DNA of 61,477 nt from positions 1 through 61,477 of the forward strand of contig JBFHVQ010000006.1 of the NCBI GenBank assembly GCA_041589455.1. The letters are read 5' to 3'. The notes under the pieces were generated by a model. It made no database searches. It saw only the letters and a list, made by a program, of their open reading frames with translations, and was not told the DNA's origin. Made by a program: the position numbers and the translations under genes. Positions within the stretch are counted from its first letter, which is position 1, and each line of letters begins with the position of its first letter. Positions 1-61,477 of this stretch are shown piece by piece. This stretch comes from Gammaproteobacteria bacterium. Lineage in GTDB: Bacteria > Pseudomonadota > Gammaproteobacteria > SZUA-229.

Positions 1-194
1 AAGTGTGCAACACCAACGACCTTGCGGTCGGCCTTCGGCATATGCGTTAGCTTGGGGCAGCGGATGACCTCCTGCACCTTGAAAACATTAATGCCGTAGC
101 GTTGTTTTCCTTCTAGCCTGAAAAGTAAAAGTTCGAGCCGGTTATGACCCGCTAATTGGGTGCGACTATCTACACTGTCTAAAACACCTGCCAT
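1..194 (-). CDS. cheV: Chemotaxis protein CheV, 5' part (runs off window)
   Basis: Manual translation from ATG 194: MAGVLDSVDSRTQLAGHNRLELLLFRLEGKQRYGINVFKVQEV, a typical CheV N-terminus. GGGAG RBS upstream; divergent from the flgA unit. Confidence 0.9.
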   Translation of the reverse strand, partial: MAGVLDSVDSRTQLAGHNRLELLLFRLEGKQRYGINVFKVQEVIRCPKLTHMPKADRKVVGVAH

Positions 195-437
195 TTAAGA
201 CTCCCAATCTGCTCTTATCAATTGATAATAATTATTTCGCTATACTAACACGCAGTCTATTTTATCACTGGAATTAGAGTTTTTCTTCTATACTCAAAGA
301 CATCCAGAAATATTTTCACTCTGAATATGTATTTTGCTTAGTAAATATACTAGTCTATATACAATGATTCGCTAGTAATTTTTACATGTGAACGTAATAT
401 ACTAAAAATAGAATAACCCATAAGACAGGGATAATAT

Positions 438-1787
438 ATGCCCAGCCCATTTATATTGACAAAACGTGCACTACCCATACTGGAAGCCGCACTACAAGCT
501 GACTTAAAACAATTTAACGAACTTAATAAATCCAGTAGTGTTACGTCGAATGCTCTGCAAAGCATTACCTCTATCATCGATCAGCACAATCAGATACTGA
601 AAAAGGTTGCTGCCGCCGGAGTTGACTCACTTTCTGAAAATTTCGAAATTCTAAGCAAGAACCATTTGCTCGCGAAAGAGGCCTCTGTTATCAGTGACGC
701 TATTGCCAGTGTTGCCACTGCCACAGAAGAAATGGCCGCCTCTGCATCTGAAATATCTCAGTCGGCAAGTGCTACTGCTAACCGAGCCAATGAAAGCTAT
801 GAGAAGACCGAATCTGGGAATCAGGCAATATCCTCAATGATGGGCGACATGGACGCGCTAGAAGGTGCTTTAACCTCAATGTTTAATGAAGTTCAGCGTT
901 TTGCTGGTTTCACTGAAGAAATCAATAATCTCACGGCTATCGTACGTGATATTGCAAACCAGACTAACCTACTAGCACTTAATGCAGCTATTGAAGCAGC
1001 ACGAGCTGGTGAAGCAGGCCGTGGTTTTGCCGTAGTGGCCGATGAAGTTAAACAACTGGCCTCCAAAACAGAAAAAGCAACTGTCGAAATTGAAACTGTC
1101 ACCACCACCATGAATAATCTGATGGAGGAAGTAGGTAGTTCAATGACAGCCAGTAAGGAGAGCCTGGGGACCAGTCTGGACAGCCTTGAAACCGTTGCGA
1201 TTGCCTTAGGCGATGTTACTGCCGTGGTAAATGATGTCACCTCACAGGTGCAAACGATCTCTACTTCAGCCAATGAACAGCAAAGTGTTTCCGCAGAAAT
1301 GGCCTCGAAGCTAAACGAGATAACCCTGTCGGTTCAACATGAAAATCAGCATGTTTACGACATGATGGCACATGCACTAAAGCTAAATACCAATGTATTA
1401 GCTCAATTTGAGCACTTATCGACCTTTAATCAGGATCAGATTTTGCTGCAGACCGTAAAGGCTGATCACATTACCTGGAGAACCAAACTTACGACAATGG
1501 TAATGACCGGTGAGCTGATTCCGGAACAAGAGCTGGTTGACCACACCCAATGTCGTCTTGGCCAATGGTACTACAGCAAAGGTCAGGCACTATTTGGCCA
1601 AAGTGATGCCTTCCGCCAGATGGAAGCACCTCACGCAAGAATCCACGATGTTGGCAGAGAAGTTGCTTCTCTAGTATCTCAAGGACAAACAGCTGCTGCG
1701 AGTCAAAAAATTGTCGAAATCGAACAATACAGTCAGCAGCTATTTGATTTAATCGACCAATTATCAAGTGAGGCTGACTCATCGTGA
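438..1787 (+). CDS. Cytoplasmic methyl-accepting chemoreceptor with C-terminal CZB zinc-binding domain
   Basis: MCP signalling tip [30 protein letters not shown]. No TM segment. CZB ligands [15 protein letters not shown] and EAPHARIH. Confidence 0.9.
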
Positions 1788-2515
1788 CCAGAATGACTGC
1801 AATATGCTGCTCTAGAGGCCTTATAGCCCTGATGACAACCCTGGCCTTTCTAGGCAGCATTACTTCAGCAGTCGCCAGTACGAGCTACCACCCTCATAGT
1901 GACATCATCAAACAGGCAAAGATTTTTATTGAGAAAAATATTAACCACAGCCAGTTCACAAAAGTAGAAATCAACATGGGTCAGCTTGATCACAGGCTGA
2001 ACCTCAATAAGTGCACACACCCTCTTCAGACTAATCTCTCACCTGGAAGCCAGTTGAGTGGCAAGAGCACCATTCTCGTAAAATGCAGCAGTCAAAAGCC
2101 TTGGACGGTGTATATCGGCGCCCAGATTAAACTCTACAAAGAAGCTATAGCAACCGTCAGACCGCTAGATCGTGGACATATCCTGACAGCACAGGACCTA
2201 ACCCCACTCGAAACCGAGATCACCAGCCTGAATCAGGGCTATTACAACGATAAGTCTTCTCTAATTGGGCAACAACTTAAGCGGAGATTACCCCAGAAGC
2301 GTATTATAAAAGCCAATTACATTACCCCGCCCACCATGGTTAAAAGAGGCGAACTTGTCACGATCATTGCCGAAAACACTGGATTTTCTGTAAAAATGAA
2401 CGGTAAAGCGCTTGCCAATGGAACAAAAGGCGACCGCATCAGAGTCAAAAACTTATCCTCAAAACGAGTCATTGAAGGTACTGTCATGACTCACGGCGTG
2501 GTCAATATCCACTAA
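1784..2515 (+). CDS. flgA: Flagellar P-ring formation chaperone FlgA
   Basis: Signal peptide; C-terminal VKRGELVTI...[26 protein letters not shown]; upstream of flgM and flgN. Exact start uncertain. Confidence 0.92.
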
Positions 2516-2524
2516 ATTAAATAT

Positions 2525-2551
2525 TAAAGTTATGTATATAGTGGCCGATAT
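2525..2551 (+). promoter_or_regulatory. Sigma-28 (FliA) promoter of flgM
   Basis: TAAA(2525-28)-N15-GCCGATAT(2544-51), against consensus TAAA-N15-GCCGATAA, directly upstream of flgM. Confidence 0.85.
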
Positions 2552-2599
2552 AGACTGTGAGAGAGTAAATTGTATGCCACGAATGACCGGGAGATCATG

Positions 2600-2908
2600 A
2601 TGACTAGCCCAATCAACCCATTTAACCGAAGCACTGCTGCAAATGTCGGCAATTCTGCAGTTAAAGCAAACGAAAAACAGCAAGCCCCTGCTGCAAAAAG
2701 CAATAGCAGCCCGGCCAATGATACTGTCAGCCTTTCTGATAGCTCACAACAGGTTATTAGTCTGCAACAGCAACTTAAAAACGCACCTGAAGTCGACAGC
2801 GCAAAGGTAGAAGCCATTAAACAGGAAATTGCCAACGGCAACTATCCACTTGATGCTGAGAAAATCGCAGAGAACATGATCAACCTGGAAAAATCTCTGC
2901 TCGAATAA
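2600..2908 (+). CDS. flgM: Anti-sigma-28 factor FlgM
   Basis: DTVSLS...PEVDSAKVEAIKQEIANGNYPLDAEKIAENM. GGAG at 2590-93 favours ATG 2600 (or 2597) over the track's TTG 2570. Confidence 0.92.
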   Translation: MTSPINPFNRSTAANVGNSAVKANEKQQAPAAKSNSSPANDTVSLSDSSQQVISLQQQLKNAPEVDSAKVEAIKQEIANGNYPLDAEKIAENMINLEKSLLE

Positions 2909-2926
2909 TATCCACTGGAAAACATC

Positions 2927-3370
2927 ATGACCCAACTACTCTCTCTCCTTGATGACATTAAAGAATCTAGCCAGCAATTGCTGGATTGTCTGACTGCTGA
3001 AAAAAAAGCGTTGGATGACCGGGACTATGAAGAGCTCATTCCCCTAACTCAAACCAAACAACAGCTATTAAACAAACTTGAAGAGCTGGAACTACAACGC
3101 AAAGTTATTACCCCTGAACAAGGCATTAGTGAGTATCTCACGACAAACAACAATCCGAGTTTAATGTCACAGTGGAACAATACTCGTAACCTGATTGCCC
3201 AATGCCAGCAACAAAATGAAATCAACGGTCGTTTACTCAATCGCCAAAGCAAGCTTTGTAATGAAACAATTGCTCTGATGACTGGAAAGCCACTCGATTC
3301 ACATCAAGTTTATGCCGCAGATGGTAGCCAGACTAAAAACACTCAGTTACTGAATAATATAGAAGTCTAA
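2927..3370 (+). CDS. flgN: Flagellar export chaperone FlgN
   Basis: Helical 147 aa protein with CQQQNEINGRLL and C-terminal YAADG; follows flgM. Confidence 0.88.
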   Translation: MTQLLSLLDDIKESSQQLLDCLTAEKKALDDRDYEELIPLTQTKQQLLNKLEELELQRKVITPEQGISEYLTTNNNPSLMSQWNNTRNLIAQCQQQNEINGRLLNRQSKLCNETIALMTGKPLDSHQVYAADGSQTKNTQLLNNIEV

Positions 3371-3406
3371 TTACTGGAAAAGTCAGAAGCTATAATCAGT
3401 TCTGTT

Positions 3407-4111
3407 TTAACGAAATAGATCACGACTCTTTAACGTTTTACCTGCTAGATAATAATTCAAGACTTGCCGCATCAAACGTTTTGCATCCCTCAATGACTCT
3501 ATCGTTTCCAGCGTATTATTTTGTAGATCCAGTAAACTCTTACCTGAAACACGGGCGATATATGCCTCATCTTTAACCTGACTAAACTCTAGCGGGCCAT
3601 GCTCAAGATAGTAGGCATAGTCTCTCTCTGGCAACACTGGCTGTGCTGTATCCGCTGTATGATCCAGTATCAGACCAAAACCAAGCGACTCCAGCAACTG
3701 TTTTTCATACAACCGTAAAACAGGTTCGACAGGATGTGAATCTGCCAATAAAGCTAACACTGATTCATATAGCCCGTAAATCTGTTCATTTACATCGTGA
3801 CGTGGCAGCAAATGCATCAACAGTTCATTAATATAAAATGCACTGGGTAATGCTTTGCCTTTGAGCTTAATAGAAAGTGCCGATTGTGGCTCAGCAGACG
3901 TCAATGTTTGCATTTCGCCTTTACCAGACCAGCTAAGTAATAAGGGCTGAAATGGTTGCAAAACGGCTTTTAAACGTGATTTGGCAGACAAACTTCCCTT
4001 ACTCATTAAGGAAAGCCGTCCGTGATCTCGACTCAGCACTTCAAGGATCTGGCTGGTATCGCGAAACGCGCGATGATGCAAAATGTAAGCGGGTTGTTCC
4101 TGAATTCGCAT
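3407..4111 (-). CDS. recO: DNA repair protein RecO
   Basis: PAYILHHRAFRDTS...LQPFQPL...FYINELL; follows era. Confidence 0.95.
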   Translation of the reverse strand: MRIQEQPAYILHHRAFRDTSQILEVLSRDHGRLSLMSKGSLSAKSRLKAVLQPFQPLLLSWSGKGEMQTLTSAEPQSALSIKLKGKALPSAFYINELLMHLLPRHDVNEQIYGLYESVLALLADSHPVEPVLRLYEKQLLESLGFGLILDHTADTAQPVLPERDYAYYLEHGPLEFSQVKDEAYIARVSGKSLLDLQNNTLETIESLRDAKRLMRQVLNYYLAGKTLKSRDLFR

Positions 4112-4144
4112 ATAACTCTTTGCTGCGTCTGATACTACGCTGTG

Positions 4145-5044
4145 TTAATCACTGTCATAACCAAGGCTTCTCAATGAGGTTTCGTTATCAGACCAGCCAG
4201 CCTTCACTTTTACCCAGAGCTGTAGAAACACTTTTCGATCAATCAGGTTTTCAATATCGTGTCGAGCTTTCGAGCCGATACTTTTCAATCTAGCACCCTT
4301 ATCACCAATCACAATTTTTTTCTGCCCTTTGGTTTCAACAAGTATAAGGGCATTAATGCGCGTTATTTTTTCTTCATCCTTATAACGTTCAATTTCAACC
4401 GTGGTTTGATAAGGCAGCTCCTTACCCAACTCGCGAATTAGCTTTTCCCGTATGATTTCGGCAACCAGGAAACGTGTACTACGATCTGTGTATTGATCTT
4501 CCTGAAAGTGAGGTGGATTTTCAGGCAACAGACCAAGAATCTGCTTTTCAAGATCTTCAAGATTATCGCCACGCTTTGCAGAGATAGGAATAATATTCTG
4601 GAACTCAAACTTTTGTGTCACTTCCTGAAGAAACGGCAACAGTTGATTTTTATCTTCGACCTTATCGACCTTATTAACCAGCAATATTACTGGTGCTTCA
4701 ACATTCTTTAGCTTTTTAAGTACTAGCGTGTCTTCTTCTGTCCATTTCAGTGCCTGCACTAAAAATAAGATAACATCTACATCGTGAATCACCGAACTAG
4801 CTGCTCGGTTCATATATCGATTAATCGCACGCTTGTTCTCAACATGGATACCCGGAGTATCAACAAAGATAATTTGTCCATCATCATGTGTTTTAACACC
4901 CAGAATCTGATGGCGAGTTGTTTGTGGTTTACGCGACGTTATACTGAGTTTTAAACCAAGCACATGATTTAGCAATGTCGATTTACCAACATTTGGTCGC
5001 CCAATAATAGCAACATAGCCACATTTAAATGCTGTATCTGACAT
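4145..5044 (-). CDS. era: GTPase Era
   Basis: [16 protein letters not shown] and a KH domain. Confidence 0.97.
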
Positions 5045-5748
5045 TATTTAAATTCTTTCTTTAAAAGGTTTTTTTCTACCAGCTGAATCGCCTTTTCCGC
5101 CGCTAACTGTTCTGCTTTACGGCGGCTTGTCGAGACACCTTCAGCCGTTAGTGAGAATTCATCGATCGCACAATTGACCCTGAACTGCTGGTTATGCGCC
5201 TGACCAGTAACTTCAGTAACCGTATATGTAGGTAAATTTAGCTTTCTTGATTGAAGCAGTTCCTGCAACCGCGTTTTGGGATCTTTGAGTGAGTTTGCAT
5301 CTGGCACATGTTCAAGCTGCTCATGATATAGAGCCAAAATCAGTTTTCGACATTCCTCAAAATTGCTATCGAGATAGGCTGCACCAAATATTGCTTCTAC
5401 TGTATCCGCTAGAATAGAATTTCGACGATAGCCACCACTTTTTAACTCTCCACTCCCCAGTATAAGAAAGTCACCTAGCTGCAATTCCGAAGCCACTTTA
5501 TATAAACCATCTTTATTCACCAGACTTGCCCTGAGTCGACTCAGGTCTCCTTCAGGTGAATCTGGAAAACGCGTGAACAATTCAGCTGCAATGACAAAAT
5601 TTAAAATACTGTCACCAAGAAACTCAAGACGCTCATTATTCTGTGCACTAGCACTACGATGTGTCAACGCCTCGCGCAGAAGGTCCTGTTTTGAAAAGCG
5701 ATAGTTAAGGCGTTTTTCAAGCTTGGCTAAATCTGGGCCTCTTGGCAT
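5044..5748 (-). CDS. rnc: Ribonuclease III
   Basis: [10 protein letters not shown]; ds[11 protein letters not shown]. Confidence 0.97.
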
Positions 5749-5749
5749 A

Positions 5750-6124
5750 TTATCTCGTTTTTATCTCAACCTGATGATCGAATTTAGCCGCAAACTCCAG
5801 GTTTTTAAAGATAGGACCTCGCGCCTCATATTTAGCTGTCAGAACATAGCCATCTGACAATTTCTTGTAAGTAAACGCCTCTTTATCTCTTTCCAGATCA
5901 TAAAGACTATTAATATTAAGTCGCTTTTTTAATATTTTCTGAATCTGCTTGGGTGTTTTGCCTTTCATTCCTGAATCAGCAGCCAACTCATTCATCACAG
6001 TAACCAGAGTCTGGTGGTTTGAATAGACCGGTATAATTCTAATTGCCATAATCACCTGTGTTGCGAGCAACCCCAGAATCAAGATCCAGGAAATCATGGT
6101 TAGACCTGCTTGTTTTTTTATCAT
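5750..6124 (-). CDS. DUF4845-like protein with pilin-like N-terminus
   Basis: KKQAGLTMIS followed by a hydrophobic helix; usual position between lepB and rnc. Confidence 0.75.
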   Translation of the reverse strand: MIKKQAGLTMISWILILGLLATQVIMAIRIIPVYSNHQTLVTVMNELAADSGMKGKTPKQIQKILKKRLNINSLYDLERDKEAFTYKKLSDGYVLTAKYEARGPIFKNLEFAAKFDHQVEIKTR

Positions 6125-6133
6125 GCCTTTACC

Positions 6134-6946
6134 CTAGTTTATTGTCTTACCGATACGTTCAAAACCGATACCACCATCCCAGTGCATCCAGATCATAAAC
6201 GCTTTACCTACCAGATACTGCTCTGGCACAACACCCCAGTAACGGCTGTCATTACTATTATCACGATTATCTCCCATCATGAAATAATGACCTTCCGGTA
6301 CAATATATTCAGCATCCAGGCCCGGGCGAGATGGGATGACCAAGACATTATGATTCACTCCCATCAGATCCACTGTTAACTCCTGCGCTGGATTGTGTTC
6401 TCCAGGTCCACTGTACTCTCCTATGCTTCTGGTATTTATTTTCTTACCATTTACATAGAGTACTTTTTTGTAATATGCAATATGGTCACCCGGCACACCC
6501 ACTACGCGCTTGATATAATCAACAGCAGGATCTCTTGGGTATTTAAAAACCGCGACATCACCTCTTTCAGGTTTATCGACTTCAAATAGCACTTTATTAA
6601 AAACCGGCATTTTGACGCCATAAGCGAATTTATTAACCAGAATAAAATCACCAATATATAAACTGGGAATCATTGAACCAGATGGAATTCGAAACGGCTC
6701 AACCAGAAAACCTCTGAGCAGGAAGACGATCAGCAATACCGGAAAAAATGATTTCGAGTATTCAACAATAATTGGCTCTTTACTGCTTTCTCCAGCCGAT
6801 TTTCCATATAAAGACTCGCCACTATATTCGTGAGGATTTTTCAGTTTACGACGTGGTGCCAACACCAGGCTATCTAATAGCCAGATAATGCCGGTAAAAA
6901 TAGTTCCAGCGAAAAGAAAAAATGCAAAGTCATACGTTATATTCAT
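6134..6946 (-). CDS. lepB: Signal peptidase I
   Basis: EPFRIPSGSM, DYIKRVVG, GDNRDNSNDSRYWG. Confidence 0.96.
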   Translation of the reverse strand: MNITYDFAFFLFAGTIFTGIIWLLDSLVLAPRRKLKNPHEYSGESLYGKSAGESSKEPIIVEYSKSFFPVLLIVFLLRGFLVEPFRIPSGSMIPSLYIGDFILVNKFAYGVKMPVFNKVLFEVDKPERGDVAVFKYPRDPAVDYIKRVVGVPGDHIAYYKKVLYVNGKKINTRSIGEYSGPGEHNPAQELTVDLMGVNHNVLVIPSRPGLDAEYIVPEGHYFMMGDNRDNSNDSRYWGVVPEQYLVGKAFMIWMHWDGGIGFERIGKTIN

Positions 6947-6976
6947 AATCGGACCAAATCAGTTCCAGTTTACTCT

Positions 6977-8770
6977 TTAATTATTATCAACTTTAAGCAC
7001 AGATAAGAAGGCATCTTGCGGAATTTCTACTTTACCAAACTGCTTCATTCGCTTCTTACCGGCTTTCTGTTTTTCCAACAGTTTTTTCTTACGACTCACA
7101 TCACCACCGTAGCACTTGGCTGTTACGTTTTTACGTAAGGCTTTAACTGTACTACGCGCAATAATATGACGCCCAATCGCAGCCTGAATGGCAATATCAA
7201 ACATCTGTCGTGGAATTAGCTCACGCATTTTTTCAGCGACTTCACGCCCCCTGCGCTGTGAAACATCTGTATGAGTAATCACTGCCAGTGCATCTACTTT
7301 CTCGCCGTTGATGAGTATATCCACTTTCACCAGCTTAGCCTCCTGGAAATGCTTAAACTCATAATCAAACGAAGCATATCCACGACTCACTGATTTAAGG
7401 CGGTCGAAAAAGTCCAGTACCACCTCAGACATCGGCATATCATAACTCAATGAGACCTGAGCGCCCATATATTGCATATTGGTTTGTACGCCGCGTTTTT
7501 CTACACATAAACTGATGACATTCCCCACATATTCCTGTGGTACCAGAATATTCGCACGAATAATCGGCTCGCGAATTTCTTCAATATAATTCACTTCCGG
7601 CAAATCTGATGGATTATGAATCTGTATTATTTCACCGTCAGTTTTTAAAACTTCATAAACCACCGTTGGTGCAGTTGTAATAAGATTCAGATCATATTCA
7701 CGTTCCAGTCTTTCCTGCACAATTTCCATATGCAACATACCAAGAAAGCCAATTCTAAAGCCAAAACCCAGTGCAGAAGAGGTTTCTGGCTCATATTGCA
7801 ATGCTGAATCATTTAGCGTCAGCTTATCCAGCGCCTCACGAAAATCATCGTAATCATCTGCTTCTACCGGGAACATACCGGCAAAAACTCGTGGCTGAAC
7901 TTCCTTAAAACCGGGCAATGCTTCCTCAGCCGGATTATCTACCAGAGTAATGGTGTCCCCCACTTTGGCCGAATCAATTTCCTTGATACCCGCAATAATG
8001 TAACCAACCTGTCCGGTTTCAAGCACCGGCATATCCTGGCGCTTCGGCGTGAACACACCGACAAAATCGACACCATAGGTGCGTCCCGTCGACATGATTT
8101 TCATTTTATTACCCTTACGAATGCTACCATCCACAATACGCACCAGGGTGACAACACCCACGTAAGAGTCAAACCAGGAATCGACAATCAGCGCTTTTAA
8201 CGGACCATCCGGGTTACCTTCCGGTGCGGGTATTGTTTCTACCAGACGTTCTAGCAACTCATCAATGCCAATGCCTGATTTAGCACTCACCTGACAGGCA
8301 TCAGTGGCTTCTATACCAATGATATCCTCAATTTCCTGGCTAACACGGTCTGCATCCGCTGCTGGCAGGTCAATCTTATTGAGAACCGGCATAACCTCAA
8401 GGCCCAGGTCAATCGCCGTATAGCAATTGGCGACACTCTGTGCTTCTACCCCTTGCGAGGCATCCACCACCAGCAACGCACCTTCACAGGCCTGTAGTGA
8501 ACGGGAAACTTCATAGGAGAAGTCCACGTGCCCCGGTGTGTCGATAAAATTTAACTGATAGATTTCACCATCCTTTGCTTTGTAGTCAAGCGAGACGCTC
8601 TGCGCCTTGATGGTGATACCTCTTTCTCGTTCCAGATCCATGGAATCGAGTACCTGTGCTTCCATTTCACGCTCTGAAAGGCCGCCACATACCTGAATAA
8701 ATCGATCAGCAAGGGTCGATTTACCATGGTCGATATGAGCGATGATGGAAAAATTACGAATATTCTGCAT
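6977..8770 (-). CDS. lepA: Elongation factor 4 (LepA)
   Basis: [21 protein letters not shown]; [18 protein letters not shown]. Confidence 0.98.
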
Positions 8771-8781
8771 GTTGTAAACTA

Positions 8782-9024
8782 TTAGCCCGCATTTGACAGC
8801 ACCTGCAACACGGCGGCCTGGTCAAGAAAGTAATGACAAATCTGTTGCTGACCACAGGTTACCACGGGTACCTGGGTCCCATATTGTTCAATCAGTTGGG
8901 GGCTCGCATCAACATCGATCACTGTAATGCTAAAATCATGCACTTGCTGCAGCTCGTAGAGTTGCTGCAGCAGGTCTTCACAGAGATGACAGCCGTGCCG
9001 TGAATAGACGGTTAAATCAATCAC
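8782..9024 (-). CDS. Glutaredoxin-like protein (DUF836 type)
   Basis: [10 protein letters not shown] CxxC motif and YGTQVPV; between degP and lepA. Confidence 0.8.
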
Positions 9025-10442
9025 TCGGCGTCAGAAATCTTCATAACAATGAACTGATCTGCCCCCTGGCGATGAACCAGAACCGGAATCATACGTTCTG
9101 TGGGCAAATTGGCAACTTTTTTACGAAAATCTGCGGTATTTTTTATGTTCTGGCGATCTAATTGCAAAATAATGTCCCCCGAGCGTAGCCCTGACTGTGC
9201 AGCAGGGCTACCAGGATAGACTTTTCTCACCAGCACGCCACGACCTAGCGCCTGCCGAGATTCGGCACCCAGTTCTGCCACATCAACACCCAGACGGTTA
9301 ACAGATGAGGGCTCTTTTCGACTCTCCATAACCGGCTGGTCTTCCTGAGGTAGCTCCTCGATAATCACCTTAAGGGTTTTCTTACTGTTGTCCCTCAATA
9401 TATCGACTTCTGCAGGTGACCCCACACTCACCCGACCAACTAAGGGCGGCAGATCGGATGAATCCATAATCGAGACACCATTAAATGCCAAAATAACATC
9501 ACCTGCCTTAATGCCGGCTTTTTCAGCTGGACTATCACTAATAACCTGAGACACCAGTGCCCCAACGGGCTTATCCAGCTCAAAACTCTGCGCCAGCTCA
9601 TGGGTGATTTCCTGAATATAAACCCCTAGCCAGCCACGACTGACTGAGCCTTTGTCTTTGAGTTGGCTAACCACATCCATCGCAACTTCTACAGGTATTG
9701 CAAATGACAGTCCCATAAAGCCACCGGTTCGGCTATAAATCTGTGAATTAATACCAATCACCTTGCCATCCAGGTCAAACAGGGGGCCACCAGAATTACC
9801 CGGATTAATTGCCACATCGGTCTGAATAAATGGCACATAATTAGCTCTTGGCAGGCTGCGCCCTTTGGCGCTTACAATGCCTGCAGTCGCCGAATGCTCA
9901 AAACCAAAGGGCGAACCTATCGCAAGCACCCACTCGCCCACTCTAAGCTGAGAAGAGCTACCAATTTCTACCACCGGCAGCTTTTCACCATCGACTTTAA
10001 GCAGGGCAATATCCGTCGACTCATCACTGCCGATAACACGGGCAATAAATTCACGCTTGTCACTCAGGCGGACAATAATTTCATCGGCGCCATTAACCAC
10101 ATGATGATTGGTTATGATATAGCCGTCTTTGGAAATAATAAAACCGGAACCTAATGAGGTGGCATCCTGGGGTTCACTGGGCACACCCGGTGCGCCGAAA
10201 AAATGCCTGAATAACTCATCAAAAGGGGTGTTCTCAGGAAGTTTCAGGTCATCTTCCAGCTCCTCTTTGAGGCGCCCCCAGGGGTGATGTTTCGAATTCA
10301 TCTTAGTGCGGGTACTGATATTGACCACCGCTTTACCATTTTCTTCAACCAGCTCAGCAAAATCGGGTAATGAGCGCGCCTGTAACTGCAAGCTCATTAT
10401 CAGGAAACTAATTAATATTAATAAACGTGTTTTCAAAAACAT
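9021..10442 (-). CDS. mucD: DegP/DegQ/MucD-family periplasmic serine protease with two PDZ domains
   Basis: GSGF, TNHHV, DIALLK, INPGNSGGPL. Start moved to ATG 10442, which gives a signal peptide and avoids overlap with rseC. Confidence 0.9.
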   Translation of the reverse strand: MFLKTRLLILISFLIMSLQLQARSLPDFAELVEENGKAVVNISTRTKMNSKHHPWGRLKEELEDDLKLPENTPFDELFRHFFGAPGVPSEPQDATSLGSGFIISKDGYIITNHHVVNGADEIIVRLSDKREFIARVIGSDESTDIALLKVDGEKLPVVEIGSSSQLRVGEWVLAIGSPFGFEHSATAGIVSAKGRSLPRANYVPFIQTDVAINPGNSGGPLFDLDGKVIGINSQIYSRTGGFMGLSFAIPVEVAMDVVSQLKDKGSVSRGWLGVYIQEITHELAQSFELDKPVGALVSQVISDSPAEKAGIKAGDVILAFNGVSIMDSSDLPPLVGRVSVGSPAEVDILRDNSKKTLKVIIEELPQEDQPVMESRKEPSSVNRLGVDVAELGAESRQALGRGVLVRKVYPGSPAAQSGLRSGDIILQLDRQNIKNTADFRKKVANLPTERMIPVLVHRQGADQFIVMKISDAE

Positions 10443-10465
10443 AATTTTCTCATTCGTATTTAATG

Positions 10466-10897
10466 TCACGATATTCTTCGAATCAGATGGGGACGAATAC
10501 TTTGTTTTAAAGTTGAAATAGCAAGCAGATAGCGCACCAGCCACATAGAAACCAGTAAGCCCGCTAAAGCTGATAGAATGGTTAACAGCTCATTGGCAAA
10601 CAGCCATTCAGTCAGCAAGCCAAAACCCAACATGAGCAATAGCGGAAATAGATAAACCAGCATTGAGCCCTGTACCAGTGCGTTTTCTTCTATCGCCACC
10701 ACCACTTCATCACCCGGTTTTACCTGCAGGGTATTTTCTACTACAAACTGGGAACTACGTTTGCCGACGACTTTTGACAATGTCGATGTACCACAACCGC
10801 TTTTTACCGAGCAACTCTGACAGGCACTCTTTCGTTGAGTCTGCAGCAGCGCCTGATGCCCTCGGACTTCGACAACAACCGCTGATTCCTCAATCAT
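10466..10897 (-). CDS. rseC: RseC/MucC family protein
   Basis: MIEESAVV...SACQSCSVKSGCG and two C-terminal TM helices. Confidence 0.9.
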   Translation of the reverse strand: MIEESAVVVEVRGHQALLQTQRKSACQSCSVKSGCGTSTLSKVVGKRSSQFVVENTLQVKPGDEVVVAIEENALVQGSMLVYLFPLLLMLGFGLLTEWLFANELLTILSALAGLLVSMWLVRYLLAISTLKQSIRPHLIRRIS

Positions 10898-11933
10898 TCT
10901 GGCGTACCACTTCCATTGATTCAGCAATCATTCTAACGGTTGAACCTGGCACCTCACCAATTGCCGTCACATACCGCTCATTCACATAAGAACTGAAGGC
11001 ATTCACTGGCCCCATACTGGAAGCACCAATCATCGGCTTTTCAATTTTCTTCTGCTCAACAAATACCGATACCGAAGCCATACCATCGCTGTAAACCAGG
11101 TGATAGGCAGGTTGCGCATTGAGTCCCTGGGTTTTTACCGAGCGTTTAAGATTAAAACCAGCGGGTAGCTTCATTGCTTTCCAGCGTGCAGCAATCGGCG
11201 TATCTGCCTGCCTGAAGTTAAAGGTCCGATAATCGTCCAGTTCAGACATATCCAGCGGGCTTCTCGGCTCATCACCAAGCAGCTCTACATTACTATACAT
11301 CAGTTGTTCAAGCACTTTACCCTGTTGATCCAGCATATCGCACTTCAATAGAATACCGCTTTCACTATCTAGCCAGAAGACATAGCCATAACGATGTTGA
11401 TCCAGTGGTTTCATACGAATCACCTGGGCTCTTTTGTTGGCGATGCGTTCCTCACCAGCCAGTGACAACTGATAATGCTTTTTCAGTATACGACGATTCT
11501 CAGGCAGAATGGGATGCAACGGGGCTCGGCCCGATTCACCGGAAATGGTAATGAGCTTTTTAGCAGGGAATATACTGGTCACCTGGTCGTTTTGACGAAC
11601 AATCTTCTGCTGCTCGCCATTAAGTGACTCCAGCACCTGCCAGCTACCTTCCTCTGTTACACCCTGGTCAACCCTGATTGCCTGTAGTTTATTTTGCTGA
11701 CGAATAATCAGCGTACCGGTGAAGTTCTGCAGACGCGACGCCTGCGACATTTTATCCAGCCAGTGATCAACCGAGGCCGTGATCGCAGGTTCAGCCTGAA
11801 CCGTAGACACAGGTTGTAATAATGAAATGCTTCCTGAAGTCTGTTGCCCCGAACTATCGGTATCCGCAGACAGTGGTCTGAATAGACTCAGTAATAGAAG
11901 CAGACTCCCCAGGCATAGCCGACTCACGATCAT
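10890..11933 (-). CDS. rseB: Periplasmic sigma-E regulator RseB/MucB
   Basis: Signal peptide; DQHRYGY; YSDGMASVSVFVE; operon position. Confidence 0.9.
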   Translation of the reverse strand: MIVSRLCLGSLLLLLSLFRPLSADTDSSGQQTSGSISLLQPVSTVQAEPAITASVDHWLDKMSQASRLQNFTGTLIIRQQNKLQAIRVDQGVTEEGSWQVLESLNGEQQKIVRQNDQVTSIFPAKKLITISGESGRAPLHPILPENRRILKKHYQLSLAGEERIANKRAQVIRMKPLDQHRYGYVFWLDSESGILLKCDMLDQQGKVLEQLMYSNVELLGDEPRSPLDMSELDDYRTFNFRQADTPIAARWKAMKLPAGFNLKRSVKTQGLNAQPAYHLVYSDGMASVSVFVEQKKIEKPMIGASSMGPVNAFSSYVNERYVTAIGEVPGSTVRMIAESMEVVRQND

Positions 11934-11988
11934 GACGTTCTCAGTAACGTTTTTCTAAATTGCAATTGACGCCTCACAGATATTCGAC

Positions 11989-12621
11989 TTATTCAGTTTC
12001 CTGAGCCTTAAAGTCCGCAGCACGCACATAAGGCATCATGCCCTGCATAGTTGACTGGCTGGCATAACCAGAGTGCTGCATCATATAGCTGTTAAGCTGT
12101 TTCTGTTGTTCTACGGTTTTTTGCTGATCTACCGTTGACGCCACGCGAACGTGACGTGCGATTTCCGGGTTCACTTTTAACGGAGTCACTGACTGCACCA
12201 GTTGCGCCTCAGTCTCTGTTTCTCCCTGCTGTACAGTATTGAAAGTCACCACAGTCAACATGGCAACGGAAGCGGCAACCGCCGCACCGGCTAATGGTTT
12301 AAGCCAGCGGCTCAAAGCATCAGAAATAAGCAGCAGAGGATTGAAAGCCTGTGGTGACGACTCAGCAACTTCGCTAAGAGCCGGCTCCTGCTCAATGGCA
12401 CGGTGTACCGCTGCGCTAATATCCATAAACGAAGCCTGATTAAGCTCATCACGCATCGCATCACCCATCAATTGATAACGTTGTGCTGTCTCAGCATCAC
12501 TTAGCGGATCACGTTTTAGATCCTGCATGAAGTCATCCAGCTGATTTCTATCCAGTGCATTATCAAGTAGTGCGGATAATTGCTCTTCTCTTTTGATATC
12601 TGATTCATTCATTGTATGCAC
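11989..12621 (-). CDS. rseA: Anti-sigma-E factor RseA/MucA
   Basis: EQLSALLD, RYQLMGDAMR, TM AVAASVA, LNSYMMQH. Confidence 0.9.
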   Translation of the reverse strand: MHTMNESDIKREEQLSALLDNALDRNQLDDFMQDLKRDPLSDAETAQRYQLMGDAMRDELNQASFMDISAAVHRAIEQEPALSEVAESSPQAFNPLLLISDALSRWLKPLAGAAVAASVAMLTVVTFNTVQQGETETEAQLVQSVTPLKVNPEIARHVRVASTVDQQKTVEQQKQLNSYMMQHSGYASQSTMQGMMPYVRAADFKAQETE

Positions 12622-12628
12622 CTACACC

Positions 12629-13291
12629 TTAATCCTGACCATTAAGCAGCGGCTTTAGCTGATTATCGATGGTCTCTCGTGCTCTAAATATTCTTGAACG
12701 GACAGTCCCGATGGGACATTCCATCACCTCGGCGATCTCCTCATAACTTAAGCCTTCCATTTCACGAAGTGTAATGGCTTCTTTCAAATCAGACGGCAAG
12801 TCGCTAATGGTTCTATAAATAACTTGCTTAATCTCGGCTGCCAGCAGTTCTTTTTCTGGTGTTGCGTATTCTCGTAGCCAGTCACCGCTATCGTATTGCT
12901 CCGCATCCTGTGCATCAACGGCTGACTCTGTTGCACGACGCCCTGCTGACACCAGGTAATTTTTCGCTGTATTAATCGCAATGCGGTACAACCAGGTGTA
13001 AAAAGCACTATCACCACGGAAGTTTTTTAACGCACGGTAGGCCTTGATAAAGGCTTCCTGCGCCACATCCTGAACTTCATCGCTATTGCGAATAAAACGC
13101 GCCACCAGTTTAATGATACGATGCTGGTATTTTAGCACCAGAACATCAAATGCTTTTTTATCGCCCTGCTGCACTCTCTCAACCAGAGCCTGGTCGATTT
13201 CACGCTCGCTTGTTTGCGCTATATTGGTTGTTGACACATCCTGTGATGCATTACTCTGAGTCAATTTTTTTAAGCCATGGTTAGTTTGCAT
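12629..13291 (-). CDS. rpoE: ECF sigma factor RpoE/AlgU
   Basis: DQALVERVQQGDKKAF, FRGDSAFYTWLYRIAIN, CPIGTVRSRIFRARE. Start uncertain (13372, 13291, 13264 or 13237). Confidence 0.93.
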   Translation of the reverse strand: MQTNHGLKKLTQSNASQDVSTTNIAQTSEREIDQALVERVQQGDKKAFDVLVLKYQHRIIKLVARFIRNSDEVQDVAQEAFIKAYRALKNFRGDSAFYTWLYRIAINTAKNYLVSAGRRATESAVDAQDAEQYDSGDWLREYATPEKELLAAEIKQVIYRTISDLPSDLKEAITLREMEGLSYEEIAEVMECPIGTVRSRIFRARETIDNQLKPLLNGQD

Positions 13292-13401
13292 GGTTGGTTT
13301 AGGCGTGGTGACCGGAATTAGTGTAACATCACGTCCAAAAGCTGACACAATACCTGATTCGATTACTGACATAAAGACTCAACCCTGGTTATTAAAGAAG
13401 A

Positions 13402-15018
13402 ATGTCCAATAAGATGAGTAATAGACAATCCTTTCGCCACGAAGTTCTCATAATTGGTGGTGGCGCAGCTGGATTAAGTCTGGCACTGAATCTGCCGTCC
13501 ACCATGAAAGTGGCTGTGATCACCAAGGAACGGGACACAGAAGGTAGCACCTACTATGCACAGGGCGGGATTTCAGCGGTATTACGGGATGAAGATTCTT
13601 TTGAATCCCATATCCAGGATACCCTGAATGCCGGCGGCGGCCTGTGCGATGAAACATCGGTACGCTATACCGTTGAGAATGGCCCTGATTCCATCGACTG
13701 GCTGTCGAGCCTTGGTGTGCCATTTACTACAGACAAACATGCTAATGGCCGTAAAACCTGGCATTTAACCCGAGAAGGCGGACACAGCCATCGCCGCGTA
13801 ATCCATGCTGCAGATGCCACTGGTAAAGCGCTGGAAACTACCCTGATCAACCATGCCCGTCATAGCGGCAATATCGAAATATTCCAGCACCATATCGCGG
13901 TTGACCTGATTACCGGCAAAAAGCTGGGGTTATCCCATGACCGCTGTATCGGCGCCTATGTCCTCGATAAGGAACAACAGCGTGTCGAAACGTTTCAGGC
14001 TCGCTATGTGATTCTGGCATCTGGCGGTGCCAGTAAGGTGTATCTCTATACTTCGAATCCTGATGGCTCAACTGGAGACGGCATCGCCATGGCCTGGCGT
14101 GCTGGCTGCCGGGTTGCCAATATGGAATTCATGCAATTCCACCCGACCTGTCTGTACCACCCGGATGCCAAGTCATTTCTATTGACCGAGGCCCTAAGGG
14201 GAGAAGGTGGTCACCTGCTGCTACCCGATGGCCATCGTTTTATGAAAGACTTCGATAAGCGGGCTGAGCTGGCACCCCGTGATATCGTCGCCCGGGCCAT
14301 CGACCATGAAATGAAGCGCCTGGGTGTGGACTGCCTGTATCTGGATATTAGCCATAAGCCAGCGGCCTTTATTCGCTCACACTTTCCAACCATATACGCC
14401 AAATGCCTCGAATATGGCTTCGACCTGACCAAACAGCCCGTACCGGTCGTTCCCGCAGCACATTACACCTGCGGTGGTATTATGACCAACCTGAATGGAC
14501 AGACCGATATCGAGAACCTCTACGCAATCGGTGAAACTGCCTTTACCGGACTGCATGGTGCTAACCGCATGGCCAGCAATTCATTACTCGAATGCCTGGT
14601 GTTTGCTCGCGCCGCGGCAAAACACATTACCGAATCTTCAGGTACGTCTCATCAATGGGACACCATCAAAGACTGGGATGAAAGCCGTGTCACTAACTCC
14701 GATGAAGAAGTCGTGGTATCCCATAACTGGGACGAGCTACGCCGCTTTATGTGGGACTATGTTGGCATCGTACGCACCGACAAACGCCTGCGACGCGCGA
14801 AACGCCGTGTTGACCTGCTACTACTGGAAATCGAGGAATACTACGGTAACTTCCGGGTGACCGCTGACCTGCTCGAACTAAGAAACCTGGCAGTAGTTGC
14901 CGACCTGATTATTCGTTGCGCCCAACAACGCAAGGAAAGCCGCGGACTGCACTACACACTGGACTACCCAGAACAGAGCAATAAGCCCCCTGTAAACACC
15001 ATTTTAAAGCCTGAATAA
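13402..15018 (+). CDS. nadB: L-aspartate oxidase
   Basis: [30 protein letters not shown]; divergent from rpoE as is usual. Confidence 0.96.
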
Positions 15019-15019
15019 T

Positions 15020-15856
15020 ATGTCTGAACCTCTTCCTTTGGTGATTGAACCCGAGACGTTAAAACCGCTGCTAAATGACAGCAATGTCGTACTGGTCGAT
15101 CTTTCCACTCACCATCAGTATGTGCAGGCACACATACCCGGTGCTGTATTTCTGGACTATGCCCATATCGTTGGCATGAACCGCCCCTACACTGGACTAC
15201 TTCCCGATGAGGAGGCTTTTGCCCACATTCTCAATTCACTGGGCATACAGCCCGATACACAAATAGTGGCCTATGATGAAGAAGGTGGTGGCAAGGCGGC
15301 CAGACTTATCTGGACACTACATGCCATGGGCCATCAACAGGCTAGCCTGCTAAATGGCGGCTTAATTGCCTGGTATCGTGAACAGCACCCATTAAGTAAT
15401 GAACAGGTCAGCAGCCAGCCCAATCCATCGGACAAACAATACCTGGTTAGTTTTGAAGGTGCCAGTGTGGTTGCCGACACCCAGTACATTAAAGACAATC
15501 TGGATAACCCGCAGACCGCCCTGTTAGACGCTCGTAGTCTGGAAGAATACAACGGAACTGCACGCTATGCACAACGCCAGGGACGCATACCCGGCGCGGC
15601 ACACTTCGAATGGACCCGCGCCATGGATGCAGATGCGAATTACCGTTTACTCTCAGCAGAGAGTTTACAGCCAATGCTGGATGCGCTAGGCCTAAGTGCG
15701 GATAAGGAAGTTATTGTCTATTGCCAGAGTCATCATCGCTCAGCGCTGTCTTACCTTATGCTGAAATATCTGGGCTATGAAAAGGTACGCGGCTACCCCG
15801 GTTCCTGGAGCGAATGGGGCAACCGGGACGATACACCTATCGAAATAATCCCCTAG
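15020..15856 (+). CDS. rhdA: Two-domain thiosulfate sulfurtransferase (RhdA type)
   Basis: HIPGA, active-site loop YCQSHHRS, C-terminal YPGSWSEW. Confidence 0.85.
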
Positions 15857-16401
15857 ATTTTAAGTGCATGCTCGCGATAATAGATAAGCTCGTTAATGGA
15901 ATCCTTAATATCATCCATCGCCAGATGGGATGACTCCTTATTGAAGCCTTTATATACCTCAGGGGACCAGCGACGTGTCAGTTCCTTGATTGTACTGACA
16001 TCCAGGTTCCGGTAATGGAAAAATTCTTCCAGTTGCGGCATATAGTTAGCAAGAAAGCGACGATCCTGGCAGATGCTATTGCCACACATAGGGGAAGCGC
16101 CTGCAGGCACATACTGCTGTAAAAACTCAATGGTCTGCTTTTCAGCCATCGCCTCATTCATCGTACTGTCTTTTACCCGCTGGGTCAGGCCTGACTTACC
16201 ATGCTGAGTCGTACACCACTCATCCATACCATTCAGAATCTCATCACTCTGATGAACCGCCAGCATCGGGCCTTCGGCTAGAATATTCAGGTCTTTATCG
16301 GTGACGATAGTGGCAATCTCGATAATTAGATCTGTTTTCGGTTCGAGGCCTGTCATCTCAAGATCAATCCAGATCAGATTATTCGAGTCTGGCTGTGGCA
16401 T
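15853..16401 (-). CDS. orn: Oligoribonuclease
   Basis: [29 protein letters not shown]. Confidence 0.97.
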
Positions 16402-16493
16402 AGTAAGCTCCCGTTTTTCTTAAAAATACACAGTAGAACATTTTAGTCAGAAAAGCGATAATCTACTAACCCCATTATTAAACAGGATGATTA

Positions 16494-17732
16494 ATGCACA
16501 CTTTTGCAGTTGTTTTTCTAGCCTTCTTTATACTCTCTATCGTGGTTAAGCTATGGCTCGCTCAACGCCATCTGACTCATATTCACAAGCATCGCGCTCA
16601 GGTACCTGAGGCATTCCAGGAAAAAATTTCACTCGAAGAGCACCAGAAAGCCGCTGATTACACCACCGCAAAAGTCACTTTTGGCCGTTGGCCACTGTTA
16701 TATGATGCCGGCGTTCTACTGGTATGGACCTTCGGCGGCGGGCTTGAAATGCTTGATCAAACTGCACGCGGCTTCGAACTATCCGCTATCTCCACCGGCA
16801 TCCTGGTAATTTTCAGTATGATGATCATCTCTGCCCTGCTGGATTTACCGTTCTCAATTTACAGCACCTTTGTGATTGAAGAAAAGTTTGGCTTTAACCG
16901 AACCACTGCCAACACCTTTATTGTTGATATGTTAAAAGGTGCACTACTAGCTGCCATTCTGGGCATTCCCCTGATCTGGGTTGTGCTGTGGTTAATGGAA
17001 CAGGCCGGTGAACTCTGGTGGATTTATACCTGGGCGGTATGGACCGGCTTCAGCCTGTTTATCGCCTGGGCTTATCCCACCTGGATTGCCCCCATCTTTA
17101 ATAAATTTTCACCGATGGAAGAAGGCGACACCTTAAATCGCATCAAGAGCCTGCTAAGCCGTTGTGGCTTTAACAGCGACGGCGTGTTTGTGATTGACGG
17201 TTCAAAACGCTCCAGCCACGGTAATGCCTACTTCTCTGGTTTTGGTAAAAACAAACGCATTGTATTTTATGACACGCTGCTGGAATCACTTAGCGATGAC
17301 GAACTGGAAGCGGTACTGGCTCACGAACTAGGTCACTTCAAACGTAAACACATCGTCAAAGGCATGGCGATCACTATCGTCACAACACTGATCGGCCTGG
17401 GCATTCTGGCCTGGTTAATGAAAGCGGAGTGGTTTTATACGGCACTCGGTGTGAGCACACCGTCGACTTACATGGCATTGCTATTATTTACCATCGTTAT
17501 GCCAGTATTTACCTTCCTGCTAAGTCCGTTAATGAGCATGTTCTCACGCAAAAACGAATTTGAAGCAGATGAGTTTGCCGCACAGAATTCCGATGCACAG
17601 TTTTTAATACAGGCGCTGGTTAATCTGTATAAAGAAAATGCCAGCACCCTGACACCGGACCCACTGTATTCCAGTTTTTATGATAGTCACCCTCCCGCGC
17701 CGGTACGCATTGCGCACCTGGCCAAACAGTAA
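16494..17732 (+). CDS. M48 (Ste24-like) membrane zinc protease
   Basis: Multiple TMs, HELGH, EFEAD, HPP. Confidence 0.92.
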   Translation: MHTFAVVFLAFFILSIVVKLWLAQRHLTHIHKHRAQVPEAFQEKISLEEHQKAADYTTAKVTFGRWPLLYDAGVLLVWTFGGGLEMLDQTARGFELSAISTGILVIFSMMIISALLDLPFSIYSTFVIEEKFGFNRTTANTFIVDMLKGALLAAILGIPLIWVVLWLMEQAGELWWIYTWAVWTGFSLFIAWAYPTWIAPIFNKFSPMEEGDTLNRIKSLLSRCGFNSDGVFVIDGSKRSSHGNAYFSGFGKNKRIVFYDTLLESLSDDELEAVLAHELGHFKRKHIVKGMAITIVTTLIGLGILAWLMKAEWFYTALGVSTPSTYMALLLFTIVMPVFTFLLSPLMSMFSRKNEFEADEFAAQNSDAQFLIQALVNLYKENASTLTPDPLYSSFYDSHPPAPVRIAHLAKQ

Positions 17733-17735
17733 GAG

Positions 17736-18074
17736 ATGAACACAATGAAAAACATAATGATTCTAGCGGCACTGACCTTAAGCACCATCGCCTGTGCTGA
17801 AGATAAAACTACCGCACAAGCGCCCGAACAGAAACAGGCTGTTACTCAGGTCGCTACCGGCACCCATTACCAGGGTGAAAACCTGCATAATGATAAATGC
17901 ACCAGCTGTCACCGTGATGAAGTTTATACACGTGAAGATCGTATGGTACGTACCATGGCTGCGCTGGAAAACCAGGTCAGTAACTGTATGACCGGTGCTG
18001 CAAAAGCCGAATGGACGCCCAGCGAAACCTCCTCAGTAATCGAGTTTCTTAACGACCGTTACTACAAATTCTAG
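17736..18074 (+). CDS. Small exported monoheme cytochrome c with an extra Cys (green-heme-protein-like)
   Basis: Signal peptide, CTSCH heme motif, QVSNC, C-terminal FLNDRYYKF. Confidence 0.75.
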   Translation: MNTMKNIMILAALTLSTIACAEDKTTAQAPEQKQAVTQVATGTHYQGENLHNDKCTSCHRDEVYTREDRMVRTMAALENQVSNCMTGAAKAEWTPSETSSVIEFLNDRYYKF

Positions 18075-18133
18075 GATTATTATTGATGAGTTTAATTTAC
18101 GCCGTTTTCCCATTAAAGGATACTCTCTGAGTT

Positions 18134-19144
18134 ATGGCAAAACGGCGTATCAGTGACCAGCAGAAAAGGCGCATAAAAAACATTCAGCAGAAGCGTCGAG
18201 AAAAATCCGCAAAAAACCAGCAGGCGCGTAGCGACGAAATTTCCAGTCATGGCCTGGGTGCAGAACAACCCGGTCTGGTTATTACTAACTACGGCCAAAC
18301 CCTGCTGATAGAAGACCAGAAAGGTAATTTATTTCGCTGTGTCGCCAGACAGAACCTCGGCTCCATTGTCTGTGGAGACAATGTTATCTGGCAACCTAGC
18401 ATTAATCAGGATGGTGTCATCATTGCCATAGAAGAACGTGAGTCACTGTTACAGAAACCGGGTTTTGGTGGCAAGCTTAAAGCGATGGCGGCCAATATTA
18501 ACCAGATCGTCATTACCTCTGCAGTGCAACCTGCACCAAACCCATATTTAATAGATCGTTACCTGATCGCCGCAGAAAATCTGCCGGCCACGCCGATTAT
18601 TTTACTCAATAAGATTGACCTGGTGGATGACTCTAATCGTGACCATATTGAAAAACTGATTAGCGATTATCGATCCATTGGCTATCAGGTGATAACTGCC
18701 AGCAAAGTACTGGATCATGGTTTTGATGATTTAATGGAGTCACTCAAAACACACACCAGTATCTTTGTCGGTTTATCAGGTGTTGGTAAATCATCATTAA
18801 TCAACCAGCTACTACCCGAGCTGAATATTCGAGTTGGTGAATTATCTGAAGCCAGTGGCGAAGGCACTCACACTACCACCAGCTCAACCCTGTATCACCT
18901 GCCCTGCGGCGGCAACCTGATTGACTCACCGGGAGTGCGTGATTTTGGTTTATGGAACATTTCAGAAGACGATATACTACATGGTTTTATTGAGCTACGA
19001 GAAGACATAGGCCATTGCAAGTTTTCCAACTGCAGTCACCAGCAGGAACCAGGCTGTGCAATCCAGCAGGCCCTGTCCGAAGGCAAAATTTCACAGCAAC
19101 GCTTCAGTAATTACCAGAAAATTTTACACGAATATACAGAATAA
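18134..19144 (+). CDS. rsgA: Small-subunit biogenesis GTPase RsgA
   Basis: NKID, GLSGVGKSS, DSPGVR, Zn finger CKFSNCSHQQEPGC. Confidence 0.96.
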   Translation: MAKRRISDQQKRRIKNIQQKRREKSAKNQQARSDEISSHGLGAEQPGLVITNYGQTLLIEDQKGNLFRCVARQNLGSIVCGDNVIWQPSINQDGVIIAIEERESLLQKPGFGGKLKAMAANINQIVITSAVQPAPNPYLIDRYLIAAENLPATPIILLNKIDLVDDSNRDHIEKLISDYRSIGYQVITASKVLDHGFDDLMESLKTHTSIFVGLSGVGKSSLINQLLPELNIRVGELSEASGEGTHTTTSSTLYHLPCGGNLIDSPGVRDFGLWNISEDDILHGFIELREDIGHCKFSNCSHQQEPGCAIQQALSEGKISQQRFSNYQKILHEYTE

Positions 19145-19266
19145 ACACCCCACAACAAGAGCTGATCAGATCAATTCAAACTAGCACTGGTAAAACTGAT
19201 ATACAACCGCATAGCTTCTTTGAGTGGACAGAATCTCTACTCATTGCCTTTTCAACCATTATGCTT

Positions 19267-19308
19267 TTGATTAACATCAAATTGCGAGTTACTATTAGGC
19301 CGTATATT
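19267..19308 (+). promoter_or_regulatory. FNR/ANR box with class II promoter geometry
   Basis: Perfect TTGAT-TAAC-ATCAA at 19267-80. TATATT at 19303-08 is exactly the -12..-7 position if the box is centred at -41.5. Confidence 0.65.
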
Positions 19309-19591
19309 GAAAATATTACAATTAATTTAATGATAAGCAGTCATTTGCCTGCATTATACCCATATAAATTATATAAAATTTATCCTCAATCATAATGAGC
19401 AAGATACACTTATATGTGTAAAAAAGGTTATTGATCACTTTTTATTTACTCGTTAAATTACACACAGTAACAAAGCATCTTGTTGAAACAAATTTCGACA
19501 GACTAAACTATGTTTTGATATATTATAATCCGAATGTTGAAACCACATCAGACTGGCATATTGAGCCAGTGGATCATACAGGGTATACCGA

Positions 19592-20152
19592 ATGAAAAAG
19601 ATAGCCAGTGACCTGAAGCGCATGTTTGCCGCCCTGACTTATGAGGATGCATGCGAAAATATGTCTCTTCGAAATAAGAAAGAATTTTTAGGCGCTGGTC
19701 ATGTACCCACCCATACACCGGTACATTCGTCCATACATTCAACGGTTACCGAAGTCACTTTACACGAAAAAAACCATCCACAAGCTGCCGTTATATTTGA
19801 TGGCCATGCCTCAGATCAGGTGATGAAATATATTTTGAACACACCTTATATTTTCAACACTGAAGTCATTATACTGGCACATGGGCAGGATCCTGAGCTT
19901 GAGCAGAAAGTCATCTCGTTAAGCTCCCACTTAACAGAAGCCGGACGAGAACACAGTGTCGCCTACTTACTACAAGATATGGAAGATGCTTTTCAGGAAT
20001 TCTGCAATAACAATCCAGATTTACAATTTCTGGTATCACCGAAAGATGACCTGCTCGCCAAAGAAATTATTCATAACCCAGAATTCCATAGCCACTCTCA
20101 TGAAATACCACTTATTCTGATACAGGATAGTGAGCGCAAAGCCTCTACATAA
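19592..20152 (+). CDS. Hypothetical His-rich protein, possibly universal-stress-protein-like fold
   Basis: 186 aa ORF with alternating beta/alpha pattern (AAVIFDG, VIILAH, IPLILI) and His clusters. Confidence 0.6.
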   Translation: MKKIASDLKRMFAALTYEDACENMSLRNKKEFLGAGHVPTHTPVHSSIHSTVTEVTLHEKNHPQAAVIFDGHASDQVMKYILNTPYIFNTEVIILAHGQDPELEQKVISLSSHLTEAGREHSVAYLLQDMEDAFQEFCNNNPDLQFLVSPKDDLLAKEIIHNPEFHSHSHEIPLILIQDSERKAST

Positions 20153-20231
20153 TCCATCAAAATAAAATTTCTACAGCTAATCTATTTAATTTCAGAACAA
20201 ACTTACATCAGAGTTAATTCATCGATATTAT

Positions 20232-21683
20232 TCAATTTAAATCAAACACCAGTGACAGGTAATACATTACAAATAATGTCACCAGCAAACTACCGATAAT
20301 ATTTAACCAGAAACCAGTGCGTGCCATTTGTGGAATGGTGAACATGCGGCTACTAAATGCAATCGCATTAGGTGGTGTTGCCACAGGCAACATAAAGGCG
20401 AATGAAGCAGCCATTGCCGTTGCCACCATAAGTAACATAGGATGAAGTTGTATCGCCAGTGCAAACGCCCCCATCACCGGCAACAACAACGAAGCGGTAG
20501 CCGTATTGGATGTCACCTCGGTCAGAAAAATCACAAATAATACAGTCACTAATACGATCACAATCAATGGATAATACTGAACACTAGTGAGCTGCTGCGC
20601 CATCCACTCTGTCAGACCACTCTGACTAAATCCACCGGCTAGTGCAAAACCACCACCAAATAAAATAATAATATCCCAGGGCAGTTTACGGGTCGTTTCC
20701 CAGTCGAGTAGAAACTGTCCCTGTTTCAGGTCAGCTGGAATCACAAACAACAGGATAGCGCCGGTAATAGCAATGCCGGTATCACCCAGCAGATTAAGCA
20801 AAGGGATATCAAACAGGCCGCGCGCAATCCAGCTAACCGCAACCAGACAAAACACCAGCAGCACTTTCTTCTCTGTGGTACTTATTGGGCCCAGGCGCTG
20901 TAGCTGTTGCTGTATCACTTCTCGCCCACCGGGAAGCTCATTAAACTCTGGCTTATAGGCAACAAACACCAGATAACCCCAGCAAATAAATAGAAAAATA
21001 ACAGACAAAGGAGCTGCATATATCATCCACTGGAGAAAACCAATCTCGATGTTATAAGTCGATTCAATCACACCGGCCAGTATCGCGTTTGGCGGCGTAC
21101 CAATCAGTGTTGCTACTCCCCCAATGGATGCGGCATAGGCAATACCCAGCATTAAGGATGTGGTAAACGGCGTTTTAACTTCACCTTCAGGCTGAACCTG
21201 CCGCGCCACAGCGAGCCCGATGGTCACCATCATCATCGCAGTGGCGGTATTACTAATCCATGCAGATAAAAACGCGGTCGCCAGCATAAAGCCAAGTATA
21301 ATACGTCGTGATGACACGCCCACCAGTAAAATAGTGAGTAGCGCAATACGTTTATGCAGATTCCATTTTTCAATTGCTAGCGCAATCAGAAAACCACCTA
21401 AAAAAAGAAAAATAAGTGGATGCGCATAAAACCTTGTGACTTCCTTTATGGGCACTATTTCAAGCAATGGAAAGAGTATAATGGGCAATAAAGCTGTAAC
21501 CGGAATAGGAACTGCCTCAGTAATCCACAATACCGCCATCAGAATAGCAACCGCTGCCACTGACATTCCCTGAGCCGGCATAGATTCCGGTTGAGGCAGT
21601 AATAGCATGATCAAAAATAACAGCGGCCCTGCAATAATTCCGATAAACGGGCGAAATGCTGCAGAATGTAATAAGCTGTGCAA
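20232..21683 (-). CDS. DASS/SLC13 Na+-coupled dicarboxylate/anion symporter
   Basis: Two SNTAT motifs, GTPPN, LPVATPPN and many TMs; TTG start. Confidence 0.92.
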   Translation of the reverse strand: MHSLLHSAAFRPFIGIIAGPLLFLIMLLLPQPESMPAQGMSVAAVAILMAVLWITEAVPIPVTALLPIILFPLLEIVPIKEVTRFYAHPLIFLFLGGFLIALAIEKWNLHKRIALLTILLVGVSSRRIILGFMLATAFLSAWISNTATAMMMVTIGLAVARQVQPEGEVKTPFTTSLMLGIAYAASIGGVATLIGTPPNAILAGVIESTYNIEIGFLQWMIYAAPLSVIFLFICWGYLVFVAYKPEFNELPGGREVIQQQLQRLGPISTTEKKVLLVFCLVAVSWIARGLFDIPLLNLLGDTGIAITGAILLFVIPADLKQGQFLLDWETTRKLPWDIIILFGGGFALAGGFSQSGLTEWMAQQLTSVQYYPLIVIVLVTVLFVIFLTEVTSNTATASLLLPVMGAFALAIQLHPMLLMVATAMAASFAFMLPVATPPNAIAFSSRMFTIPQMARTGFWLNIIGSLLVTLFVMYYLSLVFDLN

Positions 21684-22227
21684 ATCAGGTTACTCCAAAG
21701 CGTGAACGGATTATGAACTATGATTTTTTATCATTATACATAATGCTTTATGTCTGGTGGTGATAGATAGTTATGTATTTATTCTGTGTTTATTCAACCC
21801 GCGTATTAAATGGTTTATAGAAGCATTCGGGAGTGACGGCTTAAAAATAAAATCCGCTGAGTGATAGCTAAAATATAACTTTAGATGGATAACGGATTGG
21901 ATATAACTTTCGGTGAATATCGACTTAAATATTCATTTCGGTAGATGACAAGCTTAATTATAAATATTGAGAACAACGAAGATTTCTTATTCCTTATTGC
22001 TGTGTGATTCTGCCGAAAATCAATCAGGCATGAGAGGTAACACTACACGAGTGTCTATCAGATCTGATGAAGTAAAACTAACTACAATTAGCCAACACCA
22101 GGCATACAAACACGTGATGACATTGAGGAACATATAAACTATAGCGTTTTATTAGCGTTTAGTGTTATTCACCAGCATGGTTAGTACTTACGCTAATAAA
22201 GCAATTCAGTGAAAATATTTATTCCGA

Positions 22228-23406
22228 TCACTGCCCATCAAGGAACACCACGTTTGCTGCTTCAACAACTGGCTCATTGATGGCAATAATTTTTGCTTTA
22301 TCAAACAGATTAAATTCTGTTGAAGTAGCAGATGTATATGCCCCCATCTGATGCCCCACTAATAGATCACCAATACTTAGTGGCGGTATACTGATATTTT
22401 CAGCAATTACATCAATGCTGTCACAGGTTGGTCCTGCGAGTACGGCTGTTTCGTTTTTATCCATATCGCTAAATAATGTTAGTGGATAACTCGCATGATC
22501 AAACAATTGCCCAGAGTATGAGCCATAAACACCGTCATCCAGATAATACCAGGTCGTGTCACCACGCTTTGCCTTACCCATTACCGTTGAGATAGAAACC
22601 ATTGAGGGTGCAGAAATAAAGCGCCCGGGCTCTGCAATAACACGAATGTGATCAGGTAACTGCTGTAGTGCCGTTCTAATCGGCGCACAGAAAGCTTCGA
22701 TTTCCATCACCGACGCCTGGTATTGCACCGGGAAACCACCACCGATATCCAGTATCGATAATAGCTTGCCACACTCATCCTGCACCTGTTCAATTATCTG
22801 CACACACTGTTGTACAGCATGCACATGATTACGCGAGTCTGGGCACTGTGAGCCTGCATGAAATGACAGTCCTTTCACGTGGAGACCGAGTTGCTGCGCT
22901 TTCTGAATAAGCAATGTGACTTCATCTGCGCGGCAACCAAACTTACGCGACAGATCAATAGGTGTATCTGGATTTGGAAAGCTGACTCGCACGAGCAATC
23001 CAACACGATGCCGATAATCGATAAATTTCTCCAGCTCCCAGACATTATCGACAACAAAAGTTGTACAACCAAAGCGTAAGGCATCACGAATATCTTTATC
23101 GCGTTTAATGGGATGAGTATGAATCGTATTACGCGCACTCACTTTCTGCGCACGCAGTAGCTCGACCTCTCCGCTGGTGGCAATATCAAAGCCCGAACCC
23201 AGTGCATTCAGGGTTTTGATTACAGATGGATGTGGTAAGGATTTAATCGCATAAAATAATCCAACACCAGGTAAAGCCTGGCTCAATGCCTGATACTGGG
23301 CTGTCACTTTGTCACAGTCGAGTACCAACAATGGTGAACCATACTGTTGTACCAGTTGCTGATACTCTTTTGCTTTATCTGTGCTTTCAACTGTTATGCG
23401 ATTCAT
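22228..23406 (-). CDS. Fold-III PLP ornithine/lysine decarboxylase
   Basis: YAIKS (PLP Lys), HAGSQ, DIGGGF, EPGRF, GPTCDSID; last gene of the speD-speE operon. Confidence 0.88.
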   Translation of the reverse strand: MNRITVESTDKAKEYQQLVQQYGSPLLVLDCDKVTAQYQALSQALPGVGLFYAIKSLPHPSVIKTLNALGSGFDIATSGEVELLRAQKVSARNTIHTHPIKRDKDIRDALRFGCTTFVVDNVWELEKFIDYRHRVGLLVRVSFPNPDTPIDLSRKFGCRADEVTLLIQKAQQLGLHVKGLSFHAGSQCPDSRNHVHAVQQCVQIIEQVQDECGKLLSILDIGGGFPVQYQASVMEIEAFCAPIRTALQQLPDHIRVIAEPGRFISAPSMVSISTVMGKAKRGDTTWYYLDDGVYGSYSGQLFDHASYPLTLFSDMDKNETAVLAGPTCDSIDVIAENISIPPLSIGDLLVGHQMGAYTSATSTEFNLFDKAKIIAINEPVVEAANVVFLDGQ

Positions 23407-23411
23407 GGCAT

Positions 23412-24263
23412 TTATCCTGCTGAGAGGGCGTCCACAATATACTGAGGCAAGGCGAAACTGGCCACATGTATTGCCGGATTATAATAACGTGTTTTAATAG
23501 CTGCCGCATTAAAGCGCTGTGTTATCAGATCAACACTTAAATCACGATATTCCGTATTTTGTGTGGCCCATGCAAAGGTCATTATGCCACCAATATAGGT
23601 CGGCACCGCAGCACTGTAAAATGACTGATCAGAAAAATATGTCTGCATGCGCTTTGCCGTGGTGGTGACTTCATCCAGTTGCATAAACGCCACACCATTC
23701 TGCGTTACCAGAATACCGTCTTCATTCAGGCAATTTTTACAATTTTCATAAAAATCTGATGTAAATAATACATCACCAGGACCAATGGGATCGGTGCTAT
23801 CTGAAATGATGACATCAAACTTCTCACTACACTCACGTACAAAATTAGCACCATCATCAATAACTATATTTACCCGCGAATCATCATAGGCACCGGCACT
23901 GTGATTTGGCAGAAACTCTTTACACATTTCGACCACCTGGTCATCAATTTCAACCTGGGTAATATGCTCTACCATTGCATGCTTACATACTTCACGCAGC
24001 ATGCCACCGTCACCACCACCAATAATTAGTACACGTTTAACATTCCCATGTGCCAGTAGCGGCACATGAGTTAACATTTCATGATAGATGAATTCATCGG
24101 CTTCTGTAGTCTGAATAATGCCATCCAGTGCCATCACTCGTCCAAACTTGGCATTTTCAAAAATCACCAGATGCTGATGCTCGGTTTTATTTTCGAAATA
24201 GACCTTGTCTACTGAAAATTCCTGACCGTAGGCATCATATAGCGTTTCAGTGTAGGTTTTCAT
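23412..24263 (-). CDS. speE: Spermidine synthase (polyamine aminopropyltransferase)
   Basis: [28 protein letters not shown]. Confidence 0.95.
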
Positions 24264-24778
24264 TTCTGTACCCGGCCACGCAACTCTTCTGTGACTTCTA
24301 ATCGATGCGGGAAGAATGCACGCTTTAATACTGGCACAGCATTTTCAGGCTCTGCATCGCCACACATAAACACATCGAACGCTGCATAGTCGCGCTCAGG
24401 CCAGGTATGCACACTGATATGTGATTCAGCAAGTACTGCCACACCTGAAATACCGCCACTTGGCGTAAAGTGATGCAGGTGAATATGAAGTAGTGTAGCG
24501 CCACATTTTTCGACGATTTCGCGCATCGCCTTTTCCATGCGATCGAGGTCATCCAGGTGACTCGCCCCCCATAGATCTAGCAGCAGGTGTGTGCCGGCAA
24601 ATTCAACGCCGTTACGCTGAATAAAGTGGTCTTTGGCTTCAACCAGATCAACAGAGTTCTGATCATTGGATGCCGTATTTTGTTGGGCCGCCAGTACGTC
24701 AACCGAGTTGTCGTTCCAACGGCCCACTTCCGCGGTGGGATCTTCCAGTTCCACCTCAACAGGTGCAGCTATATGCAT
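24260..24778 (-). CDS. speD: S-adenosylmethionine decarboxylase proenzyme (short class 1B type)
   Basis: [13 protein letters not shown] self-cleavage site, DVFMCG; overlaps the speE start; GAGGAG RBS. Confidence 0.93.
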
Positions 24779-24822
24779 TCGTGTCTCCTCAACAGCTAGA
24801 CAGCTTGATAAGTTCAGCTAGT

Positions 24823-24945
24823 AAAAAATACGCGCTGCTTTCAAGCCAGTGAGGACCAAAAAGCAACGCTACAGTTCGGGAACCATAAATACTCTGGGTA
24901 TAGTTTAGGAAGCGGGAATTTTAGTCACGAAACGCAAAAAAGCAA
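24823..24945 (-). promoter_or_regulatory. Sigma-70-like promoter and terminator-like hairpin in the speD leader
   Basis: Minus strand: TTGCTT(24945-40)-N16-TAAAAT(24923-18). Stem GCGTTGCTTT(24869-60)/AAAGCAGCGC(24841-32) followed by GTA-T6. Confidence 0.5.
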
Positions 24946-25024
24946 GCATTTTAGCAGGTGAGCAAAGTGACATATTAATGGGCATATTTCCCAGACAATT
25001 CATTTTGCCTGAAGCCATTATTAA

Positions 25025-25507
25025 CTATTTATTTTTATTACGTTTTTTCTGAAAGAACTGTTGTAGCTGCTGCCGGCACTCAGATTCCAGCACACCACCC
25101 TGCACTTCAATTCTATGATTGTGTATGCCATCTGTAATCAAAGAAATGGCACTGCCAGCAGCTCCTGTCTTCTCATCATAGGCACCAAACACCAGACGCC
25201 TGACTCGGGCATGAATCATCGCACCCACACACATCGAGCAGGGTTCCAGCGTCACATAGAGGGTGGTATCGATTAAGCGGTAATTATTAAGCGCTTTACC
25301 GGCCTGCCGAATCGCCTGCATTTCTGCATGAGCCGAAGGATCATGCGACTGAATTGGCTGGTTCCAACCTGCTGCGACAAGCTGATTGTCCATTACAATC
25401 AAGGCTCCAACGGGCACTTCATCTTCCGCCTCGGCCCTGGCCGCCAGTTGCAGCGCTTTTTGCATCCAGTATTCATCGGTTTTGGTTTCACACATCATGA
25501 ACGACAC
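25025..25507 (-). CDS. tadA: tRNA adenosine(34) deaminase
   Basis: EVPVGA, HAE, EPCSMC. True start is probably ATG 25498 or 25495. Confidence 0.95.
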   Translation of the reverse strand: MSFMMCETKTDEYWMQKALQLAARAEAEDEVPVGALIVMDNQLVAAGWNQPIQSHDPSAHAEMQAIRQAGKALNNYRLIDTTLYVTLEPCSMCVGAMIHARVRRLVFGAYDEKTGAAGSAISLITDGIHNHRIEVQGGVLESECRQQLQQFFQKKRNKNK

Positions 25508-25696
25508 AGCTTTATCAGGGGAGTTATTATTATGGCTTAATCAGCCATCCTGGCAACGTATACTCGCAATTACAGCTCCACATCGCAACCATAAATCATT
25601 TACACCAGCCTATTTACTCTCTCTCGGTGCGTATATTGATTCGCCAGGATAGTTTAAAATACGCCCTTTATAGATAGAGCGTAAAAAACAACCCGC

Positions 25697-26512
25697 ATGG
25701 CAATCATACTTCTCTGCGACAATGGCTCCAGCAAACCTCAGGCAACCGTACAATTACGTTACCTGGCTGCTCGATTAAGCCAGAAAGTCAACAAAACCAT
25801 ATACCCGGTATCGCTACAACATGCTGACAAAATTCCTGCTGAAGAACTGGACAATATCCCGGCGATGACATTCACGCCTTTCTTACAGGCCATGCTGGAG
25901 CGTGGCGAACATGAATTTATTGTTTTGCCACTGTTTTTTGGTAACAGCAAAGCCGTTAGCAAGTTTATTCCTGATGAGGTAGAAAAACTCAAATCAACCG
26001 GTAGTGATCTATCCGTTGATGTCGCGGATATCATTTATCCTCTGCCCGAAGGCGAACAACGCTTGCCACATATTCTGGCAGAACATATCAATCAGAACCT
26101 TTTCGAAGACATCGAAGGCACACAAAAAGCGGTACTGGTCGATCACGGCTCCCCCAGCCCCAACGTCACCGAGGTTAGAAAACACATCGCTGAAAACATA
26201 AAACCATTACTGGATAAACACATCCAGCTCGAACAGGCAGTAATGGAGAGACGCGAAGGTAGCGAGTATGACTTTAATGGCGAACTACTGGAAAACTGGC
26301 TGACTCAACAGGCCGAAAACGGCGAAACCGCCGTGATTATTGCCCTGATGTTCTTCCTTCCAGGCAAACATGCCGGCGTGAATGGGGATATCGACATGAT
26401 CTGCCATTCGGTACTCAGCAAATATCCGGATTTACGCATTCGTATGACACCGCTAATCTGCGAACACCCGGATTTTCTAAACATACTGGAAACGCGTTTA
26501 AATACGCTATGA
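25697..26512 (+). CDS. CbiX/SirB-like class II chelatase-family protein
   Basis: Two repeats: DNGS...SLQH...PLFF and DHGSP...FFLPGKH. Confidence 0.75.
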   Translation: MAIILLCDNGSSKPQATVQLRYLAARLSQKVNKTIYPVSLQHADKIPAEELDNIPAMTFTPFLQAMLERGEHEFIVLPLFFGNSKAVSKFIPDEVEKLKSTGSDLSVDVADIIYPLPEGEQRLPHILAEHINQNLFEDIEGTQKAVLVDHGSPSPNVTEVRKHIAENIKPLLDKHIQLEQAVMERREGSEYDFNGELLENWLTQQAENGETAVIIALMFFLPGKHAGVNGDIDMICHSVLSKYPDLRIRMTPLICEHPDFLNILETRLNTL

Positions 26513-26562
26513 AAATAAACCAGCCTGATAAAACTGTTGCTACTTATTAGAACAACAATAAA

Positions 26563-26901
26563 TCAGGCCTTTTTGACATGCTTGGACTTAAGCTTCAAGC
26601 CACCCAGCCCTGGTACTTTACAGTCGATATCATGATCTGCATTTTCAGCCGGATCAATCAGGCGAATATTTTTCACCTTGGTCCCCACCTTAACTACAGA
26701 CGATGAACCCTTTATCTTCAAATCTTTCGTCACAATAACCGAATCACCATTTTCCAGAATATGACCATTCATATCCCGCACTAAAGATTCATCCAGCGAC
26801 TGATCCTGAGGCCACTCATGCCCACAAGAGGGACAAACAAACATCTCACCATCTTCATAGGTGTATTCCGATTGGCATTCAGGACAGTTGGGTAAACTCA
26901 T
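26563..26901 (-). CDS. PhnA/YjdM zinc-ribbon protein
   Basis: CPEC...CPSCGHEW; [14 protein letters not shown]...GTKVKNIRL. Confidence 0.9.
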
Positions 26902-27328
26902 ATTGGCCGATTCTTATTGTGAGAAAAGACGATATTGTAATTGATTAAGCTGATTCTGGTTAGAGTTTATAAATGTTAACTTCAGAGGTAGAGTAAAATT
27001 CACAGGAAAATCCAGTTAGAGGCTATAAGACTTAGCATTCTTATAGCCCATAAACAAAAGGATACAGACTCCTTTATTCCGCCCCCCTTTTATCGCTGGC
27101 ACTATTTACAGTTCACTGAACATACACCTGGATAGTTAAATAAAAAATCGTTTTATCTTATCTAACGTCTCATGAAAGTAACAAGGTTCAAGCCATCTCA
27201 TCTCTCCAGTTTTTTCTTTTCATATTGAAGTATTTATTCAAATAAAAATTTACAAAGTTAACATTTCAAGCACTTATTCCAAACAGTCAAATCACATACA
27301 ATACGCGTTCTTAATAAAGGGGAAAGTA

Positions 27329-27898
27329 ATGCGCCTGCAAGATATCCTACGCTATAAAAATCGGGGTGGAATTTTACGTTATCTCCCCATGGCCTTTCAG
27401 TTTCTAGGTGTCAAAGGCAGCGCCATCGCTATTGCCGTGCTCATCGGTTATGGCCTCGTTTCTGGCAACCTAAACAATTTGCTATCTAGCACCAGCCTTA
27501 CTCAATCTGGAGACTTGAACAAGCGTGACGCATACCCGCAGACTAACGCAGCAGCTAATAATTCAGCCGACCAACAATTACTTGATGCATATAAAAACCA
27601 GAAAAGCGATCTACAAGTTCAGGGTACTGGCACAGTTAAGCGCATACTTCCAGATGATAACGAAGGTAGTCGACACCAGAAATTCATTCTACAAATGGAT
27701 ACCGGCCAATCAATACTGATTGCACATAATATCGACCTGGCACCACGAATCGATTCACTACATAAAGGTGAACGTGTTGAGTTCTATGGCGAATATGAGT
27801 GGAGCAAACAGGGCGGCGTAGTCCACTGGACACATGATGACCCGGCAGGCCGACATGCACATGGGTGGTTAAAACATAAAGGTAAAATCTACCAGTAA
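27329..27898 (+). CDS. DUF3465-type membrane-anchored protein
   Basis: LPDDNEGSRHQKFI, AHNIDLAPR, GEYEW...GGVVHWTHDDP. Confidence 0.8.
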   Translation: MRLQDILRYKNRGGILRYLPMAFQFLGVKGSAIAIAVLIGYGLVSGNLNNLLSSTSLTQSGDLNKRDAYPQTNAAANNSADQQLLDAYKNQKSDLQVQGTGTVKRILPDDNEGSRHQKFILQMDTGQSILIAHNIDLAPRIDSLHKGERVEFYGEYEWSKQGGVVHWTHDDPAGRHAHGWLKHKGKIYQ

Positions 27899-28158
27899 AA
27901 ATAGAATACATAATGAGAAACCGCAATTATTGCTAATAATCAGCCCTGAATAAGTCACAATCTCGCTAGAGCGTTTTACCCATCCAGTTTCATTTCTCTG
28001 TTGCCCGCTTATGTGAGAAGCAAACCTTTATGTAATAAATTTGATCTGACTCCTACAAGCTGTTATCTGGTTACTCTAACCAATATCCAGTCAGTTTTTT
28101 TAGTTAAAGCGAATAAATGCCATTTCGGAGAAAAGCTAGAATTAAACATGAATGATAC

Positions 28159-28184
28159 TGTCCCCGAAAAAGTATTCGGGGACA
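28159..28184. repeat. Inverted repeat downstream of guaA (REP-like or terminator)
   Basis: TGTCCCCGAA-6 nt-TTCGGGGACA, a perfect 10-bp stem. Confidence 0.6.
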
Positions 28185-28210
28185 TCGGGAAAATCTGGAA
28201 TTATTTTATC

Positions 28211-29791
28211 TTATTCCCACTCAATCGTGCCTGGTGGTTTACCGGTAATGTCATATACCACACGCGAGATACCATCGACTTCATTAACAATGCGTCGCGA
28301 CACATTATCAAGAAAATCATAGGGCAGATGCGCCCAACGTGCCGTCATAAAGTCGATGGTTTCAACTGCACGGAGTGACACTACCCACTGGTAACGGCGA
28401 CCGTCGCCGGTTACGCCAACGGATTTCACTGGCAGGAATACCGTGAACGCCTGGGATACACCATGATAAAGATCATGCTTGTAAAGCTCTTCGATAAAGA
28501 TGTGATCGGCAAGGCGAAGAATATCCGCATACTCTTTTTTCACTTCACCAAGAATACGCACACCTAAACCCGGGCCGGGGAAAGGATGACGATAAACCAT
28601 ATCGTATGGCAGACCTAACTCAACACCGAGCTTACGCACTTCGTCTTTAAACAGTTCACGCAGTGGCTCACAAAGTTTAAGCTTCATATAGTCCGGTAAT
28701 CCACCGACATTATGGTGAGATTTAATCAGGTGCGCCTTGCCGGTTTTTGCACCGGCAGATTCAATCACATCTGGGTAGATCGTACCCTGCGCCAGCCATT
28801 TGGCATTCGATAGTTTCGCCGCTTCTTCTTCAAAAATATCGACAAACATATTGCCAATAATTTTACGTTTGTCTTCCGGGTCGTTCTTACCTTTCAGTGC
28901 ATCGAGAAAACGTTGCTCTGCGTCCACACGAATGACTTTCACACCCATGTGCTCGCCGAAGGTTTTCATTACCTGATCGCCTTCTTTATAACGCAGCAGC
29001 CCGTTATCAACAAACACACAGGTTAGCTGATCGCCAATTGCACGATGTAACAGCGCGGCAACCACAGAGGAATCAACACCACCGGACAGACCCAGTAAAA
29101 CCTCATCATCACCAACCTGTTCACGGATCGTGCTAATTGAATCGTCGATAATATTGTCAGCAGTCCACAGATTTGCACAACCACAAATATCATGCACAAA
29201 GCGCTCGATAATTCGCTGGCCCTGGTTAGTGTGCGTCACTTCCGGGTGGAACTGCACGCCGTAGAAATTTTTCTCTTCATTGGCGATACCGGCAATCGGT
29301 GCGGAATCTGTTGACGCCATCAGTTTGAAACCTTCCGGCATGTCAACCACACGGTCACCGTGACTCATCCAGACATCCAGCATACCGTAACCTTCTTCGG
29401 TGACGTGATCTTCAATATCTTTTAACAGACGGGTATGACCACGGGCACGCACCTGGGCATAGCCATATTCGTGATGATCGGCATTTTCAACCTTACCACC
29501 CAGCTGAGCTGTCATGGTTTGCATACCGTAGCAGATACCCAGAACCGGCAACCCCATTTCAAAAACACTATCCGGTGCACGAGGTGAATCATTACCGGTT
29601 ACGGTTTCAGGACCACCCGAGAGAATAATTCCCTTCGGATTAAACGCCTTAATATCTTCATCACTCACGTCCCAGGCATAAAGCTCACAATAAACACCTG
29701 CTTCGCGAATACGACGCGCAATCAACTGTGTGTACTGAGAACCAAAGTCGAGAATAAGAATACGATCTGAATGTATATTTTGTGTTGTCAT
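28211..29791 (-). CDS. guaA: GMP synthase (glutamine-hydrolysing)
   Basis: [32 protein letters not shown]. Confidence 0.98.
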
Positions 29792-29900
29792 GGAATGCCG
29801 TTTCTATGTAGGTTTATATCGCCTTTGACAAGGCTTATCTTATTAGCTCTGGCCTTAAAGCCTTGGCATGACTTCGTATAGAGCTGGGTGGTGTCACTAT

Positions 29901-29934
29901 GGGGACAGAGCTCAAAAAGCTGAAGTCTGTCCCC
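29901..29934. repeat. Inverted repeat in the guaB-guaA spacer (REP-like)
   Basis: GGGGACAGA(29901-09)/TCTGTCCCC(29926-34). Confidence 0.6.
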
Positions 29935-29953
29935 GGGCATTACTAGCTGTCGA

Positions 29954-31411
29954 TTATGTTCGGTAGTTAGGTGCTTCTTTTGTAATGGTCACATCGTGTA
30001 CATGAGACTCTTTCATACCGGCACCGGTGATTTTCACAAACTCCGGTTTCGTACGCATCTCCTGCAGGTCACCACAACCCACATAACCCATACTGGAGCG
30101 AATACCACCTAATAACTGATGCACAATGGCCGACATATTGCCTTTATAAGGCACACGGCCTTCGATACCTTCCGGTACCAGCTTCTCAGCACCTGCATCT
30201 TTATCCTGGAAGTAACGGTCACTGGAACCCTGTTCCATTGCGCCGATTGATCCCATACCACGATAAGACTTATATGAACGACCCTGATATAAAATTACTT
30301 CGCCCGGTGCTTCTTCAGTACCGGCTAGTAGCCCACCAATCATCACACTGTAAGCGCCCGCCGCCAGAGCTTTTGCAATATCACCAGAATAACGAATACC
30401 ACCATCTGCAATCAATGGAACACCGGTGCCTTCAAGTTCTTTGGCAACATTGGATACCGCTGAGATCTGCGGAACACCAACACCAGCCACAATACGTGTC
30501 GTACAGATCGAACCGGGACCGATACCAACTTTAACACCATCTGCACCGGCATCAACCAGGTCACGAGCCGCCTGTGCCGTTGCAATATTTCCACCAATAA
30601 CCTGAACCTGAGGGAAGTTTTTCTTAACCCAGGCAACACGGCTGATAACACCCTGGGAATGGCCATGCGCTGTATCCACAACAATCACATCTACACCCGC
30701 TGCTGCCAGTGCAGTGACACGGTCTTCAGTTTCTGCGCCGGTACCCACAGCAGCACCAACGCGCAAACGACCGAGCTCATCTTTGCATGCATTGGGGAAG
30801 TCATCAGATTTTTGCATGTCCTTAACCGTAATCATGCCTCTCAGCTTGAAATGGTCATTAACCACCAGCACTTTCTCGATACGATGTTTGTGCAGCAGGC
30901 TCAATACCTCTTCACGTTCCGCACCTTCTTTAACAGTAACCAGCTTATCTTTCGGTGTCATAATGCTCGATACAGGCTGTGTAAGGTCTGTAGCAAAACG
31001 CCTGTCACGTGAAGTAATAATGCCGACCAGGTCTTCACCTTCAACAACAGGTACACCAGAAATGCGATTATCCTGGGTTAGATCGACCACTTCCTGGATG
31101 GTTGTATCCGGAGAAACTGTAATCGGTTCACTGATAACACCCGACTCATATTTTTTGACTGTAGAAACATTTCTGGCCTGCTCTTCGATCGACATATTCT
31201 TATGAATAATGCCAATACCACCTTCCTGTGCCAGTGCAATTGCCAGACGAGCCTCGGTTACGGTGTCCATCGCGGCCGAAATAAGGGGAATATTGAGTTT
31301 AATATCACGTGTTAGCTGTGTGCCCAGTACTACATCATTGGGCAGAACCGTTGAGTGGGCGGGAATCAGCAGCACATCGTCAAAAGTGAGTGCTTCCTGG
31401 ACAATTCGCAT
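29954..31411 (-). CDS. guaB: IMP dehydrogenase
   Basis: [11 protein letters not shown] pair, [11 protein letters not shown]. Confidence 0.98.
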
Positions 31412-31623
31412 ATCGGCTCCTGTTCTGTCTGGTAAATCGATAAATTATATAAGGAAAATCTAAACAATTCATCTTTTTTATGGTCAACAAAAGGTGCGCC
31501 CGAATTAAAAAATCCACTTGAACCCATCGCTCTCTCAGTTACAATCTGTCTGCTGAGTAAAAATAATCAGCTAGATTTTACTAATATAGAAAATCACTAC
31601 ATAAAATATAATTAGAGGTACTT

Positions 31624-31950
31624 ATGAACCACGCTAAAAAACTTGCTGTCATTTCACTGGCAGCGCTAATACACACTGGCTGCGCTAGTATGGGGGGTGA
31701 CAGCGCTAGCACGACTGCTGACCTGAATTCATACCAGATGGCCGCAAATGAAGCCGATGCAGCCATTAAAAATGCAGCTCAGGCGAACAATGTCTGGAGA
31801 GATAGTAGAAAAATACTAAATAAAGCAGTAAAACTTGCAGAGTCTGGTGATTTTGAAAAAGCCACTGAATTAGCCTTAAAAGCTAAACGCCAGGGTGAAC
31901 TGGCAATCATTCAGGCATCTGCTCAAGTAGGTGCTGGCCCTATCCAGTAA
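31624..31950 (+). CDS. Lipoprotein resembling the SoxXA-binding protein (SoxK/SAXB)
   Basis: Lipobox-like HTGC; helical WRDSRKILNKA...GDFEKATELALKAKRQGELAIIQ pattern; AGAGG RBS. Confidence 0.6.
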   Translation: MNHAKKLAVISLAALIHTGCASMGGDSASTTADLNSYQMAANEADAAIKNAAQANNVWRDSRKILNKAVKLAESGDFEKATELALKAKRQGELAIIQASAQVGAGPIQ

Positions 31951-31992
31951 ACCGATTTTTGTGGTCAAACAATCGGGCTTACCGAAAAAATC

Positions 31993-32025
31993 AAGCCGGG
32001 CAAACATAGCTAGCCCGGCTTTTTT
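31993..32025 (+). terminator. Rho-independent terminator
   Basis: AAGCCGGGC...GCCCGGCTT followed by a T run. Confidence 0.8.
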
Positions 32026-32128
32026 ATGGACACAATAAAACCAGCATAACCTATTTACCATTCCCCATTGGCGCTGGCACTATTAGAAAATTATTTACAG
32101 ACAGAAGATTCCCCGTATTATTCCGCTT

Positions 32129-33475
32129 ATGCCAAATTCACCAAATAAGCCTCCCCGTACCATATACAGTGTCAGTGAACTTAACCGCACTGTGCGTGGC
32201 CTGCTAGAGAGTCAGTTTCCACTGATCTGGGTCGAAGGCGAAATTTCCAACCTGGCACAACCGGCTTCCGGACATATCTATTTCAGCCTGAAAGATAGTA
32301 ATGCTCAGGTGCGTTGCGCTATGTTTAAAGGCAGAAAGCAGCTTCTCAAGTTTCAACCTGAAAACGGTCAGCAAGTCTTAATCAGAGCCAAAATAGGACT
32401 CTATGAGGCACGTGGTGAATTTCAACTGATTGCTGAGCATATGGAAGAGGCTGGTGCCGGTGCACTGCGTCGTCAATTTGAAGAGCTCAAGGCAAGACTG
32501 GCCAGTGAAGGTCTGTTTGATGCAGAAGCTAAGTTACCCGTCCCAGAACTACCCGAGTGCATTGGAGTGATTACATCTGGCACCGGTGCTGCAATACGCG
32601 ATGTATTAAGTGTGCTAAAGCGACGCTTTCCTTCTATTCCTGTGAAAATATTTCCAGTTGCTGTACAGGGTGATAATGCGGTACCGGAAATTGTACGCGC
32701 GCTGCAGCTGGCATCCATGCAGCAGCAATGCGATGTTCTGTTGATGGTACGCGGCGGCGGATCTCTGGAAGACTTATGGGCTTTCAACGAAGAAGCCGTG
32801 ATTCGTGCTATGGCCGAGTGCGACATTCCCATCGTCAGCGGTGTTGGGCACGAAGTCGATATCACCATTGCGGACTTTGCAGCGGATCAACGAGCGGCGA
32901 CACCTTCGGCTGCCGCCGAACTGGTAAGCCCTAATCGGCTAGTCTATCAATCACAGTTTCAAAACCTTCAGCAACGCCTGACACGGCTAATCAATGATTA
33001 CCTGTTACGCCATAAAGAAAGAGCCCAGTGGCTACAACAACGCCTTAACAGGCAGCACCCAACTAGCCAGCTCAATCAGCAGGCACAACATCTGGATGAC
33101 CTCAATCAACGACTGGTTAACAGTTTTAGCACTCAATTATCAGAGCACCGGCACAGCCTGAAATACCTGTTACAGGATTTGTTGAATAACCGCCCAGACC
33201 AGTTTATCGATTATCAGAAATCACAACTGGAAGACCTGACTAGCCGTATGATATATGCCACACAAGCCTCTCTTGAGAGTCGACAACTTCAACTGGCACA
33301 GTTATCCAGAACACTTCAGGCTGTCAGCCCATTGAATACACTTTCTAGAGGCTACAGTATTACACGTAACCAGCAAGGAGAGACCATCTACCATAAAGAT
33401 CAGGTCGAACCCGGTGAACTAATATCCACAATGCTGGCTGATGGCGAAATTAAGAGCCGCGTAGAAGAAATTTAA
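32129..33475 (+). CDS. xseA: Exodeoxyribonuclease VII large subunit
   Basis: WVEGEISN, SGHIYFSLKD, RGGGSLEDLWAFN, GHEVD. Confidence 0.97.
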   Translation: MPNSPNKPPRTIYSVSELNRTVRGLLESQFPLIWVEGEISNLAQPASGHIYFSLKDSNAQVRCAMFKGRKQLLKFQPENGQQVLIRAKIGLYEARGEFQLIAEHMEEAGAGALRRQFEELKARLASEGLFDAEAKLPVPELPECIGVITSGTGAAIRDVLSVLKRRFPSIPVKIFPVAVQGDNAVPEIVRALQLASMQQQCDVLLMVRGGGSLEDLWAFNEEAVIRAMAECDIPIVSGVGHEVDITIADFAADQRAATPSAAAELVSPNRLVYQSQFQNLQQRLTRLINDYLLRHKERAQWLQQRLNRQHPTSQLNQQAQHLDDLNQRLVNSFSTQLSEHRHSLKYLLQDLLNNRPDQFIDYQKSQLEDLTSRMIYATQASLESRQLQLAQLSRTLQAVSPLNTLSRGYSITRNQQGETIYHKDQVEPGELISTMLADGEIKSRVEEI

Positions 33476-33699
33476 TTTTTTTATAATTTTCAGATATTTA
33501 GCAAAAAAACACTGCGTTTATCAAAGAGTAATTTTTAGTTTTTAATGACCAGACATCGATTCGTAGCCGATAAAAACTCGCCAAAACATAAAAATAAAGG
33601 TAAATTATCTGGTTTGGTTATCCCAGATGCTTGAAAACTGGATAATAAGTAGATAATAATGCGCATCGCTAAGCGTAACTAGATAATTCGGAGATCTCG

Positions 33700-34134
33700 A
33701 TGCCAGATACCACCTCGGCACAATTACACGGTTTTAAGCCCTACAAAGAGAAAAAGGGCGAAGAATACATGAACGATAATCAGCTTGAGCATTTTCGTTC
33801 AATTTTAAACGCCTGGAAAAGTGAACTGATGCAGGAAGTGGATCGTACTGTGGATCATATGAAAGATGATGCCGCTAACTTCCCTGACCCCGCAGATCGC
33901 GCTTCACAGGAAGAAGAATTCAGCCTGGAACTACGAACCCGTGATCGTGAGCGTAAGTTGATCAAGAAAATTGACGAATCACTGAATGAGCTCGACAAGG
34001 GTGATTATGGCTACTGCATAACCTGTGGCGTTGAAATTGGTATTCGCCGTCTGGAGGCACGCCCAACAGCTACCCAGTGTATTGACTGCAAGAGCCTTGA
34101 TGAAATCAAGGAAAAGCAGAACAAAGGCAAGTAA
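33700..34134 (+). CDS. dksA: RNA polymerase-binding protein DksA
   Basis: FPDPADRASQEEEF; 4-Cys finger CITC...CIDC. Confidence 0.97.
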   Translation: MPDTTSAQLHGFKPYKEKKGEEYMNDNQLEHFRSILNAWKSELMQEVDRTVDHMKDDAANFPDPADRASQEEEFSLELRTRDRERKLIKKIDESLNELDKGDYGYCITCGVEIGIRRLEARPTATQCIDCKSLDEIKEKQNKGK

Positions 34135-34143
34135 TACCTCAGC

Positions 34144-34174
34144 AAACTGGCCACTGCTCTGTGTGGCCAGTTTT
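34144..34174 (+). terminator. Terminator-like hairpin between dksA and gluQ
   Basis: AAACTGGCCAC/GTGGCCAGTTT stem ending in a short T run. Confidence 0.65.
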
Positions 34175-34203
34175 GCACTATTCTAAGCCTGATCTGGCTT
34201 CTC

Positions 34204-35106
34204 ATGAGTAATCAAGCTCCCAATTATCGCGGACGTTTTGCACCATCTCCTACTGGCCCCCTTCACAAAGGCTCACTGGTTGCCGCTGTAGCCAGCTATC
34301 TGGAAGCAATTAGTCATCACGGTGAGTGGCTGGTACGCATGGAAGATGTTGATGAACTACGCAATGTCAAAGGTGCTGCAGATAATATCCTGCGTAGCCT
34401 GGAAGCCTATGGTTTTGAGTGGCATGGTGAGGTGCTATACCAGACTCAACGTAAAGAGGCCTACCAGGAAGCACTATCCGAACTACAGCGCAAACAGCTC
34501 ATCTACCCTTGCACCTGCAGTCGTAAGCAACTTCGAAGACTGGCACAAAATGGTGACATCAGCACCAGTAAACTAGGCAACATATATCCAGGCACCTGCA
34601 TTCATAATGAGTTTGCTGATTTTGACCCAGCTGATTATTCTATTCGTATCCAGACACCCTCGGAGAATGTCGGTTTCTCTGATCGTCTTCTGGGCGCATA
34701 CTCTCAACAGCTACAGGCTGAACTTGGGGATTTTATTATCCGCCGTAGAGATGGTTTGTTTGCTTATCAACTGGCGGTTGTTGTGGATGATGCCTACCAG
34801 ATGATTAGCAGTGTTGTCAGGGGGGCTGATTTGCTAGATTCAACCCCTAGACAAATTTATCTTCAGCAGTGCCTGGATTACCCATCGCTAGATTACACTC
34901 ACCTCCCCCTGATACTTCATGACAATGGCGATAAACTCAGCAAGCAAACGGGTGCAGAAGGTATTGGTACTCAGGCCAATATTCCACTTCTCGTTGATTG
35001 TCTTTCCTTTCTTGGCCAGCAACCACCAGCAGAGCTGGCTCAGGAATCATTAGCAACGGTCTGGCAATGGGCAATCCAGAACTGGTCTATCGACAAGGTA
35101 AAATAA
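34204..35106 (+). CDS. gluQ: Glutamyl-queuosine tRNA(Asp) synthetase
   Basis: GRFAPSPTGPLH, CTC, KLSKQ; ~300 aa with no anticodon domain; follows dksA. Confidence 0.92.
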   Translation: MSNQAPNYRGRFAPSPTGPLHKGSLVAAVASYLEAISHHGEWLVRMEDVDELRNVKGAADNILRSLEAYGFEWHGEVLYQTQRKEAYQEALSELQRKQLIYPCTCSRKQLRRLAQNGDISTSKLGNIYPGTCIHNEFADFDPADYSIRIQTPSENVGFSDRLLGAYSQQLQAELGDFIIRRRDGLFAYQLAVVVDDAYQMISSVVRGADLLDSTPRQIYLQQCLDYPSLDYTHLPLILHDNGDKLSKQTGAEGIGTQANIPLLVDCLSFLGQQPPAELAQESLATVWQWAIQNWSIDKVK

Positions 35107-35244
35107 ACTGCAGCACTGCCTGAGCCCACCTGTCCTCGCCTGAACCAATGTATATTTTTCTGATCATCTATCGACAACTTTAATTGCTGAATTTTCTGCG
35201 GTATGCTTTGCTAACCATATAAAAAATGAGACGACGGAGTAATC

Positions 35245-37209
35245 ATGTCCGATAACAATATCGAATCGGTACTAATAGAAGACCGCCAGTTTTCACCTTC
35301 TACAGAATTTACCGCCAACGCCAGAGTCAAACAGGCCGACTTTGACGCTCTGCACAAAGCCGCAAGTGACGACTACACTGGATTCTGGGCTCAGCAAGCC
35401 AGAGAGATGCTGGACTGGCAAACGCCCTTTACTGAAACGCTGGATGACACCCAGGCACCTCATTTTAAATGGTTTGCAGATGGCAAACTCAATGTAACTT
35501 ACAACTGTATCGACCGTCATCTGAAGGACAAGGCCGATAAAACCGCGATTATTTTTGAAGGCGAGAAAGGCGACACTCGCCACATTAGCTACCAGCAACT
35601 GAGTAATGAAATTAATCAGTTTGCTAATGCATTAAAATCTCACAATATTCAAAGTGGTGATCGGGTTGTTATATATATGCCTATGACTCCAGAAGCCGTT
35701 ATTGCCATGCAAGCCTGTGCACGCATTGGCGCCATCCACTCCGTGGTATTTGGCGGGTTCTCAGCAGAGTCCCTACGTGACCGCATCAATGATGCGGGTG
35801 CAAAAATGGTGATCACTGCAGACGGCGGCCATCGCGGGGGAAAAATCGTTGAACTCAAGGCGGCTACCGATAAAGCACTAGATGCAGGCTGCCCCAGCAT
35901 TGAAAATGTAATCGTCTACCAACGAACTCAACATGACATTACAATGCAGTCAGGTCGTGACATCTGGTGGCATGATGCAATTGCCGAACAAAGCACAAAG
36001 TGCGAGCCCGAGTGGGTTGATTCTGAACATCCGTTGTTTCTGCTATACACATCTGGCTCCACTGGCAAGCCCAAGGGCATACAGCACTCAAGTGCAGGCT
36101 ATCTACTCGGCGCCATTATGACGAACCTGTGGGTTTTCGACCTCAAACCCGATGACGTTTTCTGGTGCACGGCCGATGTCGGCTGGATAACCGGCCACAC
36201 CTATGTTGCCTACGGACCTCTTGCAGCCGGTGGCACCATTGTTATTTATGAAGGTGCACCGACGGTACCCGATGGTGGACGCTTCTGGAAAATCTGCGAA
36301 GACCACAAAGTCAGTATTTTCTATACCGCACCAACCGCAATTCGTGCACTGATGAAGCTGGGTGATGAGTTACCAAACAGTTATGACCTGTCATCAATCC
36401 GTCTACTGGGTACCGTGGGTGAACCCATTAATCCGGAAGCCTGGATCTGGTACCACAAGGTAATTGGTAAAGAGCGCTGCCCCATTGTAGACACCTGGTG
36501 GCAAACAGAAACAGGTGCCAATATGATTGCACCTCTCCCTGGTGTAGTCGCCACTAAACCTGGATCATGTACGATTGCCCTACCCGGCATTGATGCCGAT
36601 GTAGTCGATGAAGATGGCAACAGCATCAATGAAGCCAACAAAGGTGGCTATCTGGTAATCAAAAAACCATTCCCCTCCCAATTACGCACCATCTGGGGAG
36701 ATGATCAACGATACAAGGAAACTTACTGGCCCAAATTTGGTGGAAAGTATTATCTAGCGGGCGACTCTGCACGTAAGGATGCTGATGGCTATTTCTGGAT
36801 TATGGGCCGTATCGACGATGTTCTGAATGTATCAGGTCATCGACTTGGCACAATGGAAGTAGAATCTGCACTGGTTGCCCATGAACGTGTCGCTGAAGCG
36901 GCTGTAGTAGGCTACCCTCATGATATCAAAGGCGAAGCCATTTTTGCCTATGTGGTGCTTCGCGGCCCGCGCCCTGAAGGCGGCATTGATGAAGCTCTGA
37001 CTCAGGAACTCCGCAGCTGGGTTGGTGAACAGATTGGCCCCATCGCCAAACCCGATCAGATACGTTTCTCAGACAACTTACCAAAAACACGCTCTGGAAA
37101 AATCATGCGACGACTCCTGCGAAATATTGCACGTGGTGAAGAGATTACCTCTGATACATCGACCCTGGAAAACGAAGACATCCTGTTACAATTACAGGGT
37201 AAAGCCTGA
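35245..37209 (+). CDS. acs: Acetyl-CoA synthetase
   Basis: [32 protein letters not shown]. Confidence 0.96.
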
Positions 37210-37216
37210 TTGATAT

Positions 37217-37238
37217 TGCCGCCAGCTTGCTGGCGGCA
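37217..37238 (+). terminator. Hairpin after acs
   Basis: TGCCGCCAG-CTTG-CTGGCGGCA; weak U tract. Confidence 0.55.
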
Positions 37239-37335
37239 TATTAACTCTAGATACCCACCTCATGCTTAGCGACAACTCCTTATATAAAAAACCATCCACA
37301 CATATCCTGAGTAATTTTAATAAGTACTAACTCGT

Positions 37336-38613
37336 ATGCTAACCGACAAAAGCACTGTTGAAGTAATAAAAAAATCTCGCAAGCTGGTCAGCATCCTGTT
37401 TTCGGACATTGAGCACTCCACCCGACACTGGGAGCGACGCGGTGATATCGATGCACGCCTGCTTATCGACCGACATAATCGCCTGCTATTTCCAGTGATT
37501 CGCAAATACAAAGGGCGTATTATCAAAACTCTGGGTGATGCCATAATGGCTGCTTTTGATAATGCTGATAACGCCATTAAAGCCGGTATCGCTATGCAGC
37601 AGGTGCTAGCTGCCGAGCGACAAAAAGATAAATATTTCAGCTTACGAACCAGAATAGGAATTCATACGGGTAAATGCATTGTCGAACATGAAGACATTTT
37701 TGGTGATGTGGTCAATGTCGCCGCCAAAATCCAGCACACCGCACAGGCTAATGAAATACTGATTTCATCATCTACCCAGGCCCGCATCAAAACGGCATTT
37801 GAAATCACGCCTCACAGTCAGTTAAAGCTTGCTGGCAAGATTAAACAAATCCAACTTTTCAGTTGTGACTGGAAGCAACATGAAAATTTAGCACAAAATA
37901 TCAGCGCGGATGCAATACTGCCTATTCTTAAGCGGCAGAAGTTTGAAATAATAAGTTACCTTAGCATTATTCTTTTTACTTTATTCTTTCTCTATCAGCA
38001 CTACATTCGTTTTATGCTGGCTGACTTTAATATTCTTCCCGAGCTATCCTCTTTTTCGGAAAAGCTACCCACTGATTATCCACTGGTACTGGCAATTCAA
38101 GTGCTACTACTGATTAGCTTTATTATTTATCTTGTGAGAATCGATTTTATTTCACGGGTATTACTTCGTATTCTCAGCGGTTCACTTGCTGCCTGCCTAA
38201 CTATATTACTTTTTACGGCATTCAATTATTATCTGGAGCTGCCATTCAAAAAGCGCTGGCACCAGAGCATATATCAGAGCAACCACCAGTTCGTCGAGGT
38301 GATAAACAACCAGGTTGCGGTTAAGTTGAAACCCAGCAAGCAATCTCAGGTACTGAGAATATCACCTAAAGGTGAGATTTATGTTTATTTAGAAACCCGC
38401 ACAATAAATAAATTACAATGGGATAAAGTTCAGTTAAGCTCACAACAACACGGCTGGATACCACGCAAAATTCTTCCCGCTTTTGGAGTGGCTGAAGAGC
38501 CGCTTACTAAAACCGATAAATTTTACTTCCGGTATTATGACCTTTATGCCGTAATTTTAGCTATACTCGCTTTTATATGGGGATATCTGGGATACAGAAT
38601 CAGGCCTAGCTAA
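37336..38613 (+). CDS. Class III adenylate/guanylate cyclase with TM helices and an SH3b-like domain
   Basis: LFSDIEHST, KTLGDAIMA, RIGIHTG, DIFGDVVNVAAK; about 4 TMs; SH3b-like LKPSKQSQVL...WDKVQL...GWIP. Confidence 0.8.
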   Translation: MLTDKSTVEVIKKSRKLVSILFSDIEHSTRHWERRGDIDARLLIDRHNRLLFPVIRKYKGRIIKTLGDAIMAAFDNADNAIKAGIAMQQVLAAERQKDKYFSLRTRIGIHTGKCIVEHEDIFGDVVNVAAKIQHTAQANEILISSSTQARIKTAFEITPHSQLKLAGKIKQIQLFSCDWKQHENLAQNISADAILPILKRQKFEIISYLSIILFTLFFLYQHYIRFMLADFNILPELSSFSEKLPTDYPLVLAIQVLLLISFIIYLVRIDFISRVLLRILSGSLAACLTILLFTAFNYYLELPFKKRWHQSIYQSNHQFVEVINNQVAVKLKPSKQSQVLRISPKGEIYVYLETRTINKLQWDKVQLSSQQHGWIPRKILPAFGVAEEPLTKTDKFYFRYYDLYAVILAILAFIWGYLGYRIRPS

Positions 38614-38615
38614 CA

Positions 38616-39056
38616 ATGAAATCGCAATCAAACTATCGGATAGTTTTATCTTTTAGCAGCCTGCTACTTATACAGGGTTGTAGTTTTTCGCCTCAGACAC
38701 ATAATATCAGCCCATACTTTGACGGCACGCTTACACTTCAGGGCGAAGCGATTTCGCAGGCCAGAATTCTATTAAGCCTGAAACCTGATGATATTCAATG
38801 CAACCAGGCCGAAAAATCCACTCAGACAGATAAAAACGGTAAATTTAGCCTTAAGCCCATTACCCGTAAAAGCAGCTATGTGCCATTTATAAATTACCAT
38901 TTTGTGGAATGGACGCTTTGTGCAGAATACGAACATCAACGCTATCTTTTGACACAGAACAATCGCTATACAAGCGAACATCAAAACGAATCAATTTATA
39001 TAAATTGTGATCTTGCCATGAAGAAAAAGTCGGCTCACTGCAAAATAGATCATTAA
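38616..39056 (+). CDS. Hypothetical lipoprotein
   Basis: Lipobox IQGC; TQTDKNGKFSL beta-sandwich-like motif; starts 2 nt after the cyclase stop. Confidence 0.65.
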   Translation: MKSQSNYRIVLSFSSLLLIQGCSFSPQTHNISPYFDGTLTLQGEAISQARILLSLKPDDIQCNQAEKSTQTDKNGKFSLKPITRKSSYVPFINYHFVEWTLCAEYEHQRYLLTQNNRYTSEHQNESIYINCDLAMKKKSAHCKIDH

Positions 39057-39067
39057 ACAGTAATCTG

Positions 39068-40795
39068 TTAACTATTCGCTTTCAGCATTTTTTCAAACTC
39101 ATCGGCAGGTACCGGCTTGCTCCAGAAAAAACCCTGTGCATACTGACACTCACAGGAAACAAGGTATTCCAGTTGCTGCTGAACTTCCACTCCTTCAGCA
39201 ACCATATTAAGCCTTAATGCCTGTGCCAGCTGAATCATCGCTCGAATAATTGCACTGTCTTCTTCATCGTGCGGTACACCACTGATAAAAGAACGATCTA
39301 TCTTTACCGTATCAAAAGGAAACTCCTTAAGATAAGACATAGAAGCATAACCGGTACCAAAATCATCCAATGCAATTCGAATCCCCAGCTGTTTCAACTG
39401 TGAAAGTATCGTTCGCGCTTTTTCACTATTATCTACCAACGCACTTTCCGTTAACTCAACCTCGATAAATTCAGGTGCTATTTCTGCTTCAGCGATAATT
39501 CGCTGGCAATATTCGAGCAAGCCGCCCTCTTTCAGATGACGACTGGATATATTTATAGAAATATTATCAAGCGATAAGCCTTTATTTTGCCAGCACTTCA
39601 GTTGCTCACAGGCCTGCTTTAAAACCCATTGATCAAGCTTGATAATCAGGTCTGTTTCTTCCGCAACAGGTATAAACACACAGGGTGCTACCAGGCCTTG
39701 TTGAGGTTGATTCCAGCGAACAAGTACTTCAGCACCCGAAATTTTCTGAGTAGAAAGATCAATTTTAGGCTGATAAAAAAGTGTAAATTCATCTCGTTCT
39801 AGCGCACTAATCAACTGATTTTCTATATCTAGTCGCCGCATGGCTTTTTCACTCATTTCCTGAGCATAAAACCGAAAAGTATTACGGCCACAATCTTTCG
39901 CCCTGTACATTGCTGTATCAGCATTTTTTAGTAGACTACCAAAATTAGTGCCATCCTGTGGATACATGGCGACGCCAATACTGGCTCCGACATTGACATT
40001 TTTATTACTAACCTGAACTGGCTGTTGAAGAACATCCAGTATATTTCGCGCAACAGTCGTTATTTTCTCAACCTGCTCAATGCCTTCAATAATAACGGCA
40101 AATTCATCCCCACCCAAACGTGAAATTGTGTCCGACTTTCTCAGTAACTCTTTAAGTCGAGTGGCAACAATATTAAGGAGATTATCACCTGCAGCATGCC
40201 CAATAGAATCATTAACCACTTTAAAATGATCAATATCGATATATAAAAGCGCAAAAAAACCGCCTTCACGCTGCACTCGGTTGATCGCCTGGGCTATTCT
40301 ATCAGTAAACAGAATACGATTAGGTAAACCCGTCAGGGAATCATGATAGGCAATATGCCGAATTTTTCGTTCCACTTCTACCGCAGACAGAATCCGTTTA
40401 ATTCGATGCTTGAGAACAGACCAGTTAAATGGCTTAGTGACATAATCACTGGCACCAACTAAAAATGCTCTTTCAACTGAATGATCATCATCAAGAGACG
40501 TTGCCATAAGCACTGGTGTCTCACAACAACCCTCTAACTCAAGAATTTTCTGAGTCGCCTGAAACCCATCCATTTCAGGCATTACTGCATCCATAATAAT
40601 TAAATCAGGCTTATGATGAGCTGCAAGCTCCAGAGCCTGTAAGCCATTGTCTGCTTCGATGACTTGAAAATCACACTGATACATGACATGTTTGATCAAT
40701 AATCGTAAAGATGGATCATCATCAGCAATTAAAATCAATGGAACGTGTTTGGTGTCAGAGCTTTCACTCTGAACGTCATCACTAAAATCATTCAT
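39068..40795 (-). CDS. Response regulator with REC-GGDEF-EAL domains (c-di-GMP metabolism)
   Basis: LIADDD/IIMDAVMP; RKSD I-site plus RLGGDEF; EVLVRW and DDFGTGY. Confidence 0.93.
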   Translation of the reverse strand: MNDFSDDVQSESSDTKHVPLILIADDDPSLRLLIKHVMYQCDFQVIEADNGLQALELAAHHKPDLIIMDAVMPEMDGFQATQKILELEGCCETPVLMATSLDDDHSVERAFLVGASDYVTKPFNWSVLKHRIKRILSAVEVERKIRHIAYHDSLTGLPNRILFTDRIAQAINRVQREGGFFALLYIDIDHFKVVNDSIGHAAGDNLLNIVATRLKELLRKSDTISRLGGDEFAVIIEGIEQVEKITTVARNILDVLQQPVQVSNKNVNVGASIGVAMYPQDGTNFGSLLKNADTAMYRAKDCGRNTFRFYAQEMSEKAMRRLDIENQLISALERDEFTLFYQPKIDLSTQKISGAEVLVRWNQPQQGLVAPCVFIPVAEETDLIIKLDQWVLKQACEQLKCWQNKGLSLDNISINISSRHLKEGGLLEYCQRIIAEAEIAPEFIEVELTESALVDNSEKARTILSQLKQLGIRIALDDFGTGYASMSYLKEFPFDTVKIDRSFISGVPHDEEDSAIIRAMIQLAQALRLNMVAEGVEVQQQLEYLVSCECQYAQGFFWSKPVPADEFEKMLKANS

Positions 40796-40897
40796 AATTT
40801 ATTGTTGTTATATTATATACATATCAAACACCATGCTCCTGCAGGCTTTGATACAAAATAAAAAGCTATACCTTAATAGTATAACAGTCAAAAAAAG

Positions 40898-43513
40898 TTA
40901 GGCTTTCAAACCTCTTTCCGTAATTTCGAAAATATCTTTTGCAAGATTCTGTGTATTAGCCACCCGCTGCAGCTGTGCTTTCATCATCTGCTGTCTGGCC
41001 GAGTTATATTTTTTCCATTGAATTAAAGGTAGTAATAGTCGCGCAGCAATCTGCGGGTTAGTGTCATTAAGCTTGATAACAACATCAGCTAATAATTCAT
41101 ATCCTTGACCAGACAAACGGTGAAACTCCACTGCATTAGCCTGTGAAAAGGCACCAATCAGAGAGCGCACTCTATTAGGTACTGACATATCAAAAGCAGG
41201 ATGTTCCATTAAACTCTGTATATGTGAAAATGCAGCATCACCAGCCGCTGTAGCCTGCACTGTAAACCATTTATCAATCACCAGAGGGTCTGCTTGCCAT
41301 TGTTGATAAAATTCCTCTAGGGCTTTTTTACCAGGCCTATCCGTGTAGTGCACAAGGCAGCGCAAAGCTGATAACTGATCGGTCATATTATTAGCTTCTT
41401 TATATTGACGTTGTGCATGGTCAATAGCACTATATTTTGCAGTATTTGTATCACTGCACATAATATAAGCAAGGCAAATATTTTTTAAACTACGTTGCCC
41501 CATAGCTTCTGCTGTTAAATCAAACTGTGAATTCAGATTCTGATCGTAGACCCGTAAAAAATCATCAATTAATTCAAATGCCAATGTCTTCTTACAAAAC
41601 TCTCTGACATAATAAATTGCATCAACATCAATCACTGTCATATTCTGAGCAATATAATCTTCACTTGGCAGTGTTATTAAACGTGCAGCAAGTGCCTTAT
41701 CCAGAGTACTGTCTTGTAATATTTTTTTGAACGTTTCTATAAAGAAGTCATCAAGCGTAAGTGCTTTTCCATTCTGAAAATCATCGATAAGATTCAACAG
41801 TATATCCATACCCAGCTGCTGAGAGCAGTTCCAGCGATTGAACTCATCTGTATCATGTGCCATCAGGAATGCTAGTTCAGAATTTTCCTGTTTAAAATTC
41901 AATCTCACTGGTGCTGAATAATTTCGCAGTGCCGATACAGTAGTACCCTCTTCTATTGCATCAAACTCTATAACTTGATGTTCTTGAGTAATATCTATAA
42001 CACTGGCCGATTCCGTAACTTCATTACCCTGAGCATCGATTAAACCGACACTAAATGGAATATGAAATGGCTTATTACTTTCGATATCTGACGACTGGGT
42101 AAGTTTCAGCTTAAGCAGCTTCTTTTCTGCATCATAATCTGTCTGTAAGTCCAGTTGTGGCGTACCCGACTGATGATACCAGCGCTTAAACTGCTGCAAA
42201 TCGACATTGCTGGCATCTTCCATTGCCTTTATAAAATTTTCTGTGGTTGCTGCTTCACCATCATGGCGTTGAAAATAAAGATCTGTTCCTTTACGGAAAT
42301 TTTCTTTGCCCAGGAGGGTATGTATCATACGAATAACTTCTGCACCCTTGTTATACACGGTAACGGTATAAAAGTTATTAATTTCAACATATGATTCAGG
42401 TTGAATGGGATGCGCCATTGGACCAGAGTCTTCAACAAACTGTCGCGTGCGTAAAATATTGACATCATCAATGCGCTTAACAGTGGCTGAGTTCATGTCT
42501 GAAGTAAACTGCTGGTCTCTAAATACTGTCAGGCCTTCTTTAAGGGTTAACTGGAACCAGTCTCTGCAGGTTACCCGATTACCACTCCAGTTATGAAAAT
42601 ATTCATGACCAATTACACCTTCAATATTAATAAAGTCGGTATCGGTGGCAGTATCCGGACGAGCAAGTACATATTTGGAATTAAAGACATTCAGCCCCTT
42701 ATTCTCCATTGCCCCCATATTAAAATCATCCACAGCGACGATCATATAGATATCCAGATCATATTCCCGACCATAGGTTTCTTCGTCCCACTTCATTGAT
42801 TTATGCAATGAGCGCATGGCATGATCACATTTATCTACATTATGTGACTCTACATAAATGCGACAATCTATTTCTCGCCCGGAGCAGGTAGTATAGGTAT
42901 CAGTAACACACTCCAGATCTCCCGCAACCAGAGCAAATAGATAACAAGGCTTCTTAAACGGGTCTTCCCAGGTAGCACAATGCTGTCCATTATTCAGTTC
43001 TTCTGTATCTACCAGATTACCGTTTGATAACAGTACAGGGTATTTTTCCTTGTCGGCAACAATCGTCGTAGTGAACTTTGCCATTACATCAGGGCGATCC
43101 AGGTAATACGTTATTTTTCTAAACCCCTGAGCTTCACACTGCGTACAATAATTGCCTGATGATTTATAAAGTCCTTCCAGTGAAGTATTTTCCTGTGGCT
43201 TTATAAAAGTTTCTATCTGCAGAGTAAACTCATCCGGCACATCTGGAATCCATAGGTTTTCTTTTGTAACACTAAATTCAGAGTCACCCAGAGCTCGATT
43301 ATTTAGGAATATGGAACCTAGGCGCAGACCTTCTCCATCAAGCTCCAGGATATGTGCGCCATCCAGTGCTTCATTTCTCCTGACCTCCATTTCAGAAACA
43401 ACCCGAGTCTCACTCTCGCCTAGCTCAAATCGCAGGTTAACGGATTCAATCCAGTACTGTGGTGGGGTATAGTCTTTCAGGTAGATCGTTTTTGGGGTTG
43501 CTTCTTTGATCAT
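40898..43513 (-). CDS. pepN: Aminopeptidase N
   Basis: GAMENKG, HEYFHNW, LKEG. Confidence 0.97.
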   Translation of the reverse strand: MIKEATPKTIYLKDYTPPQYWIESVNLRFELGESETRVVSEMEVRRNEALDGAHILELDGEGLRLGSIFLNNRALGDSEFSVTKENLWIPDVPDEFTLQIETFIKPQENTSLEGLYKSSGNYCTQCEAQGFRKITYYLDRPDVMAKFTTTIVADKEKYPVLLSNGNLVDTEELNNGQHCATWEDPFKKPCYLFALVAGDLECVTDTYTTCSGREIDCRIYVESHNVDKCDHAMRSLHKSMKWDEETYGREYDLDIYMIVAVDDFNMGAMENKGLNVFNSKYVLARPDTATDTDFINIEGVIGHEYFHNWSGNRVTCRDWFQLTLKEGLTVFRDQQFTSDMNSATVKRIDDVNILRTRQFVEDSGPMAHPIQPESYVEINNFYTVTVYNKGAEVIRMIHTLLGKENFRKGTDLYFQRHDGEAATTENFIKAMEDASNVDLQQFKRWYHQSGTPQLDLQTDYDAEKKLLKLKLTQSSDIESNKPFHIPFSVGLIDAQGNEVTESASVIDITQEHQVIEFDAIEEGTTVSALRNYSAPVRLNFKQENSELAFLMAHDTDEFNRWNCSQQLGMDILLNLIDDFQNGKALTLDDFFIETFKKILQDSTLDKALAARLITLPSEDYIAQNMTVIDVDAIYYVREFCKKTLAFELIDDFLRVYDQNLNSQFDLTAEAMGQRSLKNICLAYIMCSDTNTAKYSAIDHAQRQYKEANNMTDQLSALRCLVHYTDRPGKKALEEFYQQWQADPLVIDKWFTVQATAAGDAAFSHIQSLMEHPAFDMSVPNRVRSLIGAFSQANAVEFHRLSGQGYELLADVVIKLNDTNPQIAARLLLPLIQWKKYNSARQQMMKAQLQRVANTQNLAKDIFEITERGLKA

Positions 43514-43642
43514 GTAGTTTCCTCTGCCGCATCTTCAAAGATACAACAAATCCAATGAATATCAAGCACTTACTAATTTTTATTCAAATAACCTTTGTTT
43601 CTTATGTGACTTTTACACCCTGGGTATGAGAAAAATACAAGC

Positions 43643-44098
43643 TTACTCAACATCTTCAATCGTATATAACTGAATTATGTGTTGCTCCAGCTGCTCAGTA
43701 TGGACATACTCTTCAGAGATGGCAAACGCCGAAACAGCCACTCTCGCGTCTTCTACCGATTGCTGGCGACCCGATACCAGGGGGTGCCAACTGGCAAGAG
43801 GCCGACCTTCTGAAAGCCGCCTGTAGGCACAGCTTTCTGGCAACCATTGATATTCTGCCGGGCTCATTTTCCGTATATCAAGACACTCTTGTACCAGAGA
43901 CAGTCGATTAGCATAATTTTTACAGCGACAGCTTTCCGTATTTAATAATTGGCAGCTCACATTGGTGTAGCACACCTCTGCTGTATCTTCATCCTCAAGC
44001 TTTACCAGACAACAGCGAGCACAGCCATCACATAAAGATTCCCACTCCTCATCTGTCATTTGTTGCAAGGTTTTTTGTTTCCAGAAGATCTCACTCAT
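43643..44098 (-). CDS. ycgN: YcgN-family cysteine-cluster protein
   Basis: EWESLCDGCARCCL, WLPESCAYR; start placed at MSEIFW. Confidence 0.88.
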   Translation of the reverse strand: MSEIFWKQKTLQQMTDEEWESLCDGCARCCLVKLEDEDTAEVCYTNVSCQLLNTESCRCKNYANRLSLVQECLDIRKMSPAEYQWLPESCAYRRLSEGRPLASWHPLVSGRQQSVEDARVAVSAFAISEEYVHTEQLEQHIIQLYTIEDVE

Positions 44099-44353
44099 TA
44101 CTTTAATCGGCTCCAATCCCCCAAACGGGTGATGCTAAGAAAATGATTTTATTAACTTTTCTTACCTTACCTTAAATTGAAGCACTTCACACTTATCAGT
44201 GCCATTCACCTGGATTAGGGAAGTTTTCCTACCGCCTGTCTTTACAGGGGGTGACATTAGTTTTGTTTATGCTTAAATCCTATTCAACAGATTTACACCA
44301 AATGACAAAAGTTATCCCAGCCATTTTTTTCATCCTCTGGAGGATAACCCTTT

Positions 44354-45499
44354 ATGTCAAACTCAACTTTTTTCAAGAAAAGCCTGCTCGCCCTGTCAAT
44401 TGCCGCACTCACTGGTAGTGTGCTAACCGGATGCGGTGGCAGCAGTAGCGACACTGGCGATACCAATAACGTTTCAGTTAACAATAGCACTGATTACAAT
44501 GGCCCAGGCTCCAAATGGGACCTGAGCATGAATGATGACGGCACATTCCATATAGACCATCGCCCCGATCTAAACTCAGCCATTGACTATACCGTTGATG
44601 GTACCTATACCCGCCATGACTCAGGCTTTGTCAGCCTCACCGTAACCGGCGGCACAGGCCTTGACGCCCCAACTGCCGGCTCTGAAGCATGGGCATTAGA
44701 AGTTCCTGGCTATGCGGTTATGCTAAAGCCTGTCGATAGTGACCAGCTAGTTGCCATGGTTAAAGCCGGTGAGTGTCCAACCGGTGATATTGATGCAAAC
44801 TGGGTCATCGTGAAACAGGATACCAGCGGTGGTTTTGCTGATGCCGATAATTCTGGTCGTGATTTTGCAGGTACCTTCCATTTTGATTACGCCTCACAAA
44901 CACCGTCATTACCCGCCAAGAAGTCACTCACTGATGGTCACCCAACGGTTACTGGCGGAGGCATTGATCCAGGCGAAGTCACCTGTGAAGACGGCATTAT
45001 GAATGTTCCTGGCGCTGCGATGTATTTAACCGCTAATGGCGGAGCGATTGTGCATACGGATGGCATGTCGCCCGGCGATGAAACCGATGACTCATTTATT
45101 TTTGGCCTGGCGCAGAAATCAATTACGCATATTAATGATTCTGATGGCGAGTACGCTGGAATGTTGTTTGATGACAATATGGACAACAACCAGAAGATTC
45201 ATCCCGTTGCACTAAGCTGCATCAGTGGTAGTTGCACTGGGTATCTGGTGACAGATATTACCACTGGCGCAGTAACCAGTGACAGTGTCAGCGTCACCCT
45301 GAGCACCATCAATGATATTGGTGGCGACGTACTTAATGGATTTATGACCGGTACCATTAGCGATGGCTTTGGCTCAGGCAATATGATCTGCATGGCTGAC
45401 CCGGATGCACTGGGCACAGGCAAGAAGATTGTCAGCTGCGTTGGCCAATCACCAGGCGATAATCGTCACATGTTCAATGTACTGTTTGTTTCCAAGTAA
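44354..45499 (+). CDS. Hypothetical acidic, beta-rich lipoprotein
   Basis: Lipobox LTGC followed by GGSSS; Asp/Gly/Thr-rich; six further Cys; GGAGGA RBS. Confidence 0.75.
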   Translation: MSNSTFFKKSLLALSIAALTGSVLTGCGGSSSDTGDTNNVSVNNSTDYNGPGSKWDLSMNDDGTFHIDHRPDLNSAIDYTVDGTYTRHDSGFVSLTVTGGTGLDAPTAGSEAWALEVPGYAVMLKPVDSDQLVAMVKAGECPTGDIDANWVIVKQDTSGGFADADNSGRDFAGTFHFDYASQTPSLPAKKSLTDGHPTVTGGGIDPGEVTCEDGIMNVPGAAMYLTANGGAIVHTDGMSPGDETDDSFIFGLAQKSITHINDSDGEYAGMLFDDNMDNNQKIHPVALSCISGSCTGYLVTDITTGAVTSDSVSVTLSTINDIGGDVLNGFMTGTISDGFGSGNMICMADPDALGTGKKIVSCVGQSPGDNRHMFNVLFVSK

Positions 45500-45545
45500 G
45501 TGAATTAACTGGCCACACCCTTGGCCAGACAACAGCTCAACAATT

Positions 45546-45579
45546 AAGGCTCTGCACCGATCCGGCGCAGGGCCTTTTT
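45546..45579 (+). terminator. Rho-independent terminator
   Basis: AAGGCTCTGC/GCAGGGCCTT stem ending in a T run. Confidence 0.7.
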
Positions 45580-45774
45580 CAACTCAGGACTTTCTCTACA
45601 CCCTTCATCAAGTCTAAAAGTGCTAGCAATATCAGTAACTTAAACACTTCAATGATAATTTAATTTTTACAGACTAAACTTCTAGAATCAGTGACTCAAA
45701 CCGCTTGGTCTTCAGACAACAACTACTACGAATCATCAGGATATTTATATAATCCCCAGCATAAGGACTCGACA

Positions 45775-46590
45775 ATGAAACCTATAATAAGTTTTCTCTT
45801 ATTGATATTTATTGCACCAACAGCCTTTTCAAATGATGACTTTCCTGGGCGCAAAACCTACCCACTGATTCCCTATATTGAACTAGAGCAGTTATATCAA
45901 GAGCGCGATAAGGTGGTGTTTGTCGACACACGCTCGTTACACGAATTTGAAACCCTGAGTATAAAAGGTGCCATACTTTTACCGCTTACCGCTCGAAGCA
46001 GTGAATTTTCAAAAACACTAACCCAGTTACGCTTAGAGAATCCGGATAAAAAAATTGTATTTTATTGTAATGGCCACAGCTGTATGAAATCTTACAAGGC
46101 AACCCAAAGAGCCAGCTCCTATGTTGGCCTGGATAATGTCTATGCCTTCGATGCGGGAATTTTTGACTGGGCTAACCAGTACCCAGATGAAACATTGCTG
46201 CTTGGTGAAGTACTGGGTGATCCCACCAAACTCATATCCAGTGAAAAATTCCAGGCCCACCTGCTACCGGTAGAAAAATTCGTAAAGACGGCAACGAAAG
46301 ATGTCGTTATTCTGGACATCAGGGATCGAATAGAACGAGCAGGCTTTTATATTTTTGCAGGACATGAATACTCTATTAGCATGGACACGAATGAAAAAAC
46401 CAGACTGGATGAGCTTTTTAAAAAAATTAAGGCTTCCAATAAAACATTATATGTATATGACATGGTCGGCAAGCAGATACGATGGTTCCAATACTATATT
46501 GAATCAAAAGGCATTAAGAAGTACTACTTTATGAAAGGCGGTGCCGACGAGTTTTATAAATTACCGAACGAAACATGGATGGATAGTTAA
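45775..46590 (+). CDS. Exported tandem rhodanese-like protein
   Basis: Signal peptide after ATG 45775 (AAGGA RBS). VDTR...IKGA, FYCNGHSCMKS. Second domain LDIRD...YVYD has no Cys. Confidence 0.8.
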   Translation: MKPIISFLLLIFIAPTAFSNDDFPGRKTYPLIPYIELEQLYQERDKVVFVDTRSLHEFETLSIKGAILLPLTARSSEFSKTLTQLRLENPDKKIVFYCNGHSCMKSYKATQRASSYVGLDNVYAFDAGIFDWANQYPDETLLLGEVLGDPTKLISSEKFQAHLLPVEKFVKTATKDVVILDIRDRIERAGFYIFAGHEYSISMDTNEKTRLDELFKKIKASNKTLYVYDMVGKQIRWFQYYIESKGIKKYYFMKGGADEFYKLPNETWMDS

Positions 46591-46716
46591 TTAAGACACA
46601 ACCTGTAAATTTTTACTACTGTGTAACAAAATAACGAATAGGTGCTTAGCTTTAAATGACGATTTACTGGCTTTGTGCCATTTAAAAAATGAAAGCAGAG
46701 ATGCAAAACTAAAAAA

Positions 46717-47088
46717 CTAGACCCGCTCTATTAACTCTACGCCGTTTCCGTCTGGATCGCGACAAAACAGCGCGCGACGTCCCGAAAGGCTTTTGCTATA
46801 GGCGAGCTGATGTTGCTGGAGAAGCGCCTCATAAGTCGCCAGATCATCCACCGAAAAAGCTACATGTCTATCCCTGCCACCGTGTTCAGGCCTTCCCGAT
46901 ACCGGGTCTGGGTTGGGCACTTCCAGCAGATGAATCTGCTGCCCGCCAAGCTGCAACCAGGCACCGGGGAACCCCAACTCAGGACGATCCTCTGATAGCG
47001 GTATGCCCAGCACCTTATTATAGAATTCAATCGATTTCTGGGTATCTGCCACAACGAGGCTAACATGATGCACTGATAAAACTGCCAC
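46717..47088 (-). CDS. VOC/glyoxalase-family protein
   Basis: HHVS, QIHL, RHVAF, RDPDGNGVEL. Confidence 0.9.
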   Translation of the reverse strand: MAVLSVHHVSLVVADTQKSIEFYNKVLGIPLSEDRPELGFPGAWLQLGGQQIHLLEVPNPDPVSGRPEHGGRDRHVAFSVDDLATYEALLQQHQLAYSKSLSGRRALFCRDPDGNGVELIERV

Positions 47089-47173
47089 TAATATCCCCAG
47101 TTAGCCCCAATTCGGGACTATTTTGACTTATAATATGCCGCCTTTAGCGACACTGAATACTGCAATATTGTAC

Positions 47174-48370
47174 ATGAACTCTGATCTGAATCGACTACAG
47201 CCCTACCCGTTCGAGAAGCTGGCACAGCTAAAAGCCGCGGTTACGCCTGATGAGGCATTAGCTCACATTGCCCTGTCCATTGGCGAACCCAAGCACACGC
47301 CTCCGGCTTTTGTACTGGATGAGCTGGCGCAGGCACTGCCTAAAATAGCCAGTTACCCGCTAACCAAAGGCACTCTGGAGCTACGTCAGGCCATTGCCAA
47401 CTGGCTTAGCAATCGCTTCAGGCTACCTGAGGGCAGCCTGGATGCTGAGCAGCATATCCTGCCGGTGAACGGCACTCGCGAAGCACTATTTGCTTTTGCA
47501 CAGGCCATGGTCAACCGTGTCGATGATGCACTGGTATGCATGCCAAACCCGTTTTATCAGATATATGAAGGTGCGGCGTTTCTTGCCGGAGCAGCCCCCT
47601 ACTTCTATAACACTACACGGGATACCGACTACCTGCCAGACTTCGAGTCGATTAGCGATGACACCTGGAAACGTTGTCAGTTAATTTATATCTGTACACC
47701 GGGTAACCCCACAGGTGCTGTGATATCCAAACAGCAGATGCAATGGCTGATTAACAAGGCCGAAGAATTTGATTTCATTATTGCCTCAGATGAATGCTAC
47801 TCTGAAATTTATTTCGATGATGAAAAGCCACCTTGTGGTCTACTGGAAGCGGCTGCCGAAATGGGCAACACCGATTACAAACGTTGTGTCGTTTTCCATA
47901 GCCTGTCGAAGCGCTCCAACTTACCGGGTTTGCGTTCAGGCTTTGTCGCTGGCGACGCAGATATCATGCAGGCGTTTTTAAAATATCGGACCTATCATGG
48001 CTGCGCGATGTCTGGTCATCATCAACATGCCAGCATTATTGCCTGGAATGATGAACAGCATGTGATTGAGAATCGCACCCTGTATCGACAGAAGTTTAAT
48101 ACTGTACTGGAAATTCTTTCACCACATATGGACGTTAAACTGCCAGATGCAGGATTTTATCTGTGGCCACAAACACCCATTGCCGATACCGACTTTGCAC
48201 AACAGCTGTTTGCACAGAAAAACATTACCGCATTACCCGGGCAATACCTGTCTCGTGAGGTGAATGGTATTAACCCCGGCGCAAACCATATTCGTATGGC
48301 TCTGGTGGCCACCCTTGAGGAAACCACCGAAGCTGCTGAACGAATCAGAGATTTTATACAAACGCTTTAG
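47174..48370 (+). CDS. dapC: N-succinyldiaminopimelate aminotransferase
   Basis: LQPYPFEKL, SDECYSE, SLSKRSNLPGLRSG; precedes dapD; start set at ATG 47174. Confidence 0.92.
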   Translation: MNSDLNRLQPYPFEKLAQLKAAVTPDEALAHIALSIGEPKHTPPAFVLDELAQALPKIASYPLTKGTLELRQAIANWLSNRFRLPEGSLDAEQHILPVNGTREALFAFAQAMVNRVDDALVCMPNPFYQIYEGAAFLAGAAPYFYNTTRDTDYLPDFESISDDTWKRCQLIYICTPGNPTGAVISKQQMQWLINKAEEFDFIIASDECYSEIYFDDEKPPCGLLEAAAEMGNTDYKRCVVFHSLSKRSNLPGLRSGFVAGDADIMQAFLKYRTYHGCAMSGHHQHASIIAWNDEQHVIENRTLYRQKFNTVLEILSPHMDVKLPDAGFYLWPQTPIADTDFAQQLFAQKNITALPGQYLSREVNGINPGANHIRMALVATLEETTEAAERIRDFIQTL

Positions 48371-48412
48371 AACATAAAAAAGCATACTTTTTAATAAACT
48401 GGGAGACCCCCG

Positions 48413-49237
48413 ATGAGCGATTTACAAACAGTCATCGAAGAAGCCTTTGAACGACGCGCAGACATTACGCCACGTAATGTAGAAACCCACGTACGTGAAG
48501 CCGTAGAAGAAGCCATTGCTATGCTGGATTCAGGCCAGGCACGTGTTGCTGAAAAAACCTCTGGCGACTGGGTTGTTAATGAATGGTTAAAAAAAGCGGT
48601 ACTGCTGTCTTTCCGCATTAACGACAATGAATTTATCAAGGGTGGTTTCACTAACTACTACGATAAAGTGGAATCTAAATTTGCTGATTACAACACCCGC
48701 GACTTCCGTGAGTCTGGTGTGCGTGTTGTTCCACCAGCAACTGCACGTAAAGGTTCTTACATTGCACCTAGCGTTGTTATGATGCCATCTTATGTAAACA
48801 TTGGTGCATATGTTGATAGCGGCACCATGGTTGATACCTGGGCGACTGTTGGCTCATGTGCACAAATTGGTAAAAACGTTCACCTTTCAGGCGGCGTTGG
48901 TATCGGTGGTGTTTTAGAACCCTTACAGGCAGCGCCAACCATTATCGAAGACAACTGCTTTATCGGCGCACGTTCCGAAGTGGTTGAAGGCGTTATCGTT
49001 GAAGAAGGCTCGGTTATTTCAATGGGTGTTTACATTGGCCAGAGCACTAAAATCTTTAACCGTATGACTGGTGAAATCACTTACGGCCGTATTCCCAAAG
49101 GCTCTGTGGTTGTATCAGGTAACCTGCCATCGAAAGACGGTACTTACAGCCTGTACTGTGCAGTCATTGTTAAGCAGGTTGATGAGAAGACTTTAGGCAA
49201 GGTAGGTATTAACGAATTACTTCGTGATATCGACTAA
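48413..49237 (+). CDS. dapD: Tetrahydrodipicolinate N-succinyltransferase
   Basis: [23 protein letters not shown], hexapeptide repeats. Confidence 0.97.
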
Positions 49238-49256
49238 TCGCTAACAGCAATTCTCC

Positions 49257-49351
49257 GCAAATGCACGCTATTAATCGCAAATTAATAATGGGGATCAGGT
49301 TTTCGCCTTCAACGCAAAACCTGCCATTTAGCGATTAATGCGTGCATATGC
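49257..49351. repeat. Long imperfect inverted repeat (~95 nt)
   Basis: ATGCACGC/GCGTGCAT, ATTAATCGC/GCGATTAAT, AATGG/CCATT and CAGGTTTT/AAAACCTG nest into one hairpin. Confidence 0.75.
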
Positions 49352-49378
49352 AGTCTCAGATTTTTATAACCATCCATT

Positions 49379-49558
49379 ATGAATAAACTCACCGGTAAAC
49401 GATTTATTATTAGTGGCATGACCATTTAAATCGTTTCAGACATGGTTGATAACTGGGAAACGAAAAATATCACGACCCATGAAACCATCCTGATGAAAAA
49501 GTCTGTTCTTGAGAGTACGATTAGACTGGATAAGGCAGAAGAGATCACGCATACATAA
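49379..49558 (+). pseudogene. Small protein gene interrupted by an in-frame TAA
   Basis: MNKLTGKRFIISGMTI*IVSDMVDNWETKNITTHETILMKKSVLESTIRLDKAEEITHT*; single stop at 49427-29. Confidence 0.5.
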
Positions 49559-49892
49559 TTTATTAATAACCAGATTCACACTTCACTCAGCCAGGTACCC
49601 AGGCTTACGCTATGCCATATGCTAATTAAATTAGTTAGCCAATAAAAGGATTACCTGCAGCACTTATTTGTCTATCGATAGATATATTCGTTACCTGCTT
49701 AAGCTGTAAATCATAATAATGCTATTAGGTGTCGGTAACCATTTATTTTCGGCAACATACACAAAGGGAACTGACCTCATTATTCGCTTTCTCATAGGTG
49801 ATGGCATGATAATACTGTTTTATTTCATACAAATTAATTTGATGTGAAAACATTAGTCAGTTATATCTAAAGATATACTATCCACTTTTGGG

Positions 49893-50438
49893 TTATGTGG
49901 GCTTATCTGAGTTTTTATTTTTAGAATACTCGTATTCCGGATAAATCGCTTTGAGACACTCTGGACAAATTCCATGACTAAACTTGGCTTCTGAATGTGA
50001 ATGAATATATGATTCTATTTGATTCCAGTACCCCTCATCGTCTCTGATTTTTTTGCACGAAGAACAAATAGGAAGTAGCCCTTGCAATGTCTTTAACTCT
50101 TTTTTCGTCTCCTGAATTATCTTTATTGAGAGTAGAGCTGTGACCCATATTGCAAATAATGCTAACGCACGATTCATAATAACTTTCCAATGCTCGCCAC
50201 CTTCAGGAGACAAAAAATAACCAAGAATCGTCAATAATGAACAGAATATTGCAGAATAAATTGTAAATTTAATACTCTCAGACTTTAACGAAACAAGAAT
50301 CACGAGAATATAAGGAACACCTCCTGCCACACCAAGTGGAATCATCATATCAATAGTAAATATAATGGCACTGATAACCAGGCACACAAGAGCACAAACA
50401 GGTAAAGAATGACAGTACAATAGCTTATCCGGCGCCAT
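49893..50438 (-). CDS. Membrane protein with a C-terminal 4-Cys (LPICxxCK...HGICPxC) domain
   Basis: About 4 TMs (GVAGGVPY...NRALALFAIW) joined directly to LLPICSSCKKIRDDEGYW...FSHGICPEC. Confidence 0.8.
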   Translation of the reverse strand: MAPDKLLYCHSLPVCALVCLVISAIIFTIDMMIPLGVAGGVPYILVILVSLKSESIKFTIYSAIFCSLLTILGYFLSPEGGEHWKVIMNRALALFAIWVTALLSIKIIQETKKELKTLQGLLPICSSCKKIRDDEGYWNQIESYIHSHSEAKFSHGICPECLKAIYPEYEYSKNKNSDKPT

Positions 50439-51637
50439 ATTAAATAAGCCCTGTTTTCTGGTGATTGATAAAACACATACAAATTAATTAGACGCAATTA
50501 TTAAATCTGTCAATATCATATACATACAATCATAAACTGCCATAGACAGGAACGATTAGATGCGATTGATTAAATAAATAGACTTGACACATAGTAATAC
50601 GAACAATTCCAACTTGTCGGCACCCGTTTAATACTTTACTAAACGCATATATCGTGCATCTCTCAATAAATAAATTGAATCAGACTTCTGAATATTAAGT
50701 TTGCATACTACTCAGATCAAAGTATAGTTTAGCGGATGAAGCCATGAAACAAACCTGCTCATTCCTGATAATATCTCAGCATGCTTTTTACAGGTTTTCG
50801 CAGCTTCAGTAGCCTTGCCTTTGTTTCAGCATTCGGAGCGAATCCGATATAAAACCTCTACTTCCAGGCCTTAATGATATCCTGATGAAAAAACCGCTAT
50901 TCCTTTGAATTGTTCATCAGATTTAAGCAAAATATTCCACAAGCAATAGCCATATTCAGCGTACAGACTGTGGCTATAGACACATGTCACTCTGCCAACC
51001 AACTTCATGATTTAGCGAATCACCTGAGCTGACTCAGCTGGATCAAAGCTGTAGTACCTCTTACACAGTCATAGAGGACACAACCACAAATAAACTTGAT
51101 ATCTGATATATCAGCAACTTGCAGACTAATACTCATCTTCTTGCTGTTTATTATTTCAAGTTTAGTGCTACATAAACAATTTCTGCTAGCCTAATAACAA
51201 AAATAGATCGTTACAATTAGCTTTATGAATTAAACGCCTAAAAACAGAACTCATAATATTGAAAAGTGTGATTTTCAACCGCACTCTTTGCGGCTTTAAA
51301 CACACGAATAATCGCAAATCATAAATTTATAGCTCTTTTATCCTGCTTCAGGATAACGCTATCGATGTAATAAGCAACCGCAAAATCTATTCCAAGTATT
51401 TGTATTTATACAACTTATTGAACAAACACAAAGATCATAATTTTCTACCTATACATTATATATATGTATTCCAGACTCACCAGGGTAAAAAGCATGTGAA
51501 TATTTTTTTGATAAACCTTATTGCTCATGACGCACTCTGGTTGTATAAACCACAAAAAATTCTGTAAGGATTTTGAACAGCTAGCGATAGCTATTGATAA
51601 CCAAGCTAAACACCTTCTGGTATGGAGAAGATAGTCA

Positions 51638-52120
51638 ATGAAAATATACCCAACTCACTATGGCAATAACCCATTATTCCCAAACATGGATGACTTTGAA
51701 GTCGTTATGAAAAATGACCAGTCTGGTCTGGGCGTGATTAGCTATAGATCATTTAGTAAGGGTGAGTTGATTGCACACATCACGGGTGAATTCATTAGAG
51801 ACATACGTCAACATAGCTTACAGATTGATGCAGAGAAACATCTATATGACACCTACTTCTCAGGTTACTTTCTTCATTCTTGCGAACCTAATATTTCACT
51901 GGACATGAAAAGCCTGACTGTCCATGCAGTTAAAGACATTGAGGCTTATGAGTTTCTTTATATGGACTACTCAGAGACAGAAGAAAAGCTGTTCAAGCAG
52001 TTTGCATGTAACTGTTGTTCGCCCTTATGCCGTGGCTGGATAACTGGACATAACGAATCCATTGATTTCGCTAGCACTGAATACCAGAACTTCAGAATGC
52101 TGAGTAAAATTGCGATATGA
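51638..52120 (+). CDS. SET-domain SAM-dependent methyltransferase with post-SET Zn site
   Basis: GLGV, YFLHSCEPN, EFLYMDY, post-SET CNCCSPLCRG; GGAG RBS. Confidence 0.88.
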   Translation: MKIYPTHYGNNPLFPNMDDFEVVMKNDQSGLGVISYRSFSKGELIAHITGEFIRDIRQHSLQIDAEKHLYDTYFSGYFLHSCEPNISLDMKSLTVHAVKDIEAYEFLYMDYSETEEKLFKQFACNCCSPLCRGWITGHNESIDFASTEYQNFRMLSKIAI

Positions 52121-53331
52121 CACATTCCAGTATTGCTAGCTGGTGGCATCGTCAAGACCTTTGTTACATAGATAATACACTACAGTTTGCTGCTCGGCAG
52201 GTGACCGAGCTGGCAAGCCAGTTTGCGACGCCAGCGTTTTACTATAATGCAAACCGCGTGACTGAAAAATTAAGTGATCTCCATGCAGCTCTGGAAAGCG
52301 CAGGATTTAGCGGACGTTTTAAAATCCACTATGCGATGAAAGCTAACCGCTTTGCCCCATTGTTAACGCATATGAAACAAACGGGCCTGTGCGGTATCGA
52401 CGCCTGCTCACCAGCAGAAGTTGAACATGCAATCAGCTGTGGATTTGCGCCATCGGATATCTCCTTTACCGCGACCAGTCTTTCCAGGACCGACCTGCAA
52501 CAGCTAAGCCAACTCAAGGACGTGTTTATTAACTGTGACTCGCTACACACCATCCGTAATATTGGAAAATTATGTCCAGGGCGCAATATTGGTATCAGGG
52601 TAAATCCAGAAATCGGTATTGGCTATGCCGATAATGAGAAGCTCCGTTATAGCAGTAAGGCCAGTACTAAATTTGGTATCTATAGAGAACAGTTCCAGGA
52701 TGCGATTGAGCTAGCCAGACAGTATGATTTGAAGATCACTAAAATACACTTCCATACTGGTTGTGGTTACCTGACTCAACAACTGGAACAATGGGACAAT
52801 ATCATCGAGGCCTGCTCCTGGTTTATTAAACAGATTGATACCATTACCGCTGTTAATGTTGGTGGAGGACTGGGGGTTCCACATACTGAATCGGACATCC
52901 CACTCGACCTTTCTATCTGGGCTGGGATCCTGGCTAAACATTTTGGCGATACGACATTTAATATTGAAATTGAGCCAGGTGATTATCTGGTCAAGGACTC
53001 TGGCATACTGCTACTGACAGTTAACTCTGTTGAGACAAAAAAGAGTACCTTATTTGTAGGTGTAGATGCTGGCTTTAATATCGCTGTTGAGCCAGCGGTA
53101 TATGGCCTGCCATTTTTACCGGTGCCAGTTAAGCTTAAACCGGGCAAAATGCAGACCTTAACGCTGGTTGGTAATATTAATGAGGCTCTGGATATATGGT
53201 ATCGCGATATAGAGTTACCGCCGGTAGCTGAAGACGATGTCATTGCCTTAATCAATGCAGGTGCTTATTCGTCATCTATGTCATCCAACCATTGTATGCG
53301 TGGCAAGTTTAAGGAGTTTTTACTCTTTTAA
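52117..53331 (+). CDS. Fold-III PLP decarboxylase, LysA-like but atypical
   Basis: YAMKAN (PLP Lys), KFG, HFHTG, NVGGG, EPG, AGAYSSSM; ATGA overlap with the SET gene. Confidence 0.85.
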   Translation: MTHSSIASWWHRQDLCYIDNTLQFAARQVTELASQFATPAFYYNANRVTEKLSDLHAALESAGFSGRFKIHYAMKANRFAPLLTHMKQTGLCGIDACSPAEVEHAISCGFAPSDISFTATSLSRTDLQQLSQLKDVFINCDSLHTIRNIGKLCPGRNIGIRVNPEIGIGYADNEKLRYSSKASTKFGIYREQFQDAIELARQYDLKITKIHFHTGCGYLTQQLEQWDNIIEACSWFIKQIDTITAVNVGGGLGVPHTESDIPLDLSIWAGILAKHFGDTTFNIEIEPGDYLVKDSGILLLTVNSVETKKSTLFVGVDAGFNIAVEPAVYGLPFLPVPVKLKPGKMQTLTLVGNINEALDIWYRDIELPPVAEDDVIALINAGAYSSSMSSNHCMRGKFKEFLLF

Positions 53332-53365
53332 TCAGTGAACCCTGTCAGATATAGGTGTCTGATTT

Positions 53366-53977
53366 TTACGCACCTATATCTATCCTTCCCATGAACAGGA
53401 TCTTTGCAGAAGCAATTCTTTCATAAAGCTTTAATTTCCTGATATGCGGTGGCCAGTTAATTAGAAAGGTCGCCATGGCATTCCATAATGACACCCAGGC
53501 TGCAATTGTCGTACCTTCTGAAAAAACATGACCCATCACTGTCTCAGTCATGGTTTCATATTGATTAAGCCATAACGAGACTAACAACATAAATACACCA
53601 ATCAAAAGCAATATCAGTGAACTCTGTTTCATACCTAGCCATTTACGCGACTCAAGACCATGTCGATATCTAAAATAATTATCAATGCTTGCTGTTAGCC
53701 GAACCTGTAAGTCCGCACTGGGTAAATCCCTGAGAGCAAACTGAATAACAAATTTCTCATTGCCAATTTCACTAATTGATTCCGTAATATAATCAACAAT
53801 ATCCTGGTCCAGTTCTTTTTTACTGTATGGCGTACAACGATCAAAGTCATTATATAGATCGGAGACTTTATCCACACTTATTACCAGTATGAGTTCACCA
53901 GCATCATTACGTTCATAACGTTCAAGTATCTCTTTTTTCATAATTCCACATATAATAGAAACAATCATTCCTGACAT
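53366..53977 (-). CDS. Hypothetical membrane protein
   Basis: Soluble N-terminal domain (DLYNDFD...ELDQDIVDYI) plus two TMs (EGTTIAAWVSLW). Start may be 53941. Confidence 0.7.
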   Translation of the reverse strand: MSGMIVSIICGIMKKEILERYERNDAGELILVISVDKVSDLYNDFDRCTPYSKKELDQDIVDYITESISEIGNEKFVIQFALRDLPSADLQVRLTASIDNYFRYRHGLESRKWLGMKQSSLILLLIGVFMLLVSLWLNQYETMTETVMGHVFSEGTTIAAWVSLWNAMATFLINWPPHIRKLKLYERIASAKILFMGRIDIGA

Positions 53978-54450
53978 ATATATCGCCTAACCACTAATTA
54001 CAATAGTCTGGATATATATTTTCGATCTTAAAAAAACATCAATTTTGATGCGATAAAGACCCGTTTAACCATTCAAAAACCGCCTCATATTTTTCTGCTT
54101 ATTGACACCCTGTGCATAAGGCACCTTTAATTAGAGGAGTGCCCTCAACTCAAAGCACGATATACCAGGCGCATCAATCCTCTCAATGGTTAATAAGCAG
54201 GTTTCTGATCAGATGCCCAGAATATGTACACCGGTGATATTCAAGAAAGACATTTATTAACCCTGCTCCATTATCATGATCTTGTTATATATGGATCGAG
54301 AACATCAAATTAATCAAAAAATCAGATCGTGACATGCTGTTTTATTTGCTTTACAGAATTTCATAAATCCAATAAAAATCTTCCGCATCGAGCCAGTCAA
54401 AAGACAATCAGCAACGAAATCACCTCAACATCACTCTGGGAGAACCAATT

Positions 54451-54675
54451 ATGAAATACACGACAACTATGGCATTTATCATGCTCAACATCGCAATATC
54501 AACAAGCCATGCACTTGAAACAGAAGAACAGACTGCCGAACAGGAAATCGTCAGCTACTGCCAGCAGCAGGCCGAGCTAGCTGAAATTCAGCAGCCACAG
54601 GAAAAGGCTTTATATATTGATGACTGTGTGAAGAGCTTCACCTCTCAGTATCAAGTTGAGCCAGTGACTGAATGA
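54451..54675 (+). CDS. Small exported acidic protein with two Cys
   Basis: GGGAG RBS; signal peptide ending SHA; YCQQQA...YIDDC. Confidence 0.65.
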   Translation: MKYTTTMAFIMLNIAISTSHALETEEQTAEQEIVSYCQQQAELAEIQQPQEKALYIDDCVKSFTSQYQVEPVTE

Positions 54676-54682
54676 TTTGAAT

Positions 54683-54794
54683 ATATTATGCGGCATCAGC
54701 TACTTGTTCAAGCCTATCACTAATAGACCTGAACACGCATAATATCTCTCAATAGCCAGCGGGCTCTTACTCCCTGTTTTAGTACGCTGGCTAT
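54683..54794. repeat. Two adjacent inverted repeats
   Basis: ATATTATGCG(54683-92)/CGCATAATAT(54736-45) enclosing TGTTCA/TGAACA; ATAGCCAGCG(54752-61)/CGCTGGCTAT(54785-94). Confidence 0.6.
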
Positions 54795-54969
54795 ATCCCA
54801 TCATAAGCTTCAGCAATATCACACTAGCCCTGTTATTCTCAACGCATAGTTTGAGGCTCTCATATCACAGTTTGTAGATTACTTGATACTACTATCGATC
54901 ACCTTCTCTGCGAGATGATTTTATTGACGATTAATTAAGGTTATCATAGATCCAACAAGCACTTACTGA

Positions 54970-57264
54970 ATGTTATCTATGGGCACTACAATTTTTAATG
55001 CACTGAAAACAATTATACAGGCCGTTAACGACGCATCAGATTTGACGGAGGCGTTAAATATTGTTGTGCAAGCGACACGTAAGGCGCTTAAAGCTGACGT
55101 AGTATCAGTGTATTACCGTGAAATCCAGTCAGGTGAACTAATTCTAATGGCAACTGACGGCCTCAATGCCAACGCGATAGGAAAAATTCGTTTCCCACCG
55201 AACAAGGGTCTGGTAAGTCTGGTAATGAATCAGGCTGAACCCATTAATATCGCAGATGCGCATGTACACCCTAATTACTGCTACGTCCAGGAGACTGACG
55301 AAATATCTTTTCATGGTTTTCTTGGTATCCCGATTATTCATCAACGTCAAACATTAGGCGTGTTGGTCGTCAGACACAAACAGAAGAAGCGCTTTTCATC
55401 CGCACAAGAGACCTTTCTCATCACACTGGCGGCTCAACTGGCTGGCGCCATCTCTTATGCATCACAGAAAGGTGAACTAAGTCACTGGCTCTCAAGTGTC
55501 GAAGGACAGTCATTCTCTATGCAGGGTTTAAGTGGTTCCCCGGGCTATGCAATTGCCAGTGCGCACATTGTTATTGCGACGGCTAATCTCGATGCTGTTC
55601 CAGACAGCAACATATCAAACACACAGATTGAGAGTGAAATAAAATCTCTGGAACATGCAATAACACAGGTTGAACTTGAGTATAGACAGTTATCTGAACG
55701 CATGTCAGACGTCCTGCCAAAAGAAGAACTGGCGCTATTCGAGGTATTCATTTTGATGCTTCGAAGCGAATCACTAATAGATAGTATTAAAAATAGAATT
55801 CATGCCGGACAGTGGGCACAGGCAGCCTTAAGGGACACCATAGCCGAGCACGTTAAACAGTTTGAACAGATGGAAGATGCCTATTTCCGTGAACGGGCTG
55901 TCGATATAAAAGACCTTGGCCGGCGCATACTTCTACACCTGCAAATGCAGCAGCCGAGCGTAAATAGTATTAGCGAGCCAGTTATCCTGGCAGGTGAAGA
56001 GGTCTATGTCTCACACCTCTCAGATATACCCGTTCATTTACTCGCAGGGATTGTTGCTATGCGCGGAGCAACGTCCTCGCATATAGCTATACTGGCCAGG
56101 GCGCTTGGTATCCCCTGTATAATGGGTGTCGATAATTTACCCTTACAGCGCATCAAAGGTGAAACACTGTTACTTGATGGCTATAGTGGCCAGTTATTTA
56201 TCAGGCCTTCACATCAGATTCATCAGGAATATCTGCAACTCATTGATGCCGATAAAAAACTGAATGAGAATCTTAATAAACTGATTAACAAACCCTCACA
56301 TACACTGGATGATGTTCATATACCACTGTATGTCAACACAGGACTATTATCAGACATCGGCCCATCACTCAAAAGTGGCGCTGAAGGCGTTGGTCTATAT
56401 CGCACTGAAATTCCATTCCTGCTCCACGATGGGTTTCCCAGTGAAGATGAACAGGTAAAAATTTATCAGCAGGTACTCAAAAGCTTTAGCCCTCGGCCTG
56501 TAACCTTTCGGACACTGGATATTGGTGGTGATAAATCACTCCCCTACTTTCCAATTACGGAAGACAATCCATTTCTTGGGTGGCGCGGTATTCGTATTAT
56601 GCTGGATCATCCTGAGATTTTTATCACCCAGATCAGAGCCATACTTCGAGCTAACCTGACTACCAGTAACCTGAAGCTGATGTTACCCATGATCAGCGAC
56701 ATTTCTGAAGTTGATACCACACTGGAACTGATCAGAAAGTCATATGATGAACTATCAGAAGACTTCAAGGACCTGCCTTATCCAGAAATTGGCATCATGA
56801 TTGAAGTCCCCTCCGCGATATATCAAATACCGGCCATTGCAAAACGTGTCGATTTTTTTTCAATTGGTAGCAATGACCTGACTCAATATTTACTGGCTGT
56901 CGACAGAAACAACAAACAGGTTGCTGATCTTTATAACAGCCTGCACCCTTCCGTTCTCATGGCGATCAAACAGATAGTTGATCAGGCACATCAATATAAC
57001 AAGCCCGTCAGTGTTTGCGGCGAAATGGCGGGCGACCCTGTTTCAGCGCTCGCATTACTGGGACTTAACGTGGATAGCATGAGTATGAGTGCCAGCAGCT
57101 TACTGAAAGTTAAAAGCCTGATACGTTCATTTAGCAGGCAACAAGCCAATGAGCTTAGTTTACAGGCACTAAAGATGGAGTCTAGCCAGCAGATACAGAA
57201 ATTATTTAATGACGCAATTATCAGTGCGGGCCACGGAGATCTGGTTCACAACCACAACCGCTAA
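54970..57264 (+). CDS. ptsP: Enzyme I-Ntr (GAF plus PEP-protein phosphotransferase)
   Basis: N-terminal GAF; SHIAILAR phospho-His; GVGLYRTE; SIGSNDLTQY; VCGEMA. Confidence 0.95.
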   Translation: MLSMGTTIFNALKTIIQAVNDASDLTEALNIVVQATRKALKADVVSVYYREIQSGELILMATDGLNANAIGKIRFPPNKGLVSLVMNQAEPINIADAHVHPNYCYVQETDEISFHGFLGIPIIHQRQTLGVLVVRHKQKKRFSSAQETFLITLAAQLAGAISYASQKGELSHWLSSVEGQSFSMQGLSGSPGYAIASAHIVIATANLDAVPDSNISNTQIESEIKSLEHAITQVELEYRQLSERMSDVLPKEELALFEVFILMLRSESLIDSIKNRIHAGQWAQAALRDTIAEHVKQFEQMEDAYFRERAVDIKDLGRRILLHLQMQQPSVNSISEPVILAGEEVYVSHLSDIPVHLLAGIVAMRGATSSHIAILARALGIPCIMGVDNLPLQRIKGETLLLDGYSGQLFIRPSHQIHQEYLQLIDADKKLNENLNKLINKPSHTLDDVHIPLYVNTGLLSDIGPSLKSGAEGVGLYRTEIPFLLHDGFPSEDEQVKIYQQVLKSFSPRPVTFRTLDIGGDKSLPYFPITEDNPFLGWRGIRIMLDHPEIFITQIRAILRANLTTSNLKLMLPMISDISEVDTTLELIRKSYDELSEDFKDLPYPEIGIMIEVPSAIYQIPAIAKRVDFFSIGSNDLTQYLLAVDRNNKQVADLYNSLHPSVLMAIKQIVDQAHQYNKPVSVCGEMAGDPVSALALLGLNVDSMSMSASSLLKVKSLIRSFSRQQANELSLQALKMESSQQIQKLFNDAIISAGHGDLVHNHNR

Positions 57265-57458
57265 TTATTGCTTTGACAGAACAATAAACACTATCCAAAC
57301 CTGTCAGCTCACACTACAATATTGTTATTCAATAGTTTATCGGCCTGAAGAATCTGTTTGTATTTAGCACCAAACTTCAAGGATGCTTCGAGTAAATATC
57401 TAAAAGATTAATGACTGTCGCGTGAGTAACACACACCGTGGTCCGGAGACAAACCATA

Positions 57459-58364
57459 ATGAAAATTGCAATTTTATCTCGCAATAGAAAACTTTACTCC
57501 ACGCGTCGCCTTGTAGAAGCCTGTGAACAACGGGGTCACGAACCCATGGTACTGGACGTATTGCGTAGCTATATGGATATTGCATCCAGCAAACCACAGG
57601 CACATTTCAAAGGTAAGGAATTACCTCATTTCGATGCCGTGATACCACGAATAGGTGCATCCATTACTTTCTACGGTACAGCCGCACTTCGACAGTTCGA
57701 AATGATGGGTGCATTCCCGTTAAATGAATCGGTAGCCATCTCACGCTCACGGGATAAACTACGCTCCCTACAATTACTCTCACGCAAGGGCGTTGGACTA
57801 CCAAACACCGGTTTCGCACATAACCCGGATGACATTCAGGACTTGATCAAAATGGTCGGTGGCGCACCACTCGTAGTCAAACTGCTTGAGGGAACCCAGG
57901 GCATTGGTGTTGTACTCGCAGAAACCAAAAAAGCAGCAGAAAGTGTTATCGAAGCTTTTATGGGTCTCAAGGTCAATATCCTGGTGCAGGAATACATAAA
58001 AGAAGCCAGCGGTGCAGACATTCGCTGCCTGGTTATTGGTAATAAGGTTGTTGCCGCAATGAAGCGACAGGCACAAGCAGGTGAGTTTCGCTCTAATCTG
58101 CACCGCGGTGGTTCTGCTTCACTTGTCAAAATAACACCCGCAGAACGAGCAACAGCGGTCAAAGCGGCTAAAGTTATGGGCCTGAATGTGGCAGGCGTTG
58201 ACCTGTTACGTTCCGAACGTGGACCACTTGTAATGGAAGTTAACTCCTCTCCAGGGCTGGAGGGCATTGAACATGCCACAGGAAAAGATGTTGCCGGAAT
58301 GATCATCGAATTTATTGAAAAAAATGCCAAACCTCATAATACTCGCACTAAAGGCAAAGGCTAA
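57459..58364 (+). CDS. rimK: RimK ATP-grasp glutamate ligase
   Basis: [40 protein letters not shown]; start ATG 57459. Confidence 0.95.
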
Positions 58365-58367
58365 GTG

Positions 58368-59426
58368 ATGAAAAACTCAGACCTGGTCATCAATGGCATC
58401 AACATTAAACCAGGTACACGTACCACAATTGATTTACCCGCAGCCCGCCTATACACCCATGCGCCAATGTCGATACCGGTACATGTGATTAGTGGCAAAA
58501 AAAGCGGGCCTCGACTGTTTCTCAGCGCCGCTATTCATGGCGATGAAATTAATGGTGTTGAAATTATTCGAAGGCTTCTGAAACTTCCTGCGCTGAAGCG
58601 AATCAATGGAACTATTATCGCTGTGCCCATGGTTAATGTTCACGGCCTGATTAATCACTCACGCTATCTTCCAGACAGGCGTGATTTAAACCGTTCTTTC
58701 CCCGGTTCCGAGAAAGGCCCACTTGCATCGAGACTGGCGCATCTGTTTATGACAGAAATAGTCGAGAAAAGCACCCACGGTATCGATATACATACCGGTG
58801 CTATTCATCGTACCAATCTGCCACAGATTCGTGCAAACCTTGATGATGAAGAAACTGACAAACTGGCCAGAGCTTTCGATGTACCGGTGGTTATTTCATC
58901 GAATCTACGTGATGGCTCACTGAGGGAAGCTGCCGCTGAATTTGGTATACCGATGCTTCTCTATGAAGCAGGCGAAGCACTACGCTTTGATGAAGTGTCT
59001 ATACGTGCCGGTGTGAAAGGCATCGTCAATGTTATGAGAATGCTTGAAATGCTACCTGTCAGCAAAAGCAAGAAATCATCTCGCAAAAATCTCGAACCCG
59101 TTGTTGCACGCTCCAGTTCCTGGGCACGAGCACCGGATAGTGGCATTCTGCGTGCCATGGTTCCACTGGGAGGACGAGTCAAAAAAGGCACCTTACTGGG
59201 CGTCGTCGCTGACCCATTTGGTGAAACAGAATCGAATGTTACTAGCCCATTCAGCGGTATTGTCATAGGTCGAACGAATTTGCCGCTGGTTAATGAAGGT
59301 GATGCCTTATATCACATCGCAAGATTTGAAGACATTCAGGAGGTAGAAGCAAAAGTCGATTATTTCCAGGATGAACATTCACCAGAACCTATACCTTACC
59401 CAACGCCTGAAAGCCCGATAATTTAG
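58368..59426 (+). CDS. Succinylglutamate desuccinylase/aspartoacylase-family (M14-like) hydrolase
   Basis: HGDE, DLNRSF, DIHTG, YEAG; C-terminal lipoyl-like domain. Confidence 0.88.
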   Translation: MKNSDLVINGINIKPGTRTTIDLPAARLYTHAPMSIPVHVISGKKSGPRLFLSAAIHGDEINGVEIIRRLLKLPALKRINGTIIAVPMVNVHGLINHSRYLPDRRDLNRSFPGSEKGPLASRLAHLFMTEIVEKSTHGIDIHTGAIHRTNLPQIRANLDDEETDKLARAFDVPVVISSNLRDGSLREAAAEFGIPMLLYEAGEALRFDEVSIRAGVKGIVNVMRMLEMLPVSKSKKSSRKNLEPVVARSSSWARAPDSGILRAMVPLGGRVKKGTLLGVVADPFGETESNVTSPFSGIVIGRTNLPLVNEGDALYHIARFEDIQEVEAKVDYFQDEHSPEPIPYPTPESPII

Positions 59427-59462
59427 GTTCGTAATCTCAATTAATACAAGCTCAATTTGCAC

Positions 59463-59485
59463 TGTGCTGAAATTAGTTCAGCACA
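59463..59485. terminator. Hairpin after the rimK operon
   Basis: TGTGCTGAA-ATTAG-TTCAGCACA; no clear U tract. Confidence 0.45.
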
Positions 59486-59828
59486 TGAGCTAACTCGTTC
59501 ATATTGACAGATGATCCGCGTGTATAAAAACCAGCCAATGAGATCGCAACTTACTTTAAACCTTCTCCTCTGACATCCACCTTTGATAGACTCTCAATCT
59601 TGAATCCGGGCTTTTTTACTCGCCCTTAAAGTGGAATCCTTATTATTTGCTTTATGGTGGGTGACCTAATTATTTAATATTTCCTAGATAAACTACCCGT
59701 ACATTCGTCCTGAAACTCAGGAAATATCGTGAACAGTGACAATCGACAAGCTAATTAATTCTGACTGCCACCGCCCTTTTTCATTTCAGTTCTCATATTC
59801 TGTAACCAGACTAGAACCTTTAGACAAG

Positions 59829-60710
59829 CTAATACATATTTAGCTTATCGATCACGCGATCTTTAATATCTTCAAAATCAGGCTCACTGATTCCGAGAAA
59901 ATTAAAAATCCCCTGCTTAATCGTACTCCACTCGTTATCCACAATATCCTTACCCAGGGTGATATGGATTTTTGAAATATGCTCAGCCATTTTGAGTATC
60001 GCCAGCATGGTATCCGCCTCGGTGCCATGTTCGTGCCTATCAAAGGTCAGACGCTCAAAGTTATGGTGATCACGGATAGCAATTCGCATTGCTTCTGGCA
60101 ATTTCCAGCTACGCGACACCATATAACCCAGCACTGCATGGTTAGTGGAGTACTGTTTATTCTCATAATCGGTGATACGCACATTGTCAGCATTATAGGC
60201 TCGCTGCATAACATCCTGATAATCGGCATGCTTGCTCATCAATATCGGAATGCCGCAATTGTGAAACAGGCCGAGTGTATAGGCATCATCGGTTGAGCCA
60301 AAGCCCAGCTCATGCACCAGTGTTGCAGCGCTATTGGCAACATCCTGAGCTGACTGCCAGAAATCGCTGAGATCCTGACCACTGAACTGCCCCGCCTGCG
60401 CCTGCAATAGCTGACACTGTACAATATTCTTAACTGCCTTAAGACCCAGCAGCATCGCGGCCTGACGGATCGAGGTAATCTGATTAGCCAGGCCGTAATA
60501 GGGAGAATTAATCGTCTGCAATAACCCCGAGGACAATGCGACATCCTCGCTAATAATTTCGGCGATTGCAGTGAGATCATCCCCGGCTGACTGTATTTTC
60601 GACAGCACATGGGGCTGGGGTGGAATATTATAATGTTTTAACAAACGATCAAGCTCAGCCGTATCAAGTTCCTTGATCTGGGCTGCTGAATCTACCGTAA
60701 CCTGTGTCAT
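59829..60710 (-). CDS. HDOD-domain protein
   Basis: IPPQP, INSPYYGL...SIRQAAMLLG, GLFHNCG, HAVLGY...W.LP. Confidence 0.9.
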   Translation of the reverse strand: MTQVTVDSAAQIKELDTAELDRLLKHYNIPPQPHVLSKIQSAGDDLTAIAEIISEDVALSSGLLQTINSPYYGLANQITSIRQAAMLLGLKAVKNIVQCQLLQAQAGQFSGQDLSDFWQSAQDVANSAATLVHELGFGSTDDAYTLGLFHNCGIPILMSKHADYQDVMQRAYNADNVRITDYENKQYSTNHAVLGYMVSRSWKLPEAMRIAIRDHHNFERLTFDRHEHGTEADTMLAILKMAEHISKIHITLGKDIVDNEWSTIKQGIFNFLGISEPDFEDIKDRVIDKLNMY

Positions 60711-61007
60711 ATCACCTTCTTAATAATGAATATGAATACCCGACTATGAGTATAGTCAAGACGGGTCGAAGGATTATAAAGATTTGCTTAGAAAATGATT
60801 TTCGAGCCTGTGTGGCTCCACACTGTTATCGAAACGCTGTACCAGCTGTGTACGAAACTATTTGTTGAGCACTATGGCTAATTTATGGATTAACAAAAGT
60901 ATAACTTGCCCGCTGCTCAGGAAATCGGATCTATTTATACTTCAGAGATGATTTCTGATTACAATCAGAATCAGCCATTTAAAATAATAAAAAGGCAGCT
61001 AATTGGC

Positions 61008-61477
61008 CACTGCTGTCCCACAGTTAGAGATAAATAACAAAGCCTGATTCCAAGTTATTACAATGTGAGTGCGAACAAACATCTGTAATAACAGGAGATC
61101 AGGCTTTGTCAAATCATAACACTGCTTTTCATCAGTTACTAAAGCCTTTATCGAGACATGAGTTTGATGGTTTAGCAAAAATCACATTTGAAAACAAAAA
61201 CTACGTTCAACCAGGAGCTGGGATCAGTTTATCCTATGTCGATGTCGAGGTTATCCAGCCGGAAAAGCCTCCGGAATATTGAGTCGAACTTGCAAGCTCT
61301 ATTCCTCATACACTTAGGCGCCAGACCAGCAACAAAGACAACACTTGCACAATTCAATGAAAAGCAGCCTTTTGAGTAATATCAATCCCTGTTTTATAAA
61401 CTGCTGGAATAACTTAAATCACCATCAGGGACTCACAAATTTAGATTTAAAAAATAACCTTATATTCACTGGTTACT
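61008..61477 (+). mobile_element. Degenerate IS4-family insertion sequence, left end (runs off window)
   Basis: Putative IRL CACTGCTGTCCCACAGTT at 61008, then an RBS-sequestering hairpin and a transposase remnant. Confidence 0.75.
61106..61477 (+). pseudogene. IS4-family (DUF4372 N-terminus) transposase pseudogene
   Basis: TTG 61106 gives MSNHNTAFHQLLKPLSRHEF. Frameshifted pieces continue KLRSTRSWDQF, SRKSLRNIESNL, HLGARP..KTTLA and HKFRFK. Stops at 61377-79 and 61410-12. Confidence 0.8.

Follow-up and report, generated by a model that had tools for sequence, protein, structure and literature searches.

A self-contained burB-burI-type gene pair outside Burkholderia, predicted to lead from methionine to 3-dimethylsulfoniopropylamine

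Two overlapping genes were found on the plus strand of the window, which is the whole stretch of 61,477 nucleotides that was analysed here (Table 1). The first-pass annotation had described them as a two-gene unit with an ATGA overlap, and both open reading frames as well as the four shared bases were confirmed. Judged by their many relatives, both are real genes, and the overlap would couple their translation. The low-GC stretch 5' of the pair (GC of 0.32-0.37 against about 0.45 in the flanks) presumably represents a promoter or regulatory region within a variable segment of the genome. An Rfam scan of positions 49000-55000 gave two chance-level matches only, with no riboswitch 5' of the pair, and scans for promoter and terminator consensus sequences near the pair did not rise above shuffled sequence. 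The stretch was observed in four DNA sequencing runs of one marine-metagenome study, and no RNA run containing it was listed.

Table 1. Features of the window discussed in the text, in order of position.
Feature	Position	Strand	Basis
speD-speE-decarboxylase operon	22231-24778	-	Confirmed
dapC	47123-48370		Confirmed; dapCD lies 2.4 kb upstream of the pair
dapD	48413-49237		Confirmed; dapCD lies 2.4 kb upstream of the pair
Low-GC stretch of 1.2 kb, 5' of the pair, with no ORF above 55 aa	50439..51637	.	ORF list
GGAG, Shine-Dalgarno-like, ten bases before the first ATG of the burB-like gene	51624..51627	+	Sequence reading
burB-like gene, 160 aa; minimal SET-domain protein with post-SET zinc motif	51638..52120	+	Pfam SET, BurB homology
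ATGA overlap, stop of gene 1 and start of gene 2	52117..52120	+	Direct sequence reading
burI-like gene, 404 aa; fold-III PLP enzyme, predicted S-methylmethionine decarboxylase	52117..53331	+	Pfam, bur-cluster homology
Predicted membrane protein, 203 aa, family unassigned, convergent with the pair	53366..53977	-	Homologues beside other pairs

The genes flanking the pair were also examined. The distance to dapCD given in the first-pass annotation proved correct, but the significance attached to it did not hold. The two dap genes are kept in all eleven same-genus genomes (11/11) while the DNA downstream of them is not, and synteny with these genomes ends at about position 49284; a functional link between the pair and dapCD was therefore rejected. 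A separate spermidine pathway elsewhere in the window had also been proposed and is indeed present as the speD-speE-decarboxylase operon, whose occurrence 28 kb away was judged incidental to the pair. The predicted membrane protein matched no Pfam or NCBIfam family, and an Atlas search returned unnamed clusters only. Its homologues (36-51% identical) directly adjoin the pair at 8 of the 80 related loci, where three arrangements were seen, and it is possibly an optional third component of the cassette.

The first gene encodes a minimal SET protein, as had been proposed: the Pfam SET domain was matched at 29.7 bits (cut-off 22.4), no other domain was detected, and the translation contains all of the motifs named earlier, namely G30-x-G32, L79-HSCEPN-85, E105-xxxx-D110-Y111 and C124/C126/C131. 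A search for relatives at E <= 0.001 retained 280 of 287 candidates, and among the matches listed 119 besides the window's own protein showed 56-74% identity to it. All 24 aligned members keep the zinc cysteines C82, C124, C126 and C131. When the family profile was compared with known structures, the best match was to BurB (PDB 9l4t/9l4v; E 3.3e-46), which aligned ungapped over profile positions 7-146, and the next SET structure followed at E 5.4e-11. BurB was also the best structural match of an AF2 model of the protein (pLDDT 77), with Foldseek giving a TM of 0.76-0.82, 38-40% identity and an E of 2e-15; the next match, ASH1L, had an E of 1.5e-7 and 20% identity. Counted by hand on the profile alignment, the family and BurB are identical at 56 of 133 positions, compared with the 38-40% from Foldseek. 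The protein is in addition 46% identical to the product of the SET gene in the bur-type cluster of Eleftheria.

Our alignment, read against the residues described for BurB in PMC12542666, places the BurB contact residues on the SET protein at a constant offset of 13. Contacts that are kept or conservatively replaced (BurB/SET protein) include R70/R57, H72/H59, T73/S60, S88/S75, H93/H80, Y124/Y111 and R133/K120. Three SAM contacts of BurB are changed, with R42 becoming S29, A44 becoming L31 and H138 becoming N125, and V130/K117 and M132/F119 also differ. Hand reading of the alignments showed that the family-specific invariant residues R57, H59, Q62, H68-L69, D71 and T114-E115 are common to the family and BurB. 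As BurB is described as binding methionine through main-chain atoms (PMC12542666), these residues neither establish the substrate of the SET protein nor rule it out. We predict that it is a methionine S-methyltransferase which transfers a methyl group from SAM to Met to give S-methylmethionine (SMM). The match to an enzyme of free methionine supports the view that the family acts on a free amino acid and not on protein, in line with the earlier suggestion of a small-molecule target.

The product of the second gene was identified by two Pfam decarboxylase domains, Orn_Arg_deC_N (112.6 bits) and Orn_DAP_Arg_deC (48.6 bits), and its PLP residues are intact, which agrees with its earlier assignment as a fold-III PLP enzyme. 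Relatives numbered 2832 of 7973 candidates, the best being 76% identical. A plasmid-borne bur-type cluster of Eleftheria terrae served as a stand-in for the BurI of B. thailandensis, and its decarboxylase, which is BurI-like by gene order only, is 48% identical to the window enzyme over 395 aa (E 9e-140), a similarity at the level of orthologues. The genes of this cluster are ordered as PKS, SET, TauD, aminotransferase, aldehyde dehydrogenase, megasynthase, NAD-binding, FkbH, decarboxylase and AMP-binding. The motifs EPGD, GNINEALD and SNHC are common to the window and Eleftheria decarboxylases and are absent from LysA. The first-pass annotation had called the enzyme atypical, and it is clearly set apart from ordinary LysA: with the lysA model (TIGR01048) it scored 232.9 bits, below the cut-off of 297.9, while a true lysA scoring 519.7 bits is located on another contig of the same genome, the two proteins being 28% identical. 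In a quick IQ-TREE analysis LysA was split off by a long branch (8.8) with 100% support, and a 45-row clade with 99% SH-aLRT was recovered that leaves the Eleftheria and Sphingomonas sequences outside; Eleftheria, Sphingomonas and two outgroups are on long branches, and only these two splits of the tree were used.

The active site of the decarboxylase was compared across 47 family members. The PLP residues K75, H213, G249-G253, E286 and Y384 are invariant in all 47. At position 289, an arginine in LysA, aspartate was observed in 37 members and glutamate in 10, and position 325, another LysA arginine, is glutamate in every member; the genome's own LysA has arginine at both sites. The cysteine of the LysA CE(S/T)GD motif is replaced by N355 in 47/47. 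By motif and spacing, we infer that positions 289 and 325 correspond to Arg249 and Arg285 of the Thermotoga DAPDC, which are reported to hold DAP's distal carboxylate through salt bridges (PMC8277567). The acidic residues that replace the two arginines in the distal pocket would therefore fit a cationic sulfonium rather than a carboxylate, and they would suit a basic amino acid as well. The enzyme is predicted to be an S-methylmethionine decarboxylase that converts SMM to 3-dimethylsulfoniopropylamine (DMSP-amine) and CO2.

The names given to the two proteins in databases, 'SET domain-containing protein-lysine N-methyltransferase' and 'diaminopimelate decarboxylase', would make the first a protein lysine methyltransferase, perhaps one that modifies its neighbour, and the second an additional LysA. 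These names stem from domain-level models, however, and BurB is a far better match to the SET protein than any histone methyltransferase. The reading of the decarboxylase as a LysA isozyme was rejected because the score is below the lysA cut-off, the true lysA is elsewhere in the genome and both arginines that bind DAP have been lost in all 47 members. We consider this combination of functions extremely unlikely.

Conservation of the pairing had been set as a test in the first-pass annotation, and it was found to be complete. With the family alignment as the query, every one of the related loci (80/80) was found to have the decarboxylase gene directly 3' of the SET gene. A conserved third gene is absent, the commonest neighbour being present in 12 of the 80. 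Among the 45 pairs for which both ORFs were called, with starts taken from the longest ORF, the same 4-base overlap occurs in 15 and a spacing of -4 to +9 bases in 39. The pair is also adjacent in three of four more distant class-level matches, and a Sphingomonas plasmid carries it in adjacent form as well. The pairwise identities measured for one protein correlate with those for the other over 47 pairs (Mantel r 0.86, 0/999 permutations), a result that overstates their independence because related sequences share labels. Natural fusions of the SET protein with the decarboxylase were found (P0247 and P0265), and in a further fusion, P0252, a BurB-like SET domain is joined to an ornithine-decarboxylase-like domain.

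A second related pair was observed in two Desulfobulbales genomes (loci L111 and L114), where the decarboxylase and SET genes share an operon with genes for a class-III aminotransferase and an aldehyde dehydrogenase. One of the two genomes has metK and ahcY next to this operon. These arrangements link the family with SAM turnover and with the later steps towards DMSP, outside PKS clusters. Other neighbours recur at lower frequency: in 7-8 Desulfobulbales loci the pair adjoins a group of saccharopine-dehydrogenase-like, decarboxylase and agmatinase-family genes, and in 6 loci a GNAT acetyltransferase gene is located 3' of the decarboxylase gene.

These neighbourhoods bear on the model put forward in the first-pass annotation, where the SET protein N-methylates Lys, Orn, DAB or DAP to give a compound that the decarboxylase converts to an N-methylated diamine. 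Lysine N-methylation is the classical activity of SET enzymes, an acidic distal pocket would suit a cationic amine and P0252 carries an ornithine-decarboxylase-like domain, all of which would favour such a model. In contrast, the SET protein shares 38-40% identity with the methionine-specific BurB against about 20% with lysine methyltransferases, the decarboxylase falls together with the bur-cluster enzyme (48%), and related pairs adjoin metK, ahcY and the two later DMSP genes. A plant ODC-like enzyme is reported to decarboxylate SMM (PMC11464771), and P0252 is therefore no argument for ornithine. Nothing was found that points to a substrate of the Lys, Orn or DAP type, and amine methylation is not what the nearest characterised relative performs: BurB methylates the sulfur of methionine, yielding SMM in vitro, and is reported not to use MTHB or MMPA (PMC7496086, PMC12542666). 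We regard this model as very unlikely.

A second alternative keeps the same enzyme types and assigns them a methionine analogue such as selenomethionine, ethionine or S-methylcysteine, which would yield a different onium amine. The main-chain contacts of BurB leave the pocket unreadable from sequence, and the 45-row clade is distinct from the bur type in the quick tree, both of which leave room for another substrate. Methionine, on the other hand, is the abundant physiological substrate, most of the 45 clade-invariant columns are common to BurB in a hand comparison, and no genomic link to selenium or similar metabolism was found. We regard an analogue as highly improbable.

The later genes of the DMSP pathway were also searched for. 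BurC-, BurD- and BurE-like genes were found neither in the window nor, at any of the 80 loci, less than about 6 kb from the pair. In the genome, which is 90% complete, a dedicated BurD-like aminotransferase was not detected, the best matches being BioA, ArgD and HemL at 29-31%, and these three were the only class-III aminotransferases observed. A dedicated BurE-like dehydrogenase was likewise not found there, where the two matches (29-30%) are one PutA-type and one generic enzyme, and a search for a copper amine oxidase found none. Close BurD or BurE relatives are also missing from four of five other carrier genomes, where the best matches reach 32-37% and 35-41% respectively. As burD and burE were not found, the end product may be either DMSP or DMSP-amine. 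According to PMC7496086, B. thailandensis mutants in burD and burE went on making the final product, and the authors of that paper suggest that housekeeping enzymes substitute; missing genes therefore do not prove a missing step.

We propose that the pair is probably a self-contained burB-burI-type cassette which would convert Met to S-methylmethionine and then to DMSP-amine. In the first step, suggested by homology, the SET protein would methylate free L-methionine on its sulfur with SAM as the donor, and in the second, suggested by homology and by the make-up of the active site, the fold-III PLP enzyme would decarboxylate SMM. The overlapping stop and start codons would allow the two proteins to be made together, and decarboxylation would draw flux away from SMM. 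The third and fourth steps, from DMSP-amine through DMSP-aldehyde to DMSP, are not encoded in the cassette, and the balance tips slightly towards unlinked general enzymes finishing the route to DMSP as a stress or osmotic solute. In the DMSP methylation pathway as published, BurB and BurI account for the opening two steps (PMC7496086), and the earlier claim of an undescribed pathway could not be maintained. The enzyme types are known from the bur pathway, and what is new is most likely the stand-alone two-gene cassette outside Burkholderia.

The same two steps could also lead to DMSP-amine or a derivative as the end product, which would then act like a short polyamine in sulfonium form or be the precursor of a further product. 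The compound is a sulfonium dication that resembles the aminopropyl end of decarboxylated SAM. The cassette consists strictly of two genes at all 80 loci with no bur-type aminotransferase or aldehyde dehydrogenase nearby, close relatives of BurD and BurE are lacking in this genome and in four of five other carriers as described above, and the polyamine-type and GNAT neighbours as well as the existence of non-marine carriers are consistent with such an end point. Both genomes with the four-gene operon have retained the minimal cassette besides it, in a copy of its own, which hints at a distinct role. However, the B. thailandensis mutants remained productive, and the polyamine-type neighbours are confined to one lineage, where they perhaps reflect plain synteny. 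A search of the available papers combining DMSP-amine and polyamine returned plant papers only. We hold this end point to be possible though doubtful. That the cassette is a pathway in its own right, with DMSP-amine taking the part of a polyamine-like cation, donating aminopropyl groups or giving rise to a sulfonium compound not yet described, appears rather unlikely.

At least 207 of 185,579 species-level genomes contain the SET family. The two-gene cassette was found in sediment Gammaproteobacteria and in Desulfobulbales, where 18 of 201 sampled genomes carry it. Five of 36 genomes in the window's own family contain the SET family, as do 4 of 399 further genomes sampled evenly across the class; from the latter figure the family is not an abundant one overall, and its global weight is probably modest. 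At least one SET cluster is from a Tara source (P0091). Some carriers, the cultured Desulfoprunum benzoelyticum DSM 28570 (locus L054) among them, are from lakes or wastewater, where an osmolyte role is not obvious. The papers cited here describe BurB as restricted to Burkholderia. A literature search for marine or Desulfobulbales burB-type genes found nothing beyond these papers, and BurB homologues may be listed in supplementary tables (mLife Table S2; Supplementary Table 10 of Wang et al. 2024).

DMSP gives rise to dimethyl sulfide and is one of the major sulfur compounds of the sea, and surveys of its producers rest on few marker genes. As both genes are currently annotated as protein-lysine methyltransferase and diaminopimelate decarboxylase, such surveys miss them. 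Should the route end in DMSP, the list of producers would grow by sediment Gammaproteobacteria and anaerobic sulfate reducers, and Desulfobulbales together with several gammaproteobacterial lineages would be unrecognised producers in anoxic sediments. If it stops at DMSP-amine, this would be a sulfonium metabolite without a described bacterial role, whose users would be sediment bacteria including anaerobic sulfate reducers.

The closest known system is the bur (malleicyprol) cluster of B. thailandensis, which combines a SET methionine S-methyltransferase with a DAP-decarboxylase-like PLP enzyme for SMM, as is predicted for the pair in the window. The evidence reported for BurI activity is genetic, a burI deletion accumulating SMM, and DMSP is described as a building block for a polyketide in Burkholderia (PMC7496086). 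In contrast, the window genes are adjacent and overlapping with SET followed by decarboxylase, and no PKS/NRPS, burC, burD or burE accompanies them; a polyketide use of DMSP is not evident at this locus. The window SET protein is only about 40% identical to Burkholderia BurB and its hosts are marine or sediment bacteria. The Eleftheria bur-type cluster also differs from the window in that its SET and decarboxylase genes have six other genes between them.

The MmtN pathway of Novosphingobium and Streptomyces mobaraensis (MSMT, SMMDC, DMSPAAT and DMSPADH) shares with our proposal the sequence Met, SMM and DMSP-amine. This type of pathway was reportedly reconstituted by Liao and Seebeck in 2019. 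Its decarboxylase SMMDC is reported as related to BurI (48%; PMC7496086) and as DAPDC-like (PMC11464771), while MmtN is described as belonging to the class-I methyltransferases and as lacking significant similarity to BurB (PMC12542666). Group I mmtN genes are reported to cluster with the downstream genes (PMC9135737), unlike the window cassette. In the Spartina pathway (MMT, SDC, DOX and DDH) a fold-III PLP enzyme also decarboxylates SMM to DMSP-amine, but SDC is ornithine-decarboxylase-like, methylation is carried out by MMT, a large enzyme, and the oxidation of DMSP-amine by a copper amine oxidase; an ODC-like plant enzyme is reported as the SMM decarboxylase (PMC11464771).

LysA (TIGR01048) shares with the window decarboxylase the fold, the PLP lysine, the histidine, the glycine loop, the glutamate and the tyrosine, and differs in the distal arginines, which have become Asp/Glu and Glu, and in the motif Cys, which has become Asn. 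Protein lysine methyltransferases (MLL, ASH1L, NSD, vSET and bacterial enzymes) have the SET fold, HSCxPN, DY and the post-SET CxCx4C in common with the window protein. Unlike them, the window SET protein has no peptide-binding partner domain, and it is related to them at about 20% identity and a TM of 0.45-0.6, as against 38-40% and about 0.8 for BurB.

The SET gene and the fold-III PLP decarboxylase gene of the window form a two-gene cassette, and the overlapping unit read in the first-pass annotation was borne out: its ORFs, ATGA overlap, Pfam domains and motifs (GxG, LHSCEPN, ExxxxDY and CxCx4C in the SET translation) were all found, together with 280 close relatives of the SET protein and 2832 of the decarboxylase. 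The enzymes fall into the BurB and BurI families, which are known from the bur (malleicyprol) cluster of Burkholderia thailandensis.

Table. Features of the two-gene cassette and of the spermidine operon in the window
Feature	Position	Strand	Basis
SET gene	51638..52120	+	ORF, 160 aa; Pfam SET domain
Decarboxylase gene	52117..53331	+	ORF, 404 aa; two Pfam domains of the Orn/DAP/Arg decarboxylase family
ATGA overlap common to both ORFs	52117-52120	+	direct reading of the sequence
GGAG, ten bases 5' of the SET start codon		+	direct reading of the sequence
Operon of SAM decarboxylase (speD), spermidine synthase (speE) and a third LysA-like fold-III decarboxylase	22231-24778	-	paralogue at 192 bits on lysA, under the cut-off

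The SET-family profile was found to match the BurB structures (PDB 9l4t and 9l4v) at E 3.3e-46, ungapped across profile positions 7-146, with the next SET structure at E 5.4e-11. The AlphaFold model of the SET protein (mean pLDDT 77, low in the post-SET loop only) also matched BurB best (TM 0.76-0.82, 38-40% identity, E 2e-15), followed by ASH1L (E 1.5e-7, 20% identity). BurB is described as a SET-domain enzyme that converts free methionine to S-methylmethionine (SMM) by methylating its sulfur, and is reported to be inactive on MTHB and MMPA (PMC12542666, PMC7496086). Reading the profile alignment manually, with the BurB residues taken from PMC12542666, we observed a constant offset of 13 from BurB to the window protein at R70/R57, H72/H59, T73/S60, S88/S75, H93/H80, Y124/Y111 and R133/K120, while R42, A44 and H138 of BurB are not retained. 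These mapped contact residues cannot settle the substrate because methionine is described as being held by main-chain atoms in BurB (PMC12542666). An unrelated second small SET-domain ORF is present in the window's genome (G000:C66:12811-13056, locus L004; Pfam SET, 38.3 bits).

The decarboxylase was found not to be an ordinary LysA (diaminopimelate, DAP, decarboxylase), as its lysA-model score of 232.9 bits falls short of the 297.9 cut-off and it shares 28% identity with the LysA of the same genome. Nor is it the only LysA candidate of its genome, since the true lysA lies on another contig (519.7 bits). The B. thailandensis cluster further contains genes for the decarboxylase BurI, the transaminase BurD and the dehydrogenase BurE, and SMM is reported to accumulate in a burI mutant (PMC7496086); BurI and Streptomyces SMMDC are described in the Spartina paper as most like DAP decarboxylases (PMC11464771). 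As a stand-in for BurI we used a bur-type cluster of Eleftheria terrae, found by a protein search of plasmids, with the order PKS, SET, TauD-type dioxygenase, aminotransferase, aldehyde dehydrogenase, megasynthase, NAD-binding protein, FkbH, 'diaminopimelate decarboxylase' and AMP-binding enzyme, which we infer to correspond to burA to burJ. Its decarboxylase is 48% identical to that of the window over 395 residues (E 9e-140) and the two have common motifs not found in LysA; the two SET proteins share 46% identity.

When 47 members of the family were aligned with the LysA of this genome, no variation was seen among the 47 in the PLP lysine, stacking histidine, glycine loop, EPG glutamate and GAY tyrosine. 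Position 289, which in LysA is the Arg of EPGR, was observed to be Asp in 37 members and Glu in 10, and position 325, the Arg of RPxxY in LysA, is Glu in all 47. The motifs and spacings of both positions match the arginines described as binding the distal carboxylate of DAP in DAP decarboxylase (PMC8277567), and these replacements therefore turn the pocket from carboxylate-binding to strongly acidic. In addition, position 355 is Asn in the family and Cys in LysA, with Glu356 retained. Judged from its residues, the predicted pocket would accommodate a cationic distal group, dimethylsulfonium for example; it rules out DAP, and a basic amino acid is a possible substrate as well because an amine would fit too. 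In public annotation, members of these families carry the names 'SET domain-containing protein-lysine N-methyltransferase' and 'diaminopimelate decarboxylase', together with a GO term for lysine biosynthesis. For this clade the names are probably incorrect, and NCBIfam has no model for either family.

The first-pass annotation had placed the pair near dapCD, and this link to lysine synthesis proved to be positional only, because dapC and dapD upstream are kept at 74-81% DNA identity in 11/11 same-genus genomes and the DNA beyond about 49284 is not conserved among them. The pair lies within a low-GC variable segment, where a 1.2-kb stretch upstream has no ORF over 55 aa. This segment also encodes a 181-aa protein (49893-50438, minus strand) that is predicted to have several membrane helices and is rich in Cys towards its C-terminus (CxxC ... 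CxxC); no Pfam or NCBIfam match was found for it. The separate spermidine pathway noticed earlier is indeed present as the speD-speE operon; its LysA-like paralogue has EPGR and the Cys of the motif but no second distal arginine, and is probably the amino-acid decarboxylase feeding spermidine synthesis. In seven Desulfobulbales loci (L053, L055, L058, L062, L063, L075 and L086) the pair is convergent to saccharopine-dehydrogenase-like, second fold-III decarboxylase and arginase/agmatinase-family genes. This group looks like a polyamine operon, and its position may be plain synteny because it is confined to one lineage.

A species-level scan (one genome per species, SET-family alignment as query) gave 207 relatives, of which the best 80 loci were analysed. 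All 80 have a decarboxylase homologue (53-74% identical) just 3' of the SET gene on the same strand, so that the pairing is conserved, a check the first-pass annotation had named; the decarboxylase match is truncated by a contig end in about ten and partial in one (L039). Spacing is -4 to +9 bases in 39 of the 45 pairs where both genes were found by the ORF caller, with a 4-base overlap in 15. Pairwise identities of the two proteins are correlated over 47 pairs (Mantel r 0.86, 0/999 permutations as high), which mainly shows that the genes travel together because related sequences are not independent. No third conserved gene was found on clustering all neighbouring ORFs of these best 80 of 207 loci, the commonest other neighbour occurring in 12. 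A 203-aa predicted membrane protein without family assignment lies at 53366-53977 (minus strand) of the window; its homologues adjoin the pair in 8 of the same 80 loci, where they lie upstream and divergent, downstream and convergent, or in the same orientation, and it may be an optional partner, for example an exporter or sensor.

By record label, the best 80 of 207 comprise 49 Pseudomonadota, 23 Thermodesulfobacteriota (mostly Desulfobulbales), 5 unassigned and one each of Myxococcota, Bdellovibrionota and Planctomycetota, where isolated odd labels may be binning errors because nearly all loci come from metagenome bins. A BurB-like gene was observed in 5/36 genomes of the window's family, 2/11 of its genus, 18/201 sampled Desulfobulbales and 4/399 other genomes sampled evenly from the class (decarboxylase adjacent in 3 of these 4). 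A Sphingomonas plasmid carries the standard overlapping pair. Among 1.84 billion cluster representatives, 1387 proteins matched at E <= 0.001, 197 at <= 1e-10 and 16 at <= 1e-30, including natural fusions of BurB-like SET and BurI-like decarboxylase (P0247 and P0265; partial in P0241 and P0314).

Several variants were also noticed. P0252 is a fusion in reverse order, with an ornithine-decarboxylase-like domain (EPGR and Cys kept) before a C-terminal BurB-like SET, and P0243, P0246 and P0254 (about 1400-1480 aa) have 5-8 matched SET stretches apiece. On Rhizobium bangladeshense plasmid p7, which bears phage-like genes, a BurB-like SET gene (39% identical) is followed after 25 bases by a small AdoMet_dc-family (pyruvoyl) decarboxylase gene, not fold-III (L097:6001-6870); the SMM decarboxylase may here have been replaced by a non-homologous enzyme. 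At L117:7291-9163 (genome G244) the SET gene 5' of an intact decarboxylase is in two pieces ~1.4 kb apart, probably through an insertion.

Alongside the observed gene structure, homologies, conserved pairing and active-site changes, we propose that the SET protein would S-methylate methionine with SAM to SMM, which would then undergo PLP-dependent decarboxylation to 3-dimethylsulfoniopropylamine (DMSP-amine). BurC-, BurD- and BurE-like genes were found neither in the window nor within about 6 kb of the pair in the best 80 of 207 loci. The class-III aminotransferases of the window's genome (90% complete) are BioA, ArgD and HemL only. Its two aldehyde-dehydrogenase matches, one PutA-type and one generic, share 29-30% identity with the BurE-like query; one flavin amine-oxidase-family ORF is present, and no copper amine oxidase was detectable in this 90% complete genome. 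DMSP-amine itself is thus a serious rival to DMSP as end product, for the later genes are strictly absent, some carriers are of non-marine origin and the cassette coexists with a full operon. However, B. thailandensis burD or burE mutants are reported to have kept making the end product, the authors suggesting that housekeeping enzymes fill in (PMC7496086), and DMSP is therefore plausible as the product, with such enzymes substituting in the later steps.

Close BurD or BurE relatives were absent from four of five other carrier genomes (best matches 32-37% and 35-41%). The fifth, a Desulforhopalus bin (G063, L111:4301-13704), has adjacent BurD-like and BurE-like genes, 54% and 56% identical to the respective queries. 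They are the class-III aminotransferase and aldehyde dehydrogenase genes of an operon whose other members are metK, a BurI-like decarboxylase gene and a BurB-like SET gene, and which has a SAH hydrolase gene and a sigma-54 activator as neighbours. Its SET protein and decarboxylase are 43% and 51% identical to those of the window, and the four-gene core recurs in another Desulfobulbales genome (G260, L114:5012-9788). The operon resembles a full DMSP methylation pathway with no PKS, and ties the family to SAM turnover and a complete DMSP route outside polyketide clusters. The two-gene cassette is also present elsewhere in both genomes, which shows it to be a separate, recurrent form.

The pathway cannot be called undescribed, as the first-pass annotation had suggested, because the enzymes belong to the BurB and BurI families, whose chemistry is already known (2020, 2025). 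Full-text searches, which covered the main text of openly accessible papers, yielded no report of this two-gene cassette. The family is patchy and rare overall, and its global contribution is therefore probably small. Descriptions in these accessible papers have BurB confined to Burkholderia or reported only there, with no close Tara homologues at E < 1e-40; the candidate sulfonium producers now include sulfate-reducing Desulfobulbales and several sediment gammaproteobacterial lineages.
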